Shown: in pieces, positions 1-64,000 of the stretch | Numbering within the stretch: the first letter of the stretch is position 1 | How the letters are laid out: each line of letters starts with the position of its first letter | DNA from: Collinsella sp. | GTDB taxonomy: Bacteria > Actinomycetota > Coriobacteriia > Coriobacteriales > Coriobacteriaceae | DNA: 64,000 nucleotides | Assembly (NCBI GenBank): GCA_036313175.1 | Contig: JAXJMO010000020.1 | Span: forward strand, 10,670 to 74,669 | Reading direction: 5' to 3' | Notes under the pieces: generated by a model | Told to the model about the DNA's origin: nothing | Seen by the model: the letters and a program-made list of their open reading frames with translations, nothing else | The model's database searches: none | Position numbers and translations under genes: made by a program

Positions 1-285
1 CGACATCCACTCGTGACAACCGGGGAGCTTGAGGATCGCCTTGTCGACCCCCGCCTCATCCATATCGGCCAAGCGCTTCTCGAGGGTGTAGTCGCCCTCA
101 ATGTAGTTAAGACCCGGAGAACCGGCGGGCATCTCGATCACGATTTGTCGTTTGCCGGCGGAATTCATGGTCAGATAGCCTTCGGTGTCATAGGCGCGGG
201 GTACCTCGGCCAAAAACTGTTCGCAGAGCGTCTCGTCATGAAAGATGTGCTCGTCGAACCAGTAGGAATTTGCATCGATAATCAT
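1..285 (-). CDS. amidohydrolase-2-like protein, N-terminal 95 codons (gene runs off the left edge)
   Basis: Own minus-strand translation MIIDANSYWFDEHIFHDETLCEQF...EKRLADMDEAGVDKAILKLPGCHEWMS. ATG at 283-285 is preceded by AGGCGG. The EKRLxDMDEAGVDKAIL segment resembles PF04909-type amidohydrolases, but the usual N-terminal HxH is DAN here. Absent from the ORF track because there is no in-window stop. Confidence 0.5.
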   Translation of the reverse strand, partial: MIIDANSYWFDEHIFHDETLCEQFLAEVPRAYDTEGYLTMNSAGKRQIVIEMPAGSPGLNYIEGDYTLEKRLADMDEAGVDKAILKLPGCHEWMS

Positions 286-449
286 TGGTTGGAACCGCCT
301 TTCATCTTGTTGAAAACATTCTAGAAAAGCAGGTACCCGGACATCAATTCCAGCTTAAGCCCACTGTATTCCATTTTGGAATAGAACTTACCGCTCACAC
401 GCGAACCTCGCCCGCTCAACGAGACAAGCGCTAACAGCACGGGCTTAGA

Positions 450-489
450 CAGAAAACGGTCGGCCCGCATCCGTTGCGGGCCGACCGTT
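450..489 (-). terminator. intrinsic terminator after the aminotransferase gene
   Basis: 15-bp perfect stem AACGGTCGGCCCGCA / TGCGGGCCGACCGTT (455-469 / 475-489) with a 5-nt loop, followed on the minus strand by TTTTCT. Confidence 0.65.
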
Positions 490-511
490 TCATTACAGTC
501 TACCTTTGCCG

Positions 512-2032
512 TTACGCCTGGCGGTAGTGATCGAAGAAGTCGGCGAGGTCTTCGAGGGACTCTTTGAGTACTTCCATGCGCGGCAGGTACACGATACGGA
601 AGTGGTCGGGCTCAGCCCAGTTGAAGCCGCCGCCACGCGTGATCAGGATCTTCTTCTCGTGCAGCAGGTCAAGGGCGAACTGCTCGTCATCGGTGATGTT
701 GAACTTCTTTACATCCATCTTGGGGAAGATGTAGAACGCCGCACGCGGCTTAACTACCGAGATGCCGTCAATCTTGCTGAGTGCCTCATACACAAAGTTG
801 CGCTGCTCGTAGACACGGCCGCCGGGACGGATGTAGTCGTTAACGGACTGATGGCCACCGAGTGCCGTCTGAACGATCGACTGAGCCGGCACGTTGGAGC
901 ACAGGCGCATGTTGGAAAGCATGTTGATGCCCATGATGAAGTCGCTCATGCAGCGCTGGTTGCCCGAGAGCACCATCCAGCCAATACGATAGCCCGCAAT
1001 CATGTGCGACTTGGAAAGGCCACTAAAGGTAACGCAGGGCAGGTCGGGGGCGAGCGAGGCAATCGAGACGTGCTCGTAGCCGTCCATGCACAGGCGGTCG
1101 TAGATCTCATCGGCAAAGATCATCAGCTGATGCCTGCGTGCAACCTCGACGATGCCCTCGAGCACCTCGCGCGGATAGACGGAACCCGTGGGGTTGTTGG
1201 GGTTGATGATGACGAGGGCTTTGGTCGCGCTCGTGATCTTGGACTCCATATCCTCCAGGTCGGGATACCAATCCGCCTGCTCATCGCACAGATAATGTAC
1301 GGGATGACCGCCAGCAAGGGTTGCGCACGCCGTCCAGAGCGGATAGTCGGGGCTGGGGATCAGAATCTCGTCGCCATTGTCGAGCAGCGCGTTCATCGAA
1401 AGCTGAATGAGCTCGGACACGCCGTTGCCCGTGTAGATATGCTCCATCTGAACGTTGGGCAGGCCTTTGATCTGCGAATACTGCATGATCGCCTTGCGCG
1501 CGGAGAACAGGCCACGCGAGTTGGAATAGCCTTCGCAGTCGGGCAGCTGCTGGCGCATGTCCTTGATGACCTCATCGGGCGTGCGGAAACCGAAGGGCGC
1601 CGGGTTGCCGATATTGAGCTTGAGGATGCGCTCGCCCTCGTCCTCCATACGGGCGGCCTCGTCGACGACGGGACCGCGCACGTCATACAGGACGTTATCG
1701 AGCTTGGTGGATTTAGAAAAAGTACGCATGGTGGTGCTCCTTGCAATTTGAGCTGAGGGATGGGGTTCGTGCTTGGAATCGTTGCGGGGTGATGATGCCT
1801 CGCCTTGATCGGCGTCGCCGGCAAGCAGCCAGGTAACATCGACCTCCAAAATACGGGCGAGCAGCTCAGCCACATCGCGCCGCGGGATCGTCTTGCCGCT
1901 CACATATTGGCTCATCTGACTCTTGCCGAGTTTTTTGCCGAGCATCTCCGATGCGCGGATTACGTCCGACTGGCGAACGTCGCGATTGGACATAGTCTGT
2001 CGCAGGCGATCGCAAAACGTCTCTTGGGCCAC
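512..2032 (-). CDS. bifunctional XRE-type HTH domain / class I aminotransferase (AlaA/AlaT-like)
   Basis: The C-terminal ~400 aa carry NPNNPTGSVY and SGLSKSHMIAGYRIGW (PLP-Lys region), typical of alanine/glutamate-pyruvate aminotransferases. The N-terminal ~70 aa (ETFCDRLRQTMSNRDVRQSDVIRASEMLG...SQMSQYVSGKT) is an XRE HTH. I place the start at GTG 2030-2032, 5 nt after AAGGAGG, rather than the track start at 2071. Confidence 0.85.
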   Translation of the reverse strand: MAQETFCDRLRQTMSNRDVRQSDVIRASEMLGKKLGKSQMSQYVSGKTIPRRDVAELLARILEVDVTWLLAGDADQGEASSPRNDSKHEPHPSAQIARSTTMRTFSKSTKLDNVLYDVRGPVVDEAARMEDEGERILKLNIGNPAPFGFRTPDEVIKDMRQQLPDCEGYSNSRGLFSARKAIMQYSQIKGLPNVQMEHIYTGNGVSELIQLSMNALLDNGDEILIPSPDYPLWTACATLAGGHPVHYLCDEQADWYPDLEDMESKITSATKALVIINPNNPTGSVYPREVLEGIVEVARRHQLMIFADEIYDRLCMDGYEHVSIASLAPDLPCVTFSGLSKSHMIAGYRIGWMVLSGNQRCMSDFIMGINMLSNMRLCSNVPAQSIVQTALGGHQSVNDYIRPGGRVYEQRNFVYEALSKIDGISVVKPRAAFYIFPKMDVKKFNITDDEQFALDLLHEKKILITRGGGFNWAEPDHFRIVYLPRMEVLKESLEDLADFFDHYRQA

Positions 2033-2052
2033 AGGAACCTCCTTGCTGGCAA

Positions 2053-2135
2053 AGTTCAATTTATAGAACACGAATTGAACCTGAGTTCAATTTAGGCAGC
2101 AGTATAGCGCGACGCATTATCCGAAAGTTCAATTT
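2053..2135. promoter_or_regulatory. cluster of AGTTCAATTT motifs, including an 8-4-8 palindrome; candidate operator of the HTH-aminotransferase
   Basis: AGTTCAATTT at 2053-2062, 2084-2093 and 2126-2135. AATTGAAC-CTGA-GTTCAATT is a perfect palindrome at 2073-2092. All copies lie within ~100 bp upstream of the GTG at 2032. Confidence 0.45.
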
Positions 2136-2194
2136 CATAAGAAAATGTACCGAGCCCCGAGAATTGTCCCAAAGTGGACAACAGGTACGCGCTT

Positions 2195-3052
2195 TTAGAG
2201 ATATTCAAGGAAACGAGCCGCCGCAAGAGAAACGTCAGCCGTGCGATATATTGCATTGATCTGCCGATGAGGACGTCCCTCGAGCGGGCGCACGGCGACA
2301 TCGAACTGGCAGCGGCGCAAGATGAGCGCCGGAAGAATGCTCACGCCCAGGCCGTCCTCGACCATAGCCATAATCGCATAGTCATCCCAGGTCGACAGTT
2401 TTGAGCGCACTGTCAGCCCCGCGCGGCGAAACAGCGGCGTAATCTCGTCGTCGCTACCCCGTTCCAGCAGAATAAACTGCTCGTTGGCCAAATCGGCAAG
2501 GGAAACGACCTCCGCGGTGGCAAGCGAGGAGTCCGCTGGCACCACGGCCATCAGCTCGTCTTGCACCAACGGCCGCGACGCCATGCCGGCGCCGCGTGGC
2601 TCGCGCGGAATAAAGCCCAGGTCGCAGCGGCCTTCCGCCACCCATTGCTCAATCTCGGAGTAATCACCCATCAACAGCTCGTAATCGACATCCGGATGAT
2701 CGGCGCGAAAGCGCGCAATCACCGGCGGCAGCACGTGGGTCGCCACACTCGAAAACGTACCGATGCAGATCTTGCCGCGCATGAGCCCACGCATCTCATC
2801 CACCCGTCGCTGCAAGCGAGTGAATTCCTCGCAGAGCGCCTCGACTGCCGGCATGACCTGCCGCCCGTCGGCAGAAAGCACTACGCCCTCGCGGCTGCGA
2901 TCAAGCACCTTAAAACCCCAGTCTGCCTCAAGGTCGCCCACCATGCGGCTCACGCCCGGCTGCGAATAGCTCAACCGCTCTGCAGCACGCGTAAAGCTGC
3001 CGGCACGCACCGTCTCGAGCAGCACTTGCATCTTTTGGATATTGGTCTCCAC
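2195..3052 (-). CDS. LysR family transcriptional regulator
   Basis: N-terminal HTH (FTRAAERLSYSQPGVSRMVGDLE) plus a LysR substrate-binding domain. GTG at 3050-3052 lies 8 nt after AAGGTGGAG, so the track start at 3073 is probably too long. Confidence 0.85.
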   Translation of the reverse strand: METNIQKMQVLLETVRAGSFTRAAERLSYSQPGVSRMVGDLEADWGFKVLDRSREGVVLSADGRQVMPAVEALCEEFTRLQRRVDEMRGLMRGKICIGTFSSVATHVLPPVIARFRADHPDVDYELLMGDYSEIEQWVAEGRCDLGFIPREPRGAGMASRPLVQDELMAVVPADSSLATAEVVSLADLANEQFILLERGSDDEITPLFRRAGLTVRSKLSTWDDYAIMAMVEDGLGVSILPALILRRCQFDVAVRPLEGRPHRQINAIYRTADVSLAAARFLEYL

Positions 3053-3124
3053 GGCACGTCTCCACCTTTGCATGAGTTTTTGTCATGTTTGCCATGCATT
3101 ATATTCGCTTTTCTTCTAAAGCCA

Positions 3125-3141
3125 GTTCACCCATTGTGAAC
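3125..3141. promoter_or_regulatory. candidate LysR box (T-N11-A type) in the LysR/EamA divergent region
   Basis: GTTCAC-CCATT-GTGAAC is a perfect 6-5-6 inverted repeat that contains TTCA-N7-TGAA. It sits between divergent genes starting at 3052 (-) and 3171 (+). Confidence 0.4.
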
Positions 3142-3170
3142 ATGCTCGGATATAGAGGGGATGTCAGCGC

Positions 3171-4082
3171 ATGAACAACGGACTGTTTACGTACTTAGCA
3201 GCATTGCTATTGTTTGGCTCCAACGGCATCATCGCCGCTGCCATCGCGCTGCCGAGCTCCGATATCGTGCTACTACGCACGTTTTTGGGCGCACTCTCGC
3301 TTGTCACCGTCCTCGCCATCACCCAACGCCATAAGTTGCAGGCGCCATCTCGCCCCCGCGAAGCCGCAGCCCTCCTCCTCTCGGGAGCCGCACTGGGCGC
3401 CAGCTGGATTTTTCTGTTCCGCGCCTATCAGACGATCGGCGTCGGCGTATCCTCGCTGCTGTACTACTGCGGCCCCATCATCGTCATGGCGCTCTCCCCG
3501 CTCATCTTTGGCGAAAAGCTGACCGGCGGCAAAATCGCCGGCTTTATCGCCGTCGCCTGCGGTGCTTTTCTCATTGCGGCACAAGGTCTAGGCGGCAACA
3601 TGCCCATTGCGGGCATCGTCTGCGGAATCGCCTCGGCATTTTGCTATGCACTGATGGTCATTGCCAGCAAGGGAGCGCCACATATCGAAGGTCTCGAGAA
3701 TTCCACGCTCCAGGTGAGCGCCGCCTTTGTAACCGCGTTGATCCTTACGCTCTTCACGCAGGGTGCCCCCTCGTTCCTCTCCCCTAGCATTGCCGCCGGC
3801 ATCGATTGGCGCGCCGTTGCCATGCTCGGCATTGTCAACACCGGCATTGGCTGCCTGCTCTACTTTAGTGCTGTCGCCAAGCTGCCCGTCCAGACCGTCG
3901 CGGTCGTCGGCTACCTTGAGCCGCTTTCGGCCGTCGTGTTCTCGGCCGTCCTTTTAGGCGAAGCCATAACACCGGTCCGTCTGATGGGTGCCGCACTTAT
4001 CATCGGCGGCGCGCTCTTTTGCGAACTCGTCGGCAAACGCGCAGACACCAAAGCAAGCATCGCCCAAGCGGCACGCGCTTAA
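3171..4082 (+). CDS. EamA/DMT family transporter
   Basis: A 303-aa polytopic membrane protein with the two-fold EamA-like repeat pattern. ATG is preceded by AGAGGGGA. Divergent from a LysR gene. Confidence 0.75.
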   Translation: MNNGLFTYLAALLLFGSNGIIAAAIALPSSDIVLLRTFLGALSLVTVLAITQRHKLQAPSRPREAAALLLSGAALGASWIFLFRAYQTIGVGVSSLLYYCGPIIVMALSPLIFGEKLTGGKIAGFIAVACGAFLIAAQGLGGNMPIAGIVCGIASAFCYALMVIASKGAPHIEGLENSTLQVSAAFVTALILTLFTQGAPSFLSPSIAAGIDWRAVAMLGIVNTGIGCLLYFSAVAKLPVQTVAVVGYLEPLSAVVFSAVLLGEAITPVRLMGAALIIGGALFCELVGKRADTKASIAQAARA

Positions 4083-4116
4083 AAGCCCCTGCTTTGAAAT
4101 GCCACCTGCGTATATT

Positions 4117-4140
4117 AATAATCCCCAGCTGGGGATTATT
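4117..4140. repeat. 24-bp perfect palindrome AATAATCCCCAG/CTGGGGATTATT
   Basis: Read directly. It lies 35 bp after the EamA stop and upstream of kup. It shares the ATCCCCA...TGGGGAT core with the hairpin at 19928-19958. Confidence 0.7.
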
Positions 4141-4221
4141 GTCTAAAACACCCCGATGTGCCAAACTGCTCTTATATGTATAAAGATGGCATAAAGGTCT
4201 ACTGCCCTTTGCAGGGGCCAG

Positions 4222-6471
4222 ATGTCCAAGGGAGTCCACGTGGCACACAACGAACTGGAGGCAAGCCTCCAAGACCAGCGTAGTCAGAGCGGACATGGCG
4301 CCATCCCCCTCTCCGCTGGCATGCTGCTCGTTACGCTCGGCGTCGTCTATGGCGACATCGGCACGAGCCCTATGTACACCATGAAATCAATTGTCGCCAA
4401 CAACGGCGGCATCGGTACCGTCAGCGAGGACATGATCCTGGGCGCGCTTTCGCTCGTCATCTGGACCATGACACTCGTGACCACGGTCAAGTACGTGGTA
4501 ATCGCCATGAAGGCCGACAACCACAACGAAGGCGGCATCTTCGCCCTGTTCAGCCTGGTGCGCAAAGTGGCACCATGGCTGATTCTGCCCGCCATGATCG
4601 GCGGTGCGGCACTGCTTGCCGACGGCATCCTCACCCCCGCCGTCACGGTCACCACAGCCATCGAGGGTCTGCGCACCATCGAATGGGGCCATGCGCTTTT
4701 GGGTGACGGCCAGACCAATGTGATCATCATCACCATCATCATTATCTGCGGTCTGTTTGCCATGCAGCGCGCCGGCACCTCGTCAATCGGCAAGCTCTTC
4801 GGTCCGCTCATGACACTATGGTTCCTGTTCCTGGCGGGCACCGGCCTGTTCAACATGCTCGGCAACCTGTCCATCCTACGCGCGCTCAACCCCATTCGCG
4901 GCATCATGTTCCTGTTCTCGCCCATCAACCACTCGGGCATCATGGTGCTCGGCTTCGTCTTCCTGTCGACGACCGGCGCCGAGGCGCTCTATTCGGACAT
5001 GGGTCACGTGGGCAAGGCTAACATTTACGCATCCTGGCCATTTGTTAAGGCAGCCCTCATCCTTAACTATCTGGGTCAGGGCGCTTGGCTGCTTGCCAAT
5101 AACTCCAACCCCCAGATGCTCGCGATGGATATCGTCAACCCGTTCTACATGATGCTTCCCGAGCCCCTGCGCCCCTTTGCCATCGTGCTTTCGGCCGTAG
5201 CGGCCATCATCGCCTCGCAGGCGCTCATCACCGGCTCGTTCTCGCTGGTATCCGAGGCAACCCGTCTCAATCTCATGCCGCATCTGCGCATCCACTACCC
5301 CAGCGACACCAAGGGCCAGCTCTATATTCCGCTCGTCAACAACATCATGTGGGTCGGCTGTATCTTCATTGTGCTGCTGTTCCAAAACTCCGAGCGCATG
5401 GAGAGCGCCTACGGCCTCGCCATTACCGTAACCATGCTCATGACCACGACGCTTTTGACGAGCTACATCGCCGGCATCCTCAAGCACAAGCTGGGTGCCT
5501 GCGTCTTCGCCCTGCTCTTCGGTGCCATTGAGCTGTGCTTCTTCGCTTCGTGCCTCACCATGTTCTTTGACGGCGGTTACGTCATGATCTTCTTGGCCTC
5601 GCTGCTGTTTGGCCTTATGTACGTGTGGCGCCGCGGCACCGCCATCGAGCGCACGCAAACGATCCTGCTGCCCGTCTCCAAGTACACCGATCAGCTCAAC
5701 CGCCTGCGCAACGACGAGACCTACCCCGTGCTCGCCGACAATCTGGTGTTCCTCACCAACAGCCCCGATCCGCTCACACTCGACCGCGACGTGCTTTATT
5801 CCATCCTGGACAAACATCCCAAGCGCGCCAAGGCATACTGGTTCATCAACGTGCACGTTACCGACGAACCCTATACGCACGAATACTCCGTTGAGACCTT
5901 TGGAACGGACTTTTTGTTCCGCGTGCGCCTGGACCTGGGCTTTAAGGTCAACCAGCGCGTTAATGCCTACCTGCGCCAGATCGTTGGCGACTTGATGGCA
6001 TCGGGTGAGCTGCCGCCGCAGCATCACACCTACTCCATCTACGAGACACGCGGCAACGTGGGCGACTTCCGTTTTTGCATGCTGCGCAAGATGCTCGCCC
6101 CCGAAACGGACATCAACCGCAATGACCACCGCGTCATGGCCATCAAGTACGCCGTCCGCCGCGCCTGCGGAAGCCCGGCACGCTGGTACGGTCTAGAGAA
6201 CTCGGCCATCATCATCGAGTACGTGCCCCTCTTTGCCCGCATGCGCCCGGCCGTTAAGCTCGTGCGCACCCAGGTGCCGCTCGAGGTTCAGATCGAAGAA
6301 GCCGAGGAAATGGAAGTCGATATCTTCTCGGACGACTTGGTCAACGGCAACGAGGCCGGTAGAAACATGAACGTCGATCCCACCGAGCTGCTCGAGAGCG
6401 TCGCCGATACGCCCGAACAGCAACAGCTCGACGGCCTCGAGAGCGAACAACTCAACGACGTCAACTTCTAG
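4222..6471 (+). CDS. kup: KUP/HAK/KT potassium uptake protein
   Basis: GVVYGDIGTSPMYT signature near the N-terminus, about 12 TM segments and a cytoplasmic C-terminal domain. There is a long acidic C-terminal tail (EEAEEMEVDIFSDD...ESEQLNDVNF). Confidence 0.9.
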   Translation: MSKGVHVAHNELEASLQDQRSQSGHGAIPLSAGMLLVTLGVVYGDIGTSPMYTMKSIVANNGGIGTVSEDMILGALSLVIWTMTLVTTVKYVVIAMKADNHNEGGIFALFSLVRKVAPWLILPAMIGGAALLADGILTPAVTVTTAIEGLRTIEWGHALLGDGQTNVIIITIIIICGLFAMQRAGTSSIGKLFGPLMTLWFLFLAGTGLFNMLGNLSILRALNPIRGIMFLFSPINHSGIMVLGFVFLSTTGAEALYSDMGHVGKANIYASWPFVKAALILNYLGQGAWLLANNSNPQMLAMDIVNPFYMMLPEPLRPFAIVLSAVAAIIASQALITGSFSLVSEATRLNLMPHLRIHYPSDTKGQLYIPLVNNIMWVGCIFIVLLFQNSERMESAYGLAITVTMLMTTTLLTSYIAGILKHKLGACVFALLFGAIELCFFASCLTMFFDGGYVMIFLASLLFGLMYVWRRGTAIERTQTILLPVSKYTDQLNRLRNDETYPVLADNLVFLTNSPDPLTLDRDVLYSILDKHPKRAKAYWFINVHVTDEPYTHEYSVETFGTDFLFRVRLDLGFKVNQRVNAYLRQIVGDLMASGELPPQHHTYSIYETRGNVGDFRFCMLRKMLAPETDINRNDHRVMAIKYAVRRACGSPARWYGLENSAIIIEYVPLFARMRPAVKLVRTQVPLEVQIEEAEEMEVDIFSDDLVNGNEAGRNMNVDPTELLESVADTPEQQQLDGLESEQLNDVNF

Positions 6472-6492
6472 TGACGTCACAAATCAACGACA

Positions 6493-6530
6493 GCGGCCCT
6501 GCACCTCACGAGAGACGCAGGGCCGCTTTG
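6493..6530 (+). terminator. intrinsic terminator between convergent kup and bsh
   Basis: GCGGCCCTGC (6493-6502) pairs with GCAGGGCCGC (6517-6526), followed by TTTG. Confidence 0.6.
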
Positions 6531-6550
6531 CATTGCAGTAAAGCTAGCGG

Positions 6551-7516
6551 CTACGAACGGCGCGGCTCGGGAACCACGAGCCTATCGGAGCTCGCGCCCT
6601 CGGCATCCATCAGGCTCACGTAGCGAATCGACGGATCCCCATACATCGCGTAGTAATAATTGCCCGTGCGCGCGCTAAAGCATCCGGTGTAGATAGTCTT
6701 CTCGAACTTGCCATCGCCCATCCTGGACGCTCCCTCGATCATCACCACGCCCTCGAGCGAGCGGAACATGCGAACGACGTTTTCGGTCTCGCTCTCCTTT
6801 TGTGGGTAATTGGCATTGAGGTACGCCGCCTTTACAAAACGGCTCGGCGAATAGCAATCGCCCGGAATGCCGCGCATGCCGGCACCGGCTCCATAGGGCT
6901 TAAGCTCGGCGCCACGCCATGTCGCCGTCTGCGGAAAATCGCTTGTGGCGGTGATATAGGTGCGGAGGTTTTCCATGTGCCACGGGAAGGTGGGCTGATT
7001 GGCGAGGGTGTCGACCGGATCGCCGTATACATGCAGGCCGTCAGCCATCATCTCGACCACGATGCTGCGCTGGCTGTCGCCGATAATCCAATGGAGCAGC
7101 GACACGCCCAGCCCCTCTCCGGCAGATTTGGCGACAATCACCGTATCGCGCAGCGCGGCCTCGACCTCATCGACCGTCGAGAACGTCGCTGCCACCCACA
7201 GGGGAAACTCATAGGCCGCAATATTGTTCTTGCCGTCGACAGGGCCCTCGGCATACTCGGCATAACCCGGGAAATTGAGACCCGCCACGGCAAGGCCCGC
7301 ATCGTTGCCGCAGTCGAAGAACATAGGGTAGTTCTTGTAATCGATGCACATACCGATCACCGCGTGCGCCGCTGTCGCGTCGTCGATAAACGAATACGGA
7401 ATGTGAAACCCGCGCGGCATCACGCGAACCTGTTGGCCGTAGTCAAAGCTCCAGTCGAGATTGCGGCCCAGATACATGTGGCCAGAATTATCGGTAAATC
7501 GAATACTCGTACACAT
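6551..7516 (-). CDS. bsh: choloylglycine hydrolase family (bile salt hydrolase-like Ntn hydrolase)
   Basis: The protein begins MCTSIRFTD, with the Cys2 nucleophile directly after Met, followed by YLGRNLDW. The ATG at 7514-7516 lies 5 nt after a perfect AGGAGG. The 21-codon upstream extension in the track is rejected. Confidence 0.85.
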   Translation of the reverse strand: MCTSIRFTDNSGHMYLGRNLDWSFDYGQQVRVMPRGFHIPYSFIDDATAAHAVIGMCIDYKNYPMFFDCGNDAGLAVAGLNFPGYAEYAEGPVDGKNNIAAYEFPLWVAATFSTVDEVEAALRDTVIVAKSAGEGLGVSLLHWIIGDSQRSIVVEMMADGLHVYGDPVDTLANQPTFPWHMENLRTYITATSDFPQTATWRGAELKPYGAGAGMRGIPGDCYSPSRFVKAAYLNANYPQKESETENVVRMFRSLEGVVMIEGASRMGDGKFEKTIYTGCFSARTGNYYYAMYGDPSIRYVSLMDAEGASSDRLVVPEPRRS

Positions 7517-7576
7517 AGCGCCTCCTAGCTTTACGTTCTTGCTAATTTCATTGTCTCCAAACAAAAAGGCGCTAAA

Positions 7577-7615
7577 CACAAAAGCCCGGACATGACAACA
7601 ATGTCATGCCCGGGC
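7577..7615 (-). terminator. hairpin plus T-rich tail after the deformylase-like gene
   Basis: GCCCGGACATGACA / TGTCATGCCCGGGC stem with one mismatch, followed on the minus strand by TTTTGTG. Confidence 0.5.
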
Positions 7616-7647
7616 CAAAAGAGACGAAGTGCGGTGCTTTGGTCCCC

Positions 7648-8079
7648 TTAGACCAACTTTCCAAGACAGTGGTCAATCATGTGTTGAATCATCTGCGCCT
7701 CGAAGCCCACAAAGTCCTGCTTGCGCTCGCGCATCTTGCCGTCGACGATCACGTCATAAGCGACCTTGCACTTGATATAGCGCGTGGACTTGGTGACCTC
7801 CTCGTGCGTCAGGCAGCTCTCCTCCATCTTGCTGGCACCCAGGCCAAACACCAGACGGGGGTTGTAGAGCACGTGGGGCTCGCCGGCGTCGTCCAGGTAG
7901 ACGCAGACCTTCTTGGTAACGCCAATCTGGTTAGCGGCAAGGCAGCCGGCATCGTCGAGCGACTTGATGGTATCGATCAGGTCCTGAGCAACCGACTCGT
8001 CCTCGACGGTCGCAACCTCGCAACGCTGGGACAGGATAGCCTCGTCGTGGCAAAGCTCTTTAATCATACGTTCCTCCAT
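7648..8079 (-). CDS. peptide deformylase-like protein lacking the catalytic Glu
   Basis: The three PDF motifs are recognisable but altered: AGCLAANQIG (motif 1), EESCLT (motif 2, Cys kept) and QHMIDH (motif 3, canonical QHExDH). The Met codon at 7678-7680 replaces the Glu. Confidence 0.7.
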   Translation of the reverse strand: MEERMIKELCHDEAILSQRCEVATVEDESVAQDLIDTIKSLDDAGCLAANQIGVTKKVCVYLDDAGEPHVLYNPRLVFGLGASKMEESCLTHEEVTKSTRYIKCKVAYDVIVDGKMRERKQDFVGFEAQMIQHMIDHCLGKLV

Positions 8080-8260
8080 AGGGGTCGTTGTAACCGCTTA
8101 AGTATACGGTACCCACACATTTTCATGCGAAAAATACCGTCCGTCTGCTACAAAGCGCCGAACATCAACATGCGAGGAACAACAGCGTCGTAAAGGGGCT
8201 ATAGTGGGTGAGTTCGTGTCAATCGGCCTAAACTCGGGGCCGAACAAGGAAAGGGTATGC

Positions 8261-9571
8261 ATGGACGAACTATTTCACGTCAGTGAGCGCAAGTCCACAA
8301 TCGGGACCGAACTTCGCGCTGGACTGACAACATTCCTGGCGATGGCCTACATCATCGCCGTCAACCCCGCAGTGCTCTCGGGCGCTGGCATCGATGCGGG
8401 AGCGCTCGCCTGCGCCACCTGTCTGGGCGCTGGCATCATGACCATCTGCATGGGCATCTTCGCTAACCGCCCGCTCGCCTGCGCGTCGGGCTTAGGCGTC
8501 AACGCGATGATCGCTGGAATCACCACCACCGTCTGCGGCGGTGACTGGCACGTGGCCATGAGCGTCATCTTCCTCGAGGGTATCGTCATCTTGCTGCTCG
8601 TGCTTTGTGGCCTGCGCGAGGCCATCATGGACGCCATCCCGGTTGTCCTGCGTCACGCCATCTCGGTGGGTCTGGGCCTGTTCATCGCCATGATTGGCCT
8701 GTGCGATGCCGGCATTATCACCGCTGGCGCCGGTACACTCGTCGGTCTGGGCGACATCACCTCCCCCACCTTCATCGTCGGCATCATCTCCATCCTGGTG
8801 ACAGTCGCCCTCGCCTGCCGCAACGTCCCCGGCTCGCTGCTCATCGGCATCGTCGTCGCCGTCATCGCCGGTATCCCCCTAGGTGTGACCCATGCTCCGA
8901 CCGGTATCATCGCCCCGCTCGACTTCTCGAGCATCGGTGGCCCCATCGCCGACGCCGGCGGCGTGCCCGCCATCGTCAAGGTCCTTACCGACCCCACGCT
9001 CCTCGTCATCTCGTTCTCGCTGCTCATGAGTGACTTCTTCGACACCATGGGCACCGCGATGGCCGTGGCCAAGCAGGGCGAGTTCCTCACCGACGACGGC
9101 AACGTCGAGAATATCAAGGAGATCCTGATCGTCGACTCCGCCGCCGCTGCTGTGGGCGGTTTCATGGGCGTCTCCTCCATCACCACCTTCGTCGAGTCCA
9201 CTTCCGGCGCCGCCGACGGTGGCCGCACGGGCCTCACCTCCGTCACCACCGGCGTGCTGTTCATTCTCGCCGCGTTCTTCTCCCCCATCGTCACCATCGT
9301 TTCCAGCGCCGCCACCTGCGGTGCTCTGGTCTACGTCGGCTACCTCATGATGAGCGAAGCCTCCGAGATCGACTGGTCCGACGTGTCGCAGGGTTTCCCG
9401 GCGTTCATGATCGTCGCCGGCGTGCCCTTCACCTACTCCATCTCTGCCGGCATTGGCCTGGGCTTTATCGCCTACGTGATCGTCGCGCTCTTTAAGGGCG
9501 AGGCCTCCAAGATCAAGCCGCTCATGTGGATCGCAGCCCTTGCCTTCCTCGTCTACTTCTTCGTGGCGTAA
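8261..9571 (+). CDS. NCS2 family purine (adenine/guanine/hypoxanthine) permease, AzgA-like
   Basis: MDELFHVSERKSTIGTELRAGLTTFLAMAYIIAVNP is a typical AzgA/PbuG-type N-terminus. The protein is polytopic. The ATG at 8261 follows AAGGAAAGGG. Confidence 0.85.
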   Translation: MDELFHVSERKSTIGTELRAGLTTFLAMAYIIAVNPAVLSGAGIDAGALACATCLGAGIMTICMGIFANRPLACASGLGVNAMIAGITTTVCGGDWHVAMSVIFLEGIVILLLVLCGLREAIMDAIPVVLRHAISVGLGLFIAMIGLCDAGIITAGAGTLVGLGDITSPTFIVGIISILVTVALACRNVPGSLLIGIVVAVIAGIPLGVTHAPTGIIAPLDFSSIGGPIADAGGVPAIVKVLTDPTLLVISFSLLMSDFFDTMGTAMAVAKQGEFLTDDGNVENIKEILIVDSAAAAVGGFMGVSSITTFVESTSGAADGGRTGLTSVTTGVLFILAAFFSPIVTIVSSAATCGALVYVGYLMMSEASEIDWSDVSQGFPAFMIVAGVPFTYSISAGIGLGFIAYVIVALFKGEASKIKPLMWIAALAFLVYFFVA

Positions 9572-9600
9572 CGGCATAGTCTGCTAAAGCAGAACATCAA

Positions 9601-9639
9601 GGCGCGGAGTCGCATCGAGCGGCTCCGCGCCTTTCTTTT
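9601..9639 (+). terminator. intrinsic terminator after the permease gene
   Basis: GGCGCGGAG (9601-9609) pairs with CTCCGCGCC (9623-9631), followed by TTTCTTTT. Confidence 0.7.
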
Positions 9640-9660
9640 AGCGTCTGCCCCCGTGCCAGC

Positions 9661-10374
9661 GTGCGACAATTGAGGCTGTCGATATCACAACACCGAGAGA
9701 AGCCTGCCTTGGAAGCGCATCATAAGCAGATAACCGTTTATTCAGAGTGTGCGGAAGGCGCGCCCGTCATCTACCTCCCCGTGGTTATGGGCGACGGTAG
9801 TGAAGTCTACGAGCGCTGCCGAGAGCTCGACTGCCCGCCGTTCACCCTTGTAGCCATTGGAGGGCTCGATTGGAATCGCGAGCTGAGCCCCTGGGAATGC
9901 GAGGGAACTATACGAGATGCCGAGCCCTTTGGCGGACAGGCTGCTGGTTTTCTTGACGAGTTGTTGAAGCAGATAATCCCCCAGGCCGAATCATCGCTCC
10001 CGCAACCGCCCGCCTGGCGCGGCGTTGCCGGCTACTCGTTGGCGGGTCTTTTTGCACTGTGGGCACTTTGGCAAACAGATGTCTTTGAGCGCGCAGCGAG
10101 TGCATCGGGGTCGCTGTGGTTCCCCAGCTTTATCGACTACGCGCGCGAGCGCACGATGACGGCTACGCCCGACGCCGCCTATCTGTCGCTCGGTAAAAAG
10201 GAAACCAAGACGCCCAACCGCATGATGCGGCACGTACTCGACGATACGCGCGCGATGGAAGAGCTGTTTATCGAGCGCGACATCCCAACAACGCTGGAGC
10301 TCAACCCCGGCAATCATTTTGCCCAAACTGACCTGCGCATGGCGCGCGGCATCCACTGGATACTGACGCATTAA
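9661..10374 (+). CDS. alpha/beta hydrolase, putative esterase family
   Basis: GYSLAG nucleophile elbow (GxSxG) and overall resemblance to PF00756-type esterases. The start is uncertain (GTG at 9661). Confidence 0.6.
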   Translation: MRQLRLSISQHREKPALEAHHKQITVYSECAEGAPVIYLPVVMGDGSEVYERCRELDCPPFTLVAIGGLDWNRELSPWECEGTIRDAEPFGGQAAGFLDELLKQIIPQAESSLPQPPAWRGVAGYSLAGLFALWALWQTDVFERAASASGSLWFPSFIDYARERTMTATPDAAYLSLGKKETKTPNRMMRHVLDDTRAMEELFIERDIPTTLELNPGNHFAQTDLRMARGIHWILTH

Positions 10375-10411
10375 AAATGGCGTCCACGCGTACGCACGGG
10401 CGCCATTTTTT
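10373..10411. terminator. bidirectional hairpin AAAAATGGCG...CGCCATTTTT
   Basis: 10-bp arms at 10373-10382 and 10401-10410, flanked by A-run and T-run. It overlaps the esterase stop codon. Confidence 0.55.
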
Positions 10412-10608
10412 GATTTAGCTGAACACAACTACTATTCGACAGTCTCCTCGAGTTCAGATACGGCGGGCGTCGAGGATTGGGACATGGAAGTCCTTTCATG
10501 ATGGAAGGGCGATCAGGCATATCGGATAACCTGCCCGAACGATACGATCCGGACCATTGTACGTGATACGTCATGTCTCGCGCGCGCCGTCACCTGCAAG
10601 CGGTAGCG

Positions 10609-11742
10609 TTACTTCCAAACGCGCTCGGCAATGCGCTTGACCAGCGCGATCTTTGCCCACTGTTCGTCCTCGGTCAGCTTGTTGCCAATCTCGCAGCTGG
10701 CAAAGCCACACTGCGGAGACAGATACAGGTTCTCGAGCGGCACGTACTTTGCCGCCTCGCGGATGCGCTCGACGATGGCGTCCTCGTTCTCGAGCTCAGC
10801 GGCCTTGGTGGTCACCAGGCCCAACACGACCTTCTTGCCGGGGGCAACATACTTCAGCGGTTCAAAGCCACCGGCACGCGGCGTATCGAACTCCAGGTAA
10901 AATGCGTCAACGTTCTCGTTTGCGAACAGGTACGGCGCGATGGGGTCATAGCCGCCCTCGAAGGCATAGGTGGAGTGGTAGTTGCCGCGGCACACATGCG
11001 TGTTGATGACCAGATCGTCGGGCTTGTCCGCGATGGCGGCATTGTTGAGCGCCACGCCCAGCTCGCTTACCTTTTGCAGGTCGACCGGGCTCATGCCGGT
11101 TTTGGCGACAAAATCGGTGTCGCAGTAGATGCCCCAGGTGCAGTCATCAAACTGGATGTTGCGGCAGCCTGCTGCGTACAGGTCGGCGATCACCGTGCGA
11201 TAAGCGGCTGCGATGGCGTCGGCAAGTTCCTCATCGGTCTTATAGACAGCGCGCAGGCTCTCCTGCTGGCCGTCGCAGCGGTCGAGCGTGACTTCGGAGA
11301 ACGTCTGGATCGGCGCCGGAATGGTTTGCCGCGCGACCTGGCCCTCCCCCTCGAGCGCCTTGACAAATTTAAAGTGCTCGACGAACGGATGGTTCTCGCC
11401 GCTAATGGGGCCGGTTACCACGGCGGTGTCGGCTGTGGTCTCCTCGTCGTGGAACATATAGCCCGTACGCGAGGTACGGCGTTCAATGCCGTTGAGCCCC
11501 CACATAAAGTCGAGGTGCCAGTAACTGCGGCGAAACTCGCCATCGGTAATCACCTGCAGGCCAGCGGACTTTTGCTTGTCCACCAGGTCGCGAATGGCCT
11601 CATCCTCGACGGCCTTAAGGCCGGCGGCGTCGAGTGTGCCCGCAGCATAGGCGGCACGGGCGTCCTTTACGGCCTGTGGACGAAGAAAGCTGCCGACGAT
11701 ATCGGCGCGAAACGGCGCGTTCAGCGTGGTTAAAGCACTCAT
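10609..11742 (-). CDS. cobalamin-independent methionine synthase-like protein (MetE C-terminal domain family, YxjG/YxjH-like)
   Basis: About 377 aa with VITDGEFRRSYWHLDF, HVCRGNY and SPQCGF segments typical of COG0620 single-domain MetE homologs. The ATG at 11740-11742 follows GGGAG. Confidence 0.8.
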   Translation of the reverse strand: MSALTTLNAPFRADIVGSFLRPQAVKDARAAYAAGTLDAAGLKAVEDEAIRDLVDKQKSAGLQVITDGEFRRSYWHLDFMWGLNGIERRTSRTGYMFHDEETTADTAVVTGPISGENHPFVEHFKFVKALEGEGQVARQTIPAPIQTFSEVTLDRCDGQQESLRAVYKTDEELADAIAAAYRTVIADLYAAGCRNIQFDDCTWGIYCDTDFVAKTGMSPVDLQKVSELGVALNNAAIADKPDDLVINTHVCRGNYHSTYAFEGGYDPIAPYLFANENVDAFYLEFDTPRAGGFEPLKYVAPGKKVVLGLVTTKAAELENEDAIVERIREAAKYVPLENLYLSPQCGFASCEIGNKLTEDEQWAKIALVKRIAERVWK

Positions 11743-11897
11743 AGATATCTCCCTTTGCATTGGTTGCTTTACTGGGACAAAGTATGAGCGCTCATATAGC
11801 CATCGTAAAATATACGTTTATAACAGTTTGATATAGATGCTTCCTATATCAGTTGGGACTGCCATGAAGAGATTTGACCTGTACAGGACGCAGCAGT

Positions 11898-12794
11898 CTA
11901 GATATGCTGACGGATCGCGTCGATATAGGCTTGACCGTAGCGCGTAAGCGTCGTGTTCTTGCGCGTGATGATGCCAATCTCCATGTACTCGTCCACGTCG
12001 AGCGGAATCGAGATAATGCCGGGGCCGTTGAGCTCGTGGCTGATCACGCCCGAGCATACCGTGTAGCCGTTGAGGCCCATGGCCAGGTTGAACAACGTCG
12101 CGCGGTCGCGCACGCGGATATTCTTGCGGCGCTCAAACGTCGAGGTCAGTTCCTCGGAATAGTAAAACGAGTTATAGCTGCCCTGCTCGTAGGACAGGAA
12201 CGGGTAGTCTTCCAGATCCTCGAGCGTCACGCTGGAGCGGTCCGCCAGCGGATGGTCGGCGCAGACGAAGACATGCGGCGTGGCGCAGAAGAGTCCTTCG
12301 AACACGAGCTCGTTGGCCACCAGCATGCGCTCGATGACCTCGCGGTTATGCTCGGATAAGTACAGGATGCCCAGTTCGCTTTTCATATGCGCGACATCCT
12401 CGATAATCTCGTGAGTCTGCTCCTCGCGCAGGGTGAAGTCGTAACGCGCGGCATCGAACTCGCGGATCACGTCGACAAACGCGTTGACGGCAAAGGAATA
12501 ATGCTGGCAGCTCACACTAAAGTGCGGCACCTGCTCGGATGCGCCCTTGTACTTGCCCTCGAGCAGGTCGGCCTGGTCGAGTACCTGGCGCGCATAGCCC
12601 AAGAAGGTCTCGCCTTCCTCGGACACAATGACGCCCTTGTTGGTGCGCTCAAAGATGTGCACACCCATCTCGTTTTCGAGATCGCGAATCGACGCGGTAA
12701 TCGAAGGCTGCGATACAAAGAGCCGGCGCGAGGCCTCGGTAATGCTGCCGCATTCGGCAACTTTGACGACATATCTGAGCTGCTGGAGCTTCAT
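11898..12794 (-). CDS. LysR family transcriptional regulator
   Basis: MKLQQLRYVVKVAECGSITEASRRLFVSQPSITASIRDLE. The ATG at 12792-12794 follows AAGGAG. The 69-codon N-terminal extension in the track overlaps the upstream HAD gene and is rejected. Confidence 0.85.
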   Translation of the reverse strand: MKLQQLRYVVKVAECGSITEASRRLFVSQPSITASIRDLENEMGVHIFERTNKGVIVSEEGETFLGYARQVLDQADLLEGKYKGASEQVPHFSVSCQHYSFAVNAFVDVIREFDAARYDFTLREEQTHEIIEDVAHMKSELGILYLSEHNREVIERMLVANELVFEGLFCATPHVFVCADHPLADRSSVTLEDLEDYPFLSYEQGSYNSFYYSEELTSTFERRKNIRVRDRATLFNLAMGLNGYTVCSGVISHELNGPGIISIPLDVDEYMEIGIITRKNTTLTRYGQAYIDAIRQHI

Positions 12795-12804
12795 GGCTGT
12801 CTCC

Positions 12805-13713
12805 TTAGCTGTTCGTGAGATTCGCGTCGGCAGTACCCGGCAGGCGCATAAACGGCGGCATCTCCCCCGTCGCGGCGCAAGCGGCAATCTGATGCAAAGC
12901 CCCGGCAACCGCATCGTCTGCCGCAGCGCCGATATGCCAGCGCGCGGCAGCCGTGACAGCCTCGTTGGCATTGGCGACTGCAACGGAGTTGGGAACGGCA
13001 TCGATCATGGGCAGGTCGTTATCGGAATCGCCAAATACGGCCACCTCATCGGGCGTCAGGCCCAAAGCGCGCGCTAGCTCCAGCGCAGCGCAGCCCTTGT
13101 CCCAACCAGCCGGAAGGATGTCAAACAGGCGCACTCGGTTGTTGGGAAACACGAGCGAGAGTTCCGGCACCTCGGCGGCAACGCGCTCACGTAGCTCCGC
13201 GAGCTCCTCACGCGAACGGGCACTCCAGATATTCGCCTTAAACACCGGCGCGTCATCGACGACGGGACGGCACGGGGCTTCTTCGCCTTTGAGCCATGCG
13301 TTGCCGCCCGACTCCATGGCGCGACGAACACGCTCGGGATCACTCGTCACGCAATAGGCATCGTTGCCCCAAAAGTCATCGCCCAGGCTATAGACCTTCA
13401 GATAGGTATCGTCGGTCTCTTGCTCAAGATAGTCGGCAAGACGCATGAGGGCACCGTTGTCGCTCGCACGGGAGGCAACAACCTCGCCGTCGACAAACAT
13501 CACCTGGCCGTTACAGAACGCACCGGTCGAAAAACACTCGGAACGGTTTTTGAACATCCAGCCCATCGCGGACGGCTGACGACCCGAAACCGGCCCAAAG
13601 TGCAGACCCGCCGCCTGCATGGCATGAATACCCTCAATGGCGTAGTCGCTGGCGCCGTCATGCCCGGCTGGAATCAGCGTATCGTCCATATCGGTCAGCA
13701 CAAGTTTAATCAT
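12805..13713 (-). CDS. Cof-type HAD-IIB family hydrolase
   Basis: LTDMDDTL motif I at the N-terminus and GDSDNDLPM motif near the C-terminus. Confidence 0.8.
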   Translation of the reverse strand: MIKLVLTDMDDTLIPAGHDGASDYAIEGIHAMQAAGLHFGPVSGRQPSAMGWMFKNRSECFSTGAFCNGQVMFVDGEVVASRASDNGALMRLADYLEQETDDTYLKVYSLGDDFWGNDAYCVTSDPERVRRAMESGGNAWLKGEEAPCRPVVDDAPVFKANIWSARSREELAELRERVAAEVPELSLVFPNNRVRLFDILPAGWDKGCAALELARALGLTPDEVAVFGDSDNDLPMIDAVPNSVAVANANEAVTAAARWHIGAAADDAVAGALHQIAACAATGEMPPFMRLPGTADANLTNS

Positions 13714-13750
13714 AAGGCCCCCATTCGTATCGGTCCTACCTATTGTAACG

Positions 13751-13786
13751 ACCTGCCAAAATAAACCTGTCCCTTTTTGGCAGGTG
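13751..13786. repeat. hairpin element ACCTGCCAAAA-ATAAACCTGTCCCT-TTTTGGCAGGT (family B, copy 1)
   Basis: 11-bp perfect arms. A near-identical ~30-nt copy lies at 34358-34392. This copy sits between divergent genes (HAD start at 13713, thi leader at ~13813), which is not a terminator position. Confidence 0.7.
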
Positions 13787-13812
13787 CGCTAGTATAGGGA
13801 ACAACAGATTCG

Positions 13813-13904
13813 ATGCGGGAGTGCCGGCGGTGCAAACCACAAGGCTGAGAGGGCATGGGGCCCAATCCTTTGAACCTGTCAGTTAATGCTGGCGTAGGGA
13901 GCAT
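13813..13904 (+). promoter_or_regulatory. TPP (THI-box) riboswitch aptamer
   Basis: GGGAGTGCC...GGCTGAGAG...CCTTTGAACCTGTCAGTTAATGCTGGCGTAGGGAGCAT matches the conserved CTGAGA and ACCTGATCTGGATAATGCCAGCGTAGGGA cores. It lies upstream of thiM. Confidence 0.85.
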
Positions 13905-13916
13905 GCCGCCTTTACA

Positions 13917-13948
13917 GGGGCGCTGTCTATGCACAGCGCCCCTTTTCT
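13917..13948 (+). terminator. riboswitch expression-platform terminator
   Basis: GGGGCGCTGT (13917-13926) pairs with ACAGCGCCCC (13933-13942), followed by TTTTCT. It sits immediately before the thiM SD. Confidence 0.75.
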
Positions 13949-13968
13949 ATGCCAAGGAGGCATGTGCA

Positions 13969-14808
13969 GTGATTGATTCGGAACAGCTTAAGCAACATAT
14001 GGTCAAGGCCGTGGAGGAGATTCGCGCCACCAATCCGATGGCCGGCTCCATCACCAACACGGTGACGATCGACTTTGTCGCCAATGCTCAGCTCGCCGTG
14101 GGCGGTTCGGCCGCCATGGTCTATCTGCCCGACGAGGGCGAGGCGCTCGTTGCCGGCGGCGGCGCCATCTATCTCAACATGGGCACGCTCTTCCCCATCT
14201 ACGAACAGACGATTCCCCGCGCGGCCAAGGCGGCACACGATGCCGGCAAGCCCTGGGTGCTCGATCCGGTTGGCCTGGGCATCGGTAGCCTGCGCACCCA
14301 GCTGGTAAACGAGCTCAAGCAGTGCAAGCCCGCCATCGTGCGCGGCAACGCCTCCGAGATTATCGCGCTCGCCGGCCTGTGGGGTCTTGAGGGCGAGGCA
14401 GCTGATCTGAGTCGCGTGCGCGGTGTCGATACCACCGACACGGTCGATGCCGCCCGCGACGCCGCCGTGGCGCTCGCCCGCTACACCGGCGGCGCCGTAG
14501 TGGTCTCGGGCGAAGTCGACCTGATCACCGACGGCACGACGGTGGCCAAGTCCCACGGCGGCAGCCCGCTCATGTCCAAGATCACCGGCTGCGGCTGCTC
14601 GCAGGGCGGCGTGCTGGCCGTGTACGCCTGTGCCGCCGACCCGTTTACGGCAGCCATCTGCGGCGCCGCCGTCTACAACGTTGCCGGCAAGCGTGCCGCC
14701 GCTGTCGCCGATGCCCCGGCAAGCTTTAAGGTCGCCTTTATCGACGAGCTCTACCGCGCGACCGCCCAGGACATCGCCGATAACCGACTCGAGCTCGAGG
14801 AGGCATAA
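13969..14808 (+). CDS. thiM: hydroxyethylthiazole kinase
   Basis: ITNTVTIDFVANAQLAVGGSAAMV and surrounding ThiM-like sequence. The in-frame GTG at 13969 lies 8 nt after AAGGAGG. The track start at 13855 would run through the riboswitch and terminator. Confidence 0.85.
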   Translation: MIDSEQLKQHMVKAVEEIRATNPMAGSITNTVTIDFVANAQLAVGGSAAMVYLPDEGEALVAGGGAIYLNMGTLFPIYEQTIPRAAKAAHDAGKPWVLDPVGLGIGSLRTQLVNELKQCKPAIVRGNASEIIALAGLWGLEGEAADLSRVRGVDTTDTVDAARDAAVALARYTGGAVVVSGEVDLITDGTTVAKSHGGSPLMSKITGCGCSQGGVLAVYACAADPFTAAICGAAVYNVAGKRAAAVADAPASFKVAFIDELYRATAQDIADNRLELEEA

Positions 14809-14811
14809 GCC

Positions 14812-15153
14812 ATGTCCGAGCCCGTAACCAATGCCGGCATGAACACGCTCGTCGCCGTGGCCATCGCCCCATGCGGCACCGGCGATGAGCTGTCCGCCGA
14901 GGTCGCCGAGGTCGTGCGCGTCATTCGCGAGAGCGGCCTTCCCAACCGCACCACCTCGATGTTCACCGAGATCGAGGGCGACTGGGACGAGGTCATGCAG
15001 GTCGTGCGCGACGCAACCTTTGTGTTGGCGAGCAAGGGCATCCGCACCGAAGTCGTGCTCAAAGCCGATATTCGACCCGGATTTACTGACACCATGACCG
15101 GCAAGCTTGAGCGCATGGAAGCGCAGATCAAAAAGCAGGAGGAAGCACGATGA
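14812..15153 (+). CDS. MTH1187/YkoF-family thiamine-binding protein (DUF77)
   Basis: 113 aa. LVAVAIAPCGTGDELSAEVAEVVRVIRESGL...TSMFTEIEGDWDEVM pattern typical of MTH1187-like proteins. Embedded between thiM and thiE. Confidence 0.65.
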   Translation: MSEPVTNAGMNTLVAVAIAPCGTGDELSAEVAEVVRVIRESGLPNRTTSMFTEIEGDWDEVMQVVRDATFVLASKGIRTEVVLKADIRPGFTDTMTGKLERMEAQIKKQEEAR

Positions 15154-15845
15154 GTATCCGCGACAACCTTGATATCTCGGCCTATCTGGTACTCGGCCCC
15201 GAAAACACGCTCGGGCGTCCCGTGGGCGACGTGGTGGCCCAGGCGCTCGACGCAGGCTTTACCTGCATCCAGGTGCGCTCCAAGGTGGCAAGCGCCCGCG
15301 AGATCATCGCGCTGGCCGGCGACGCCGCGCAGGCTATCGCACAGGCTGGCAAGACCGGTCAGGTCGCCCTGTTAATCGACGACCGCCTGGACTGCGTACT
15401 CGCCGCACGCGAGCAGGGTATTGCTGTCGACGGCGTGCACGTGGGTCAGAGCGATATTCCCGTCGAGGTCTGCCGCAAACTATTGGGCCCCGATGCCATC
15501 GTGGGCCTTTCGGCCCGTTGCGAGGAGATGCTCGAGTACGTCAAGACCGCCGACATGAGCCTAGTCGACTACCTGGGCATCGGCCCACTCCACGAGACCG
15601 AGACCAAACGCGATTGCGGACGCGCGGCCGACGGCTCTATCATCACCAAGAGCTTTGAGGACCTGGCCGCACTCCACGCGGCAAGCCCCGTGCCCATCGT
15701 GGTGGGCGGCGGCGTCAAGACGGCCGACCTGCCGCAGCTCAAGGCCACCGGCGTCGATGGCTTCTTTGTGGTGAGCGCCGTCTGCAGTGCCGACGACCCC
15801 CACGCCGCCGCCAAGGAGCTCGTCGACACCTGGCAGCAGGCATAG
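15150..15845 (+). CDS. thiE: thiamine-phosphate synthase
   Basis: ATGA overlap with the upstream gene. TIM-barrel ThiE-like sequence (CIQVRSK..., IVGLSA..., YLGIGP..., VVGGGV...). Confidence 0.85.
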   Translation: MSIRDNLDISAYLVLGPENTLGRPVGDVVAQALDAGFTCIQVRSKVASAREIIALAGDAAQAIAQAGKTGQVALLIDDRLDCVLAAREQGIAVDGVHVGQSDIPVEVCRKLLGPDAIVGLSARCEEMLEYVKTADMSLVDYLGIGPLHETETKRDCGRAADGSIITKSFEDLAALHAASPVPIVVGGGVKTADLPQLKATGVDGFFVVSAVCSADDPHAAAKELVDTWQQA

Positions 15846-15945
15846 GCTCAGGCCGAGCAGCTGATCCGCAGCCTCACATCTTTAGCAATAGAAAGCGCAT
15901 CCCAGTTTGGACCTCCATTCCGGGATGCGCTTTCCGCCACAGCCT

Positions 15946-16815
15946 CTACCTTGCCAGATACGTTTCCAGCGCAGACAAAGACGACTCCGCATCGTGGCGG
16001 CCGATCTGATAGATGCGCTCGAGCTCATCGGGCTCGCGGCACAGCGACGGCACCTTCACCGATTCGCTCGGCCGCACCACAAAGATTTCGCCGGCAGCCT
16101 CGCGACGTGCCAGGTCATCGAGTGTGGCATTGTAGACCTCATGCCGATGCTCAAGCGCCGCGACAAACTCCGGATAGTGACGGAACACGCGACGTAGCAT
16201 GGGCATCACGCTGTTGGGCTGCTTCACAAATCCCGCCGGCTGCGTGAGCACCACGATATTGCGGTCATACCCCTGCGCAAACAGCCATGCACTGGGAATA
16301 GAATCAGCCACGCCACCATCCAGATACTTATGCCCGTCAATAGCAACGGGGCGCGTCGCCACGGGAATCGCCGACGACGCCCGAATCCACTCGATATCCC
16401 GCTCGTCGCCATAGGGCAGGTCATGGTAGACGGCCTTGCCCGTCTCGATATCGGTACACACGCACGTAAATCGCATGGGGCAGGCGCGATACGCCTCCAA
16501 GTCGATGGGATCGCGCTCGATAGGCACCTCGTGATAGGCAAAATCGGCATTGAACATATCGCCGGTCCGCAGCCAGCTTGCTACACCCGCATAGCGCTTA
16601 TCGGCACAATAGGCCTTGTTATAGCGAATGGCACGGCCGATCTGGCGCGATTTAAAATTGTAGCCAAACGCCGCGCCCGCCGAGACGCCCACCATATGGT
16701 CGCAGGTCAAACCGTGCTCCATCCAAACGTCGAGCACGCCCGCCGTATACATACCGCGGTAGCCGCCTCCCTCGAGCGCGAGCCCCACCGTGCGCGTCAT
16801 AGTTGGCTGTGCCAT
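15946..16815 (-). CDS. patatin-like phospholipase family protein
   Basis: GGGYRG oxyanion motif and GVSAGA (GxSxG) nucleophile motif near the N-terminus. Confidence 0.8.
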   Translation of the reverse strand: MAQPTMTRTVGLALEGGGYRGMYTAGVLDVWMEHGLTCDHMVGVSAGAAFGYNFKSRQIGRAIRYNKAYCADKRYAGVASWLRTGDMFNADFAYHEVPIERDPIDLEAYRACPMRFTCVCTDIETGKAVYHDLPYGDERDIEWIRASSAIPVATRPVAIDGHKYLDGGVADSIPSAWLFAQGYDRNIVVLTQPAGFVKQPNSVMPMLRRVFRHYPEFVAALEHRHEVYNATLDDLARREAAGEIFVVRPSESVKVPSLCREPDELERIYQIGRHDAESSLSALETYLAR

Positions 16816-17152
16816 GCGACCATCTCCGTCCCCGCAAATTTAAACGGAACAAGTATACCCATCAACATATACCGCCCCAGTCGCATTTTTATCGAACATC
16901 GCATCATCGCGCTGCCGTTTGTCGAATAATAGCCACCCACAGCATGTGCACCCCTATATAATTTTGTACTGTTGTTTATTACTGTTGTTTACACTACTCA
17001 GCTGTTATCAACAGCGAACATTAGCCGGCAAATTAACTCAACAACGCGGCAAGGCGGGGGCCTGGATACATGCAAAGCGCTGAGCAACGATGCATGTACA
17101 CAACGAGCTCGCCCGACGCAATCCGCCCCGACCTCAGAAAGCCGCTTAGAAC

Positions 17153-19870
17153 ATGGATACTGTCAGCAATTACACCGAAACGCTCGAAAAGGCCGTCCGT
17201 GACCTTCTCGAGCGGCAGGAGGATCTGATCAGGACTGCCTTTACCGACCAGCTTACCGGGCTTGGCAACCGTGGCGGCTTTGCCCGTTCCATCGAGGAGC
17301 TCTGGGAGCAGGACGCCCCCGTTACCATGGCGTTCATCGATATCGACAATCTCAAGCACTGCAACGACGTCTTTGGGCATGACGAGGGCAACCGCTATAT
17401 CTTGCAGGTAAGTCTCTATCTTAAGCTGTATATGAAGGTGGGCGAAGCGGCGTTTCGCATAGGCGGCGACGAGTTTGCCATTCTATCTACGATTGCAACC
17501 GAGGACGACCTCGCCGAACGTCTGAAACACTGCCGAACGGTTCTGCTCAAAAACAACGATTCCGAGATGCCCCACTCGTTTAGCTACGGAGTGTCACATG
17601 CCGACCCCGCCCTGGGCGAAGCTTCCAATCGCATGACGCTCGATGCCGACCATCGCATGTACGACTACAAGCTACGTCATGCCATGCACCTCGATCGACG
17701 CAATATCACGCAAGTTCACGCCGACGACTTCGAAATAAGCGATCGAATTTTTGACGCCTTTTCGATGCTCAACGAGGGCCGTTATTTCTTTATCGAGAAC
17801 TTGGACAAACATCGCACCCTTTGGTCACAAGGCGCCTTGCGCGACCTTGGCCTTCCCTCGGAGCACATAGACAACTGTCGCGATTACTGGAAAACGCGCG
17901 TCCATCCCGACGACCTTGAGGCCTGCATCAACGACATCGACCAAGTCTACAACGGCACCAAGCACCGTCGCGTCATGCAGTATCGTGTGCGCAACGCCGT
18001 CGGCGACTACGTCCTTTGCCGTGCCCGCGGGTTTCGTATCGACGGCGACGGAAATGTCCCCTCGCTCTATGTCGGCGAGCTCGTCAACCACTCACTTGCC
18101 GAAACCGTCGACGCCGCCACAGGCCTCGGAACGCAGCGCATGCTGGCCAACGCCATCGATGCCTGCCGTCGCGACCGTTGCGAGACAGGGCTTATAGCGG
18201 TGCGCGTTCGTGGCACGACAAAGCTCAACGAGCTCTACGGGGCCGAGGCTGTCGACAACATGCTTGCCGAATACGCAGGCCGCATGCTGTCGATCACCCG
18301 CGGCAGGAGCCGGGTCTACCGTTCACGAAGCGTCCAGTTCGTCGTGCTCAGCAACGACCTAGACCACGAGGCATTCGAGCAACTGACCCGCCACCTTAAA
18401 GAGGCCGTTTTCGCCCCTGTTCGAATCGCAGGCGACACCATTACTCCCGTCTGCCTTGTCGTCCCGGCCTTTTACGAGCACTTAACCCATCAAGCGACCG
18501 CCGTTTTAGGCGAACTCGACCGTCGCCTTCGCACGGCCGGCGGGCTTGTTCCCAACGACAGCCTCCCTATACCCGAGGTCGAACGCAAAAGCGCAATCGC
18601 CGAACGCATCGATATGCTCACGGGCCTCTATCGACCCAGCGAGTTTATGCGGCGCGCCAACGCATTTCTCGAGGCAAGGCGCGACGGCACCTGGTGCATC
18701 GCCACGGTCGACATGGGCCACATGCGCCTGTTTAATGAATGGCACGGCCAGGCCGAGGGCGACCGCGTACTCGCCGATGTGGGCACGGTCCTCAAGGACA
18801 TCGAGAATGCCGATATGGGCGTCGCAGGGTACTGGGGCCAAGATGACTTTTGCGTACTCATCCCTTTTAAGCACATCACCGTCCATCAAATCTACAACCG
18901 CGTTCGCGCCGCCGTGGCCAAGCATGATGATGGCGTAGGCTTCTGGCCGTCCATGGGCGTTTACCCCATCGACTCCAATGAGGAAATCACCATCGATGCG
19001 CAGGCCAAGGCCATGTTTACCAATCGACGCGCCAAAAACGACTTTAAGGAGCGCATTGCCGTTTTCCGCCCCGAGGAATATGAGCATGAGGTTGCGTTCC
19101 ACCACACGCTAACCGAGTTCCAGTATGCGCTCTCAAACGGCCGCATCACGTACTACCTGCAGCCCCAGGTCGACATGGAAACCGGCGAGATCATTGGCGC
19201 CGAGGCACTCACGCGCTGGATTGACAAGGACGGTTCTCTCATTTCGCCCGCAACGTTTATCCCCGCACTCGAGGAAAGCGGCTTTGTGGTGACGCTCGAC
19301 AAGTACATTTGGCAGGGTGTCGCCTCGTGGCTGCGCGAACGCATCAATCGAGGACTTCGTGTGGTTCCGGTTTCGCTTAATGTGTCGCGCGTGGATATCC
19401 TTGCCTGCGATGTGGCCGAGCATATGGGGGCGCTTGCCGCCCAATACAACCTACCGCCCGAGCTCATGCGTATCGAGATCACTGAGACGGCTTATACGGG
19501 AGAGTCCGAGGCCGTGGACAAACTGACGGCCGACCTGCACACCCGCGGCTTCTCGACCTATATGGACGATTTTGGCACCGGCCAGTCCACGCTCGCGATG
19601 CTCAAGAACGTCAACGTCGACGTCATCAAGCTCGACCGCACCTTTGTGCCCACCGACCGTGATCAAGGCCGCAGCACGCAAATCATTTCATCGATGCTCG
19701 AAATGGCGCAGTCGCTCCATCTGCCCGTCGTGGTCGAAGGCGTCGAGACAGATGAGCAGGCGAACATGCTACGACAAATGGGCGCCCGCTACGCTCAGGG
19801 CTTCCTCTACTACCGCCCCATACCGGCGAAGGATTTTGAGGCATTGCTCGATGGCGGCAATAACAACTGA
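17153..19870 (+). CDS. multidomain c-di-GMP protein: GGDEF - PAS - degenerate GGDEF-like x2 - EAL
   Basis: The N-terminal domain has LTGLGNRGGF...FRIGGDEFAIL (intact GGDEF). The PAS-like region is RYFFIENLD...VHPDDLE. Two later cyclase-like folds have SVQFVVL and GQDDF in place of GGDEF. The C-terminal EAL domain carries EALTRW, EITE, DDFGTGQS and EGVET. Confidence 0.85.
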   Translation: MDTVSNYTETLEKAVRDLLERQEDLIRTAFTDQLTGLGNRGGFARSIEELWEQDAPVTMAFIDIDNLKHCNDVFGHDEGNRYILQVSLYLKLYMKVGEAAFRIGGDEFAILSTIATEDDLAERLKHCRTVLLKNNDSEMPHSFSYGVSHADPALGEASNRMTLDADHRMYDYKLRHAMHLDRRNITQVHADDFEISDRIFDAFSMLNEGRYFFIENLDKHRTLWSQGALRDLGLPSEHIDNCRDYWKTRVHPDDLEACINDIDQVYNGTKHRRVMQYRVRNAVGDYVLCRARGFRIDGDGNVPSLYVGELVNHSLAETVDAATGLGTQRMLANAIDACRRDRCETGLIAVRVRGTTKLNELYGAEAVDNMLAEYAGRMLSITRGRSRVYRSRSVQFVVLSNDLDHEAFEQLTRHLKEAVFAPVRIAGDTITPVCLVVPAFYEHLTHQATAVLGELDRRLRTAGGLVPNDSLPIPEVERKSAIAERIDMLTGLYRPSEFMRRANAFLEARRDGTWCIATVDMGHMRLFNEWHGQAEGDRVLADVGTVLKDIENADMGVAGYWGQDDFCVLIPFKHITVHQIYNRVRAAVAKHDDGVGFWPSMGVYPIDSNEEITIDAQAKAMFTNRRAKNDFKERIAVFRPEEYEHEVAFHHTLTEFQYALSNGRITYYLQPQVDMETGEIIGAEALTRWIDKDGSLISPATFIPALEESGFVVTLDKYIWQGVASWLRERINRGLRVVPVSLNVSRVDILACDVAEHMGALAAQYNLPPELMRIEITETAYTGESEAVDKLTADLHTRGFSTYMDDFGTGQSTLAMLKNVNVDVIKLDRTFVPTDRDQGRSTQIISSMLEMAQSLHLPVVVEGVETDEQANMLRQMGARYAQGFLYYRPIPAKDFEALLDGGNNN

Positions 19871-19927
19871 TTCGCTCGCGCGCAAAACGCCACCGTCGAA
19901 GGGGCATTTGTCTCCATTAGCTAACTT

Positions 19928-19958
19928 ATATCCCCAATTCAAACCGAATTGGGGATAT
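19928..19958. repeat. hairpin ATATCCCCAATTC-AAACC-GAATTGGGGATAT
   Basis: 13-bp perfect arms, 58 bp after the GGDEF-EAL stop, with no T-tract. It shares the ATCCCCA/TGGGGAT core with the palindrome at 4117-4140. Confidence 0.7.
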
Positions 19959-19996
19959 GATACAAACCGTTGTTCCGCCCAAGGAGGTTATCCATC

Positions 19997-21526
19997 ATGA
20001 ACGAGTCATATCGCCTGGGTGAGCAATCGATTATTGCCTATCTTCAGCGACTTGCGAATGGCATCTCGACTGCCAAACTCGATGTTGCCGCGCTACCTGC
20101 TGAACTACGCGCCGTTGGCGAGCAACTGCAAAAGACGCATGCCATCCTGCAACAAGAGCGCCGGCTGCTTGAGAGCAACGCCTATATCGACCCGCTCACC
20201 AACTTGGGCAACCGCAGCGGACTCGACCGTCACGTCGAGCAACTCTGGCGCAAAGGCGACCCCTTCACCTGCGCCTATATTGACATCGACCATCTCAAAC
20301 ATTGCAATGATAGGTTTGGCCACGCCGAAGGCAATCGCTATATTCTGAGCATCTGCCGCACGCTCTCCGAAACCATGGAGCAAGATGAGATGCTGTTCCG
20401 CATCGGTGGAGACGAATTTGTGCTTATCTCGCTCTCCGCAAACGAGACTGAACTCGAGCAGCGCTTGGAGCAGGTACGTGCCGGGCTGATCGAGGCGAGC
20501 TCAGGTGGCAAGGCGCCCATGATCGCCAGCTTTAGCTTTGGCTGCTCGCGCGTCGATCCACTTGCCGGCGACACGCGTCGCCAGATGACGATGGATGCCG
20601 ATCGCAAGATGTATCGCTATAAGCTTATGCATCGCGTGCAGCAGCCGAAAGACGATGACGCGCCGCAACGCCCAATCGTCGACCAGCTTCCCTGCAACGA
20701 CCGGGTGTTCCAAGCGATCTCCATGAGCTCCGAGACGCGCTATCCGTTTATCCTCAATCTCGATACTGGAGAATCGCAATGGTCGGTCAACGCCGTGCGC
20801 GATTTTGACCTGCCCTCCCAGCACCCTTTTAACTCGGTCGATATGTGGCTTGCCCGCGTTCATCCCGAGGACCGCGACAACGTACGCGCCGAGCTCGACA
20901 TGGTGATAAACGGCACGTGGCACTTCCACTACATGCAGTATCGCGTAATGGATGCCACCGGAAAATACGTGCTTTGCGACTGCACGGGCTACCGCTTGGA
21001 CGGCACCGATACCGAGCCCAGCATGTATGTGGGCATTATCATCAACCGAAGCCTAGCAGATACGACCGACTCGGTAACGGGCCTGGGCGATGTCCACGCG
21101 CTGGTCAACGCTATTGGAGAGATGCGCCGCGTGGCGCGCGAGGCAGGCTTTATTGCCATTAAGGTCGACGATATCGCCGAGGTCAATGCCCGCTTTGGAT
21201 TCGATGCAGGCGACCGCGTGCTCGCCGAAAGCGCCGCCTGCCTCATGGATTGTTCGCGCGGCAAGGGCCGCCTGTTCCGCTCGACGGGGCCGATGTTCGT
21301 GGCACTCTTCGATGAACTCGGCCCCGAGGCAATCGACGAGATCGCAAGCGACATCGAACGGTTCCTGGGTTCTCCTGTGCTCATCGGCTCGCTTGAATAT
21401 CAGCCGCCCATTCGCGTGGCCACGCTTCATCTGGACGGCGTCGACCGTCAGCCCGTTTCCATTTTGAACGAGCTCAAAGCGTTGCTCGGGAAAGCCGTGC
21501 AGGTGCCAGGTACCAAACTGGATTAG
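19997..21526 (+). CDS. GGDEF - PAS - degenerate GGDEF-like protein (paralog of the N-terminal two-thirds of the upstream gene)
   Basis: LTNLGNRSGL...FRIGGDEFVLIS, a PAS-like RYPFILNLD...VHPEDRD region, then a degenerate fold (GPMFVAL). The ATG at 19997 lies 9 nt after AAGGAGG. Confidence 0.85.
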   Translation: MNESYRLGEQSIIAYLQRLANGISTAKLDVAALPAELRAVGEQLQKTHAILQQERRLLESNAYIDPLTNLGNRSGLDRHVEQLWRKGDPFTCAYIDIDHLKHCNDRFGHAEGNRYILSICRTLSETMEQDEMLFRIGGDEFVLISLSANETELEQRLEQVRAGLIEASSGGKAPMIASFSFGCSRVDPLAGDTRRQMTMDADRKMYRYKLMHRVQQPKDDDAPQRPIVDQLPCNDRVFQAISMSSETRYPFILNLDTGESQWSVNAVRDFDLPSQHPFNSVDMWLARVHPEDRDNVRAELDMVINGTWHFHYMQYRVMDATGKYVLCDCTGYRLDGTDTEPSMYVGIIINRSLADTTDSVTGLGDVHALVNAIGEMRRVAREAGFIAIKVDDIAEVNARFGFDAGDRVLAESAACLMDCSRGKGRLFRSTGPMFVALFDELGPEAIDEIASDIERFLGSPVLIGSLEYQPPIRVATLHLDGVDRQPVSILNELKALLGKAVQVPGTKLD

Positions 21527-21600
21527 CGCCGCGCCCGCGCCGCCTCCCCCATCGTGCGATAATCCTCTGCAGAAGTCACCAAAAGCAGAGGGAGTTTGTG

Positions 21601-22224
21601 ATGAAGGTTCTTTTAGTCAATGGCAGCCCCAAGGCAAACGGCAACACCGCCCGCGCACTCGCCGAGATCGCCGAGCAGCTCAATGCCGAAGGTATTGATA
21701 CCGAGGTGTTTCAGCTGGGCGCCAAGCCCATTCGCGACTGCATCGGCTGCGGTCAGTGCGGCAAGCTTGGCGGTCGCTGCACCTTTGACGATGACGTGGT
21801 GAACGAGCTCATCGCTGCCGCCGAGCAGGCAGACGGCTTTGTCTTTGGCTCGCCCGTCTACTATGCGCATCCCAGCGGACGCATCCTCTCGGCACTCGAT
21901 CGCGCATTCTATGCCGGCAGCAAAGCCTTTGCACACAAGCCGGGCGCTGCCGTCGCCGTTGCCCGTCGCGGCGGCACGTCGACCACCTTCGACGTGCTCA
22001 ATAAGTACTTCACCATCAACCAGATGCCCGTGGTTGCTTCCACGTACTGGAACAACGTGTTTGGCGCCATGCCGGGCGAGGCCGCCCAGGACGCCGAGGG
22101 CCTTGCCACCATGCGAAACATCGGCAAGAACATGGCCTGGCTCCTGCATTGTATCGAGGCAGGACAGGCCGTCGGCATCGAAGCACCCGAAGCCGATCGC
22201 GAGCGCACCAACTTCATCAGGTAG
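21601..22224 (+). CDS. flavodoxin-like fold NAD(P)H-dependent FMN reductase / iron-sulfur flavoprotein-like
   Basis: MKVLLVNGSPKANGNT N-terminus, CIGCGQCGKLGGRC cysteine cluster and GSPVYY motif. Confidence 0.75.
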   Translation: MKVLLVNGSPKANGNTARALAEIAEQLNAEGIDTEVFQLGAKPIRDCIGCGQCGKLGGRCTFDDDVVNELIAAAEQADGFVFGSPVYYAHPSGRILSALDRAFYAGSKAFAHKPGAAVAVARRGGTSTTFDVLNKYFTINQMPVVASTYWNNVFGAMPGEAAQDAEGLATMRNIGKNMAWLLHCIEAGQAVGIEAPEADRERTNFIR

Positions 22225-22241
22225 AACGGCGGAACAAATAC

Positions 22242-22583
22242 ATGAACGTGCAAATTTTTGGCACCAAGAAGTCCTTCGACACCAAGAAGGCACAGCGTTA
22301 TTTTAAGGAGCGCCGCATTAAGGTGCAGTTTATCGACCTTAAGGAAAAGGAGATGAGCAAGGGCGAGCTCACGAGCGTGATGCAGGCGGTCGGCGGTATC
22401 GACAAGCTGCTCAACCCCAAAGCCAAGGACGAGGAAACGCTCGCACTCATCCAGCACCTCACCTCTAGCCAGCGCTTCGACAAGCTACTCGAGAATCAGC
22501 AGGTCTTGGCCGAGCCCATCGTGCGCAACGGCAAAAAGGCCACCGTCGGTTATTGCCCCGATGTATGGGGAGCCTGGGAGTAG
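22242..22583 (+). CDS. ArsC/Spx/YffB-family thioredoxin-fold protein with Ser at the conserved Cys position
   Basis: MNVQIFGTKKSFDTKKAQRYFKERRIKVQFIDL...EPIVRNGKKATVGY. This is the family-typical layout, but the N-terminal Cys is Ser11. The ATG at 22242 is internal to the track ORF that starts at 22149. Confidence 0.65.
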   Translation: MNVQIFGTKKSFDTKKAQRYFKERRIKVQFIDLKEKEMSKGELTSVMQAVGGIDKLLNPKAKDEETLALIQHLTSSQRFDKLLENQQVLAEPIVRNGKKATVGYCPDVWGAWE

Positions 22584-22669
22584 CCTGTGTTATTTGCCAG
22601 CGCGTGGGTATAAGAGCAGGCGTTTGGCATATGATTCAACTGTAAGCCATGTCTAACAAAGGAGGGCAC

Positions 22670-23800
22670 ATGCCCAACAAACCCGTAAAGATCATCATGC
22701 TTACCGGCTACCTCGGTGCCGGCAAGACCACATTGCTCAACCACATCCTCGCCAACGACGGCGGCATCCGCGCCGCCGTGATCGTCAATGATATCGGCGA
22801 GATCAACGTCGATGCCAGCCTCATCGCCGACGGCGGCCTTTCCGAGACCGACGACCTCATCCCGCTCACCAACGGCTGCATCTGCTGCACGCTTTCGGAC
22901 GACCTTGCCAACCAGCTGCAGGGCATCGCCGATTCGGACGACTTCGATTACATCATCATCGAGGCCTCGGGCATTTGCGAGCCCATCCCCATCGCCTACA
23001 CCATCTCGAGCTTCTGCGACGCGGCCAAGGTGGGCGGCGAACCCAAGCTCGCGCTCGACAACATCGTGGCCGTAGTCGATTGCGCCCGCATGTACGACGA
23101 GTTCAACGGCGGTCGCGACCTGCTGGCCGAGGATATCGACGAGGACGACATCGAAAGCCTGCTCATCCAGCAGATCGAGTTCTGCTCCACACTGATCCTC
23201 AACAAGACCGATACCGTGAGCCCCGAGCAGATAGCCGAGCTCAAGGCCATCGTGCGCAGCTTGCAGAAAGACGCCATGATCGTCGAGGCTCAAAACGGCG
23301 AGGTCCCCATGGAGGAGTTGCTCGACACCGACCGCTTCGACTTTATGCGCGCCTACAACTCCGCCGCCTGGATCGAGGCCATGGAGCATCCCGAGGAGCA
23401 CGACGACCCCGAGGTGCTCGAGTACGACATCGAGACCTTTGTTTACTCGCGCCGCAAACCGTTTGACCTGCAGAAGTTCACCGATTTTGTTGAGCAGGAG
23501 TGGCCCGACGAGGTCATTCGCGTCAAGGGTCCGTTGTGGCAGACCGGCGATCCGGACATGTGCTACATGTTTGAGCAGGCCGGCCACCAGATGCGCCTGA
23601 TGGAGAACGGCCTGTTTGTCGACTCGGCGCCCGAGGGCGAGAAGCAGAAGATCATCGATGAGAACCCCGAAATCATGCAGATTTGGGACGACGAGACGGG
23701 CGACCGCATGACGAGCCTGTGCATCATCGGCCGTCACATGGACAAGGATGCGCTCATCGCCTCCCTCGATGCCTGCCTGACCGACTGGCACCGCGCCTAG
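22670..23800 (+). CDS. CobW/COG0523 family GTPase (putative metallochaperone)
   Basis: GYLGAGKTTLLNHIL P-loop, CICCTL (CxCC) motif and an acidic His-containing C-terminal region. The ATG at 22670 follows AAAGGAGGG. Confidence 0.85.
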   Translation: MPNKPVKIIMLTGYLGAGKTTLLNHILANDGGIRAAVIVNDIGEINVDASLIADGGLSETDDLIPLTNGCICCTLSDDLANQLQGIADSDDFDYIIIEASGICEPIPIAYTISSFCDAAKVGGEPKLALDNIVAVVDCARMYDEFNGGRDLLAEDIDEDDIESLLIQQIEFCSTLILNKTDTVSPEQIAELKAIVRSLQKDAMIVEAQNGEVPMEELLDTDRFDFMRAYNSAAWIEAMEHPEEHDDPEVLEYDIETFVYSRRKPFDLQKFTDFVEQEWPDEVIRVKGPLWQTGDPDMCYMFEQAGHQMRLMENGLFVDSAPEGEKQKIIDENPEIMQIWDDETGDRMTSLCIIGRHMDKDALIASLDACLTDWHRA

Positions 23801-23840
23801 GTTTATCGAAGCGAGCGTTTGCCCGCCCACGTAACCGCTA

Positions 23841-23876
23841 ACCACCACGAAGGCGCCCCTTCGTGGTGGTTTTTCG
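23841..23876 (+). terminator. intrinsic terminator after the COG0523 gene
   Basis: ACCACCACGAAGG (23841-23853) pairs with CCTTCGTGGTGGT (23858-23870), followed by TTTTCGTT. Confidence 0.75.
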
Positions 23877-23895
23877 TTCTATGCCAAGGAGATTC

Positions 23896-24495
23896 ATGTT
23901 CAACATTGTGCTGTATGCGCCCGAGATTCCGGCCAATACGGGCAATATCGGCCGCACCTGCGTGGTTACCGGCGCCCGCCTGCATCTGGTGGAGCCGCTG
24001 GGATTTTCGCTCGACGACAAGACGGTGCGTCGCGCCGGACTGGGCTACTGGCAAAACTTGGACGTGACGACTTATGCCGGCTGGGAGGATTTTCTTGCGC
24101 GTAACGACCTCTCCCCCGCCGACGAGCGCCTGCATCTGCTGACCAAAAAGGCACGCCGTACCTATGCGCAGAGTACCTACCGTGATGGCGACTACTTGGT
24201 CTTTGGCAGCGAGAGCTCGGGCATTCCCGAGCCACTGCTTGCCGCGGCACCCGAGCGCTGCGAGCGCATCCCGATGCTGCGCGATTGTGACTCACTCGAT
24301 AACGCCGAGGCATGGGAAGCCCACGAGGAATCGCTGGGACATACCGAGGACAGCCACGAGGCCATCCTTCGGCAGGATATCTGCGGCAACTTCGTCAATC
24401 CCGACGACTACCGCATCAGCGCCCTCAACCTCTCCAACAGCGCCGCCATCGTCCTCTACGAGGCCCTACGCCAAACAGGCTTTGCAGGGATGTGA
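23896..24495 (+). CDS. trmL: tRNA (cytidine/uridine-34 2'-O)-methyltransferase TrmL (SPOUT) with an internal ~45-aa insertion
   Basis: MFNIVLYAPEIPANTGNIGRTC...LVFGSESSGIP...RIPM[insert]ALNLSNSAAIVLYEALRQ follows the E. coli TrmL layout. The ATG at 23896 follows AAGGAG. The stop TGA at 24493-24495 lies inside palindrome A1. Confidence 0.85.
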   Translation: MFNIVLYAPEIPANTGNIGRTCVVTGARLHLVEPLGFSLDDKTVRRAGLGYWQNLDVTTYAGWEDFLARNDLSPADERLHLLTKKARRTYAQSTYRDGDYLVFGSESSGIPEPLLAAAPERCERIPMLRDCDSLDNAEAWEAHEESLGHTEDSHEAILRQDICGNFVNPDDYRISALNLSNSAAIVLYEALRQTGFAGM

Positions 24496-24520
24496 CAAAG
24501 GAGCTGTCCCTTTGTCACAT
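24490..24520. repeat. palindromic element family A, copy 1 (ATGTGACAAAGG-AGCTGTC-CCTTTGTCACAT)
   Basis: 12-bp arms. 30 of 31 nt are identical to copy 3 at 29474-29504. It contains the trmL stop codon. Confidence 0.8.
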
Positions 24521-24639
24521 TCAAGCGCCACGCCGATGACACACACGCCTAATTGATGCTCCAGATAAAGAGCCCTCACTTTTAATCAGAATTAACTAAA
24601 GTAAAATAAAGTTAAACGGCGGTGTGAAAGGAGAGCCGT

Positions 24640-25740
24640 GTGAAATATCTCGAGAACCCGTTTACCCCTAGCTTTGGCGAGGTTCCTGCCCATCTCGCTG
24701 GCAGACAACAGATTATTCGGGATTTGGACCGTGCCTTCTTGAGCCAGCGCAGGCGCCCAGAATTGACCTCGATCTTCTCAGGCGCGCGTGGAACCGGTAA
24801 AACCGCTCTCATGTCGTCGCTCGCGACAAGGGCGGAATCCCACGGCTGGATAGCCGTAGAGACGACCGCGCTCCCGGGAATGCTTGAGGAAATCGAGCTC
24901 GGGACGAAACGCGCCGCAGCCCATCTCATCGACTCGTCCAACCACTTCGAAGTCACCGGTCTCGGAATTGCACCGCTCGGCAGCATCGAGGTCAGTCGCG
25001 TTCACGATGCCTCAACCTGGCGTTATCGCATGAGCGACATCATCGACCAGCTCAACGAGGCGGGCACCGGTCTGCTCGTCACGGTTGACGAGGTGGACCC
25101 GACACTCGACGAGATGATCCAACTCGCAGCCACGTATCAGCACTTTGTGACCGATGGGAAACGCGTCGCTCTGCTCATGGCGGGACTTCCCAACAACGTC
25201 TCGACGTTGCTGAACCACAAGACGGTCTCGTTCCTTCGCCGCGCCCAACAATATCATCTGGGTCGCATTGCCGACTATGACGTGCGCGAGGCCTTGATTC
25301 GCACAATTCAGGAAAACGATCGCCTGGCAGATGCTGAGGGAATCGATAGAGCCGTTCGCTCGATCTCTGGTTTTCCCTTCCTATTGCAACTCGTAGGCTA
25401 CCGTGCCTGGGATCTCACAAGCGATTCGAAGGAAATCTCGTCACGCGACTTTGACCTGGGAATCAAAATCGCGCGCGACGAGATGGACGACCGAATCCTC
25501 GCGGCAACCTATCGGAAACTCACTGCAGAGGACAAGCGATTCCTCATCGCCATGCTCGATGACGAGGAAGAGTCCACCACCGCTGACCTTGTCGTGCGCC
25601 TTAGGCGTTCGCCGCAGCAGGTCTCCCGCTACCGACGCCGCATGATAGACGCCGGCATCATCGGGGAGCGAGGACGAGGGCTCGTCGCATTTGAATTGCC
25701 ATTCTTCCGCGACTATCTCTCCGCTCAGTGCGTGAAATAG
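24640..25740 (+). CDS. AAA-type ATP-binding protein (archaeal-ATPase/ORC-like fold) with a C-terminal winged-helix region
   Basis: NPFTPSFGEVPAHLAGRQ N-terminus, Walker A GARGTGKT, Walker B LLVTVDEV, and a C-terminal RFLIAML...VSRYRRRMIDAGII wHTH-like segment. GTG start 5 nt after GAAAGGAGAG. Paralog of 28290-29405. Confidence 0.7.
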   Translation: MKYLENPFTPSFGEVPAHLAGRQQIIRDLDRAFLSQRRRPELTSIFSGARGTGKTALMSSLATRAESHGWIAVETTALPGMLEEIELGTKRAAAHLIDSSNHFEVTGLGIAPLGSIEVSRVHDASTWRYRMSDIIDQLNEAGTGLLVTVDEVDPTLDEMIQLAATYQHFVTDGKRVALLMAGLPNNVSTLLNHKTVSFLRRAQQYHLGRIADYDVREALIRTIQENDRLADAEGIDRAVRSISGFPFLLQLVGYRAWDLTSDSKEISSRDFDLGIKIARDEMDDRILAATYRKLTAEDKRFLIAMLDDEEESTTADLVVRLRRSPQQVSRYRRRMIDAGIIGERGRGLVAFELPFFRDYLSAQCVK

Positions 25741-25744
25741 GCAT

Positions 25745-25779
25745 CAATGAGGCAAAGGGACTGTCCCTTTGCCTCATTG
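25745..25779. repeat. palindromic element family A, copy 2 (CAATGAGGCAAAGGGA-CTG-TCCCTTTGCCTCATTG)
   Basis: 16-bp perfect arms between the convergent ATPase and UvrA-like genes. Arm differences from the other copies are compensated in both arms. Confidence 0.8.
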
Positions 25780-25780
25780 T

Positions 25781-28285
25781 CTATAGGTAACGGCCAGTAA
25801 CGCTCTTGGGACAGGCAGCGATATCCGCCGGCGTGCTGGCGCAGACGATTTGCCCGCCGGCGTCGCCACCGCCCGGGCCCATGTCGATCACATAATCGGC
25901 GTTACGGATAAGGTCGAGATCGTGTTCGATCACGATAACCGTGGCGCCCTTGGAAACAAGGCCGTCGAACACACTCAGCAACACCTGAACATCGAGCGGA
26001 TGCAGTCCGATCGTGGGCTCGTCGAATACGAACACGGCATCGTCCTGCACGCGGCCCATCTCGCTCGCGAGCTTAAGGCGCTGTGCCTCGCCGCCCGAAA
26101 GCGCCGGCGTGGGCTCACCGAGCGTGAGATAGCCCAAGCCCAGGTCGTGCAAGGTCTGCAAGCGCGCCTGAACCTTCTTGAGTCCCACCGTGGCGTCGAG
26201 CGCCTCATCCACACTCATATCCATAAGCTGCGGCAACGTAAGCAGACTCCCGTCCTTGCCCTCGCGATGGATATGCGAAGCTGCGTCTGCATAACGTGAG
26301 CCGCGACATGCCGGGCAGACGATCTCGACGTCGGGCAAAAACTGCACGTCGAGCGATATCGAGCCCGTGCCATCGCACGTAGGGCAGCGCAAGGCGCCAG
26401 TGTTGTAGCTAAAGGCGCCCGCCTTGTAGCCGGCTGCCTTAGCCTCGGGCGTACGGGCGAAGGCGCGGCGCAGCTCGTCATGAATGTCGGCATAGGTCGC
26501 TACCGTCGAGCGTACGTTGGCGCCGATGGGCGTAGCGTCAATCAGATTTGCGCGGCCAATGCCCTCGGCATCGACCCAACGCACGTGCCCCGGCAAGCGC
26601 TCGCCAGCTGCCTGCGCCTTAAGTGCAGGAATGAGCGTCTCGAGCACGAGCGTCGTCTTACCCGAACCCGAAACGCCCGTTACCGTGACAAGGCGGCCGC
26701 GCGGGATATCAACCTCGAGCGGCTTGACGGTATGGATGGCCTCGGTTGCCATGCGGATATGTCCCTGGTCGAACATTTCGTCGTCAGTCACCTGCGGACG
26801 CAAGCGCTTGAGCTCGGCGCGCAAAAACGGCGCGATACGGCTGCCCTGCGATTGCTCGACCTCGTCTACCGTACCAGCGGCGATTACACTGCCGCCGCCT
26901 GCTCCGGCAACGGGGCCCATCTCGACCAGATAGTCGGCTTCCACCAGTACGCGCGTATCGTGGTCGACAACAACCACGGTGTTGCCGTCATCCACCAGAT
27001 CGCGCATCACGCCCACCAAGCCGTCGACATTGGCGGGATGTAAGCCGATCGAAGGCTCGTCCAGCACATAGAGCACGCCCGTCGATCGGTTGCGCACCAC
27101 GCGGGCGAGCTGAACGCGCTGGCGCTCACCCGTGGAGAGCGTGGCACCAGCGCGGTCGAGTGAAAGGTAATCGAGACCCAGGTCGACCAGACGACGGGCC
27201 ACGCTCAAAAACGAATCGCAGATATCCGTCGCCATGGGCCGCATCTCGGGCGGCAAGGATGCGGGCACCCCGCGCACCCACTCAATCGCCTCGCCCAGCG
27301 TCATGGCCGCGGCCTGCGCCAGATTGATACCGCACACCTGGGGCTGGCGCGCAGCCTCGGAGAGACGCGCGCCGCCGCAATCGCGGCATGCTCCCTCACG
27401 CAAAAAGCGCGCAACGCGTTTGAGGCCCTTGTCGTCCTTAACCTTGGCGAGCGCATTCTCGACGGTATAGACGGCGTTGTAATAGGTGAAGTCGAGCGGC
27501 GTGGCACCCTCGCCGTTTTTGGGAACGTAGAGAATGTGCTTCTTAACCGCCGGGCCGTGGAACACGATGTCGCGTTCTTCAGGCGTGAGCTGGTTAAACG
27601 GCACATCGGTGCGCACGCCCATCTCGCCAGCCACTTGCTTCATCAGATCCCACATGAGCGTACCCCAGGGAAGCACCGCGCCCTCGTTGATAGTCTTTGA
27701 CTCATCGGGCACCAGGCTCACTTCGTCCACCTCGCGCATGACACCGGTGCCGCCGCAGGTGGGACAGGCACCGCCGCTGTTAAAGGCAAGGTCCTCGGCG
27801 CTCGGCGCGTAGAACTCGCGACCGCATGCAGGGCACGTGAGCGACAGGCCCGCAGCCACGTTAAGGCTCGGCTCCACGCGCGCCCCGCAGTGCGGACACA
27901 CGTGATGGGCGCAACGGCTAAAGAGCAGGCGCAGGCTGTTGTTGAGCTCGGTCATGGTACCAAAGGTCGAGCGCACGCCCGGCACGCTGGGGCGCTGATG
28001 CAATGCGAGCGCCGCCGGTACGTGCAATACCTCATCCACCTGGGCGTGTTCGACCTGCGTCAGGCGACGTCGAGTATAGGTGCTGAGCGCTTCCAAGTAG
28101 CGGCGCGAACCCTCGGCATAAAGAACCCCCAGTGCCAGCGAACTCTTGCCCGAACCCGATACGCCGGCAATACCCACCAGCTTTCCCAGCGGAATATCGA
28201 TATCGATGTCTTTGAGGTTATGGACGCGCGCGCCGCGTACCTCGATAGCCTGCGGGCTCATCTTCTGTTCCGTCACCTTTATCAC
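25781..28285 (-). CDS. UvrA-family ABC ATPase paralog lacking the UvrB-binding insert (class II-like)
   Basis: Two ABC modules (GVSGSGKSSL and GVSGSGKTTL) with LSTGERQR / LSGGEAQR signatures. The first zinc module, CPHCG...CPACG, has only ~20 residues between its CxxC pairs. Total length is 834 aa. The start is GTG 28285 or ATG 28261. Confidence 0.85.
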   Translation of the reverse strand: MIKVTEQKMSPQAIEVRGARVHNLKDIDIDIPLGKLVGIAGVSGSGKSSLALGVLYAEGSRRYLEALSTYTRRRLTQVEHAQVDEVLHVPAALALHQRPSVPGVRSTFGTMTELNNSLRLLFSRCAHHVCPHCGARVEPSLNVAAGLSLTCPACGREFYAPSAEDLAFNSGGACPTCGGTGVMREVDEVSLVPDESKTINEGAVLPWGTLMWDLMKQVAGEMGVRTDVPFNQLTPEERDIVFHGPAVKKHILYVPKNGEGATPLDFTYYNAVYTVENALAKVKDDKGLKRVARFLREGACRDCGGARLSEAARQPQVCGINLAQAAAMTLGEAIEWVRGVPASLPPEMRPMATDICDSFLSVARRLVDLGLDYLSLDRAGATLSTGERQRVQLARVVRNRSTGVLYVLDEPSIGLHPANVDGLVGVMRDLVDDGNTVVVVDHDTRVLVEADYLVEMGPVAGAGGGSVIAAGTVDEVEQSQGSRIAPFLRAELKRLRPQVTDDEMFDQGHIRMATEAIHTVKPLEVDIPRGRLVTVTGVSGSGKTTLVLETLIPALKAQAAGERLPGHVRWVDAEGIGRANLIDATPIGANVRSTVATYADIHDELRRAFARTPEAKAAGYKAGAFSYNTGALRCPTCDGTGSISLDVQFLPDVEIVCPACRGSRYADAASHIHREGKDGSLLTLPQLMDMSVDEALDATVGLKKVQARLQTLHDLGLGYLTLGEPTPALSGGEAQRLKLASEMGRVQDDAVFVFDEPTIGLHPLDVQVLLSVFDGLVSKGATVIVIEHDLDLIRNADYVIDMGPGGGDAGGQIVCASTPADIAACPKSVTGRYL

Positions 28286-28289
28286 CCTA

Positions 28290-29405
28290 CTAATGCCATA
28301 AAACTCGATCGCGAACGTACGCGCCCAGCATGGGCACGGTAAACCGGACGAGGCCGTATCCGGCAGCCTCGATGACGCGCTCGCGAATCAAGCTTGCGCG
28401 ATATTTACTCGCCCAGCTTTGGGTACGATCGCAACGCTCAATGATATCCGCCATGCGCGTCGGCTTGCCCTCGTCAGCCGCCATGGCTTCAATAAAGAGG
28501 CGCTGTGGGCTGCGCAATCCGTAATACAGGGGCGCGTCGACCGCTTCATAGAACTCGGAGATGGCATCCACGTGCCCAGCCTCAACATCGCGCTCTTCAA
28601 TGACCTGCGAGTCACGCCGAATGGCAGACCGCCACATGTAATAGCCCACCAGCTGAACCATATATGGATGCCCCATGCTCTTGTGTGCCGCAAGATCCGC
28701 CGTCCCCGCGTCAACGTAAAGACCAGCGTTTTTGACCGTCTGGATATATGAATCGCGCACCTTGGGCAAAGAAATCGCCCCCAGCGTACGCTGCTGGGCA
28801 CGCCGCAAAAACGTCACGCTCGGCTCTTCGAGCAGATCGTCAACCATACTGGGTAAGCCGGCAAACACCAGCGCAAGACCGCGCTGGTCGCTATCGGACA
28901 AGCCCGTGGCATCCTGGTCTCCGAGCACCTGCTGATAGAGAACGGCAAGGGCCGCCAGCTCCTCGATAGACGCCGATTGTGCCTCGTCAATCGCAAACAG
29001 CATGCCTTTGCCTGGATCGAGCTTCTTAAGGCGCTCGTTGACCAGCCCGCGCAGCGTTTCACCCTTTGCACGCGCCGCCTCGACCGACATGCGCCCGAAT
29101 GATGGACCGAGTTCCATTGACGTCACAACGGGTTTATTCGAGCGAAGTGCATCGGCCAAGCGGTCGCATAAGCCAAGCGAAGCGGAATCGGAGACAACCG
29201 CCCATCCGCGCTCATTGGCTAGACATTGCAGCTCCCGCAGGAGAACCGTCTTGCCGCAACCGCGGTTTCCCGTAATGAGCATGAGCCTGCCCGGCGCTCC
29301 GGCGCCGTTATCGAGCCCTTCCTCGAAATCTTCGATGACCGACTCGCGACCGATGAGTATCGGAGGCCGCTTGCCAGCCGTGGGCTTAAAGGGATTTGGA
29401 TTCAT
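28290..29405 (-). CDS. AAA-type ATP-binding protein (paralog of 24640-25740) with a C-terminal winged-helix region
   Basis: NPFKPTAGKRPPILIGRE N-terminus, Walker A GNRGCGKT, Walker B MLFAIDEA. The ATG follows GAGGAGG. The stop lies 4 nt before the UvrA-like GTG, so the two genes are likely co-transcribed. Confidence 0.7.
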   Translation of the reverse strand: MNPNPFKPTAGKRPPILIGRESVIEDFEEGLDNGAGAPGRLMLITGNRGCGKTVLLRELQCLANERGWAVVSDSASLGLCDRLADALRSNKPVVTSMELGPSFGRMSVEAARAKGETLRGLVNERLKKLDPGKGMLFAIDEAQSASIEELAALAVLYQQVLGDQDATGLSDSDQRGLALVFAGLPSMVDDLLEEPSVTFLRRAQQRTLGAISLPKVRDSYIQTVKNAGLYVDAGTADLAAHKSMGHPYMVQLVGYYMWRSAIRRDSQVIEERDVEAGHVDAISEFYEAVDAPLYYGLRSPQRLFIEAMAADEGKPTRMADIIERCDRTQSWASKYRASLIRERVIEAAGYGLVRFTVPMLGAYVRDRVLWH

Positions 29406-29472
29406 GTCGGCCTCCTCGGATTGGCAAACCTTGGCAATAGTTATACCAACTTGTACCGAGTTATACCAATAG

Positions 29473-29505
29473 CATGTGACAAAGGAACTGTCCCTTTGTC
29501 ACATG
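29473..29505. repeat. palindromic element family A, copy 3 (CATGTGACAAAGG-AACTGTC-CCTTTGTCACATG)
   Basis: Read directly. The right arm contains the stop codon (29499-29501, minus strand) of the TetM-like gene. Confidence 0.8.
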
Positions 29506-31502
29506 TGGCCGAAAAACTCGGCGTCTGCTGCTCGCCAGGGGCGAAAGGTGGCGGGATCGACCTTTACGTGCGCCGTGGCGGGGACGTCGTGCCACTTGAC
29601 GGTGTAGCCGGCGCCATGAGAGCAGAAGACCGAGTCGGGCGTATTGGGCAGATCGGCCTCGGGCTTATAGGCGGCCGCCTCAATTACGCGCTCAGCATCA
29701 TGACAGGGCGCGTGGCCGGCAAACTCCAGGTACAGATGCCCGTGGCCACTCGTATAGGCAGCCACCTCCAGCGCGTAATCCTGCACTTCGGATGCCGGCA
29801 CGCGGCCCATGAGCTTGGCGCGGTCTCCCGCCATCGTCGGCGGCTCGTACTCGGCACCCATACGCGTAGCATCCGAAAGCGCCCGGCCCACACACTCCCC
29901 CGGCACCTCGAGCTCAAAGTGGTACCACGGCTCCAACAGCACCGCCGCGCCCGCCTCACGCGCCTGCATGAACCCCTGGCGAATCGCGCGGTACGTGGCC
30001 TGGCGAAAATCGCCGCCCTCGGTGTGTTTGGCATGCGCACGGCCGCCCGTGAGCGTAATGCGCACATCGGTGACGGGCGAGCCAGTCAGCACGCCCAGGT
30101 GATCGCGCTCCATGGCGTTGGTGAGCGCCAGACGCTGCCAGTTCAAGTCGAGCTCGTCAGTCGAGGTCACGGTGCCAAATTGCACGCCCGAGCCCGCCGG
30201 TAACGGCTCCAAACGCAGACGTACCTCGGCATAGTGGCGCAGCGGCTCAAAGTGGCCCACGCCCTCGACCGGCTGCGAAATAGTCTCCTTATAGAGAATG
30301 CCGCCGGGCTCAAACGCAATCGAAAGGCCAAAACGATCTGCCAACACCCGCTGCACGACCTCGAGTTGCACGGCGCCCATCAGCTGCAGGTGAATCTGCT
30401 CCAGATGAGTATTCCAGCTTACGCCGAGCATAGGATCTTCGTCCGCCAACTCAGTCAGTGCTTTGAACACCGTATGGACATCGTGTTCGCCTGGAAGCAC
30501 CGTATAGGTGAGGACCGGCGCAATGACGGGCGCATCGCCCGCGGGCTCTGCGCCCAGGACGTCCCCCGGGCGAACGTGCGCAAGACCCGTCACGGCACAA
30601 ATACCGCCAGCGGCAACTTCCTGGGCAAGCTCATACTTTTCGCCGTTATAGATGCGTACCTGATCGATCTTTTGCTCCCAAGTGGAGGCGCCAGAGCATC
30701 CCTCGACAACTTGCTTTGCACGCAGCACACCGCCCGTCACCTTGACCCAGGCAAGACGCTCGCCACGGTCTCCACGACTCACGCGGTAGACACGCGCGGC
30801 GAACTCCTGGGGCCATGTTCGCTCGTACATCAGAGTGCACATACCGTCGAGTAGCTCGTCCACGCCTTGGTCCTTGAGCGCCGAGCCGGCAAAGCAGGGA
30901 AAGAGCTTGCGCTCGGCAACCATGCGCGACAGCGTTGCGACAGAAAGCTCACCCGCCTCAAGAAACTCCTCGAGCGCCGCCTCGTCCAACGCAGCAGCGT
31001 CCTCCTGAACGGAGCCGCCCGCCAGCAGTTCGCTGGCATCCAGGCAGCCCTCGGAAAGACGTTGCCCAAGTTGTGCCAGCAAAACATCGCGGCCGGGATT
31101 CTCCAAATCGATTTTGTTGATATAGATGAACGTCGGGATGTCATAGCGTGCAAGCAGGCGCCACAGGGTTTCGGTGTGCCCCTGCACGCCGTCGTTGGCG
31201 CCCACAACTAAAATCGCGTAGTCCAGCGCGCGCAATGTGCGCTCCGCCTCGGCCGAAAAATCGACATGCCCCGGTGCATCCACGAGCATGACGTGGGTAT
31301 CGCCATGGTCGAGCACGGCCTGCGACGAGAAAATCGTGATGCCACGTTCGCGCTCGATCGTGTTAGTGTCCAGATGCGAATCGCCATCGTCCACGCGGCC
31401 GCGCTTGCGAATACGACCCGCGTTGAACAGCATGGCCTCGGCCAGCGTGGTCTTGCCGGCATCGACATGCGCCAAGATTCCAACGACCGCTTGCTTCGAC
31501 AT
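29499..31502 (-). CDS. EF-G-like translational GTPase of the TetM/TetO ribosomal-protection type
   Basis: MSKQAVVGILAHVDAGKTTL, DAPGHVDF, INKID G-motifs and a five-domain EF-G-like length (667 aa). The ATG at 31500-31502 follows GAGGAG. By eye the G domain is only moderately similar to Tet(M)/Tet(W), so a resistance function is not established. Confidence 0.7.
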   Translation of the reverse strand: MSKQAVVGILAHVDAGKTTLAEAMLFNAGRIRKRGRVDDGDSHLDTNTIERERGITIFSSQAVLDHGDTHVMLVDAPGHVDFSAEAERTLRALDYAILVVGANDGVQGHTETLWRLLARYDIPTFIYINKIDLENPGRDVLLAQLGQRLSEGCLDASELLAGGSVQEDAAALDEAALEEFLEAGELSVATLSRMVAERKLFPCFAGSALKDQGVDELLDGMCTLMYERTWPQEFAARVYRVSRGDRGERLAWVKVTGGVLRAKQVVEGCSGASTWEQKIDQVRIYNGEKYELAQEVAAGGICAVTGLAHVRPGDVLGAEPAGDAPVIAPVLTYTVLPGEHDVHTVFKALTELADEDPMLGVSWNTHLEQIHLQLMGAVQLEVVQRVLADRFGLSIAFEPGGILYKETISQPVEGVGHFEPLRHYAEVRLRLEPLPAGSGVQFGTVTSTDELDLNWQRLALTNAMERDHLGVLTGSPVTDVRITLTGGRAHAKHTEGGDFRQATYRAIRQGFMQAREAGAAVLLEPWYHFELEVPGECVGRALSDATRMGAEYEPPTMAGDRAKLMGRVPASEVQDYALEVAAYTSGHGHLYLEFAGHAPCHDAERVIEAAAYKPEADLPNTPDSVFCSHGAGYTVKWHDVPATAHVKVDPATFRPWRAADAEFFGHM

Positions 31503-31744
31503 GGCTCTCCTCTTATATACAAGCCCATCACACGCGGCAACGGGCACTCACGCTCCACACTGGATGATACAATTTACGGGCCGGCGGGCGAAGCGGGCCC
31601 TATCCCCCGACCGAGCTCATCGTCCCGCGTTGCCGCGCGGCGATTTTCGTAGGTTCGCGCCTTGCGAAAGCCGGCACCTCCCCTTTTCGTCTGCCCGGGC
31701 TCATCTGGGGCGATAACAACGCGAGCCCCACAACAACGCGTTTT

Positions 31745-31774
31745 ACCAAAAATGGCCCCACTCGGGGCCATTTT
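31745..31774 (-). terminator. intrinsic terminator after the GNAT gene
   Basis: AAAATGGCCCC (31749-31759) pairs with GGGGCCATTTT (31764-31774). The minus strand continues with TTTTTGG. Confidence 0.7.
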
Positions 31775-31808
31775 CATTTCGGTGAAACGCTGGTATGCGA
31801 CTCGGCCT

Positions 31809-32300
31809 TTATGCCTCGCGCAGCCAATCAAACGCGACGCGCGGCGTACCGTCCGACACATACACGACGCCGGCGCGCTTAAACCCGGCCTTGGCGATGG
31901 CGCCCTGCATAGGCAGGTTGTCTTGGTGCGTGTCGATGCGCAGATGGTCGATACGTTCCTTGGCAAAGGCAAACATCGCGGCCGCAACGCCATGCGTGGT
32001 GCCGTCGGATGCCACGCGGTGCAGCACGGCGTACGGAGTGTCGCTACGCCATTGACCGTCCTCAATGACGTCATAGCACTCGTCCGGGCCCGGTAAAAAG
32101 GCAAACGTCGCCACCACGCGGCCGTCGACTTCGCACACATAGCTGCCACCGGCAGCGATATCGGCAGCCAGCTGCTCGGCCGAAGGCGTGCCCTCGGGCC
32201 ACTGCGTGGCGTTGCCATGCGCGCGCATAAAGGCGCGGGCCGCGTCATAAATAGCCATGACGGCGGGAATGTCGGTATCGAGGGTTTTTCTGATCATCAC
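31809..32300 (-). CDS. GNAT family N-acetyltransferase
   Basis: 163 aa with acetyl-CoA-binding-like core HGVAAAMFAFAKER...IDTHQDNLPMQGAIAKAGFKRAG. Confidence 0.75.
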   Translation of the reverse strand: MMIRKTLDTDIPAVMAIYDAARAFMRAHGNATQWPEGTPSAEQLAADIAAGGSYVCEVDGRVVATFAFLPGPDECYDVIEDGQWRSDTPYAVLHRVASDGTTHGVAAAMFAFAKERIDHLRIDTHQDNLPMQGAIAKAGFKRAGVVYVSDGTPRVAFDWLREA

Positions 32301-32374
32301 GCGGCGACCTCACGTTTATTGGTATCACTTTGGTTGAGCAATGATACCAGCGTTTGGAGAGAGGCGCGAAGCAG

Positions 32375-32671
32375 ATGGGAAGCAAAAAGCGAGCCGCCTG
32401 GTCAAAGGCCAAAAGCGAGTTTTTGGGCGCTGCTACCGGCGGCGATATGAGCGACCTGTTTGCGCTCGAGGACGAGCGCCGCGACGCCCTAGACGCCGAG
32501 CGCGATGAAGCCTGGCGCTACAAGTCGTGCGAGCGCAAAAACCGTTACGACACGCGCGCCGAGGCCGAAGCCGTTATGGCCGACTGCGAAAACCGCGGAC
32601 GCCGCGGGCTGGCCTGCTACAAATGCGAATACTGCGGCGGCTGGCACCTGACGTCGCACCCTTGGAAATAG
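32375..32671 (+). CDS. hypothetical small protein with a C-terminal CxxC...WHLTS motif
   Basis: The ATG at 32375 lies ~10 nt after GGAGAGAGG. The C-terminus is RYDTRAEAEAVMADCENRGRRGLACYKCEYCGGWHLTSHPWK. No confident family assignment. Confidence 0.5.
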   Translation: MGSKKRAAWSKAKSEFLGAATGGDMSDLFALEDERRDALDAERDEAWRYKSCERKNRYDTRAEAEAVMADCENRGRRGLACYKCEYCGGWHLTSHPWK

Positions 32672-32719
32672 GGACCGCATCGGCACGGCACTAGCGAAGC
32701 CCCGGTAATCGCACGCAAG

Positions 32720-33424
32720 CTACGAGCGCGGCGGCACCAACACATCGTAGCGAACGGCCTTGCCCGCAAGTTGATAGCTCGGCTTAACGCCGGCAAGCAG
32801 TGGCCCCTTCACCGGCCGCTTGATAACGACCTTGCGCGGGTGCACCGCAAGCGCAGCTTCGACCAGCGTCTCCTCATCGGCGCACGGCTGTTCCAGATGA
32901 TGCAAGAGTTGGAACTTCTTTTTAACCGCCGCGCTCTTGGTGCGCTCGGGAAACATGGGGTCCAGATACACCACGTCGGGAGCCGCAAGCTCGCCCTGCC
33001 CGATCAACTCAGCTGTATGGCGAAGACCGGCAATGCTGTCCTCGCCCGCATGTAAGCGCATGCGGGCCACGGCAGCAGCAAGCGCCGGATCATCTGCCGC
33101 GCGATCCAAGGCATCCTTGAGGAGCGCCGCGATCACGCAATCCTGCTCATACAGATCGACGGTAAAGCCCGCGGCAGCCAGCAGTAGCGAATCCTCGCCA
33201 AAGCCCGCCGTGGCATCAATCGCCCATGGGCGCTCGATGCCCTTTGTGCGCGCAGCCTTTACCAACAGCTCTTGCTGCAAACGGCCCTGTTTGAGCCGCG
33301 GAAGCATGCGAGTAAAATCGGCTCGCAGCTCCATCGAGCCGTCGGTGAGCGTGAGGCCCTCGGACTTCCCGGTCAGCTCAAGCCCCGCGGCCCGAGCAAC
33401 AGAAAAGGGATCGACGACGCCCAT
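32720..33424 (-). CDS. rsmJ: 16S rRNA m2G1516 methyltransferase RsmJ family (SAM-dependent)
   Basis: AIDATAGFGEDSLLLAAAGF and VVYLDPMFPERTKSAAVKKKFQLL match the RsmJ (YhiQ) layout. The ATG at 33422-33424 lies 7 nt after AAGGAG. Confidence 0.8.
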   Translation of the reverse strand: MGVVDPFSVARAAGLELTGKSEGLTLTDGSMELRADFTRMLPRLKQGRLQQELLVKAARTKGIERPWAIDATAGFGEDSLLLAAAGFTVDLYEQDCVIAALLKDALDRAADDPALAAAVARMRLHAGEDSIAGLRHTAELIGQGELAAPDVVYLDPMFPERTKSAAVKKKFQLLHHLEQPCADEETLVEAALAVHPRKVVIKRPVKGPLLAGVKPSYQLAGKAVRYDVLVPPRS

Positions 33425-33488
33425 GGACACTCCTTAACAAGCAAAACGAATACGCGGGGCGCCGTTTATGCCAGCACCCAACCGTCCG

Positions 33489-33632
33489 CTATTGTCCCAC
33501 ATGCGACATGGCCCACAGCATCCCAATGCAAAGCACCGCCATCAATCCCGTGCACACGGCAGCGATCACGGAATCGCCCATGCGCCTTCCCAGCGACCGC
33601 GGCTCTCGTACTTGCTCTGCTCCGTACATCAT
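33489..33632 (-). CDS. hypothetical 47-aa single-TM protein
   Basis: A strong AAGGAGGAG sits 3 nt before ATGATG at 33627-33632. The product is MMYGAEQVREPRSLGRRMGDSVIAAVCTGLMAVLCIGMLWAMSHVGQ with one hydrophobic helix. Confidence 0.45.
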   Translation of the reverse strand: MMYGAEQVREPRSLGRRMGDSVIAAVCTGLMAVLCIGMLWAMSHVGQ

Positions 33633-33861
33633 GACTCCTCCTTGAGACCAGCTCCTTGTTACGGCCTCATCATCGCAGCGCCGCACATGAGCTGCCATCG
33701 ATTTGGCTTACGTCCAGCTTTCCTTTTTGAAAGGTTGGACCGTACAGGCAAGAGACGCTTTCAAACGCATGCATCGTCCCGTTGAACTACAATGTGCTTC
33801 ACGATATGTGCCGTAACCTGGGCGCGACAGATTCTCCGCGCCCGCATCGAAAGGACCAGCT

Positions 33862-34263
33862 ATGAGCGCTGCTCGCAAGACACTCAAAATCCTTGCCCTG
33901 ATTTATTTTGTTCTGGGCATCGCCAGCCTCGTCATCGGAATTGCCGGCATTGTTACCGGCAATTTTGGATCCGCTTACGGATCGAACGCCACACTCGCCG
34001 CTGTTGTGGTGATTGTTAAGGGCCTCGTCGACCTTGCCGCAGGCGTCGCCGGTATCAAGGGCGCCAACAAGCCTTCGCAGGTAGACGGCGCATTTAAGCT
34101 CGGTATCGTTGCCGCGGCAGCCACGCTCCTCCAAGCCGTGCTCACGCTTCCCGCACTCGGCGGCAGCTCCGTCAATATCATCGCCTTTGTTATTGTGGTC
34201 TACGACCTGTTCTTTGTTCAGCAGGCACACGCCGTTAAGGCCGAGAACAAGGACCGCCTGTAA
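33862..34263 (+). CDS. hypothetical membrane protein (4 predicted TM helices)
   Basis: 133 aa with hydrophobic segments ILALIYFVLGIASLVIGIAGIV, AAVVVIVKGLVDLAAGVAGI, GIVAAAATLLQAVLTLPAL and IIAFVIVVYDLFFV. AAAGGA lies upstream of the ATG. Confidence 0.55.
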   Translation: MSAARKTLKILALIYFVLGIASLVIGIAGIVTGNFGSAYGSNATLAAVVVIVKGLVDLAAGVAGIKGANKPSQVDGAFKLGIVAAAATLLQAVLTLPALGGSSVNIIAFVIVVYDLFFVQQAHAVKAENKDRL

Positions 34264-34304
34264 GTGCCCGCTTCTCATAACCTCTGTTGCAGCCAAGCAA
34301 CTAA

Positions 34305-34346
34305 AAAGGGCCGATCGCGCATCTCCGCGGTCGGCCCTTTACGTTT
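34305..34346 (+). terminator. intrinsic terminator after the membrane protein gene
   Basis: AAAGGGCCGATCGCG pairs with CGCGGTCGGCCCTTT (one U-G pair), followed by ACGTTTG. Confidence 0.6.
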
Positions 34347-34357
34347 GCCTAGATAAA

Positions 34358-34392
34358 ACCTACCAAAATAAACCTGTCCTTTTTTGGCAGGT
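34358..34392. repeat. hairpin element family B, copy 2 (ACCTACCAAAA-TAAACCTGTCCTT-TTTTGGCAGGT)
   Basis: Shares CCAAAATAAACCTGTCC(C)TTTTTGGCAGGT with 13751-13786. Here it sits between convergent genes, adjacent to the rlmA stop. Confidence 0.7.
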
Positions 34393-34394
34393 TG

Positions 34395-35210
34395 TTAGCT
34401 GTGGCGGTACTCGGCGATAATGAAGTCGATATCGGTTTGGAGCGTGTCCAAGTTTGCCAGGCGCTCTTTGTCGGCAGGGCGCGTGCGGTAGTAGTATGGC
34501 GTCATCTGGAACACCGCCTCGATGTCGGCCTGGGTCTGGAGCGTAATGTTCGCAGACACCCGCCGCGTTCCGACCAACTCGAGCTCGGTAGTCTTCGGCA
34601 GCTTCTCATCGTTAAGGTACGGCGTGTCGTAGAGCACCTCCTTGAGCCCAAACAGATGACGGGCACCCGGCACCACGGTGTAGAGCGAGCCCTCGGGCGC
34701 CAGCACGCGGGCAAACTCACGCTCGTTAAAGGGAGCGAAGAGCTCGGTCACCATATCAAAGGCGCCATCAGCCACGGGGATATCCTTCATGTTGGCCACG
34801 AAGTAGGTCGCATCGCCGCGCTTGGCGGCAAGGCGTACCATCTCCTTGCCCAGGTCGAAACCGTAAGCATCCACGCCCGGCACCGCGCCCATGGCACTCG
34901 TGTAATAGCCCTCGCCGCAGCAAATGTCGAGCAGCGTCATGGGGCCATTCGTAGACGTGGCACGCCCAGACACCTGCTTGCGCACCAACTCGACCATCGC
35001 ATCGCGCAACGGCGCATAGTATCCGCGGTTCAGAAAGTCACGACGACTGCGCGCCTGTGACTTGGGATCGCCCATAGAGTCGCCGCTCTTGGACGAGCGC
35101 AGCAGATATAGATAGCCCTCGCGAGCACGGTCAAACCGGTGTCCGCCCGCGCACGCAGCACCGCGCTCATCGTCCACCAACGGCTCATGGCAAACGGGAC
35201 ACAACAACAT
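34395..35210 (-). CDS. rlmA: 23S rRNA (guanine-N1)-methyltransferase RlmA family
   Basis: N-terminal zinc motif MLLCPVCHEPL...CAGGHRFDRAREGYLYLL followed by a class I SAM-MTase core (LLDICCGEGYY). The ATG follows AAGGAG. Confidence 0.8.
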   Translation of the reverse strand: MLLCPVCHEPLVDDERGAACAGGHRFDRAREGYLYLLRSSKSGDSMGDPKSQARSRRDFLNRGYYAPLRDAMVELVRKQVSGRATSTNGPMTLLDICCGEGYYTSAMGAVPGVDAYGFDLGKEMVRLAAKRGDATYFVANMKDIPVADGAFDMVTELFAPFNEREFARVLAPEGSLYTVVPGARHLFGLKEVLYDTPYLNDEKLPKTTELELVGTRRVSANITLQTQADIEAVFQMTPYYYRTRPADKERLANLDTLQTDIDFIIAEYRHS

Positions 35211-35266
35211 GGCAACTCCTTAGCGCGAACAACACAACGCTCACCATTGTCGCACGCCTTCCCCAC

Positions 35267-35327
35267 CTAGTCATTGGGGACGTTCTTGAATGACTAGTCG
35301 TTTAAGAACGTCCCCAACGGCTAGTCG
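35267..35327. repeat. palindromic element family C, copy 1 (CTAGTCATTGGGGACGTTCTT ... AAGAACGTCCCCAACGGCTAG)
   Basis: GGGGACGTTCTT (35276-35287) pairs with AAGAACGTCCCC (35304-35315), with a 16-nt loop GAATGACTAGTCGTTT. Located in the divergent rlmA/MATE intergenic region. Confidence 0.8.
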
Positions 35328-35388
35328 ATTAGGAGTATCATCGTCTGCGCAAATGAGCACGAAAGAGCATGTTAGAGATTGAGAGCGT

Positions 35389-36771
35389 ATGGCTGATACC
35401 GCATCTAAGCACATTGACATGACCACCGGATCGCTGTGGCGCAATGTTCCCCTGTTCGCCTTCCTCGTGGCCGCCACGAACATCTTGGAGCAGCTGTCGA
35501 ACCTCATCGCCACGGTCATCATCGGTAACTTCTCGGGCGGCCAGGGAACCCTCGCCATGGCGGCGGTCGGCTCCAATGTTCCGCTTACCAGTCTTATGCT
35601 CAACCTGTTTATTGGCATGTCGCTTGGCTCCAACGTGGTCATCGCCAACGCTATCGGCCGCAACGATCAGAACATGGTCAAACGCGCCGTCCATACCTCG
35701 ATTTTAATGGCGCTCGTGGGCTTTGTCGTCATCGCTCTGGGCGAGATCTTTGCCGAGCCCATGCTCGCCGCGCTCAACGTTCCCGCCGAAACCATGCCGC
35801 TCGCCTCGCTCTACCTGCGCGTCTTTTTGCTCAGCCTGCCCTCAATCTTGCTCTACAACTTTGAGGCCGCGATCTTCCGCTCCGTCGGCATCACCCGCAT
35901 GCCGTTGCAGGCGCTTGCCGTGTCCACCGTCCTCAACATTGGCCTGGACCTCATCTTTGTCCCCGTACTCCACTGGGGCGTCGCGGGCGTCGCCATCGCC
36001 ACCGCCATCGCCTACACCGTCAGCGCCGCTACACTCTTTATCCGCCTGCTCAAGACCGACTCCGTCGTCCGCGTCACCCCACGCGACCTGGCTATCGACC
36101 CCGTCGCCCTCAAGCGCATCGTCAAGATCGGACTGCCCGCCGGCATCCAAAGCGCTGTCTTTGCCGTCGCCAACATCATCATCCAGTCCGCCATCAACAG
36201 CCTGGGCACCGAGGTCATGGCGGCATCGAGCGCCGCCATGAGCCTGGAGTACGTGTGCTACAACCTGCTCAACAGTTTTAGTCAGGCTTGCACCACCTTT
36301 GTGGGACAAAACCACGGTGCTCGCCAGATCGACCGCTGCACCAAAACGCTTAAGGTCTGCCTGGTCGAAGGCGGTATCGTTGCACTCATCACAATTATCG
36401 TTATTGTCGGTCTGGGGCGCGAGATCCTATCGCTGTTCAACAGCGACCCCAACATCGTCTCGATCGGCTATATCCGCGTGTGCTCGATCTTCCCGGCGTA
36501 CGCCTTTAGCATGTTCTACGAAAACATGTCTGGCTACCTGCGCGGCTTTGGTATCTCGCTCATGCCCGCCCTCATCACCATGATCTGTGTCTGCGGCATC
36601 CGCTTCTATTGGGTGTTCTGCGTGTTCCCGCACTTCCGCACCTTTGCGAACATCATGATGGTCTACCCCATCAGCCTGGGCACCACGGCGTTCTTTATGG
36701 TCGTGGCGGTACTACTCTGCCACCCGGCACGCACCTATCGCGCCGCCCAAGCCAAAGCGACAGCCCGCTAA
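35389..36771 (+). CDS. MATE family efflux transporter
   Basis: 460 aa with 12 TM-like segments and a typical MATE N-terminus (LWRNVPLFAFLVAATNILEQLSNLI...). Confidence 0.8.
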   Translation: MADTASKHIDMTTGSLWRNVPLFAFLVAATNILEQLSNLIATVIIGNFSGGQGTLAMAAVGSNVPLTSLMLNLFIGMSLGSNVVIANAIGRNDQNMVKRAVHTSILMALVGFVVIALGEIFAEPMLAALNVPAETMPLASLYLRVFLLSLPSILLYNFEAAIFRSVGITRMPLQALAVSTVLNIGLDLIFVPVLHWGVAGVAIATAIAYTVSAATLFIRLLKTDSVVRVTPRDLAIDPVALKRIVKIGLPAGIQSAVFAVANIIIQSAINSLGTEVMAASSAAMSLEYVCYNLLNSFSQACTTFVGQNHGARQIDRCTKTLKVCLVEGGIVALITIIVIVGLGREILSLFNSDPNIVSIGYIRVCSIFPAYAFSMFYENMSGYLRGFGISLMPALITMICVCGIRFYWVFCVFPHFRTFANIMMVYPISLGTTAFFMVVAVLLCHPARTYRAAQAKATAR

Positions 36772-36798
36772 ACACCGCACTCAACGCCACGCCAGTCA

Positions 36799-37665
36799 TT
36801 AATTGACAATATGCGAGCTCATATAGTCGATAAAGCGCCTCGTGGCGATGGGCATGGTGTCCCAGCTGCGCCAGGCGGCCACCACGTCGCGCGAGGGGGC
36901 ATGCACGATGGGCCGCACACAAATATCGGCTCGCATGCCCTCCACAGTACGGCGGTAGAGCATGCTCACGCCCAGGCCTTCCTCCACCATCGCCATGATG
37001 GTGTAGTCGTCGGTCACCTCGCTCGTCACGTGCGGCGACAGCCCATGCGCCGCGAATGCATCGAGCACCAGGCTCTGTTCGCCTTCATCCAGCAGCACAA
37101 ACGGCTCGGACGCTAGGTCAGCGAGTGTCACCTTTTCCTTTGCCGTCAGCGGATGCGCCGCCGGCAACAATGCCACCAACTCGTCGTGATAGACCACACG
37201 CTTCTCGAGCCCAGCGGTAAATCCGCGTGCCGTAAAACAAAAATCAACCACGCCATCGTGCACCCACTGGGCGTTGCGCGTGTAATCGCCCTGCTTGAGG
37301 GTAAAGTGTACGCCCGGGTGCAGGGCCCCAAAGTCGCGGATCACGCGCGGCAATACGGTTCGACTCACGTTGGTAAACGTCGCGATGCGAATATCAGTCG
37401 ACGAAAGTCCCAGCAGCTCCTGGCGCTTGCCCTCGAGCTCGGCCTCGGCGGTCACAATCTGGCGCAGGTACGGCAGATATTGTTTACCGTCGCGCGTAAG
37501 CGAAACACCCTGCTTACCGCGCTCGATAAGCGTGGTGCCCAGCTCGCGCTCGAGCGCCTTGACGGCCTGGCTCACCGCGCTTTGCGTATAGCCCAGCTCG
37601 TCCGCCGCACGTTTCAGACTGCCGCAATCGACCACCATACATACAATCTGATACCGCGATGCCAT
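36799..37665 (-). CDS. LysR family transcriptional regulator
   Basis: HTH SLKRAADELGYTQSAVSQAVKALE plus a LysR substrate-binding domain. Divergent from an EamA transporter gene. Confidence 0.85.
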   Translation of the reverse strand: MASRYQIVCMVVDCGSLKRAADELGYTQSAVSQAVKALERELGTTLIERGKQGVSLTRDGKQYLPYLRQIVTAEAELEGKRQELLGLSSTDIRIATFTNVSRTVLPRVIRDFGALHPGVHFTLKQGDYTRNAQWVHDGVVDFCFTARGFTAGLEKRVVYHDELVALLPAAHPLTAKEKVTLADLASEPFVLLDEGEQSLVLDAFAAHGLSPHVTSEVTDDYTIMAMVEEGLGVSMLYRRTVEGMRADICVRPIVHAPSRDVVAAWRSWDTMPIATRRFIDYMSSHIVN

Positions 37666-37823
37666 CGTGCCTCCACATCGATGTAGCCGTAAAACGTTTT
37701 GCCAGGGCTTTTCGCACCCGCTTTAGCATTTCTTAATCATACTGAAGATACATTCGCTTTACTACATCCAAATCTGGGAGCAGAATCCTTTTTGCGAAAC
37801 CGTTCTGTAACAAAAGGAGTCCC

Positions 37824-38726
37824 ATGGATCGCAAAAAAGCAATCGCGCTCTCATTTTCCGTTCCCGTCGCATGGGGCTTTTCGTATCCCCTCATGAAGAT
37901 CGGCATGGACAGCATGAACGCCACGAGCATCGTCGCGCTACGTTGCATCATCGCCTTTGTGGTCTGCCTGCTGCTCTTCCACAAGCGCGCTTTCCGCATC
38001 AACCGCGACCTTATGGTCCGTGCCGCCATCATCGGCGCCATTATGGCAACCGAGCTCACCTGCATGTGCCTGGGCTCCAGCCTCACCTCTGCCTCCACTG
38101 CCGGCTTTTTGCAGAGCCTGACGGTCGTGATCGTACCGTTTGCCAACGCCGCCCTGCTGCGTCGCGCCCCCGAGCGCAAAGTGCTCGTCGGCACCGCCAT
38201 CGTCACCTGCGGCATGCTGCTGCTCTCGGGCGCCGACTTTACCAGCCTGAACCCGGGCGCGATCATCATGCTGCTCTCCGCCTTTGTCTACGCCGGACAC
38301 ATCATTGTGGCGAAGCGCTTTGTCGAAGATGTCGACCCGCTGGCTCTGGGCGTTTGGCAGCTGGGCTTTGGCGGCTTGTTCTCGGGCATCGCCGCATTCA
38401 CCTTTGGCGGCTTCACGCTTCCCAGTACGCCCAGCGAGATCGTAGTCGTCGTCGCGCTCGCACTCATCTGCTCTGCCTACGGCTTTATCACCCAGACGCT
38501 CGTGCAGCCCCACGTGCCTGCCGAGACCACCGGCTTTGCCTTCTCGCTCGAGCCGGTCTGCTCCGCCGTCTTTTCGTTCTTCCTAGTCGGTGAGGTCCTG
38601 AGCCCCATCGCCTTCCTGGGTGCAGCTCTCATCCTCACCGGCGTCATGGCGGCAACCGTCGAGCTTCCGCGCCTCCGCGCACATGGACAGGCTCGCATGG
38701 CAGGAGCGCCCGAGCACGTCTCGTAG
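37824..38726 (+). CDS. EamA/DMT family transporter
   Basis: 300 aa, polytopic, duplicated EamA-like halves. The ATG follows AAAAGGAG. Confidence 0.75.
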   Translation: MDRKKAIALSFSVPVAWGFSYPLMKIGMDSMNATSIVALRCIIAFVVCLLLFHKRAFRINRDLMVRAAIIGAIMATELTCMCLGSSLTSASTAGFLQSLTVVIVPFANAALLRRAPERKVLVGTAIVTCGMLLLSGADFTSLNPGAIIMLLSAFVYAGHIIVAKRFVEDVDPLALGVWQLGFGGLFSGIAAFTFGGFTLPSTPSEIVVVVALALICSAYGFITQTLVQPHVPAETTGFAFSLEPVCSAVFSFFLVGEVLSPIAFLGAALILTGVMAATVELPRLRAHGQARMAGAPEHVS

Positions 38727-38814
38727 ACCCCACTCTTCATACAGCCGCGGCATAAAGGCAACCGGTGCGCCTTTACAATAGATGCCAACAGAGCATCTGA
38801 CGTAAAGGAGCCCC

Positions 38815-39540
38815 ATGGACACCGCAACTCGCGACCGCAACATAGCAACTTGGTTGGGCGATGCGCCGCAGCCGGTACGTGACACTACGAACCAGCTGCT
38901 CGAGCGCATCGCCCTTTTGCGTGCCGAGCAGACTATCTACCCGGCACAAGACGACATCCTCAATGCCCTCGCCTACACGCCGGCCGACCAGGTCAAGGTT
39001 GTCATCTTGGGTCAAGACCCCTATCACGGACCCAACCAGGCTATGGGGCTGTCGTTCTCGGTCCCCGCGACGCAAACCAAGTTGCCGCCGAGCCTGCGCA
39101 ACATCTACAAGGAACTCAATGCCGATCTGGGCTACCCCATTCCCGCCACGGGAGACCTAACCCCATGGGCACAGCAGGGCGTCCTGCTCCTCAACACTAC
39201 GCTCACCGTGCGCGAGCATGCCGCCAACTCGCACGCCAGGCTGGGCTGGAGCACGCTCACCGACTACGTTATCGAACGCTGCTGCCAGCTGCCCCAACCG
39301 GTTGTCTTTTTGGCATGGGGCCGCTTTGCCCAGCAGATGGTCGAAGGCAAGCTCGCCGCAACTGGCGCGGGCAAGGCAACCGACAAGTTCTGCCTGGCCT
39401 CCACGCACCCCTCGCCGCTTTCGGCCAACCGTGCCACGGCAGAACTCCCCGCCTTTATGGGGTCGCGTCCCTTCTCGGCAGCCAATCGGCTACTCGAACA
39501 GCACGGCTCGACCCCCGTCAACTGGACTTGCCTCGGCTAA
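38815..39540 (+). CDS. ung: uracil-DNA glycosylase (family 1)
   Basis: GQDPYHGPNQAMGLSFSV and HPSPLSA motifs. The ATG follows AAAGGAG. Confidence 0.9.
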   Translation: MDTATRDRNIATWLGDAPQPVRDTTNQLLERIALLRAEQTIYPAQDDILNALAYTPADQVKVVILGQDPYHGPNQAMGLSFSVPATQTKLPPSLRNIYKELNADLGYPIPATGDLTPWAQQGVLLLNTTLTVREHAANSHARLGWSTLTDYVIERCCQLPQPVVFLAWGRFAQQMVEGKLAATGAGKATDKFCLASTHPSPLSANRATAELPAFMGSRPFSAANRLLEQHGSTPVNWTCLG

Positions 39541-39590
39541 CAATCGATACATCAAAAACGCGCCCGACGGCTTTCCATCGGGCGCGTTTC

Positions 39591-40271
39591 CTATTCGGGC
39601 CATATAAATTGTGTGCGGCCGGCCTCGCCACCGTCAATGAGCAGACTCTGTCCGGTCATAAACCGGTTGGTCACGCCCACAAAGTAAATCCACTCGGCGA
39701 TCTCTTGGGCAGTGGCCCAGCGTTTAAGCGGCGTGAGCTCCATAATCTGGTTCCACAGGTGTTCGTCTTCCATCACGCAACGGTTGAGCGGCGTGATAAC
39801 GCCGCCCGGGTCCACACTGTTGGCGATGGCCTGCGGTGCCAGGCGGTTTGCAAGGTTCTTGGTGTAGGCGATAACGCCGCCTTTGCTGGCGGCATAGGCG
39901 GGAAACTCCGAACCCGTATGGCCGCTCGCCGACCCCACATTGACCACGGATTTGATAGCCGGCGCCGGCTTGGCGGCAAGCCCCTCCCCCACAAAGGCGT
40001 AGCGCTCGGTCACGTTGATGGTGCCACACAGGTTGGCGGCAATGTCATCGGCCGAATCCTGCGTGCCGGCAACGTTCACGATCACTTGGGGTTCAAGGTC
40101 GCCTGGAAACGAGCCCGGCTCACGGACATCAACAATCAGATGGCGGTAGCGCTCGTGTTCGATCGCCGCCGGCAGCAGATCAAAGCCCACGACCTCGTGG
40201 CCCTCGTCCAAAAAGTGCTGCACGCATGCGGCTCCGATACCGCCCGAAGCACCCGTGATCAAAACCCGCAT
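39591..40271 (-). CDS. SDR family oxidoreductase
   Basis: TGASGGIG cofactor motif and YAASKGG catalytic motif. The ATG follows AAGGAG, 9 nt after the upstream gene's stop. Confidence 0.8.
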   Translation of the reverse strand: MRVLITGASGGIGAACVQHFLDEGHEVVGFDLLPAAIEHERYRHLIVDVREPGSFPGDLEPQVIVNVAGTQDSADDIAANLCGTINVTERYAFVGEGLAAKPAPAIKSVVNVGSASGHTGSEFPAYAASKGGVIAYTKNLANRLAPQAIANSVDPGGVITPLNRCVMEDEHLWNQIMELTPLKRWATAQEIAEWIYFVGVTNRFMTGQSLLIDGGEAGRTQFIWPE

Positions 40272-40280
40272 ACTTGCTCC

Positions 40281-41003
40281 TTAGGCGGTTGCGTGGCGCT
40301 CGAGGTACTCGGAGCCCACATTCTCGCGCTCCCAGCCGCGCACGACCTTGTAGCCAACGGGGCTTAGGAAGACCTCACACAGCAGCTCGGCGATGGCACC
40401 CGTCAGCGAGCACATAAGGACCTGCACCCAGGTCCAACCAAAGAACGTGTGGCTCACCACAATGGCAAAGACCAGGTTGTCGATAAACTGGCCAACGCCC
40501 GTGGACACATAGGAGCGGAAGGCGAAGCTCGCAAAGTTATTCTTTTTGAGCATACGGCCGAGCGACTGGTTGAGCGTGGAGTTAACCACGGCAGAAACGA
40601 GCATTGCCAGCGAAGAGCCCAACACCACGTACCAGGTGCCGCCGATGGTGGCGTTAAGGGCGGTGTTGACCTCGATCATGCCCGTGTCGTAGTAAGCGCC
40701 CCACATGCCGGGCGTGAGCGAACACGCCCAAAAGCACAGGCTGACGGCGAGGTTGACCAGCAGCGCAAGGATAGAGATTTTGATGGATGCCTTGGCGCCA
40801 AAGCGCTTGCAGATCATGTCCTGGCACAAAAACGAAACCCAGCTCACCACAAAGCCGCAATCGAGTGCCAGATACGGCAGGCTGATAAGCTCTTTGTTGG
40901 CCAGCAGGTTCATCATGATGACGCTCACGAAAAACAGCGAAACCGTTGCCGCGGGAATGCTCCGCAACAGGACCTTGTAGTCCTCCATGACCTTCTTGAT
41001 CAT
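40281..41003 (-). CDS. yhhQ: VUT/YhhQ family queuosine-precursor transporter (DUF165)
   Basis: MIKKVMEDYKVLLRSIPAATVSLFFVSVIMMNLLANKELI...QFIDNLVF... resembles YhhQ-type proteins. The ATG at 41001-41003 follows AAGGAG. The 76-codon Arg/Pro-rich extension in the track is rejected. Confidence 0.75.
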   Translation of the reverse strand: MIKKVMEDYKVLLRSIPAATVSLFFVSVIMMNLLANKELISLPYLALDCGFVVSWVSFLCQDMICKRFGAKASIKISILALLVNLAVSLCFWACSLTPGMWGAYYDTGMIEVNTALNATIGGTWYVVLGSSLAMLVSAVVNSTLNQSLGRMLKKNNFASFAFRSYVSTGVGQFIDNLVFAIVVSHTFFGWTWVQVLMCSLTGAIAELLCEVFLSPVGYKVVRGWERENVGSEYLERHATA

Positions 41004-41009
41004 TATGTA

Positions 41010-41055
41010 CTCCTTTGGTTTTAGGTTTAACGAGCAGGATATCGGACCCGAACTG
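41010..41055 (-). promoter_or_regulatory. candidate preQ1-I-like riboswitch overlapping the yhhQ SD (tentative)
   Basis: The minus strand reads GAGCAG-UUCGGGUCCGAUAUC-CUGCUC-GUUAAACCUAAAACCAAAGGAG. That is a 6-bp P1, a loop starting with UUC, and an A-rich tail running into the SD, as in preQ1-I. Loop UCC could pair with the SD GGA. The loop is longer than classical examples. Confidence 0.3.
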
Positions 41056-41158
41056 CTCGGACGTCCCGGTCTTGAGACGACGTGGGTATGATAGCCGCTC
41101 GCGCGGCATAAGGCAAACAAACGGCGCGGCAGCCCCACAGGACCACCGCGCCAATGCG

Positions 41159-42772
<1,614 letters not shown>

Positions 42773-42916
42773 GCGGATCCTTTCTTGCATTAAGTGCATT
42801 ACGTCGATGTAACCGTACTATTGTAGCCGCGAAATCTCGGCATAGGGCACCTATCAGGACAAATTCATCAGTTGGGGCCTAGGGTAGCAGTCGATGGCGA
42901 CACTCCGCAGCAGTTT

Positions 42917-43214
42917 GTCTCGATCTGTAACATCTAGACGGTTTTTGAACCTCTTCCTGTTACAGATTTAGACAAACAGGTGGACGTCCCAGAAAGATCT
43001 CGATCTGTAACATCTAGCCACTCAAAACGGGTCCATCTGTTACAGATTGAGATATAAGGATAGACGGGTGCCCAATGTCTCGATCTGTAACATCTAGCAG
43101 CCAAAATCTTCTCCAGTTGTTACAGATCGAGACAACCAGGTGGGGCCCGCCAGCAAAATCTCAATCTGTAACAGGTAGCCGTCCAAATCGGTTCCAGATG
43201 TTACAGATTGAGAT
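42917..43214 (+). repeat. phased array of four 57-nt inverted-repeat units (not CRISPR)
   Basis: Units lie at 42917-42973, 42997-43053, 43077-43133 and 43158-43214. The 16-nt arms are (G/A)TCTC(G/A)ATCTGTAACA and TGTTACAGAT(C/T)(G/T)AGA(C/T), flanking 25-nt variable centres, with 23-24-bp linkers. See findings. Confidence 0.85.
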
Positions 43215-43246
43215 GAATGAACGAGCGGACAATCCCTATTTGCCTC

Positions 43247-43297
43247 TTGCATAACTGTGCATAGTGTATATATACTGTGCTTACCGGTTATATACAC
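43247..43297 (+). promoter_or_regulatory. candidate promoter (TTGCAT-N16/17-TATATA) overlapping a GTGTATATA-N16-TATATACAC inverted repeat
   Basis: TTGCAT at 43247-43252 and an A/T-rich -10 at about 43269-43275. Perfect 9-bp arms at 43264-43272 and 43289-43297, 28 bp upstream of the GntR start. AGTGTA/TACAC half-sites resemble YtrA-type operators. Confidence 0.4.
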
Positions 43298-43324
43298 GTG
43301 TAGCCCATCAGCTAAGGAGCCGCT

Positions 43325-43705
43325 GTGGACATCATCCTATCCAATTCGAGCGACAAGCCCATCTACGAGCAGATAACCTCGCAGGTCAAAGCCCAAATCC
43401 TTTCGGGCACGCTCGCTGCGGGAGCCAAACTCCCCAGCATCCGTGCACTCGCGAGCGACCTTGGCGTGAGCGTCATCACCACCAAGCGCGCCTACGCCGA
43501 CCTGGAGCAACTCGGTTTTATCTGCACCGTGCAGGGCAAGGGCTGTTTTGTCGCCGAGGGCAACCAGGAGCTCTTGCGCGAAAACCAGCTCTGCCATATC
43601 GAAGAGCTACTTGCGAAAGCGGCAAGCCAAGCCGAAACCCTGGGCGTCACACGCGACAAGCTGCACGAGATGCTCGACCTGGTAGCCCCCGAAACCATGC
43701 AGTAG
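43325..43705 (+). CDS. GntR family transcriptional regulator, YtrA subfamily
   Basis: 126 aa. PIYEQITSQVKAQILSGTLAAGAKLPSIRALASDLGVSVITTKRAYADLE wHTH with a short C-terminal helical tail. GTG follows AAGGAG. Confidence 0.85.
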   Translation: MDIILSNSSDKPIYEQITSQVKAQILSGTLAAGAKLPSIRALASDLGVSVITTKRAYADLEQLGFICTVQGKGCFVAEGNQELLRENQLCHIEELLAKAASQAETLGVTRDKLHEMLDLVAPETMQ

Positions 43706-43728
43706 CCATCTGCAAGAAAGGCTATACC

Positions 43729-44610
43729 ATGCAGAACTTGCTAGAACTCAAAGGTATCTCACGCCGTGTGAGCGACCGCTTTTCACTACGCGATGTCACG
43801 CTCGCCGTGGAGCCCGGCCAGATTGTTGGCTTTGTGGGCGCAAACGGCGCCGGCAAAACAACGACGATTCGCGCCGCGCTTGGGCTTATAAAGCTCGATG
43901 CCGGCGAAGTGCACCTGTTTGGGCAGCACTGTGGCGCCGACGCGCCCGATGAAGCGCAGCGCTGCTTGCACACTCGTGTCGGCCTCGTGCTGGACACATG
44001 CCCCTTCCCTTCCACACTCAAGGTGACCGAAGTTGAGGCACTCGTAAGCCCGGCGTACCCCGCCTGGAGCCATGGCGCCTTCGCCGACCTCCTCAGCCAA
44101 TTTGGCCTCGATCCCAAGGCAAAGGTCAAGGACCTTTCCCGCGGCATGGGCATGAAGCTGCAGCTTGCCTGCGCGCTCAGCCACCAGGCCAAGCTGCTCG
44201 TTTTGGACGAAGCCACCGCGGGGCTTGATCCCATGGCACGCGAGGAGCTGCTTGATGAGCTGCTTGCCTTTGTCGCCGACGGCCAGCACAGCGTGCTGCT
44301 CTCGAGCCACATTACGTCTGACCTCGATCGCGCCGCCGACCGCGTCATCTGCATCGATAATGGCTCGATTATTTTTGACCTGCCGCGCGAGGACATTACC
44401 GACCGCGCCGGCATCGCCCACTGTACCCAAGCACAGGCCGCCGAGCTTATGGCTTGCGTCGAAGGCGCCCGTGCCGTCCACCACGCCTATAGCGTGGACG
44501 TGCTCGTGCCCAACCGTCGCGAAACGCTCGAGGCCTTTCCCGAGATTCCCTGCGATCGGGCAACCATTGATGACTATCTGCGCCTCATGCTGAAAGGGGC
44601 TTCGAAATGA
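43729..44610 (+). CDS. ABC transporter ATP-binding protein
   Basis: GANGAGKTT Walker A, LSRGMGMKLQL signature-like motif, LLVLDEATAGLD Walker B. The ATG at 43729 was chosen because the track ORF start at 43264 overlaps the GntR gene. Confidence 0.85.
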   Translation: MQNLLELKGISRRVSDRFSLRDVTLAVEPGQIVGFVGANGAGKTTTIRAALGLIKLDAGEVHLFGQHCGADAPDEAQRCLHTRVGLVLDTCPFPSTLKVTEVEALVSPAYPAWSHGAFADLLSQFGLDPKAKVKDLSRGMGMKLQLACALSHQAKLLVLDEATAGLDPMAREELLDELLAFVADGQHSVLLSSHITSDLDRAADRVICIDNGSIIFDLPREDITDRAGIAHCTQAQAAELMACVEGARAVHHAYSVDVLVPNRRETLEAFPEIPCDRATIDDYLRLMLKGASK

Positions 44611-45305
44611 AACGCGCCTTTATGTCCGAGCTCGCCATCGTTCGCACGCTCACCCCGAGCATCGCGGGCGTCGGCCTGTTCATCTTCGTCGTGCTAACCC
44701 TTGCCAACGCGTCGGATGGCGATTCCGGCATGAGCGCCGGCGCCTGCGCGGTCAGCGCCATGTCGCCCATCATGGTCATGAACTCGCTGGCCGGCTTCGA
44801 CAATCAAAACGGATGGGGGCGTTATCGGGCAACGCTGCCTCTCACGCGCAAAGACATTATTTGCGCACGCTACCTGAGCATCATTGTCTTCTCGGCTGTC
44901 ATGGCGTGCGCCGCCGCGCTTCTGAGCATCGTCTCCATCCCGCTATTCAACAGCGTGGGCATCCCCTCGACGGGACAGACGGTCTTTGAGATCGCTATAG
45001 CCTCGGCAGCATCGATGCTCATCTCCCTCATGATGGTGTTTTTGGCACAGCCGCTGTTCTTCCGATTTGGACACATGGAGGCACTGCGCCTATCCGTCGG
45101 CCTGTTTGCCCTGCTCTGGTGCCTTGCCATTGCCACGTTGAGCTCCTCCAACCCCATCAGCAACTGGCTCATGTCGATTGCCGGAGCGAATCCCGATCCC
45201 GCCGTCCTTGGCTGTCTGTGTGCAGGAATTGCAGTACTGGCGCTCGCACTATGTGCAATCAGCTGCACCGTCAGCACCAAGGTTTATCGAGTACGCGATC
45301 TGTAG
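44607..45305 (+). CDS. ABC-2 type transporter permease-like membrane protein
   Basis: ATGA overlap with the ATPase gene. 232 aa with about 6 TM segments. Confidence 0.65.
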   Translation: MKRAFMSELAIVRTLTPSIAGVGLFIFVVLTLANASDGDSGMSAGACAVSAMSPIMVMNSLAGFDNQNGWGRYRATLPLTRKDIICARYLSIIVFSAVMACAAALLSIVSIPLFNSVGIPSTGQTVFEIAIASAASMLISLMMVFLAQPLFFRFGHMEALRLSVGLFALLWCLAIATLSSSNPISNWLMSIAGANPDPAVLGCLCAGIAVLALALCAISCTVSTKVYRVRDL

Positions 45306-45395
45306 CCACGCGTGTCTCAATCCACGAAGGACGCAATCGCCGCCCCTCCCCGTAAATCCGTGACAAATGGCATATCCCCAGCGTGAGCCACCGTA

Positions 45396-46700
45396 CTACT
45401 TGCGCAGCGGCTTGGGCAGCGGAATGCCGGCGGCGATGACGGCCGCGATGATCATGCAGACGATACCCTTGAGTGGGAAGCACATGAGCAGCAGGCCCAC
45501 GACCATGATGGGCTGGCGCATGACGGCGCCCATCGTCGATGCCGTGCAGACGGCGACGCAAAAGACCGGATCTGCGCCGGTGAGGATGGCAAGGCCATAG
45601 CCCAGGCTTACGCCCGAGAAGATAACCGGGAAGAAGTGACCGCCGCGCCAACCAAGGTTGATGAGGGCGGGCGTCAGCATGGCCTTAACAAGACCGGTCG
45701 CGATAAGCACGCCAGCGGGAATGGTCAGATAGGTTTCCATGAGCACGTCGGCCTGGGTCTCGCCGGCAAACATGGTATAGGGCAGGACCGTGCCACAGAT
45801 GGCGAGTGCCAGACCGGCCAGCATGGCCTTGACGACAGGACGCTCCCCTATTGCATGGGACAGTGCCTCGCTTGCATGCTCAGAGACAAAGTACAGCCAG
45901 CCGCAGACGGTGCCGATCAACGACAGAGGGACGAGCCAGGTAAGCTCTAGGTTGCCCACCTCGGCGGACTCGAACCTGGGCATGCCCATGCCGCCGCCCA
46001 CAAGCTGTCCAAGCAGCAGGTAGGTGCCCAGACCGCCGGCAATCGCAATACCGTAGACCACCGTCTTTTGCGCCTTGGGCAGCTTGATGGTGATCTCGCC
46101 GGACGCGGACTCATCGTCGGCGTCTTCACCCTGGCCGTCGGTGCTACCGGCAAGCGGCGCCACAAAGCCAAAGACGGGCGCGGTAAAGAGCGCCGTCAGG
46201 GCAGCCTGGGTGCCCAGCAACGTGAGCTCCCTAAACTCGGCGCCAAAGCGACGCATGCGGTCGCCGACCCAACTGCACAGACCGGCGATAACGCCGGTCA
46301 GACCGGCCTCCGGTCCAATACTTCCACCAAACAGCAGCGGCAGCAATGCCGCGAGCGAAAGCTTGCCCAGGTTGTCGTACGGGTAGCGCCCGTCTTGCTT
46401 AACCTTCGCCATCACCTGGTTGAGGTCATCGGTCTTGATGCCCGTCATCTTTTCGTACAGGCCAATCACCAAGCCGCCCAGCAGGCAAACGAAAAACGGG
46501 TACGGCAAAAAGCCAAACGGGCCGCTGGCGAGTTCGGGCGAAGAGACGCCCAGCATATGCGGGACCTCGGTCCACAAATAATCAATGCCGTGCTCCATCG
46601 CAAAGAAGAATAGCCAGACTGCAGCACCCGCGAGTGCACCGGTCACGGCAACGCTGACCAAAAACAGCGCTCGGTTCGTGGGTTTGGCAAGGTTATCCAT
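45396..46700 (-). CDS. ClC family voltage-gated chloride channel / H+-Cl- antiporter
   Basis: GGSIGPEAG selectivity motif and a later GGHFFP (GxFxP) motif. The ATG follows GGGAGGA. Confidence 0.85.
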   Translation of the reverse strand: MDNLAKPTNRALFLVSVAVTGALAGAAVWLFFFAMEHGIDYLWTEVPHMLGVSSPELASGPFGFLPYPFFVCLLGGLVIGLYEKMTGIKTDDLNQVMAKVKQDGRYPYDNLGKLSLAALLPLLFGGSIGPEAGLTGVIAGLCSWVGDRMRRFGAEFRELTLLGTQAALTALFTAPVFGFVAPLAGSTDGQGEDADDESASGEITIKLPKAQKTVVYGIAIAGGLGTYLLLGQLVGGGMGMPRFESAEVGNLELTWLVPLSLIGTVCGWLYFVSEHASEALSHAIGERPVVKAMLAGLALAICGTVLPYTMFAGETQADVLMETYLTIPAGVLIATGLVKAMLTPALINLGWRGGHFFPVIFSGVSLGYGLAILTGADPVFCVAVCTASTMGAVMRQPIMVVGLLLMCFPLKGIVCMIIAAVIAAGIPLPKPLRK

Positions 46701-46825
46701 CGGGTCCTCCCGCGGTCAAAGTCGACATAGATACGCTTTATTGTAGAGCGAGCGTGGCCCAGACAAGCCAACCGTCTGCGCTGCAAACGGAGCCACCGGA
46801 GACCACGGCGGGACAGGCTCAAGGC

Positions 46826-47359
46826 TTATCCGTTGATAATTGATGCGATTTCGTGCAGATCCTCGGCAAAGTAAATGCCTTGCTGGCGCCGTGGGCTCGA
46901 TAAGCCCTTATCGATCATGTGCCCGAGCAGCGCCTTGAGGTCGTTGTAGTAATCGTCCAGGTTATACAGGATGCACGGAGCACTCAGGTGTCCCAACGAC
47001 ACCGCGGACATGACCTCGGCAATCTCCTCGAGCGTGCCCGTCCCACCGGGAAAGGCGATGAACGCATCGCCGAGCTCAATCATCTTGGCCTTGCGCTCCG
47101 CCATATCGCTCGTCACGATGAGGTCGTCGATACCGTCATGTTGAAACTCGGCCTCGATAAAAAAGCTCGGCTCAACACCCGTCACGCGTCCACCCGCCTC
47201 GAGTACGCTATCGGCAAGCGCACCCATCAGGCCCGACTTGGAGCCGCCGTATACCAGCGCGTGGCCGTTGGAGCCAATCCACGTGCCGAGCTCTCGCACT
47301 GCAGGCAGAAACGCCGGGTCATTGCCAGCGTTGGCACCCAGGTACACGGTGATGTTCAT
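46826..47359 (-). CDS. LOG family (TIGR00730) nucleotide phosphoribohydrolase
   Basis: MNITVYLGANAGN..., YGGSKSGLMG and PGGTGTLEE motifs. The ATG at 47357-47359 was chosen. The 41-codon extension in the track is rejected. Confidence 0.8.
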   Translation of the reverse strand: MNITVYLGANAGNDPAFLPAVRELGTWIGSNGHALVYGGSKSGLMGALADSVLEAGGRVTGVEPSFFIEAEFQHDGIDDLIVTSDMAERKAKMIELGDAFIAFPGGTGTLEEIAEVMSAVSLGHLSAPCILYNLDDYYNDLKALLGHMIDKGLSSPRRQQGIYFAEDLHEIASIING

Positions 47360-47393
47360 ATTTGCCCCCCTGTTGTGGCGCACGACGTTCGTC

Positions 47394-47819
47394 TTAGCGC
47401 TGGCGTCGACGATACTCGCGCACGCGACGCGAAAGATCGGCAAGCTCGTCGTGATCGAGCTCTTCCAAATGCTCCAGATCATCCATAAAGCGTGCCATGG
47501 TGTCCTTTTGACGCATCTTGATAAGCGTATTGCAGTAGTTCACCGCCACGCCCGTGAGCATGGCGATGTAGAAGATGCTGATGACGCTCAGAATGACGGT
47601 AATGGCGCGGGCAACCGGTGTCTCGGCCGGAATGTCACCAAAGCCGATGGTCGAGACCGTCTCAAAGCTAAACCACAGGCCATCGCCAAACGTGAGGGTC
47701 GTGGGCTCGGACAGCCAAACGGCCGTCGAGCACAGCAGATAGAAGATAAGAAACAGGCCCGTGATGCGCGCAAAGCCAGCCTGGCGCAACACGTCGGCAA
47801 GCGTCCTCAACTTGTTCAT
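47394..47819 (-). CDS. two-TM potassium channel family protein
   Basis: TVSTIGFGDI selectivity filter between two hydrophobic helices. The ATG at 47817-47819 follows AAGGGG. No RCK domain. Confidence 0.75.
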   Translation of the reverse strand: MNKLRTLADVLRQAGFARITGLFLIFYLLCSTAVWLSEPTTLTFGDGLWFSFETVSTIGFGDIPAETPVARAITVILSVISIFYIAMLTGVAVNYCNTLIKMRQKDTMARFMDDLEHLEELDHDELADLSRRVREYRRRQR

Positions 47820-47889
47820 CGCGACCCCTTTTCCCAGACGCCCAATCACGTTCGCTCGGTATTGTCCCACGCCTCCCCCGCAAACGAAA

Positions 47890-47972
47890 CTAGTCATTGG
47901 GGACGTTCTTAAATGACTAGTCAAACAAGAACGTCCCCAATGACTAGTCGTTTAAGAACGTCCCCAATGACT
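47890..47972. repeat. palindromic element family C, copy 2 (one left arm, two right arms)
   Basis: GGGGACGTTCTT at 47899-47910, and AAGAACGTCCCC at both 47927-47938 and 47954-47965. With the CTAGTCATT/AATGACTAG flanks the stem reaches 21 bp. Located in the divergent K-channel/kinase intergenic region. Confidence 0.8.
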
Positions 47973-48058
47973 GCCGGGCGGGAGCGTTTAGCGGTGCAGC
48001 TGCCGACTGGGCAGGCTGAGCTGGTATCCTTATGCGGTAATGTCTCGATTCGTTAGGA

Positions 48059-50869
48059 TTGCACGTGAGAGCTACCGTCGCCCTTCGTTCAGTTATATCT
48101 CGCGCCTTGGTCATCGTGCTTGTCGCGCTTACCGTGCTGAGCGCCGCCGCGCCCGCCCCCGTCTATGCCGCCAACACCGATCAACAGGTCAAAACGGTCC
48201 GCGTCGGCTGGCTCGTCAACAACGAGGGCTTCCAGGACGGCACCCCCGGCGAGCGCCTCTCGGGATGGGGCTACGAGTACCTCCAGACCCTGTCGTACTA
48301 CACGCCCGGCTGGCGGTACGAATACGTCTCCGGCACCTTCACCGAGCTTATGGACATGCTCGAGGCAGGCGAAATCGACCTCATGCCCAACATCTCCTAC
48401 TCCGAGGAACGCGCCCAAAAGCTGCTCTTTTCCTCGAACCCCGAGGGCACTGAGCGCTACTACATCTACGCCAAGCCCGATCGCGACGACCTGGCAAAGG
48501 GTGACCCTCAAGCACTCCAGGGTCTCACTATCGGCTGCAACCCCGGCGTTATGCAAACCTTCGTTGGCCAGCAATGGCTCGCCAACGAAGGAATCGCCTG
48601 CACATACAGGGAGTATGACGGAAACTCCGTTCTCTTTGACGCGCTCGCAAACAACGAGGTCGACGCCATCATCATGAACGACACGACCTCGTCGCCCAAC
48701 GCCTCCCCCATGTTCTACATTGGCTCGAGCGACTACTACTTTGCCGTTCCCAAAAGCCGCCCCGATCTGATGAACGACATCAATGCCGCCATGACGGCAA
48801 TCGCCCGCGTCAACCCACGCTATAACGACGAAGTCAAATCTAGCTACTCGACCCAAAACAGCGGTTCATCATCGCTCAACGGCCCCGAATGTTCTTGGCT
48901 CAAAGCAAACAACAACACCATCACGCTCGGCTACATTACGGGCAAACTCCCCTACTGCAACGAGGACGAAGACGGCGAGATGGAAGGCTCGCTCGCATCG
49001 CTTGCGACGACGCTACACGATAAATTTGGCATTACGGTCAAAACCGTCGCCTTTGATAGCTACAAGATGATGTCAAAGGCCCTGTCAAAGGGAAGCATAG
49101 ACGTTGCGCTGCCGGTATACCGAGATTACTGGTTTGCCGAGCAAACAGGCGTTGTGCAGTCGATATCGTTGGGGACCATATCCCTCACCGCCATCCACAC
49201 CGGCAGCAACCTGAACAAAGACCTTCAAAACATCGCCTGTACCAAATCATCGTTTGTCAACAAAAATGCACTTGAAAGTCTGTTCCCCACAGCGACCGTA
49301 ACCGAATACCAATCCGACGGTGAAGCGTTCGACACCCTCAGGAAGGGAACGGCGCACTGCATCGTCGCTCCCAGTTCACGCGTAAAAACCATCGGTGACC
49401 GTTACGATCTCGAGGACTGCGAGACGACCGAGCTCCCTGACACCTGTGAGCTCTCGTGCTGGATTTCGCGCGGAAAACCTGAGCTGTTGGGAATCATCAA
49501 CAAGGGCATCATCAATGCCGGAGAATCGCTCTCCGCAAGCAATTTCTCCTCCACGTCGTACACGGCCCAGGAATCCAACACGCTTCAATTCCTTTACCGC
49601 AACCGCACCGCCATTGCAGCTACCCTCATCGGTATGTTGTCGGTCGACATCGTCCTGCTCATCTGGGCGCTCGTGCGCGCTCGAACCGAGCGCAAAAAAG
49701 CCGATGCTGCCAACGCCGCTAAGACGGCATTCCTCACGCGCATGAGCCACGACATCCGTACGCCGCTCAACGGTATCCTGGGCCTTATCGAGATCGAGGA
49801 ATTGAAGGAAGGCGATATGCAAGTCGCCCGCGAGAGCCGTGCCAAGGCGCGCGTTGCCGCCAATCACCTGCTCTCGCTGATCAACGACATCCTCGAGATG
49901 GGCAAAATCGAAGACCGCAAGCTAACACTGGAGCATGCGCCTTTTAACCTCAAAGAGCTCTGTGACGATACGCTGGTGCTGTGCAAGCTCCGCGCGTCCA
50001 GTAACGGCATCACAATGCAGGACAATAGTCTGCCGTACGCCACGGGGCCATACATGATCGGCAGCCCCACCCATATCCGACAGATCATGATCAACCTGTT
50101 AGACAACAGCATTAAGTACAACAAGCACGGCGGCTCCGTCACCTTTAGTTCAAAGACCAAGCCACTCGATAACGGGCGCGCGCTCTTTTGCTTTAGCGTT
50201 TCGGATACCGGCATTGGCATGGCTCCCGAGTTTTTAAAGCATATCTATGAGCCGTTTGCCCAAGAAGGTGACGATGCGCGCAGCAAGTTCCAAGGAACCG
50301 GCATGGGCATGCCAATCGTCAAGTCGCTTATTGAACTGATGGGTGGCACCATCGAAGTCACCAGCGAACTCCATGTGGGCACCACGTTCTACGTGGAAAT
50401 TCCGCTCGATATCGACAAGAACCCCCAGACGCGGGCGAATACGGTCGAGAGAGCGCTCGACTGCTCGCTCGCCGACATGAACGTGCTGCTCGCCGAAGAC
50501 AACGAATTGAATGCCGAGATTGCCCAGACGCTGCTAGAATCCGAGGGCGTCGTGGTCACCCGCGCCGCCAACGGCAACGAAGTCGTCGATTTGTACCTGT
50601 CGCATCCCGCCGGCAGCTTCGATGCGATCCTGATGGACATTATGATGCCGGACATGGACGGCTACGAGGCAACCCGCGCGATTCGTCTGAGCGAGAAAGT
50701 CGATGCAGCCGATATCCCCATCATCGCGCTCACCGCCAATGCCTTTGCCGAGGACGCCAAGGCGGCACACGACGCCGGCATGAACGCCCATCTGTCCAAA
50801 CCGCTCGACTTTAACAAGCTCAAAAACATACTCGCCCGCATCAAGAAAAACGGGTCCGTTTCGCTATAG
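48059..50869 (+). CDS. hybrid sensor histidine kinase/response regulator with two fused periplasmic SBP_bac_3 (Venus-flytrap) domains
   Basis: Signal-like N-terminus, two ~220-aa family-3 solute-binding-like domains, a TM segment (AIAATLIGMLSVDIVLLIWALV), HisKA FLTRMSHDIRTPLNG, HATPase (GTGMGMPIV) and REC (DAILMDIMMPDMDGYE). The start is TTG 48059 or GTG 48065. Confidence 0.85.
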   Translation: MHVRATVALRSVISRALVIVLVALTVLSAAAPAPVYAANTDQQVKTVRVGWLVNNEGFQDGTPGERLSGWGYEYLQTLSYYTPGWRYEYVSGTFTELMDMLEAGEIDLMPNISYSEERAQKLLFSSNPEGTERYYIYAKPDRDDLAKGDPQALQGLTIGCNPGVMQTFVGQQWLANEGIACTYREYDGNSVLFDALANNEVDAIIMNDTTSSPNASPMFYIGSSDYYFAVPKSRPDLMNDINAAMTAIARVNPRYNDEVKSSYSTQNSGSSSLNGPECSWLKANNNTITLGYITGKLPYCNEDEDGEMEGSLASLATTLHDKFGITVKTVAFDSYKMMSKALSKGSIDVALPVYRDYWFAEQTGVVQSISLGTISLTAIHTGSNLNKDLQNIACTKSSFVNKNALESLFPTATVTEYQSDGEAFDTLRKGTAHCIVAPSSRVKTIGDRYDLEDCETTELPDTCELSCWISRGKPELLGIINKGIINAGESLSASNFSSTSYTAQESNTLQFLYRNRTAIAATLIGMLSVDIVLLIWALVRARTERKKADAANAAKTAFLTRMSHDIRTPLNGILGLIEIEELKEGDMQVARESRAKARVAANHLLSLINDILEMGKIEDRKLTLEHAPFNLKELCDDTLVLCKLRASSNGITMQDNSLPYATGPYMIGSPTHIRQIMINLLDNSIKYNKHGGSVTFSSKTKPLDNGRALFCFSVSDTGIGMAPEFLKHIYEPFAQEGDDARSKFQGTGMGMPIVKSLIELMGGTIEVTSELHVGTTFYVEIPLDIDKNPQTRANTVERALDCSLADMNVLLAEDNELNAEIAQTLLESEGVVVTRAANGNEVVDLYLSHPAGSFDAILMDIMMPDMDGYEATRAIRLSEKVDAADIPIIALTANAFAEDAKAAHDAGMNAHLSKPLDFNKLKNILARIKKNGSVSL

Positions 50870-50911
50870 TTTGTGCTCAACTACCACGCATGACCAGAAA
50901 GAAATCCAACG

Positions 50912-51391
50912 ATGTTTAGGCCCTTACGTCGAAAGAAACGCGCCATCACTGACGAGGAAGCGCGCGAACTGCTCGCTGCCTGCAAGCGCGGTGTCTTTGC
51001 CGTCAACGGCGACGATGGCTACCCGTACGCCATTCCCGTCAACTACTTCTTTGACACCGAGCACGACAAGATTTATTTCCATGGCGCCAAGGCTGGCCAC
51101 AAGGTCGACGCACTCAAGCGCGATGACAAGGTCTGCTTTACCGTTTACGGCAACGAGTGGTACAAGGGCGGTGACTGGGCTCCCTACGTTATGAGCACCG
51201 TGGTCTTTGGCCGCTGTCGCTTGGCGAATGACACTCCCGCGTTTATCGAGGATAAAGTCCGCCAGCTCGCGCTTAAGTACTACCCTTCTGCCGAGGAAGT
51301 CGAAGAGGAAATCGCCAAAGACATTAAGGGCGTCCAGCTCTACGAGATTACGATTGAGCATCTTTGCGGCAAGCAGATTCAGGAAAAGTAA
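50912..51391 (+). CDS. pyridoxamine 5'-phosphate oxidase family protein (NimA-like split-barrel flavoprotein)
   Basis: MFRPLRRKKRAITDEEARELL...GVFAVNGDDGYPYAIPVNYFFD is the typical Nim/PNPOx-like N-terminus. 159 aa. Confidence 0.75.
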   Translation: MFRPLRRKKRAITDEEARELLAACKRGVFAVNGDDGYPYAIPVNYFFDTEHDKIYFHGAKAGHKVDALKRDDKVCFTVYGNEWYKGGDWAPYVMSTVVFGRCRLANDTPAFIEDKVRQLALKYYPSAEEVEEEIAKDIKGVQLYEITIEHLCGKQIQEK

Positions 51392-51418
51392 GCCCCTCAG
51401 CAGGTCTCATCAATAGTA

Positions 51419-51458
51419 ATATGGCCCGGTTCCAGCCCACCTTGGAACCGGGCCATAT
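51419..51458. terminator. bidirectional hairpin between convergent genes
   Basis: 16-bp perfect arms ATATGGCCCGGTTCCA (51419-51434) and TGGAACCGGGCCATAT (51443-51458). Confidence 0.6.
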
Positions 51459-51460
51459 GC

Positions 51461-53653
51461 TTATAAAGCGTCGGCAGCTATGTGCGCAAGCGCCTCAACG
51501 AGCTCCTGCGAGCTCACGGGTTTACTCAGGTGCGCGTTCATGCCCGCCTCACGTGAAAGCCTGCGGTCGTCGGCAAAGGCGTTGGCACTCACAGCGATAA
51601 TCGGCGTGGTCGCGGCATCCTCGCGATCGAGTGCTCGAATTCGACGCGTGGTCTCAAGGCCATCGATGCCGGGCATCATGATGTCCATCAACACCACGTC
51701 ATACTCGTGCGGTGCGCTCGCGGTAAACATCTCGACGGCAGACTCACCATCCTTAGCATGCGTCACGACGGCACCGGCATGGCCGAGCGTAAACTGCGCG
51801 ATCTCGGCATTCAGATCGTTATCCTCTACGAGCAAAACACGCAGGCCCTGGAGCGCATCGCCATCGCCCGCGTCCACGCGCACATCCTGAGGAATCTCGG
51901 AACGTTTGCATTTCTCGAACGGCAGGCGGATGGTAAACGTCGTCCCCTGCCCCAAGACACTCGTAAAGCTCATGGTTCCGCCCATAAGCTCGACCAACTG
52001 TTTTGCGATAGGCGCGCCCAGGCCAGTTCCCGATGAAGCGCCTTCCACCTGTTGCTCCTCGCGGCAAAAAGGCTCGTAGAGGTGCTGTTGGAACTCATCG
52101 CTCATGCCAATACCGTTGTCGGCGATCGTGTATTCATAGACGGGGACGCCATTCGCTGGCCCCACCTCGCGGCACACTAGGCGAACATAGCCGCCCTGGC
52201 GGTTGTACCTGACGGCATTGCCGGCAATATTGAGCAACAAGCGCTTGAGGTGCGTCACGCTCGCCCGTGCATAGGGATGATCAAGGGTCTGCTGGTCGCA
52301 GATAATTGTGACCAGACGCTCCTCGGCCTGGCGCTCAAGAATATCGCGCACCTCGTGGTTGAGGGTCGCCAAGTTTGTGGGAACAAGCTCCAGGTCGACC
52401 TGCCCGCTCTCCAGGCGACTCATATCGAGTGCCTCGTTGGCAAGGTCGAGCAGCAGTCCCGATGCTGTCCAGATTTTTGAGCGGCACTCGGTCTGCTTTT
52501 GCAGATCGTCCGCATTGGCATCGCCGACCTCGACCATACCGCGAATGCCGTTGATGGGCGTGCGCAGATCGTGGCTCATGCGGCGCAAAAACTCCGTCTT
52601 TGCCGAGTTGGCAGACGAGGCCTCACGCGCCGCCTTTGCCAGCTTGTCGCCATAGTCGCGCTCCTGCTGCAGCAAGTCCGTCAAACGTCGACGGTCGGCG
52701 CGGCGACGCGCCATCACAACAACGGCTATAACACCGCTGTAGAGCACCAGCACGCCGGCAGCAACAGCCGCGACGACCTCAAAGTAGCGCCGCGCCGAGG
52801 CATAGGTATACACGTAGAATCCGCGCGCTTTTCCAAATGTGCCCAAATACCACTCGCCATTGGCGTTAACCAATCTGACCTTACCAGCCGGGCATCGATC
52901 CTTTATACCGTCGACAATGAAGACATCCGTCGCAGGCAGGTCGAACACGCCCAAGATGGTGGGTTCAACGGCGTTGGTCGCAACGACCTTGCCATCGTTT
53001 TCGATCACGATATTGCCGCTATCGATGGTCTCATAGCCTTCGAGCAGACTCTGCAGTTTGAGCGTATTGCTTGCAACCGCCTTCGCGCTCTGATGCCTTA
53101 CCGCGATAACGATACCCTCGCCATCTTGCCGGGTCACACAGCCAATGTCTGCAACCGAATCATCCGCAAGTGTGATACGAGCGGTATAGGACTTAAGCGG
53201 ATGGGCTGCCACCTCCAGCACGGGCGCTTCCTTGAGATACGTAGCGAGCGACCCGTAGCCCACGTCATCCGTCGAGCACTCGGACACCAAATTGCCCGAT
53301 GCGTCCGTCACGATCAGCGCGCTCACGTTGAACTGGTCAGCATATTGCTCGAGCGCGGCGTTATCCACCGAGCTGTCGCGCTCCATATCGCGCGCCACCT
53401 CTCCGGCGATCTCCATAACGCGAATCAGGTTTTTGGTCGTATAGGCGCTATTGAACGCATCGTAGGAAAGGCCCTGGGTCGCCACGTAATCGACAACGTC
53501 GGCAAAGCGCTGCTCGGCTTGGGCTGTCGTGTAACCGTAGCTCATCATGCCGACAACAACCGAGAGCGCTATCCCCAACAGGGCGGCAATGAGCCCTACC
53601 CATGCCGAACGATCGCCCCGCTCCTCTACGGCGTGGTCGGGCGCATCGATCAT
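51461..53653 (-). CDS. hybrid sensor histidine kinase/response regulator
   Basis: Two TM segments bracket a ~260-aa extracytoplasmic domain. HisKA FLRRMSHDLRTPINGI, HATPase (GTGLGAPIA) and REC (DVVLMDIMMPGIDGLE). The start overlaps the upstream SBP gene stop (ATGA). Confidence 0.85.
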   Translation of the reverse strand: MIDAPDHAVEERGDRSAWVGLIAALLGIALSVVVGMMSYGYTTAQAEQRFADVVDYVATQGLSYDAFNSAYTTKNLIRVMEIAGEVARDMERDSSVDNAALEQYADQFNVSALIVTDASGNLVSECSTDDVGYGSLATYLKEAPVLEVAAHPLKSYTARITLADDSVADIGCVTRQDGEGIVIAVRHQSAKAVASNTLKLQSLLEGYETIDSGNIVIENDGKVVATNAVEPTILGVFDLPATDVFIVDGIKDRCPAGKVRLVNANGEWYLGTFGKARGFYVYTYASARRYFEVVAAVAAGVLVLYSGVIAVVVMARRRADRRRLTDLLQQERDYGDKLAKAAREASSANSAKTEFLRRMSHDLRTPINGIRGMVEVGDANADDLQKQTECRSKIWTASGLLLDLANEALDMSRLESGQVDLELVPTNLATLNHEVRDILERQAEERLVTIICDQQTLDHPYARASVTHLKRLLLNIAGNAVRYNRQGGYVRLVCREVGPANGVPVYEYTIADNGIGMSDEFQQHLYEPFCREEQQVEGASSGTGLGAPIAKQLVELMGGTMSFTSVLGQGTTFTIRLPFEKCKRSEIPQDVRVDAGDGDALQGLRVLLVEDNDLNAEIAQFTLGHAGAVVTHAKDGESAVEMFTASAPHEYDVVLMDIMMPGIDGLETTRRIRALDREDAATTPIIAVSANAFADDRRLSREAGMNAHLSKPVSSQELVEALAHIAADAL

Positions 53654-54519
53654 GACAGGCCCTCCGTATTCAAAAATGGTGCAGGGCCATCAAAGTACTT
53701 TGACACCAGGCGTTCCATGGTGCCATCGGCAAGCATTTCTTGGTAGGCATGGGTGAGCTTAACGTCGATGCCGCGCGTATCGTTGATATCGAAAGCGGTG
53801 CCCAAGCCAACTTCTAGCAGCGGCTCATCCAAAATGCGATACGTCACACCATAGTCTTTTTCGTAGGTGAGCAGCGAGGACTCATGCGCGGCGATGGCGT
53901 CGACCAGGCCCTCGACGAGCGCCGGGTTCAGGTATGAGCGGTCCGAAAAGCAGTAGAGCTCTTTGATCTTCGGAACGTTTTCATTTGTATGATTGAGCAA
54001 AATGTCCTCGGGCTTGGTGGTGGACTGGACCGCCGCGACCTTATCCTCAAGATCGGCAAGCGTGTAGATATCGCTCTGGGGATCGACCGCGACCACCTGG
54101 CGGCTCGCAAGGTACGGGCCGGCCCAACGATACTCGTTTTCGCGACCCGTCATGCTAAAGCTGCCCATGACGCAATCGAGCTCGCCGCTCGCCAGTAACT
54201 CGTTCTTCTTTTCCCAATCGATCAGCTGGTACTTTGGCTTGTAACCAATGCGGGCCAAAGCCTCGGTCAATATCTCGACATCCAGGCCAACGATATCGCC
54301 GTACTCGTCGGTATACACAAACGGTGGATAGAGGTCGCTGCCAACATTGAGCGTCTTAAGGTTGTCGTCTTTGGCTTGCGAGGCGTCCAGACCTTTTGAT
54401 GCAGACGTCGAGACTTCGTCATTCAACCCAGAACAGCCAGCTATCGCTACGACAAAGGCGCTCGCCACTGCAAGCGCAACAAACAACGAAATGGCAACCG
54501 AGCGACGGGGTCTTTTCAT
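53650..54519 (-). CDS. family 3 solute-binding lipoprotein (amino-acid ABC-type SBP), translationally coupled to the kinase
   Basis: Signal peptide with lipobox VAIAGCSG and an SBP_bac_3-like body (LKTLNVGSDLYPPFVY...). No ABC permease or ATPase genes are adjacent. Confidence 0.8.
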   Translation of the reverse strand: MKRPRRSVAISLFVALAVASAFVVAIAGCSGLNDEVSTSASKGLDASQAKDDNLKTLNVGSDLYPPFVYTDEYGDIVGLDVEILTEALARIGYKPKYQLIDWEKKNELLASGELDCVMGSFSMTGRENEYRWAGPYLASRQVVAVDPQSDIYTLADLEDKVAAVQSTTKPEDILLNHTNENVPKIKELYCFSDRSYLNPALVEGLVDAIAAHESSLLTYEKDYGVTYRILDEPLLEVGLGTAFDINDTRGIDVKLTHAYQEMLADGTMERLVSKYFDGPAPFLNTEGLS

Positions 54520-54663
54520 CGAGCTCCAGACGATCCTGTTTACAGACTGAAATGGTTAAAAATAATAGCAAATGAAACCACTCGAGCGCCCAATGGTTAC
54601 AGACGCATTACCATGCGGGGCCTTCTAGCCGACCTGGCAGAAGGCCCCGCATGCAGCGCACAC

Positions 54664-55878
54664 TTACCGTGCATTAAAAACGTAGCGGTCCAGACGGTCG
54701 CACGCCTCCCTTACGCGCGAAAGCGGTAGCGCCAGATTCACGCGAATGTGGCAGGTTCCGTGGAACGGGCGGCCGTCCTGATACCCGACGCCCACGCGCG
54801 CCCCCTCGTCGAGCAGCCACTGAATATCGCGGCCATGCTCGCGGCACCACTCGGTGCAGTCCAGAAACACCATGTACGTGCCCTGCGGACGTGAATAGGA
54901 CACGCCCCCAAAATGCACGTCCACGTAATTGCAGAAGTACTCGATATTACCGGCAAGCACCTGGTTGAGCTCATCCACCCACTCGTACCCCTGTGGCTGG
55001 TAGGCGCCGATGAGCGCGTGCATCGAGAGGACGTTCATCTCGTTGTAGTGGGTCTTGTTGGACACGGCGCACACGCGGTCGCGCAGCGTCTCGTTATAGA
55101 TGATGTGGTAGCTGCCGACCAGGCCCGCCAGGTTAAACGTCTTGCTCGGCGCATAGAGGGCAACCGTGCGCATGCGGGCATCCTCGCTCACCGACTGCGT
55201 CGGGATATGCTTGTGCCCCGGCAGGATGATATCGGACCAAATCTCGTCCGAGATCACCACGCAATCGTGCTGGCGATAGATGTCCATGGCGCGCTCGATC
55301 TCGTCGCGCTCCCATACGCGGCCGCAGGGATTGTGCGGCGAGCAGAACACCGCGGCATGGATGTGGTTTTGGGCGAGTTTGCGCTCCATGTCCTCAAAGT
55401 CCATGCGCCACACGCCCTGGTCGTCGAGCTTAAGCGGGCTGTGGACAATACGATAGCCCGCGGCCTCGATGGACTTGGTAAAGCCGATGTAGGTAGGGCT
55501 GTGGACCAGCACCGCATCGCCTGGCTGGACATACGCGCGTAGCGTCGACACGACACCGCCCAGCACGCCGTTTTCGTAGCCGATATGCTCCGGGCGCAGG
55601 CCCTCGACGCCATTGCGGCGGCCCTGCCATTCGATGATGCGGTCGAAGTACTCGGGGCGCGGATTGAAATAGCCAAACATGGGGTGCTGGGCACGCTGAA
55701 TGATGTGCTCCTGGACCGTGGGCACCGTGGCAAAATTCATGTCGGCCACCCACATGGGAATGCGGTCGAAGCCCTCGTCGGGTGCGTTCGGAGCCATACC
55801 GGGGATCTCACCCCAAGAGTCAACGGCGATGGAGTCCATGCCGTGGCGGTCGATAAGCGAGCTAAAGTCGTATTTCAT
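54664..55878 (-). CDS. MalY/PatB-type PLP-dependent C-S lyase (cystathionine beta-lyase-like aminotransferase class I/II)
   Basis: MKYDFSSLIDRHGMDS N-terminus, CSPHNPCGRVW and APSKTFNLAG (PLP-Lys) motifs. The ATG at 55876-55878 follows GGGAG. Confidence 0.8.
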   Translation of the reverse strand: MKYDFSSLIDRHGMDSIAVDSWGEIPGMAPNAPDEGFDRIPMWVADMNFATVPTVQEHIIQRAQHPMFGYFNPRPEYFDRIIEWQGRRNGVEGLRPEHIGYENGVLGGVVSTLRAYVQPGDAVLVHSPTYIGFTKSIEAAGYRIVHSPLKLDDQGVWRMDFEDMERKLAQNHIHAAVFCSPHNPCGRVWERDEIERAMDIYRQHDCVVISDEIWSDIILPGHKHIPTQSVSEDARMRTVALYAPSKTFNLAGLVGSYHIIYNETLRDRVCAVSNKTHYNEMNVLSMHALIGAYQPQGYEWVDELNQVLAGNIEYFCNYVDVHFGGVSYSRPQGTYMVFLDCTEWCREHGRDIQWLLDEGARVGVGYQDGRPFHGTCHIRVNLALPLSRVREACDRLDRYVFNAR

Positions 55879-55989
55879 GCTGAGCTCCCGTGCAAAGTGA
55901 TTGTTTTGGTAGGCGTTATTGTCCACCAGCGTGGGCGGTTTTGGCGCGGGGTTTGGCGCTTAATTTGACGGGTACGGACGAATGGCTGG

Positions 55990-56736
55990 TTAGTCTTGCG
56001 CGTCGTTGACGGCAACTACGGTTAGCTGGGTTTCATCGACCGCAAACGATATGTCGAGCCCGGCGTAAGCCAAGTGATAAACGCGGTTTGGCTCGTGCTT
56101 GCTGCCTGCGCGGCGTGGATCTTGGCAAAGGACCTCGACCAAGCCGGGGAGCTTTGCGGGCGGGACCATATCCTGCAGCGCTTGCGGGAACTCAACATCG
56201 AGCTCTTGCCACGGAGCATCCTCAATCCAGCCGCCCGTCGCATCCGGGTGACAGTCGGCAAATGGAATGTAAGGCTTGATATCGTAGATGGGCGTGCCAT
56301 CGCGCAGGTCGGCCCCCAACACATGGATGATGGGGCCATCGTCGGTAAGCTCCACGCGATCAAGCTTGACGCAGGTGAGCCCGATGGGATTAGGGCGAAA
56401 CGGACTGCGCGTGGCAAACACTCCCACACGTTCGGCTCCGCCCAGACGCGGCGGGCGCACGGTTTTCGACCATTTTGCGTTGGTGCCGGACCTGTCCTGC
56501 GTTTTAGCGTCGACGGCAATATCCTTAGCCGTGCCGCCGGGCGTTCCGTTTTCGAAGCGCCACAGCAGCCACAGGTGAGAGAAGGAGTCCAGGCCCTCAA
56601 CCGCTGCATTGGAGGCAAATTCCGGCTCAAAAAAGATTCGTCCCTGCAGATGGGGCGCCAAAAAGCTGTTGCGCGGAATGCCGAACTTCTGCGGCAGGTC
56701 GGTATGTATGCGTGCGATAGGTTCCATGCCGGTCAT
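55990..56736 (-). CDS. trmO: tRNA (N6-threonylcarbamoyladenosine(37)-N6)-methyltransferase TrmO (YaeB/TsaA family)
   Basis: IARIHTDLPQKFGIPRN..., FSHLWLLWRF, VRPPRLGG..VGVFATRSPFRPNPIG and GTPIYDIKPYIPF match the TrmO layout. Only the C-terminal ~249 codons of the 532-aa track ORF are coding. Confidence 0.8.
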   Translation of the reverse strand: MTGMEPIARIHTDLPQKFGIPRNSFLAPHLQGRIFFEPEFASNAAVEGLDSFSHLWLLWRFENGTPGGTAKDIAVDAKTQDRSGTNAKWSKTVRPPRLGGAERVGVFATRSPFRPNPIGLTCVKLDRVELTDDGPIIHVLGADLRDGTPIYDIKPYIPFADCHPDATGGWIEDAPWQELDVEFPQALQDMVPPAKLPGLVEVLCQDPRRAGSKHEPNRVYHLAYAGLDISFAVDETQLTVVAVNDAQD

Positions 56737-56868
56737 TGTACGGCATGGAGGCGTGGGGCGTTGCGCGCAATTCTTCGCCGCGGTCCCCCGTCGTGCAACC
56801 AACGGTTGCTTGGAAGGGCGCCTGCCGCCGCGTATGCTTAAGCCATCAACCAGCAGAAAGGAGCCGCT

Positions 56869-57636
56869 ATGGCCTTTGCAGAAAAGCTCATTGCTGTCCG
56901 TCGCGCCCATCACCTTACCCAAGAGCAGCTTGCCGCTAAGCTCTTCGTCACACGCCAGGCCATCAGCCGGTGGGAGCGCGGCGAGGTCACACCGGGCATC
57001 GACATGATGAAGCTCATCGCCGCCGTAACCGGAGAACCGCTGTCCCACCTGCTCGAAATGCCTGAGCACTATTGCCAGAGCTGCGGCATGATACTCACGC
57101 CCGACGACTGCGGCACCGATGCCACGGGCACCGCGACCGATCATTACTGCAAGTGGTGCTACGACCACGGCAAGTACACCTATGACACCACCATGGAGGC
57201 AATGATTGAGGATTGTGCCCCGCGCCTGGCACAAAACACCGGCATGTCGCTCGACGAAGCCGTCTCGCTCATGGGCGCCGTCCTGCCGCAACTGGAGCGC
57301 TGGCGCACCGTGCAGGAAAACGAGGCGCGCTACGGTGCCGAGGCGCGGGCGCGCTACGGCGATGAGGCTATCGATGCAGCAAACGAAGCGTTGCTGGACA
57401 TGGACCCCGAGACATGGAACGACATGAAGGAACTTGAACGCGCTATTCTGGGCCAGCTCTCGATTGCCATGGGCATTGGCGACCCAGAGAGCAACGAGGC
57501 TCGTAAGCTTGTCGCGATGCATCGTCGCTGGATTGCTCTCAACTGGGGATGCGAGCCCCAAGACGAGGCGTACCTGGGCCTCGCCCACGGTTATCTTGCC
57601 GACCAGCGCTTTGTTGACTACTACGACAAGCCCTGA
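56869..57636 (+). CDS. XRE-family HTH - zinc-ribbon - TipAS-like domain protein
   Basis: HTH IAVRRAHHLTQEQLAAKLFVTRQAISRWERGE. Zinc ribbon YCQSCGM...HYCKWCYDHGKY. C-terminal TipAS-like region (ARYGDEAIDAANE...MHRRWI...GYLADQRFVDYYDK). The ATG follows AAAGGAG. Confidence 0.75.
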   Translation: MAFAEKLIAVRRAHHLTQEQLAAKLFVTRQAISRWERGEVTPGIDMMKLIAAVTGEPLSHLLEMPEHYCQSCGMILTPDDCGTDATGTATDHYCKWCYDHGKYTYDTTMEAMIEDCAPRLAQNTGMSLDEAVSLMGAVLPQLERWRTVQENEARYGAEARARYGDEAIDAANEALLDMDPETWNDMKELERAILGQLSIAMGIGDPESNEARKLVAMHRRWIALNWGCEPQDEAYLGLAHGYLADQRFVDYYDKP

Positions 57637-57747
57637 GCCACCGGAGCCACGGCGTTTCTGGTCCAGGCCATCGAGTCTTCGTTGACGCGCGCATAGACCG
57701 CGGCGGCTTTGGGTATTTCAATCAAAACCTCAACCGATTGGAGACCT

Positions 57748-57993
57748 ATGGCTACTAATCACGAGCTCGCGCTGTACGTTATGACCGGCTGCCCGTATTG
57801 CTTAAAGGTCAAGCACTTTTTGGCCGATAACGGCGTGACCATTCCCGAGCGCAATATCTCGACCGATTCCGATGCCGAACAGATACTCATCGCCGTCGGC
57901 GGAAAACGCCAGGTTCCCTGCCTGTTCATCGACGGCAAACCACTCTACGAATCGAGCGACATCATCGCGTGGGTGCAGGAAAACCTGCTCTAG
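57748..57993 (+). CDS. glutaredoxin family protein
   Basis: 81 aa with a CPYC active site (LYVMTGCPYCLKVKHFL) and the GGKRQVPCLFIDG motif. The ATG follows TGGAGA. Confidence 0.8.
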   Translation: MATNHELALYVMTGCPYCLKVKHFLADNGVTIPERNISTDSDAEQILIAVGGKRQVPCLFIDGKPLYESSDIIAWVQENLL

Positions 57994-58040
57994 TACGCAC
58001 GCTCTGTCCGTCCAGGGCCCCAACCCATACGACCCAAACA

Positions 58041-58102
58041 TGTACACCAGCATCCAAAGTCGACATTTTTCGACATCTTTGGATGCTGGTGTACAGCTTT
58101 TG
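58041..58102 (+). terminator. strong intrinsic terminator after the glutaredoxin gene
   Basis: 19-bp perfect stem TGTACACCAGCATCCAAAG (58041-58059) / CTTTGGATGCTGGTGTACA (58077-58095), followed by GCTTTTG. Confidence 0.8.
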
Positions 58103-58106
58103 CGGG

Positions 58107-58167
58107 TAGTCATCGGGGACGTTCTTAAATGCCTAGTCGCTAAAGAACGTCCCCGATGTCTAACTAG
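58107..58167. repeat. palindromic element family C, copy 3
   Basis: ATCGGGGACGTTCTT (58112-58126) pairs with AAGAACGTCCCCGAT (58143-58157). Relative to copies 1 and 2, the T-to-C change in one arm is matched by an A-to-G change in the other. It overlaps the dus stop region. Confidence 0.8.
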
Positions 58168-59123
58168 CCGCGGAAGCGGGCTGCGGATGCGAGCGGTTGC
58201 TCGCGGAAGACGCGGTCGACGGCGGCGCGGTATTCGTCGACCTTCTTGGTCTTGCGCACGATCTTATGGACGGTGGCGGGATCGGCGAAAGCGCACTTGG
58301 CGTAGAACCACCACTCCTTCATGCGAAAGACCGCGTTGCCGCCAATCTCTTCTGCATAGGCCGCGAACAGCGTGTCATGGAAACGTTGCAGCTCGGCGAC
58401 GGTGGCGGCAGGGCCGCCGTTTACCATGCGTGCCAGCGCAGGGTTTGCAAGCAGACCGCGGCCCAGCATTACATGGCGCGTGTCGGGATAGGCAGCAACC
58501 AGCGCATCCATGTCCTCGAGGTCAAAAATGTCGCCGTTATAGGCTACCGGGAACGGCGCCCGCTCAAGCGTCTCGCCATAATACTCTTTGCGCGGCGAGC
58601 CCGTATAGCGATCCTTTTGCACGCGCGGATGCACGATCAGCTCGGCAAGCGGCATACGACAGTAGAGATCGAGCACGCGCCCGTACTCAGCATCGCTCTC
58701 AAGCCCCAGCCTGGTCTTTACCGACACCGGCAGTGGTGAGCGCTCGCACACGTCGCTCAAAAACACCTCGAGCTCATCCAGGTTGCGCAAGAAACCCGAA
58801 CCCTTGCCCTTGGCAACGACTGTTCCCGAGGGACATCCCAAGTTGAGATTGACCTCGTGGTATCCCATGTCGGCGAGCACCTGTGCCGCCCACACAAACT
58901 CATCCGCGTTCTTGGACATGAGCTGAGGCACCACGTTAAGCCCCTGGTTATTGGCAGGATCGACCTCCTTAAACGCCTTGCCGCCAAAGCGATTGCCCAC
59001 CCGCGGCGGCGGCAAAAACGGCGTGTAGTAGCAGTCGAGCGCACCAAAGCATTCTGCATGCACGCGGCGGAACACATGCCCGGTAATCCCCTCCATGGGG
59101 GCCAGCGATAGAATCATCAACAT
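58164..59123 (-). CDS. tRNA-dihydrouridine synthase family protein
   Basis: LAPMEGITGHVFRR N-terminus and NLGCPS active-site region. The start is ambiguous (TTG 59126, ATG 59123 or 59117). Confidence 0.8.
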   Translation of the reverse strand: MLMILSLAPMEGITGHVFRRVHAECFGALDCYYTPFLPPPRVGNRFGGKAFKEVDPANNQGLNVVPQLMSKNADEFVWAAQVLADMGYHEVNLNLGCPSGTVVAKGKGSGFLRNLDELEVFLSDVCERSPLPVSVKTRLGLESDAEYGRVLDLYCRMPLAELIVHPRVQKDRYTGSPRKEYYGETLERAPFPVAYNGDIFDLEDMDALVAAYPDTRHVMLGRGLLANPALARMVNGGPAATVAELQRFHDTLFAAYAEEIGGNAVFRMKEWWFYAKCAFADPATVHKIVRKTKKVDEYRAAVDRVFREQPLASAARFRG

Positions 59124-59136
59124 CAACTTTCAAATC

Positions 59137-59169
59137 AATGTGACAAAGGGACCGTCCCTTTGTCACATT
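59137..59169. repeat. palindromic element family A, copy 4 (AATGTGACAAAGG-GACCGTC-CCTTTGTCACATT)
   Basis: Read directly. It lies between the small ORF downstream of mgtA and the dus start. Confidence 0.8.
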
Positions 59170-59224
59170 TGTACATCATTCGAGTGTTTATTTTGGCACA
59201 GCGGCGCAGGCAATCCCATGCATG

Positions 59225-59380
59225 TTATTCGTCCTTGGGCAGCGGCTTCATGCTCCAAAAGATGACGTTCATAATGATGACAATCACCAGGACAACACCA
59301 TTGGCCACCCAAAAGCCCATGTTGAGCCCAAGCCACTCCGTAGTCCCAAACAAATCGATCCAAATCTGAGCCCAGTTCAT
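59225..59380 (-). CDS. hypothetical 51-aa membrane protein immediately downstream of mgtA
   Basis: The ATG at 59378-59380 lies 7 nt after GAGGAG. The product is MNWAQIWIDLFGTTEWLGLNMGFWVANGVVLVIVIIMNVIFWSMKPLPKDE with one clear TM helix. It begins 28 nt after the mgtA stop. Confidence 0.55.
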   Translation of the reverse strand: MNWAQIWIDLFGTTEWLGLNMGFWVANGVVLVIVIIMNVIFWSMKPLPKDE

Positions 59381-59408
59381 GTAAACGCTCCTCTCTACAT
59401 CGAAGTCA

Positions 59409-62162
59409 CTACAGCAGCTCGCCGTAACGCTTGACATAGGCCTTCTTAAGGCTCGTCGCCAGCGCCATGTACAGCAAGATGCACGGAATCAGGAACAAGA
59501 AGTACTCGATGGGCAGTGCTCCCAGACCCAGCGTGGGGCCAAGCGGGCTAAACGGGATCAGCGTGAGCAGTGCAATGCCGGTCATCGTGAGCAGCATCAC
59601 CGGAGCCGAGGCACGACTCTGGATAAACGGCAACTTGGGCGTGCGAATCATATGGATAACCAAAGTCTGGCTCCACATGGATTCGACGAACCAACCAGCC
59701 TGGAACAGCGCGATGTAGGCCAGCTGCATCTGCTCCAGCGCGGCACCCGAGTAGACGCTCGCCAGCTCGTTGAACAGTACACCGTGGCTCACAAACAGGG
59801 GGCAGAAGACAAAGTACATAAAGATGTAGGTCATAAAGTCGAAGATGGAGCTGGTGGGCCCAATCCAGATCATGAACCTGCCGACACTCGAGGCATCCCA
59901 GGCACGTGGCACGCGCAGGAACTCCTCGTCCACGTTGTCCCAGGGAATCGCCAGGCAGCTGCAGTCATAAATCAAATTGAGCAAGATCAGCTGAATGCTC
60001 ATCATGGGCAAGAACGGCAGCAGGGCAGACGCGGCAAGTACGCTGAACATGTTGCCGAAGTTGGAGCTCGCGGTCATCTTGATGTACTTGATCATGTTGG
60101 CGTAGGTCTTACGCCCCTCGACGATGCCCTCCTCGAGCACCATCAGATCCTTCTCGAGCAAGATGATGTCGGCGGACTCCTTAGCAACGTCGACGGCCGT
60201 GTCGACCGAGATGCCGATGTCAGACGACTTCATGGCTGAGGCGTCGTTGATACCGTCGCCCATATAGCCCACCACATGCCCGTTCGCACGCAGGACGGAA
60301 ACGACGCGCGACTTTTGGTCGGGCGTGAGCTTGGCGAAGACCTGCACATCCTCGGCCCGGCGAGCGAGCTCGGCGTCATCCATGTCAGCGATGTCACTGC
60401 CGAGCAACATGTTGTTGACCTGCAGCCCCACCTGTTTGCAGATGGTACGCGTAACCTTCTCGTTGTCGCCAGTCAGGATCTTGGTGGCAACGCCGTGATT
60501 GCGCAGCGCCTCGATCGCACCGGCCGTCGACTCTTTGGGCGGATCCAAAAAGGCCAGGTAGCCGATTAGGACCATGTCGCGCTCATCCTCGGCGCTAAAG
60601 GCACCGGCGGGTGACGGGTTGGACTTTTGAGCAATCGCCAGCACACGGAAACCGTCGTCATTAAGGTCGGAAACTGTCGCCAGAATGCGCTCGCGCACCT
60701 CGTCGTCCAGCACATGAACGCCGCCGTCGATCTCGGCATGCGAGCACACCGACAGCATTTCCTCGACCGCGCCCTTGGTAACCATCTGGGTCTTGCCGCT
60801 GCGATCGCGCACCACCGTGGTGAGGCGACGGCGCGTAAAGTCGAACGGCACCTCATCGACCTTCACGTAGGCCTCGGAAAGATCGGTGAGACTCGGGTCG
60901 TTTTGCTCCTCTTCCTCCGTGCACTTGATGATCGCCAGATCCATCAGATTCTTGTAGCCCGTCTGGAAATAGCTGTTGAGGTAGGCGTGGCGCAAAACGC
61001 GCGAATCCTCCTGGCCGTCGATGTTCCAGTGATACTCCAGCACCACCTGGTCCTGCGTAAGCGTGCCGGTCTTGTCGGTGCACAGCACGTCCATCGCGCC
61101 AAAGTTTTGAATCGAGTTGAGGTTCTTAACGATCGTCTGCTTTTTACTCATGGCAACCGCGCCCTTGGCAAGGCACGTGGTAACGATCATGGGCAGCATC
61201 TCGGGCGTCAGACCCACGGCAATGCTGATGGCGAACAGGCCGGCATCGAGCCAATTGCCCTTCGTGACGCCGTTGATCAAAAAGACAAACGGAACCATTA
61301 CCATCATAAAGCGGATGAGCACCCACGAGACGTTGTTGACGTCCTTGGAAAAGCTCGTCTCCGCAGCGTCGTCGGACAGGCTCGACGCCATGGAACCAAA
61401 CAGGGTCTGCTCGCCCACGCTAAAGACGAGCGCCGTCGCGCTGCCCGATATCACGCTGCTGCCCATGAGGGCAATGTTCTCGAACGACGTGGCCGAATCG
61501 GACTCGGTGCAGGTCGTGGGGACCTTCTCGACCGGCTCGCTCTCGCCCGTCAGGCTGGCCTGGCCCACAAAGAGGTCCTTGGCCTCGATAATCCTCACGT
61601 CGGCGGGAATCATGTCACCGGCGGACAGATGCACGATGTCGCCGACCACCACGTCGTCGATGGGAATCTCGGTCCTGGGGACATCCTTGCGGGTGACCGT
61701 CACGGTGGTCGTGATCATGTCGAGCAGCTTTTCGGCCGCATTGCCGCTACGCGCTTCCTGGACATAGCGCAGCGTGCCCGAAAGAACCACCATCGTGGTG
61801 ATGATAATCACCGTCAGCGGGTCAAAGTCCTCCGGCGTGTTGCCCATCATCGACAACGCCGGGAATATCATGTCCGTCGTTGCCGAGATAATGGCTAGGA
61901 AAAACAGGATTGCCGTAAAGGGATTGACGAATGCATCCGCGAGCTTGCGGACAAGCGACTTTTTCTTGCCGCGCGTGACCACGTTGCGTCCGTTATCGGC
62001 CTCGCTGTGCGCGACCTCGTCGCGGTCCAGACCACCCAGGTTCGAGCCCACCCAGGACATGGCGTCCATCAGCGGGATAGTTGCCGCATGCTGGATGCGG
62101 CCCTCTGCACGATGCCTGATCAGTTCGTTTTGCGCCTGGACTGCAGATGGCGTATGGCGCAT
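59409..62162 (-). CDS. mgtA: magnesium-translocating P-type ATPase
   Basis: CTDKTGTLT phosphorylation motif, MGDGINDA hinge motif, and MgtA-type C-terminal TM region ([22 protein letters not shown]). The start is ATG 62162 or TTG 62177. Confidence 0.9.
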
Positions 62163-62331
62163 ATTCAGCTTCTTCAATTGCCTTGCTCCGTTCTGTCGAT
62201 CGGATGCAGAGCCGTCTAGCCGCGACGCCCGCCATTAAGGTGGACCTGCGCCGGCAGACATCGCCCTGCCTTGCTGGTACTGTCACTGCCGCTCACGGTC
62301 CTCACCTTCCCTTCGCGTCTGCGACTGTCCT

Positions 62332-62382
62332 TAGAATAGAAAAGCCGCAAGACCGGGCACATGGCTGGTTTCTTGCGGCTTT
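62332..62382 (-). terminator. intrinsic terminator between the wHTH gene and the mgtA leader
   Basis: AAAGCCGCAAGA (62341-62352) pairs with TCTTGCGGCTTT (62371-62382). The minus strand continues with TCTATTCT. Confidence 0.65.
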
Positions 62383-62447
62383 CTTGCGATTTGGCAAGGA
62401 TTGTCAGAGTGGCTTTTGGGGTCGATAGAAGCGGACGATTCAACGCG

Positions 62448-62930
62448 TTACTCGGCTATTTTATAGCCCACACCCCAAACAGTTAGCAGGTACCGGGGAT
62501 TGTCGGGCTCGGGTTCAATCTTCTTTCGGATCTTGCGGACAAAGGCCATGATGTTACTGTCATCGAGCAGATATTCGTCTTGCCATACAGCGCGATAGAT
62601 TTCCTCTTTGCTAAAGACTGTGCCCCGGTTGCTCGCCAAAAAGGCCAGGATATCGAATTCTTTGGGCGTGAGCGAAACGGGCGCGCCCGACACTTTAACG
62701 GTGCGCGAAGCCAGATCGATGGAAAGATCGCCGATAACGATGGGCTCCGCAGCGGCACTTGTCTGCGAGCCGGCAACTGTCAGTTCTATGGCGGTCAGCC
62801 CGCCCGATGCGATATCGGCAAACACGGGTGCAAGTTCGAGAGCGGCGGCGCTACCGGACGAGAACAGCGCGTTGCTGAGCTCGGCGGCCTCTGCCGGCGT
62901 AATCGCTATGTTGGTTCTGTTGGTACGCAT
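62448..62930 (-). CDS. OmpR/PhoB-type winged-helix DNA-binding protein without a receiver domain
   Basis: The C-terminal ~100 aa (IVIGDLSIDLASRTVKVSGAPVSLTPKEFDILAFLASNRGTVFSKEEIYRAVW...LLTVWGVGYKIAE) form a trans_reg_C domain. The N-terminal ~60 aa are Ala/Ser-rich and too short for REC. Confidence 0.75.
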   Translation of the reverse strand: MRTNRTNIAITPAEAAELSNALFSSGSAAALELAPVFADIASGGLTAIELTVAGSQTSAAAEPIVIGDLSIDLASRTVKVSGAPVSLTPKEFDILAFLASNRGTVFSKEEIYRAVWQDEYLLDDSNIMAFVRKIRKKIEPEPDNPRYLLTVWGVGYKIAE

Positions 62931-62939
62931 AGAACCGCC

Positions 62940-64000
62940 CTAGAACAGACTGCTCGAGCGGGACAGGTAAACCCGCTTGATCGTCGAAACAACAACAAGA
63001 TACAACACGCTCAGCAGTGCAACGATGCCCAGATACCACATGGGCAGCGTGACAAGGCCGAGCAGTTGCGCGGCAGGACTCAGCGCGAGAAGGGCCGAGG
63101 CGATAAGCATGGTGGCGACCATTATCACGAGCGGACGACACGGCCGGTCCCCGTCGCGAACGTTCCGCGCTCGCAAGACGAGGAGCACGAGCGATTCGGT
63201 CCAAGCGCACTCCAGTAACCATCCGGTCTGGAAGGTCGCGATAAAGGCCGCCTGGCCCGCAGCACTCAACGTGACAAAGGACCCACCGCACACCGCGGGG
63301 CAAACGCCCAGGAGTAAAATGGCAAACGTGATGATGTCAAACGCCGAACTCGCGAAGCCAAAGTGAAGCATAAAGCTGCCGAGGCCCTTGCCCGACCATG
63401 CCTTGGGACGGGCGATCTCCGCATCGTCGACGTTATCCCACGAGAGCGCCAGGCAGGTGGCGTCATAGCACAGGTTGAGCAAAAGCAGCTGAGCGGCGGT
63501 TGCCGGCAAAAACGGCAGGAAGATACTCGAGGCGGCAACCGAGCAGATATTGCCAAAGTTGGAACTCGACGCGATGCGAATGTACTTGGAAGCGTTGGCG
63601 AACGAAGTCCTGCCTTCGCTGACGCCCTCGGCGACCACGCCCAGGTCGCGCTCGAGCAGTACCAGATCGGCAACCTTTTTGGATTCCGCTGCCGCCGAGT
63701 CCACAACGATGCCGACATCTGCCGACGTAAGCGCCGGCACATCGTTCACACCATCGCCGATATAGCCGACCGTATGGCCAGAGAGTCGAATGAGACTGAC
63801 AACATGAGCCTTTTGCGCGGGCGTGAGCTCGGCAAACACACGAGTACGCCCCACGCGAACAAGCGCCTCGGACTCCTCCATGGCATCGAGCATGCTGCCG
63901 GTGATAACGCTATCGGCAGGAATGCCCAGGCGCGAACAGGTTGACCGGGCAACCGAAGCCGAGTCGCCGGTAAGCACGCGCACCTCAACGGAAAGGTCGG
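62940..64000 (-). CDS. MgtA-type P-type ATPase paralog, C-terminal part (gene runs off the right edge)
   Basis: The frame stays open to the window end (...DLSVEVRVLTGDS...). IGDGVNDVPAL hinge motif. The C-terminal TM region aligns by eye with the downstream MgtA (LLNLCYDATCLALSWDNVDDAE). Confidence 0.8.
   Translation of the reverse strand, partial: DLSVEVRVLTGDSASVARSTCSRLGIPADSVITGSMLDAMEESEALVRVGRTRVFAELTPAQKAHVVSLIRLSGHTVGYIGDGVNDVPALTSADVGIVVDSAAAESKKVADLVLLERDLGVVAEGVSEGRTSFANASKYIRIASSSNFGNICSVAASSIFLPFLPATAAQLLLLNLCYDATCLALSWDNVDDAEIARPKAWSGKGLGSFMLHFGFASSAFDIITFAILLLGVCPAVCGGSFVTLSAAGQAAFIATFQTGWLLECAWTESLVLLVLRARNVRDGDRPCRPLVIMVATMLIASALLALSPAAQLLGLVTLPMWYLGIVALLSVLYLVVVSTIKRVYLSRSSSLF

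Follow-up and report, generated by a model that had tools for sequence, protein, structure and literature searches.

In E. coli and other enterobacteria, BIME-2 arrays, as described by Gilson and by Bachellier, are built of alternating REPs joined by linker motifs that are themselves conserved in sequence. The MIRUs of mycobacteria repeat a conserved unit directly and in tandem, and small ORFs often lie inside them. CRISPR arrays consist of direct repeats of 23–55 nt separated by unique spacers, and are accompanied by a leader and cas genes. The REP itself is defined as a 20–40-bp stem-loop with a 5–13-bp stem, a 2–20-nt loop and an unpaired GTAG or CGTC at one end; REPs are found mainly downstream of genes, in tandem or convergent arrangement, and avoid divergent intergenic regions, and a survey in 2013 reported no GTAG or CGTC REPs in Actinobacteria (PMC3733652).

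Here we describe an array of inverted repeats in a 64-kb stretch of Collinsella DNA (the window), in which it lies between prfC and the gene for a GntR-family regulator, and we compare it with these known classes. Members of Collinsella, a very diverse genus, are abundant in the human gut. We found that the array is probably one locus of a high-copy, genus-restricted, BIME/MITE-like interspersed repeat of Collinsella, whose unit number would change by unequal recombination. The repeat family appears to be undescribed, and full-text literature searches returned no description of it.

Results

The left neighbour of the array is prfC, encoding peptide chain release factor RF3 (41159–42772, − strand), which is transcribed away from the array, and the right neighbour is the gene for the GntR-family regulator (43325–43705, + strand); both are outside the element. 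The regulator gene is followed by genes for an ABC ATPase (43702–44610) and an ABC-2 permease (44607–45305). The array itself contains eight copies of RTCTCRATCTGTAACA in alternating orientation, which make up four 57-bp units (42917–43214). Eight copies of one 15–16-nt motif, strictly alternating in orientation and about 40 bp apart, is the simplest description of it. The initial annotation had placed the units at 42917–42973, 42997–43053, 43077–43133 and 43158–43214, with start-to-start distances of 80, 80 and 81 bp, and had assigned to each unit two 16-nt arms around a 25-nt centre, with linkers of 23–24 nt; our sequence reading and a repeat finder returned the same geometry.

The left arms lie on the + strand and the right arms on the − strand, and all eight are supported by sequence reading, the repeat finder and a motif count. 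In unit 1 they are GTCTCGATCTGTAACA (42917–42932) and, read on the + strand, TGTTACAGATTTAGAC (42958–42973). Unit 2 has ATCTCGATCTGTAACA as its left arm (42997–43012) and its right arm at 43038–43053, unit 3 has arms at 43077–43092 and 43118–43133, and unit 4 has ATCTCAATCTGTAACA on the left (43158–43173) and a right arm at 43199–43214. Arm complementarity is 94–100% in units 2–4 according to the repeat finder, and by inspection it extends to 14 of the 16 positions in unit 1. The 25-nt centre of unit 1 (42933–42957, no strand assigned) has a T-tract, and the family consensus for the centre is nn-TAG-n6-AAA-n6-CTA-nn; because of this T-tract, unit 1 is inverted relative to units 2–4.

Searched with up to three mismatches, the 15-mer TCTCGATCTGTAACA matches the window nine times against 0.85 expected, a number that none of 100 shuffles reached. 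Eight of the nine matches belong to the array, and the ninth, at 35370, is isolated and has two mismatches. Tandem Repeats Finder did not detect the array, to which it is blind because only the arms are conserved and the filler is not. Our scan of 42700–43400 found no ORF, in agreement with the first reading, and neither a terminator-like site nor a promoter-like consensus is present in this interval. Rfam 15 gave no family at the gathering threshold for the array, and in E-value mode it returned only matches to miRNA precursors, at 17–36 bits versus thresholds of 72–245; such sub-threshold matches are noise that any long hairpin attracts.

The GntR operon has its conserved promoter/operator stretch, ttgcataactgtgcataGTGTATATATACtgtgcttaccGGTTATATACAC (43247–43300, + strand), to the right of the array and outside the element. 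The arms had been said to differ from the palindrome in this stretch, and we found the two sequences to be unrelated. The segment that is present or absent as a whole between strains extends from 42889 to 43229 (no strand assigned), and includes 28 nt of outer flank on the left of the array and 15 nt on the right. The array adds ~340 bp between two divergent promoter regions.

We scanned a one-genome-per-species collection with the pattern ATCTGTAACA-N21–29-TGTTACAGAT and took the 8 kb around matches as loci. At least 120 loci were recovered, essentially all of them Collinsella by title and including C. aerofaciens isolates; the others among the matches listed are unnamed bins and one bin labelled Acutalibacteraceae, the flanks of which match Collinsella loci. 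With up to three mismatches allowed, these at least 120 loci and the window together contain 143 arrays of 2–16 half-sites (1–8 units), the commonest sizes being 4, 6 and 8 half-sites. The start-to-start distance between arms is 40 across the centre in 350 of 353 cases, corresponding to a 25-nt centre, and 40 or 41 across the linker in 224 of 234 cases, corresponding to a linker of 23 or 24 nt.

Clustering of the flanks resolved 31 genomic contexts among the matches listed, each common to up to nine or more species. Several of these clusters are the same or paralogous loci, and ~25–30 unrelated intergenic sites remain. The neighbouring genes are functionally unrelated: they include RF3, GntR/ABC, a 12-TM protein resembling a Mn transporter, a phosphoglycerate-mutase-like protein, a Ser/Thr kinase, PTS, GH1, LacI and DeoR proteins, an AAA ATPase and oxidoreductases. 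Both neighbours could be called for 115 arrays, of which 36 have divergent, 36 convergent and 43 tandem flanking genes; these orientations are approximate calls from a codon-usage caller trained on the same sequences. The family favours neither promoter nor terminator regions. An enrichment beside regulators and sugar loci was rejected: GH1, PTS, LacI and DeoR recur, but about 8 of the 31 contexts is not clearly above expectation. These contexts are in part paralogous duplications. From the one array in the 64-kb window and 23 secondary arrays in ~0.9 Mb of loci, we roughly estimate 35–60 arrays per 2.3-Mb genome. Several arrays are located at contig ends (e.g. L008, L024, L053 and L059).

A metagenome scan with the GntR protein gave 80 human-gut loci in which this protein is 94–99% identical. 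For length measurement we used two anchors, one at the prfC start region and one at the GntR promoter palindrome; the right anchor is a part of the 43247–43300 stretch and is present in 76 of the 80 loci, array or no array. In all, 69 loci could be scored. The site is empty in 33 of the 69, with 135–137 bp between the anchors and no half-site. The remaining loci have 1, 2, 3 or 4 units, with 246, ~310, 391 and 470–489 bp between the anchors, respectively. The filled sites fall into at least four alleles, which differ in their outer flanks and centres; the window carries type A. We identified in-register deletion derivatives that retain U1 and U4 (L164), U1 and U2 (L033), U1, U3 and U4 (L147) or U1, U2 and U3 (L212), as well as one recombinant, L146, with the left side of type A and the right side of type B. 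Flank identity does not sort loci with the array from loci without it.

The empty allele reads ...gggtagc, cggcc, caatcc..., and type A reads ...gggtagc, 28 nt, the array, 15 nt, caatcc.... The filled alleles swap out ~5–27 nt of the empty allele (~5 nt in type A) and are not clean insertions. No clear direct repeat indicative of a target-site duplication was found at the junctions between empty and filled sequence in the alleles compared at this site. Import of whole arrays together with their outer flanks from other loci was also considered and rejected, as the outer flanks of alleles A–D occur only at the prfC/GntR locus.

These comparisons bear directly on what the array might do for its neighbours. 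The initial annotation had raised the possibility of a phased multi-operator, which in its general form would serve the YtrA-like GntR regulator or another local factor and control prfC and/or the ABC operon. In its favour, the array has divergent genes on its two sides, and ~30 bp separate its end from the conserved GntR promoter stretch downstream. However, the same arms occur beside unrelated genes at ~25–30 sites, their sequence has no relation to the GntR promoter palindrome, and the 33 array-free relatives keep both the GntR gene and that palindrome, with the GTGTATATATAC...GGTTATATACAC stretch retained and the GntR protein 94–99% identical. We regard a multi-operator as very improbable. 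The array had also been suggested to encode structured RNAs transcribed toward the GntR/ABC operon, for which we found no support as a role of this locus. Locus-specific roles in general are rejected, because the unit is dispersed in unrelated, mixed contexts and the array is missing from 33 of 69 close relatives. The third of the early suggestions, a multimerised miniature element, fits best, since the unit is a common dispersed repeat of Collinsella found in unrelated contexts.

We next consider the relationship between the two arms of a unit, whose pairing had been thought to be maintained by paired substitutions. The variable pairs are 0/56, 4/52 and 5/51, and we found that they change independently. 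In 319 distinct units, their Watson-Crick counts are 166, 212 and 175 versus 171, 217 and 159 expected under independence, and G-T and A-C occur at these pairs with about equal frequency. De-replication to 144 non-orthologous units, in which any two centres differ by at least 7 nt, gave Watson-Crick counts of 70, 92 and 72 versus shuffle means of 76.3, 94.8 and 71.8. There is no excess over shuffles; one arm of a unit therefore varies without regard to the other, and the G-C/A-T pattern at the outermost pair of the four units in the window is a small-sample coincidence.

The proposal that the array is a duplicated ~160-bp two-hairpin module did not hold either. The centre identities follow no odd/even rule (9/25 for U1–U3, 16/25 for U2–U4, 15/25 for U2–U3 and 16/25 for U3–U4), and the U1 centre matches the reverse complement of the U4 centre at 15/25 positions. 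Linkers 1 and 3 (16/23) are not specially alike when set against linkers 1 and 2 (15/23), and a regular alternation of 80 and 81 spacings is absent across the arrays of the family.

The independence of the arms is also informative for the idea that the units are RNA hairpins, with a 16-bp stem and a 25-nt loop, that would stabilise 3′ ends, terminate transcription or be processed into small RNAs, as reported for REPs. The + strand of 42905–43225 folds at −141 kcal/mol (z = −12.4), and many arrays are located 9–140 nt past stop codons in convergent or tandem contexts and would be co-transcribed. The fold energy, however, follows trivially from the inverted repeats, and compensatory change is absent at every variable stem pair. 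Nor does the sense strand in tandem contexts have an excess of G-U over A-C, the counts being 11 v 31, 6 v 10, 23 v 29 and 20 v 4 at four positions. About one third of the arrays lie between divergent genes, among them the array in the window, which lies upstream of both conserved promoter regions, has neither a T-tract nor a terminator-like site and has no match in Rfam at the gathering threshold. In context C21, the flanking genes have terminator hairpins of their own. RNA hairpins are an improbable account of the family. Inversion of the centre, as in an inverton or by hairpin-loop inversion, was rejected as well: among unit pairs with matching flanks, 1130 centres have the same orientation and none is inverted.

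When the units are oriented by their centres, the family consensus is WWT-RTCTCRATCTGTAACA-nn-TAG-n6-AAA(A)-n6-CTA-nn-TGTTACAGATYGAGAY-AWW, followed by a GC-rich linker. Across the family, every arm position except 0, 4 and 5 is at least 94% invariant. The filler mostly has 0.0–0.6 bit per position and the linkers have 0.0–0.3 bit apart from their WWW edges, and at the array ends nothing past WWT is conserved. The only asymmetry of the centre is its A-tract or T-tract, and the two orientations (203 v 144) are mixed within arrays. A palindromic centre was rejected, with 3.9 symmetric Watson-Crick pairs per centre versus 4.9 with a random partner; the symmetry apparent in a first position matrix arose because the two orientations of the A-tract/T-tract centre had been mixed.

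Within three allele types, the values of pi are 0.012–0.052 for arms, 0.027–0.17 for centres and 0.037–0.16 for linkers. Arm diversity is 2–8x below that of centres, and it is below that of linkers too in each of the three types. Segregating columns number 27 of 384 in the arms versus 111 of 507 in centres and linkers in the same allele types. The low arm variation and the fixed centre length both suggest that a protein recognises the double-stranded DNA. The strong constraint on arms and spacing would also be compatible with a host-beneficial binding array.

Given that centre length is near-constant, that the arms vary independently and that exactly three arm positions are tolerant, each arm would appear to be an independent recognition site on double-stranded DNA, for which the spacing matters. 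AT-rich or TA steps are found repeatedly at unit positions −3 to −1, 18–19, 27–29, 37–38 and 57–59; together with the 40-bp arm spacing, these few positions seem to fall roughly in one 10-bp phase, and such a phase would suit bent or wrapped DNA.

A further alternative is that the arrays are host-beneficial nucleoprotein sites, in which a DNA-architectural or topology protein would bind the arms and wrap or bend the DNA, and which would be kept for chromosome organisation and not as selfish elements. Comparable cases in E. coli are gyrase at BIME-2 and IHF at BIME-1. Such sites are supported by the constraint on the arms relative to the filler, a centre length fixed in 350 of 353 units, a linker that varies by only 1 nt, AT-rich or TA steps in what may be one rough 10-bp phase with arms 40 bp apart, a location in non-transcribed gaps (divergent promoters here, two terminator hairpins in context C21) and the absence of context bias. 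They are harder to reconcile with a single site that is dispensable, about half of the close relatives being array-free and unit number freely variable, or with a family found only in Collinsella among the matches listed; no candidate protein was found, and the 10-bp phasing rests on few positions. We consider host-beneficial sites a tentative and rather unlikely alternative to the interspersed repeat. The nucleoprotein scaffold suggested in the initial annotation survives in one respect, as a family-wide reading in which protein binds the arms, and it is not a property of the GntR/ABC operon.

Evidence on the spread of the interspersed repeat comes from the centres. Members of one centre sub-family, e.g. 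GTAACTCGGCAAAATCrGtCCCAGA, occur in contexts 8, 9, 21, 2 and 3, the flanks of which are dissimilar; some other cases of shared centres are explained by paralogous sugar-utilisation loci. Because identical or near-identical centres recur at loci without flank similarity, whole units appear to have been copied from site to site, through either transposition or ectopic conversion. We infer the transposition step and do not observe it directly, because there is no clear target-site duplication and ~5–27 nt are replaced. Simple MITE insertion does not account for a linker that is fixed at 23–24 nt but unconserved in sequence.

No mobilising gene was found in the array loci: a weak tblastn test with IS608 TnpA and E. 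coli RAYT sequences had no match at E<0.1 in the window or in 1.39 Mb of loci, and the array loci showed no IS-like gene with single arms at its ends. An ORF in context C0 has arrays on both sides and was considered as the cognate enzyme; it was rejected, having a sub-threshold DUF559 match only, and other genes are likewise flanked. The pattern has 13 matches in IMG/VR. Three of them are low-GC contigs that do not have the 40-bp arm spacing, two with a 38-bp pair and one with no arm match, and these three are probably chance matches. Chromosomal flanks in common with the genome loci are found in most of the others. In the C21 group, the integration junction is not in the array but ~85 bp away, on the far side of a terminator hairpin. 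A link to phages was rejected, the IMG/VR matches being low-GC contigs or, mostly, chromosomal flanks, and the C21 junction being outside the array.

Discussion

We propose that the repeated module of the family is the 16-nt arm RTCTCRATCTGTAACA, flanked by WWT and strictly alternating in orientation, with centre and GC-rich linker alternating between successive arms at a period of 80–81 bp. The arms would be double-stranded DNA recognition sites for a sequence-specific protein, either an enzyme that mobilises the repeat or a DNA-architectural protein. Units or arrays would be copied between loci as a non-autonomous element, arrays would grow and shrink via unequal homologous recombination between arms of the same orientation, and homologous recombination through the conserved flanks would shuffle arrays between strains. 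For prfC and the GntR/ABC operon, the array would most likely be a passenger with no dedicated regulatory role. The message for the prfC/GntR locus is a deflationary one, in that the array there is most likely dispensable.

A bolder possibility, which we judge to be unlikely, is a new phase-locked repeat system in which a Collinsella protein that is not a RAYT and not a classical IS transposase would recognise the 16-nt arms on double-stranded DNA and would either add new arms at a constant 24–25 bp from those already present or form a wrapped complex on the arrays. If true, such a system would explain the conserved arms, the fixed spacing and the free filler together, and it would give the Actinomycetota an independently arisen counterpart of the BIME.

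The interspersed repeat also has practical implications. The family accounts for conspicuous intergenic palindromes that could be mistaken in annotation for operators, riboswitch-like RNAs or CRISPR-like arrays. Its presence or absence and its unit number are highly polymorphic markers for strain tracking in metagenomes, and the arrays mark likely breaks in short-read assemblies. The family further points to a putative sequence-specific DNA-binding or mobilising protein.

Compared with the REP, the 16-nt arm of Collinsella is not self-complementary, and the 57-nt unit read as a hairpin would have a 16-bp stem and a 25-nt loop, both beyond the REP limits. The REP tag is absent from the arm: the outer ends are WWT-RTCTC, and TAG is confined to the centre, with a G before it in ~13% of units. 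The location is also unlike that of REPs, with 36 of 115 arrays between divergent genes.

The resemblance to BIME-2 is closer. Both have a short motif in strictly alternating orientation, with two kinds of constant-length interval that alternate, and both are extragenic, high-copy and taxonomically restricted, with a variable unit number (up to ~8–12) that differs between strains. BIMEs, however, are built from REPs, which the Collinsella arms are not, and their linker motifs (L, S, l, r) are conserved in sequence, whereas the Collinsella linkers are conserved in length only.

Like REPINs, the Collinsella units have two inverted short conserved sequences around a spacer, occur as singlets, doublets and clusters, persist at orthologous sites and fall into sequence sub-families within the population (PMC3116915, PMC3337134). 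Unlike REPINs, they lack symmetric changes that preserve the hairpin, in the 144 de-replicated as in the 319 distinct units, their spacer is largely unconserved and their host phylum is Actinomycetota. In addition, a flanking Y1-transposase gene of the REPIN/RAYT kind was not found near the arrays in the weak tblastn test.

With MITEs, the family shares terminal inverted repeats of 16–19 bp, a non-coding nature, intergenic dispersal and presence or absence between close strains, and the internal sequence of its units recurs at unrelated loci. The 57-bp unit would nevertheless stand at the extreme small end of the MITE size range. The outer flanks of the array show the WWT edge only and no target-site duplication, and no parent IS with matching ends was found in the 8-kb array loci. 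The units are also phase-locked by a fixed 23–24-nt gap, and independent insertions would not give such arrays.

An actinobacterial host, an intergenic location, units of 40–100 bp and copy numbers that differ at orthologous loci are reminiscent of MIRU-type VNTRs, and such copy-number differences between strains could therefore be of use in typing. In the Collinsella family, unlike in MIRUs, conservation is limited to the alternating arms, and no array is reported by Tandem Repeats Finder. A CRISPR array was rejected, given that the 16-nt repeats alternate in orientation and that the 'spacers' contain the conserved TAG/AAA/CTA and recur at unrelated loci.

The Collinsella family is set apart from these classes because its arm is not a stem-loop, it has no tag, no symmetric changes and no target-site duplication, and no RAYT was found. 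Its architecture is closest to that of a BIME-2-type REP array, and its behaviour resembles that of REPINs and MITEs. We therefore class the family as a variant of the 'interspersed extragenic palindromic repeat', in a phylum in which the 2013 survey reported none (PMC3733652), and one with an unusual design of conserved arms, fixed spacing and free filler.

Genomic settings of the arrays

Arrays are frequent where contigs of short-read assemblies terminate, a pattern suggesting that the arrays cause assembly breaks. In L008, L024, L051, L053, L059, L113, and L115, the array reaches the locus or contig end or comes within about 100 bp of it. Several arrays are sited in paralogous sugar-utilisation loci (L017, L018, L021, L040, L065, and others), falling into contexts 6, 14, 16, 20, 24, and 30, where a context is a cluster of similar flank sequences. 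These loci encode a GH1 6-phospho-beta-glucosidase, a PTS EIIC component, and regulators of the LacI or DeoR family. The units common to different loci stem in part from duplication of such paralogous loci.

To the right of the window array, the promoter/operator stretch of the GntR operon (window 43247–43300) contains an inverted repeat, GTGTATATATAC...GGTTATATACAC. The stretch is kept in related loci with or without an array, and the part of it that served as the right anchor of the locus comparison is present in 76 of the 80 loci. It is likely the true operator of the YtrA-like regulator.

Other elements in the window

The genome of the window carries several intergenic palindrome families that are mutually unrelated. 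A second dispersed family, of about 58–60 bp and the form ACTAGTCATTGGGGACGTTCTT...AAGAACGTCCCCAATGACTAGT, has three copies in the window (47889–47948, 35267–35324, and 58107–58162). A third family consists of near-perfect palindromes of 33–35 bp, reading CA(A/T)TG(A/T)G(G/A)CAAAGGGAC followed by GTCCCTTTG..., at 25745–25779, 59137–59169, and 29473–29505. A lone arm-like 16-mer lies on the minus strand at 35370–35385 (TGTTAGAGATTGAGAG on the plus strand), with two mismatches in the 15-nt core and an ATG 6 nt downstream. This site, which lacks a second arm to pair with, is either a relic or a chance match. The sole Rfam match at the gathering score across the whole window is a TPP riboswitch (13807–13917, plus strand; 55.9 bits).

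Neighbouring and enclosed genes

In context C21 (L121:1044–1130, L130:447–535, L128:5790–5877, and L126:7560–7650), an integrated prophage-like element encoding a tyrosine-recombinase-like C-terminus adjoins the array. The integration junction, which follows ...cttaatactgccaca, is about 85 bp away, immediately past a terminator hairpin. The attachment site is not the array itself.

Some arrays enclose genes. An ORF of 364–378 aa, whose codon usage is atypical, has arrays of one to five units on either side in at least nine species (L103:3774–4868, plus strand, and L019:904–2040, minus strand, a context also found in L013, L041, L054, L056, L072, L076, and L088). Searches of Pfam and NCBIfam with this ORF returned nothing significant, the only domain signal being a sub-threshold C-terminal DUF559 (E = 0.05). 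The ORF may have a connection with the repeats, or it may be a passenger. Two arrays also enclose a P-loop ATPase of the AAA_16/ATPase_2 type (L043:2623–3729, plus strand; L035:4860–5843, minus strand), which shows weak BrxC/D-like and anti-phage-like matches.
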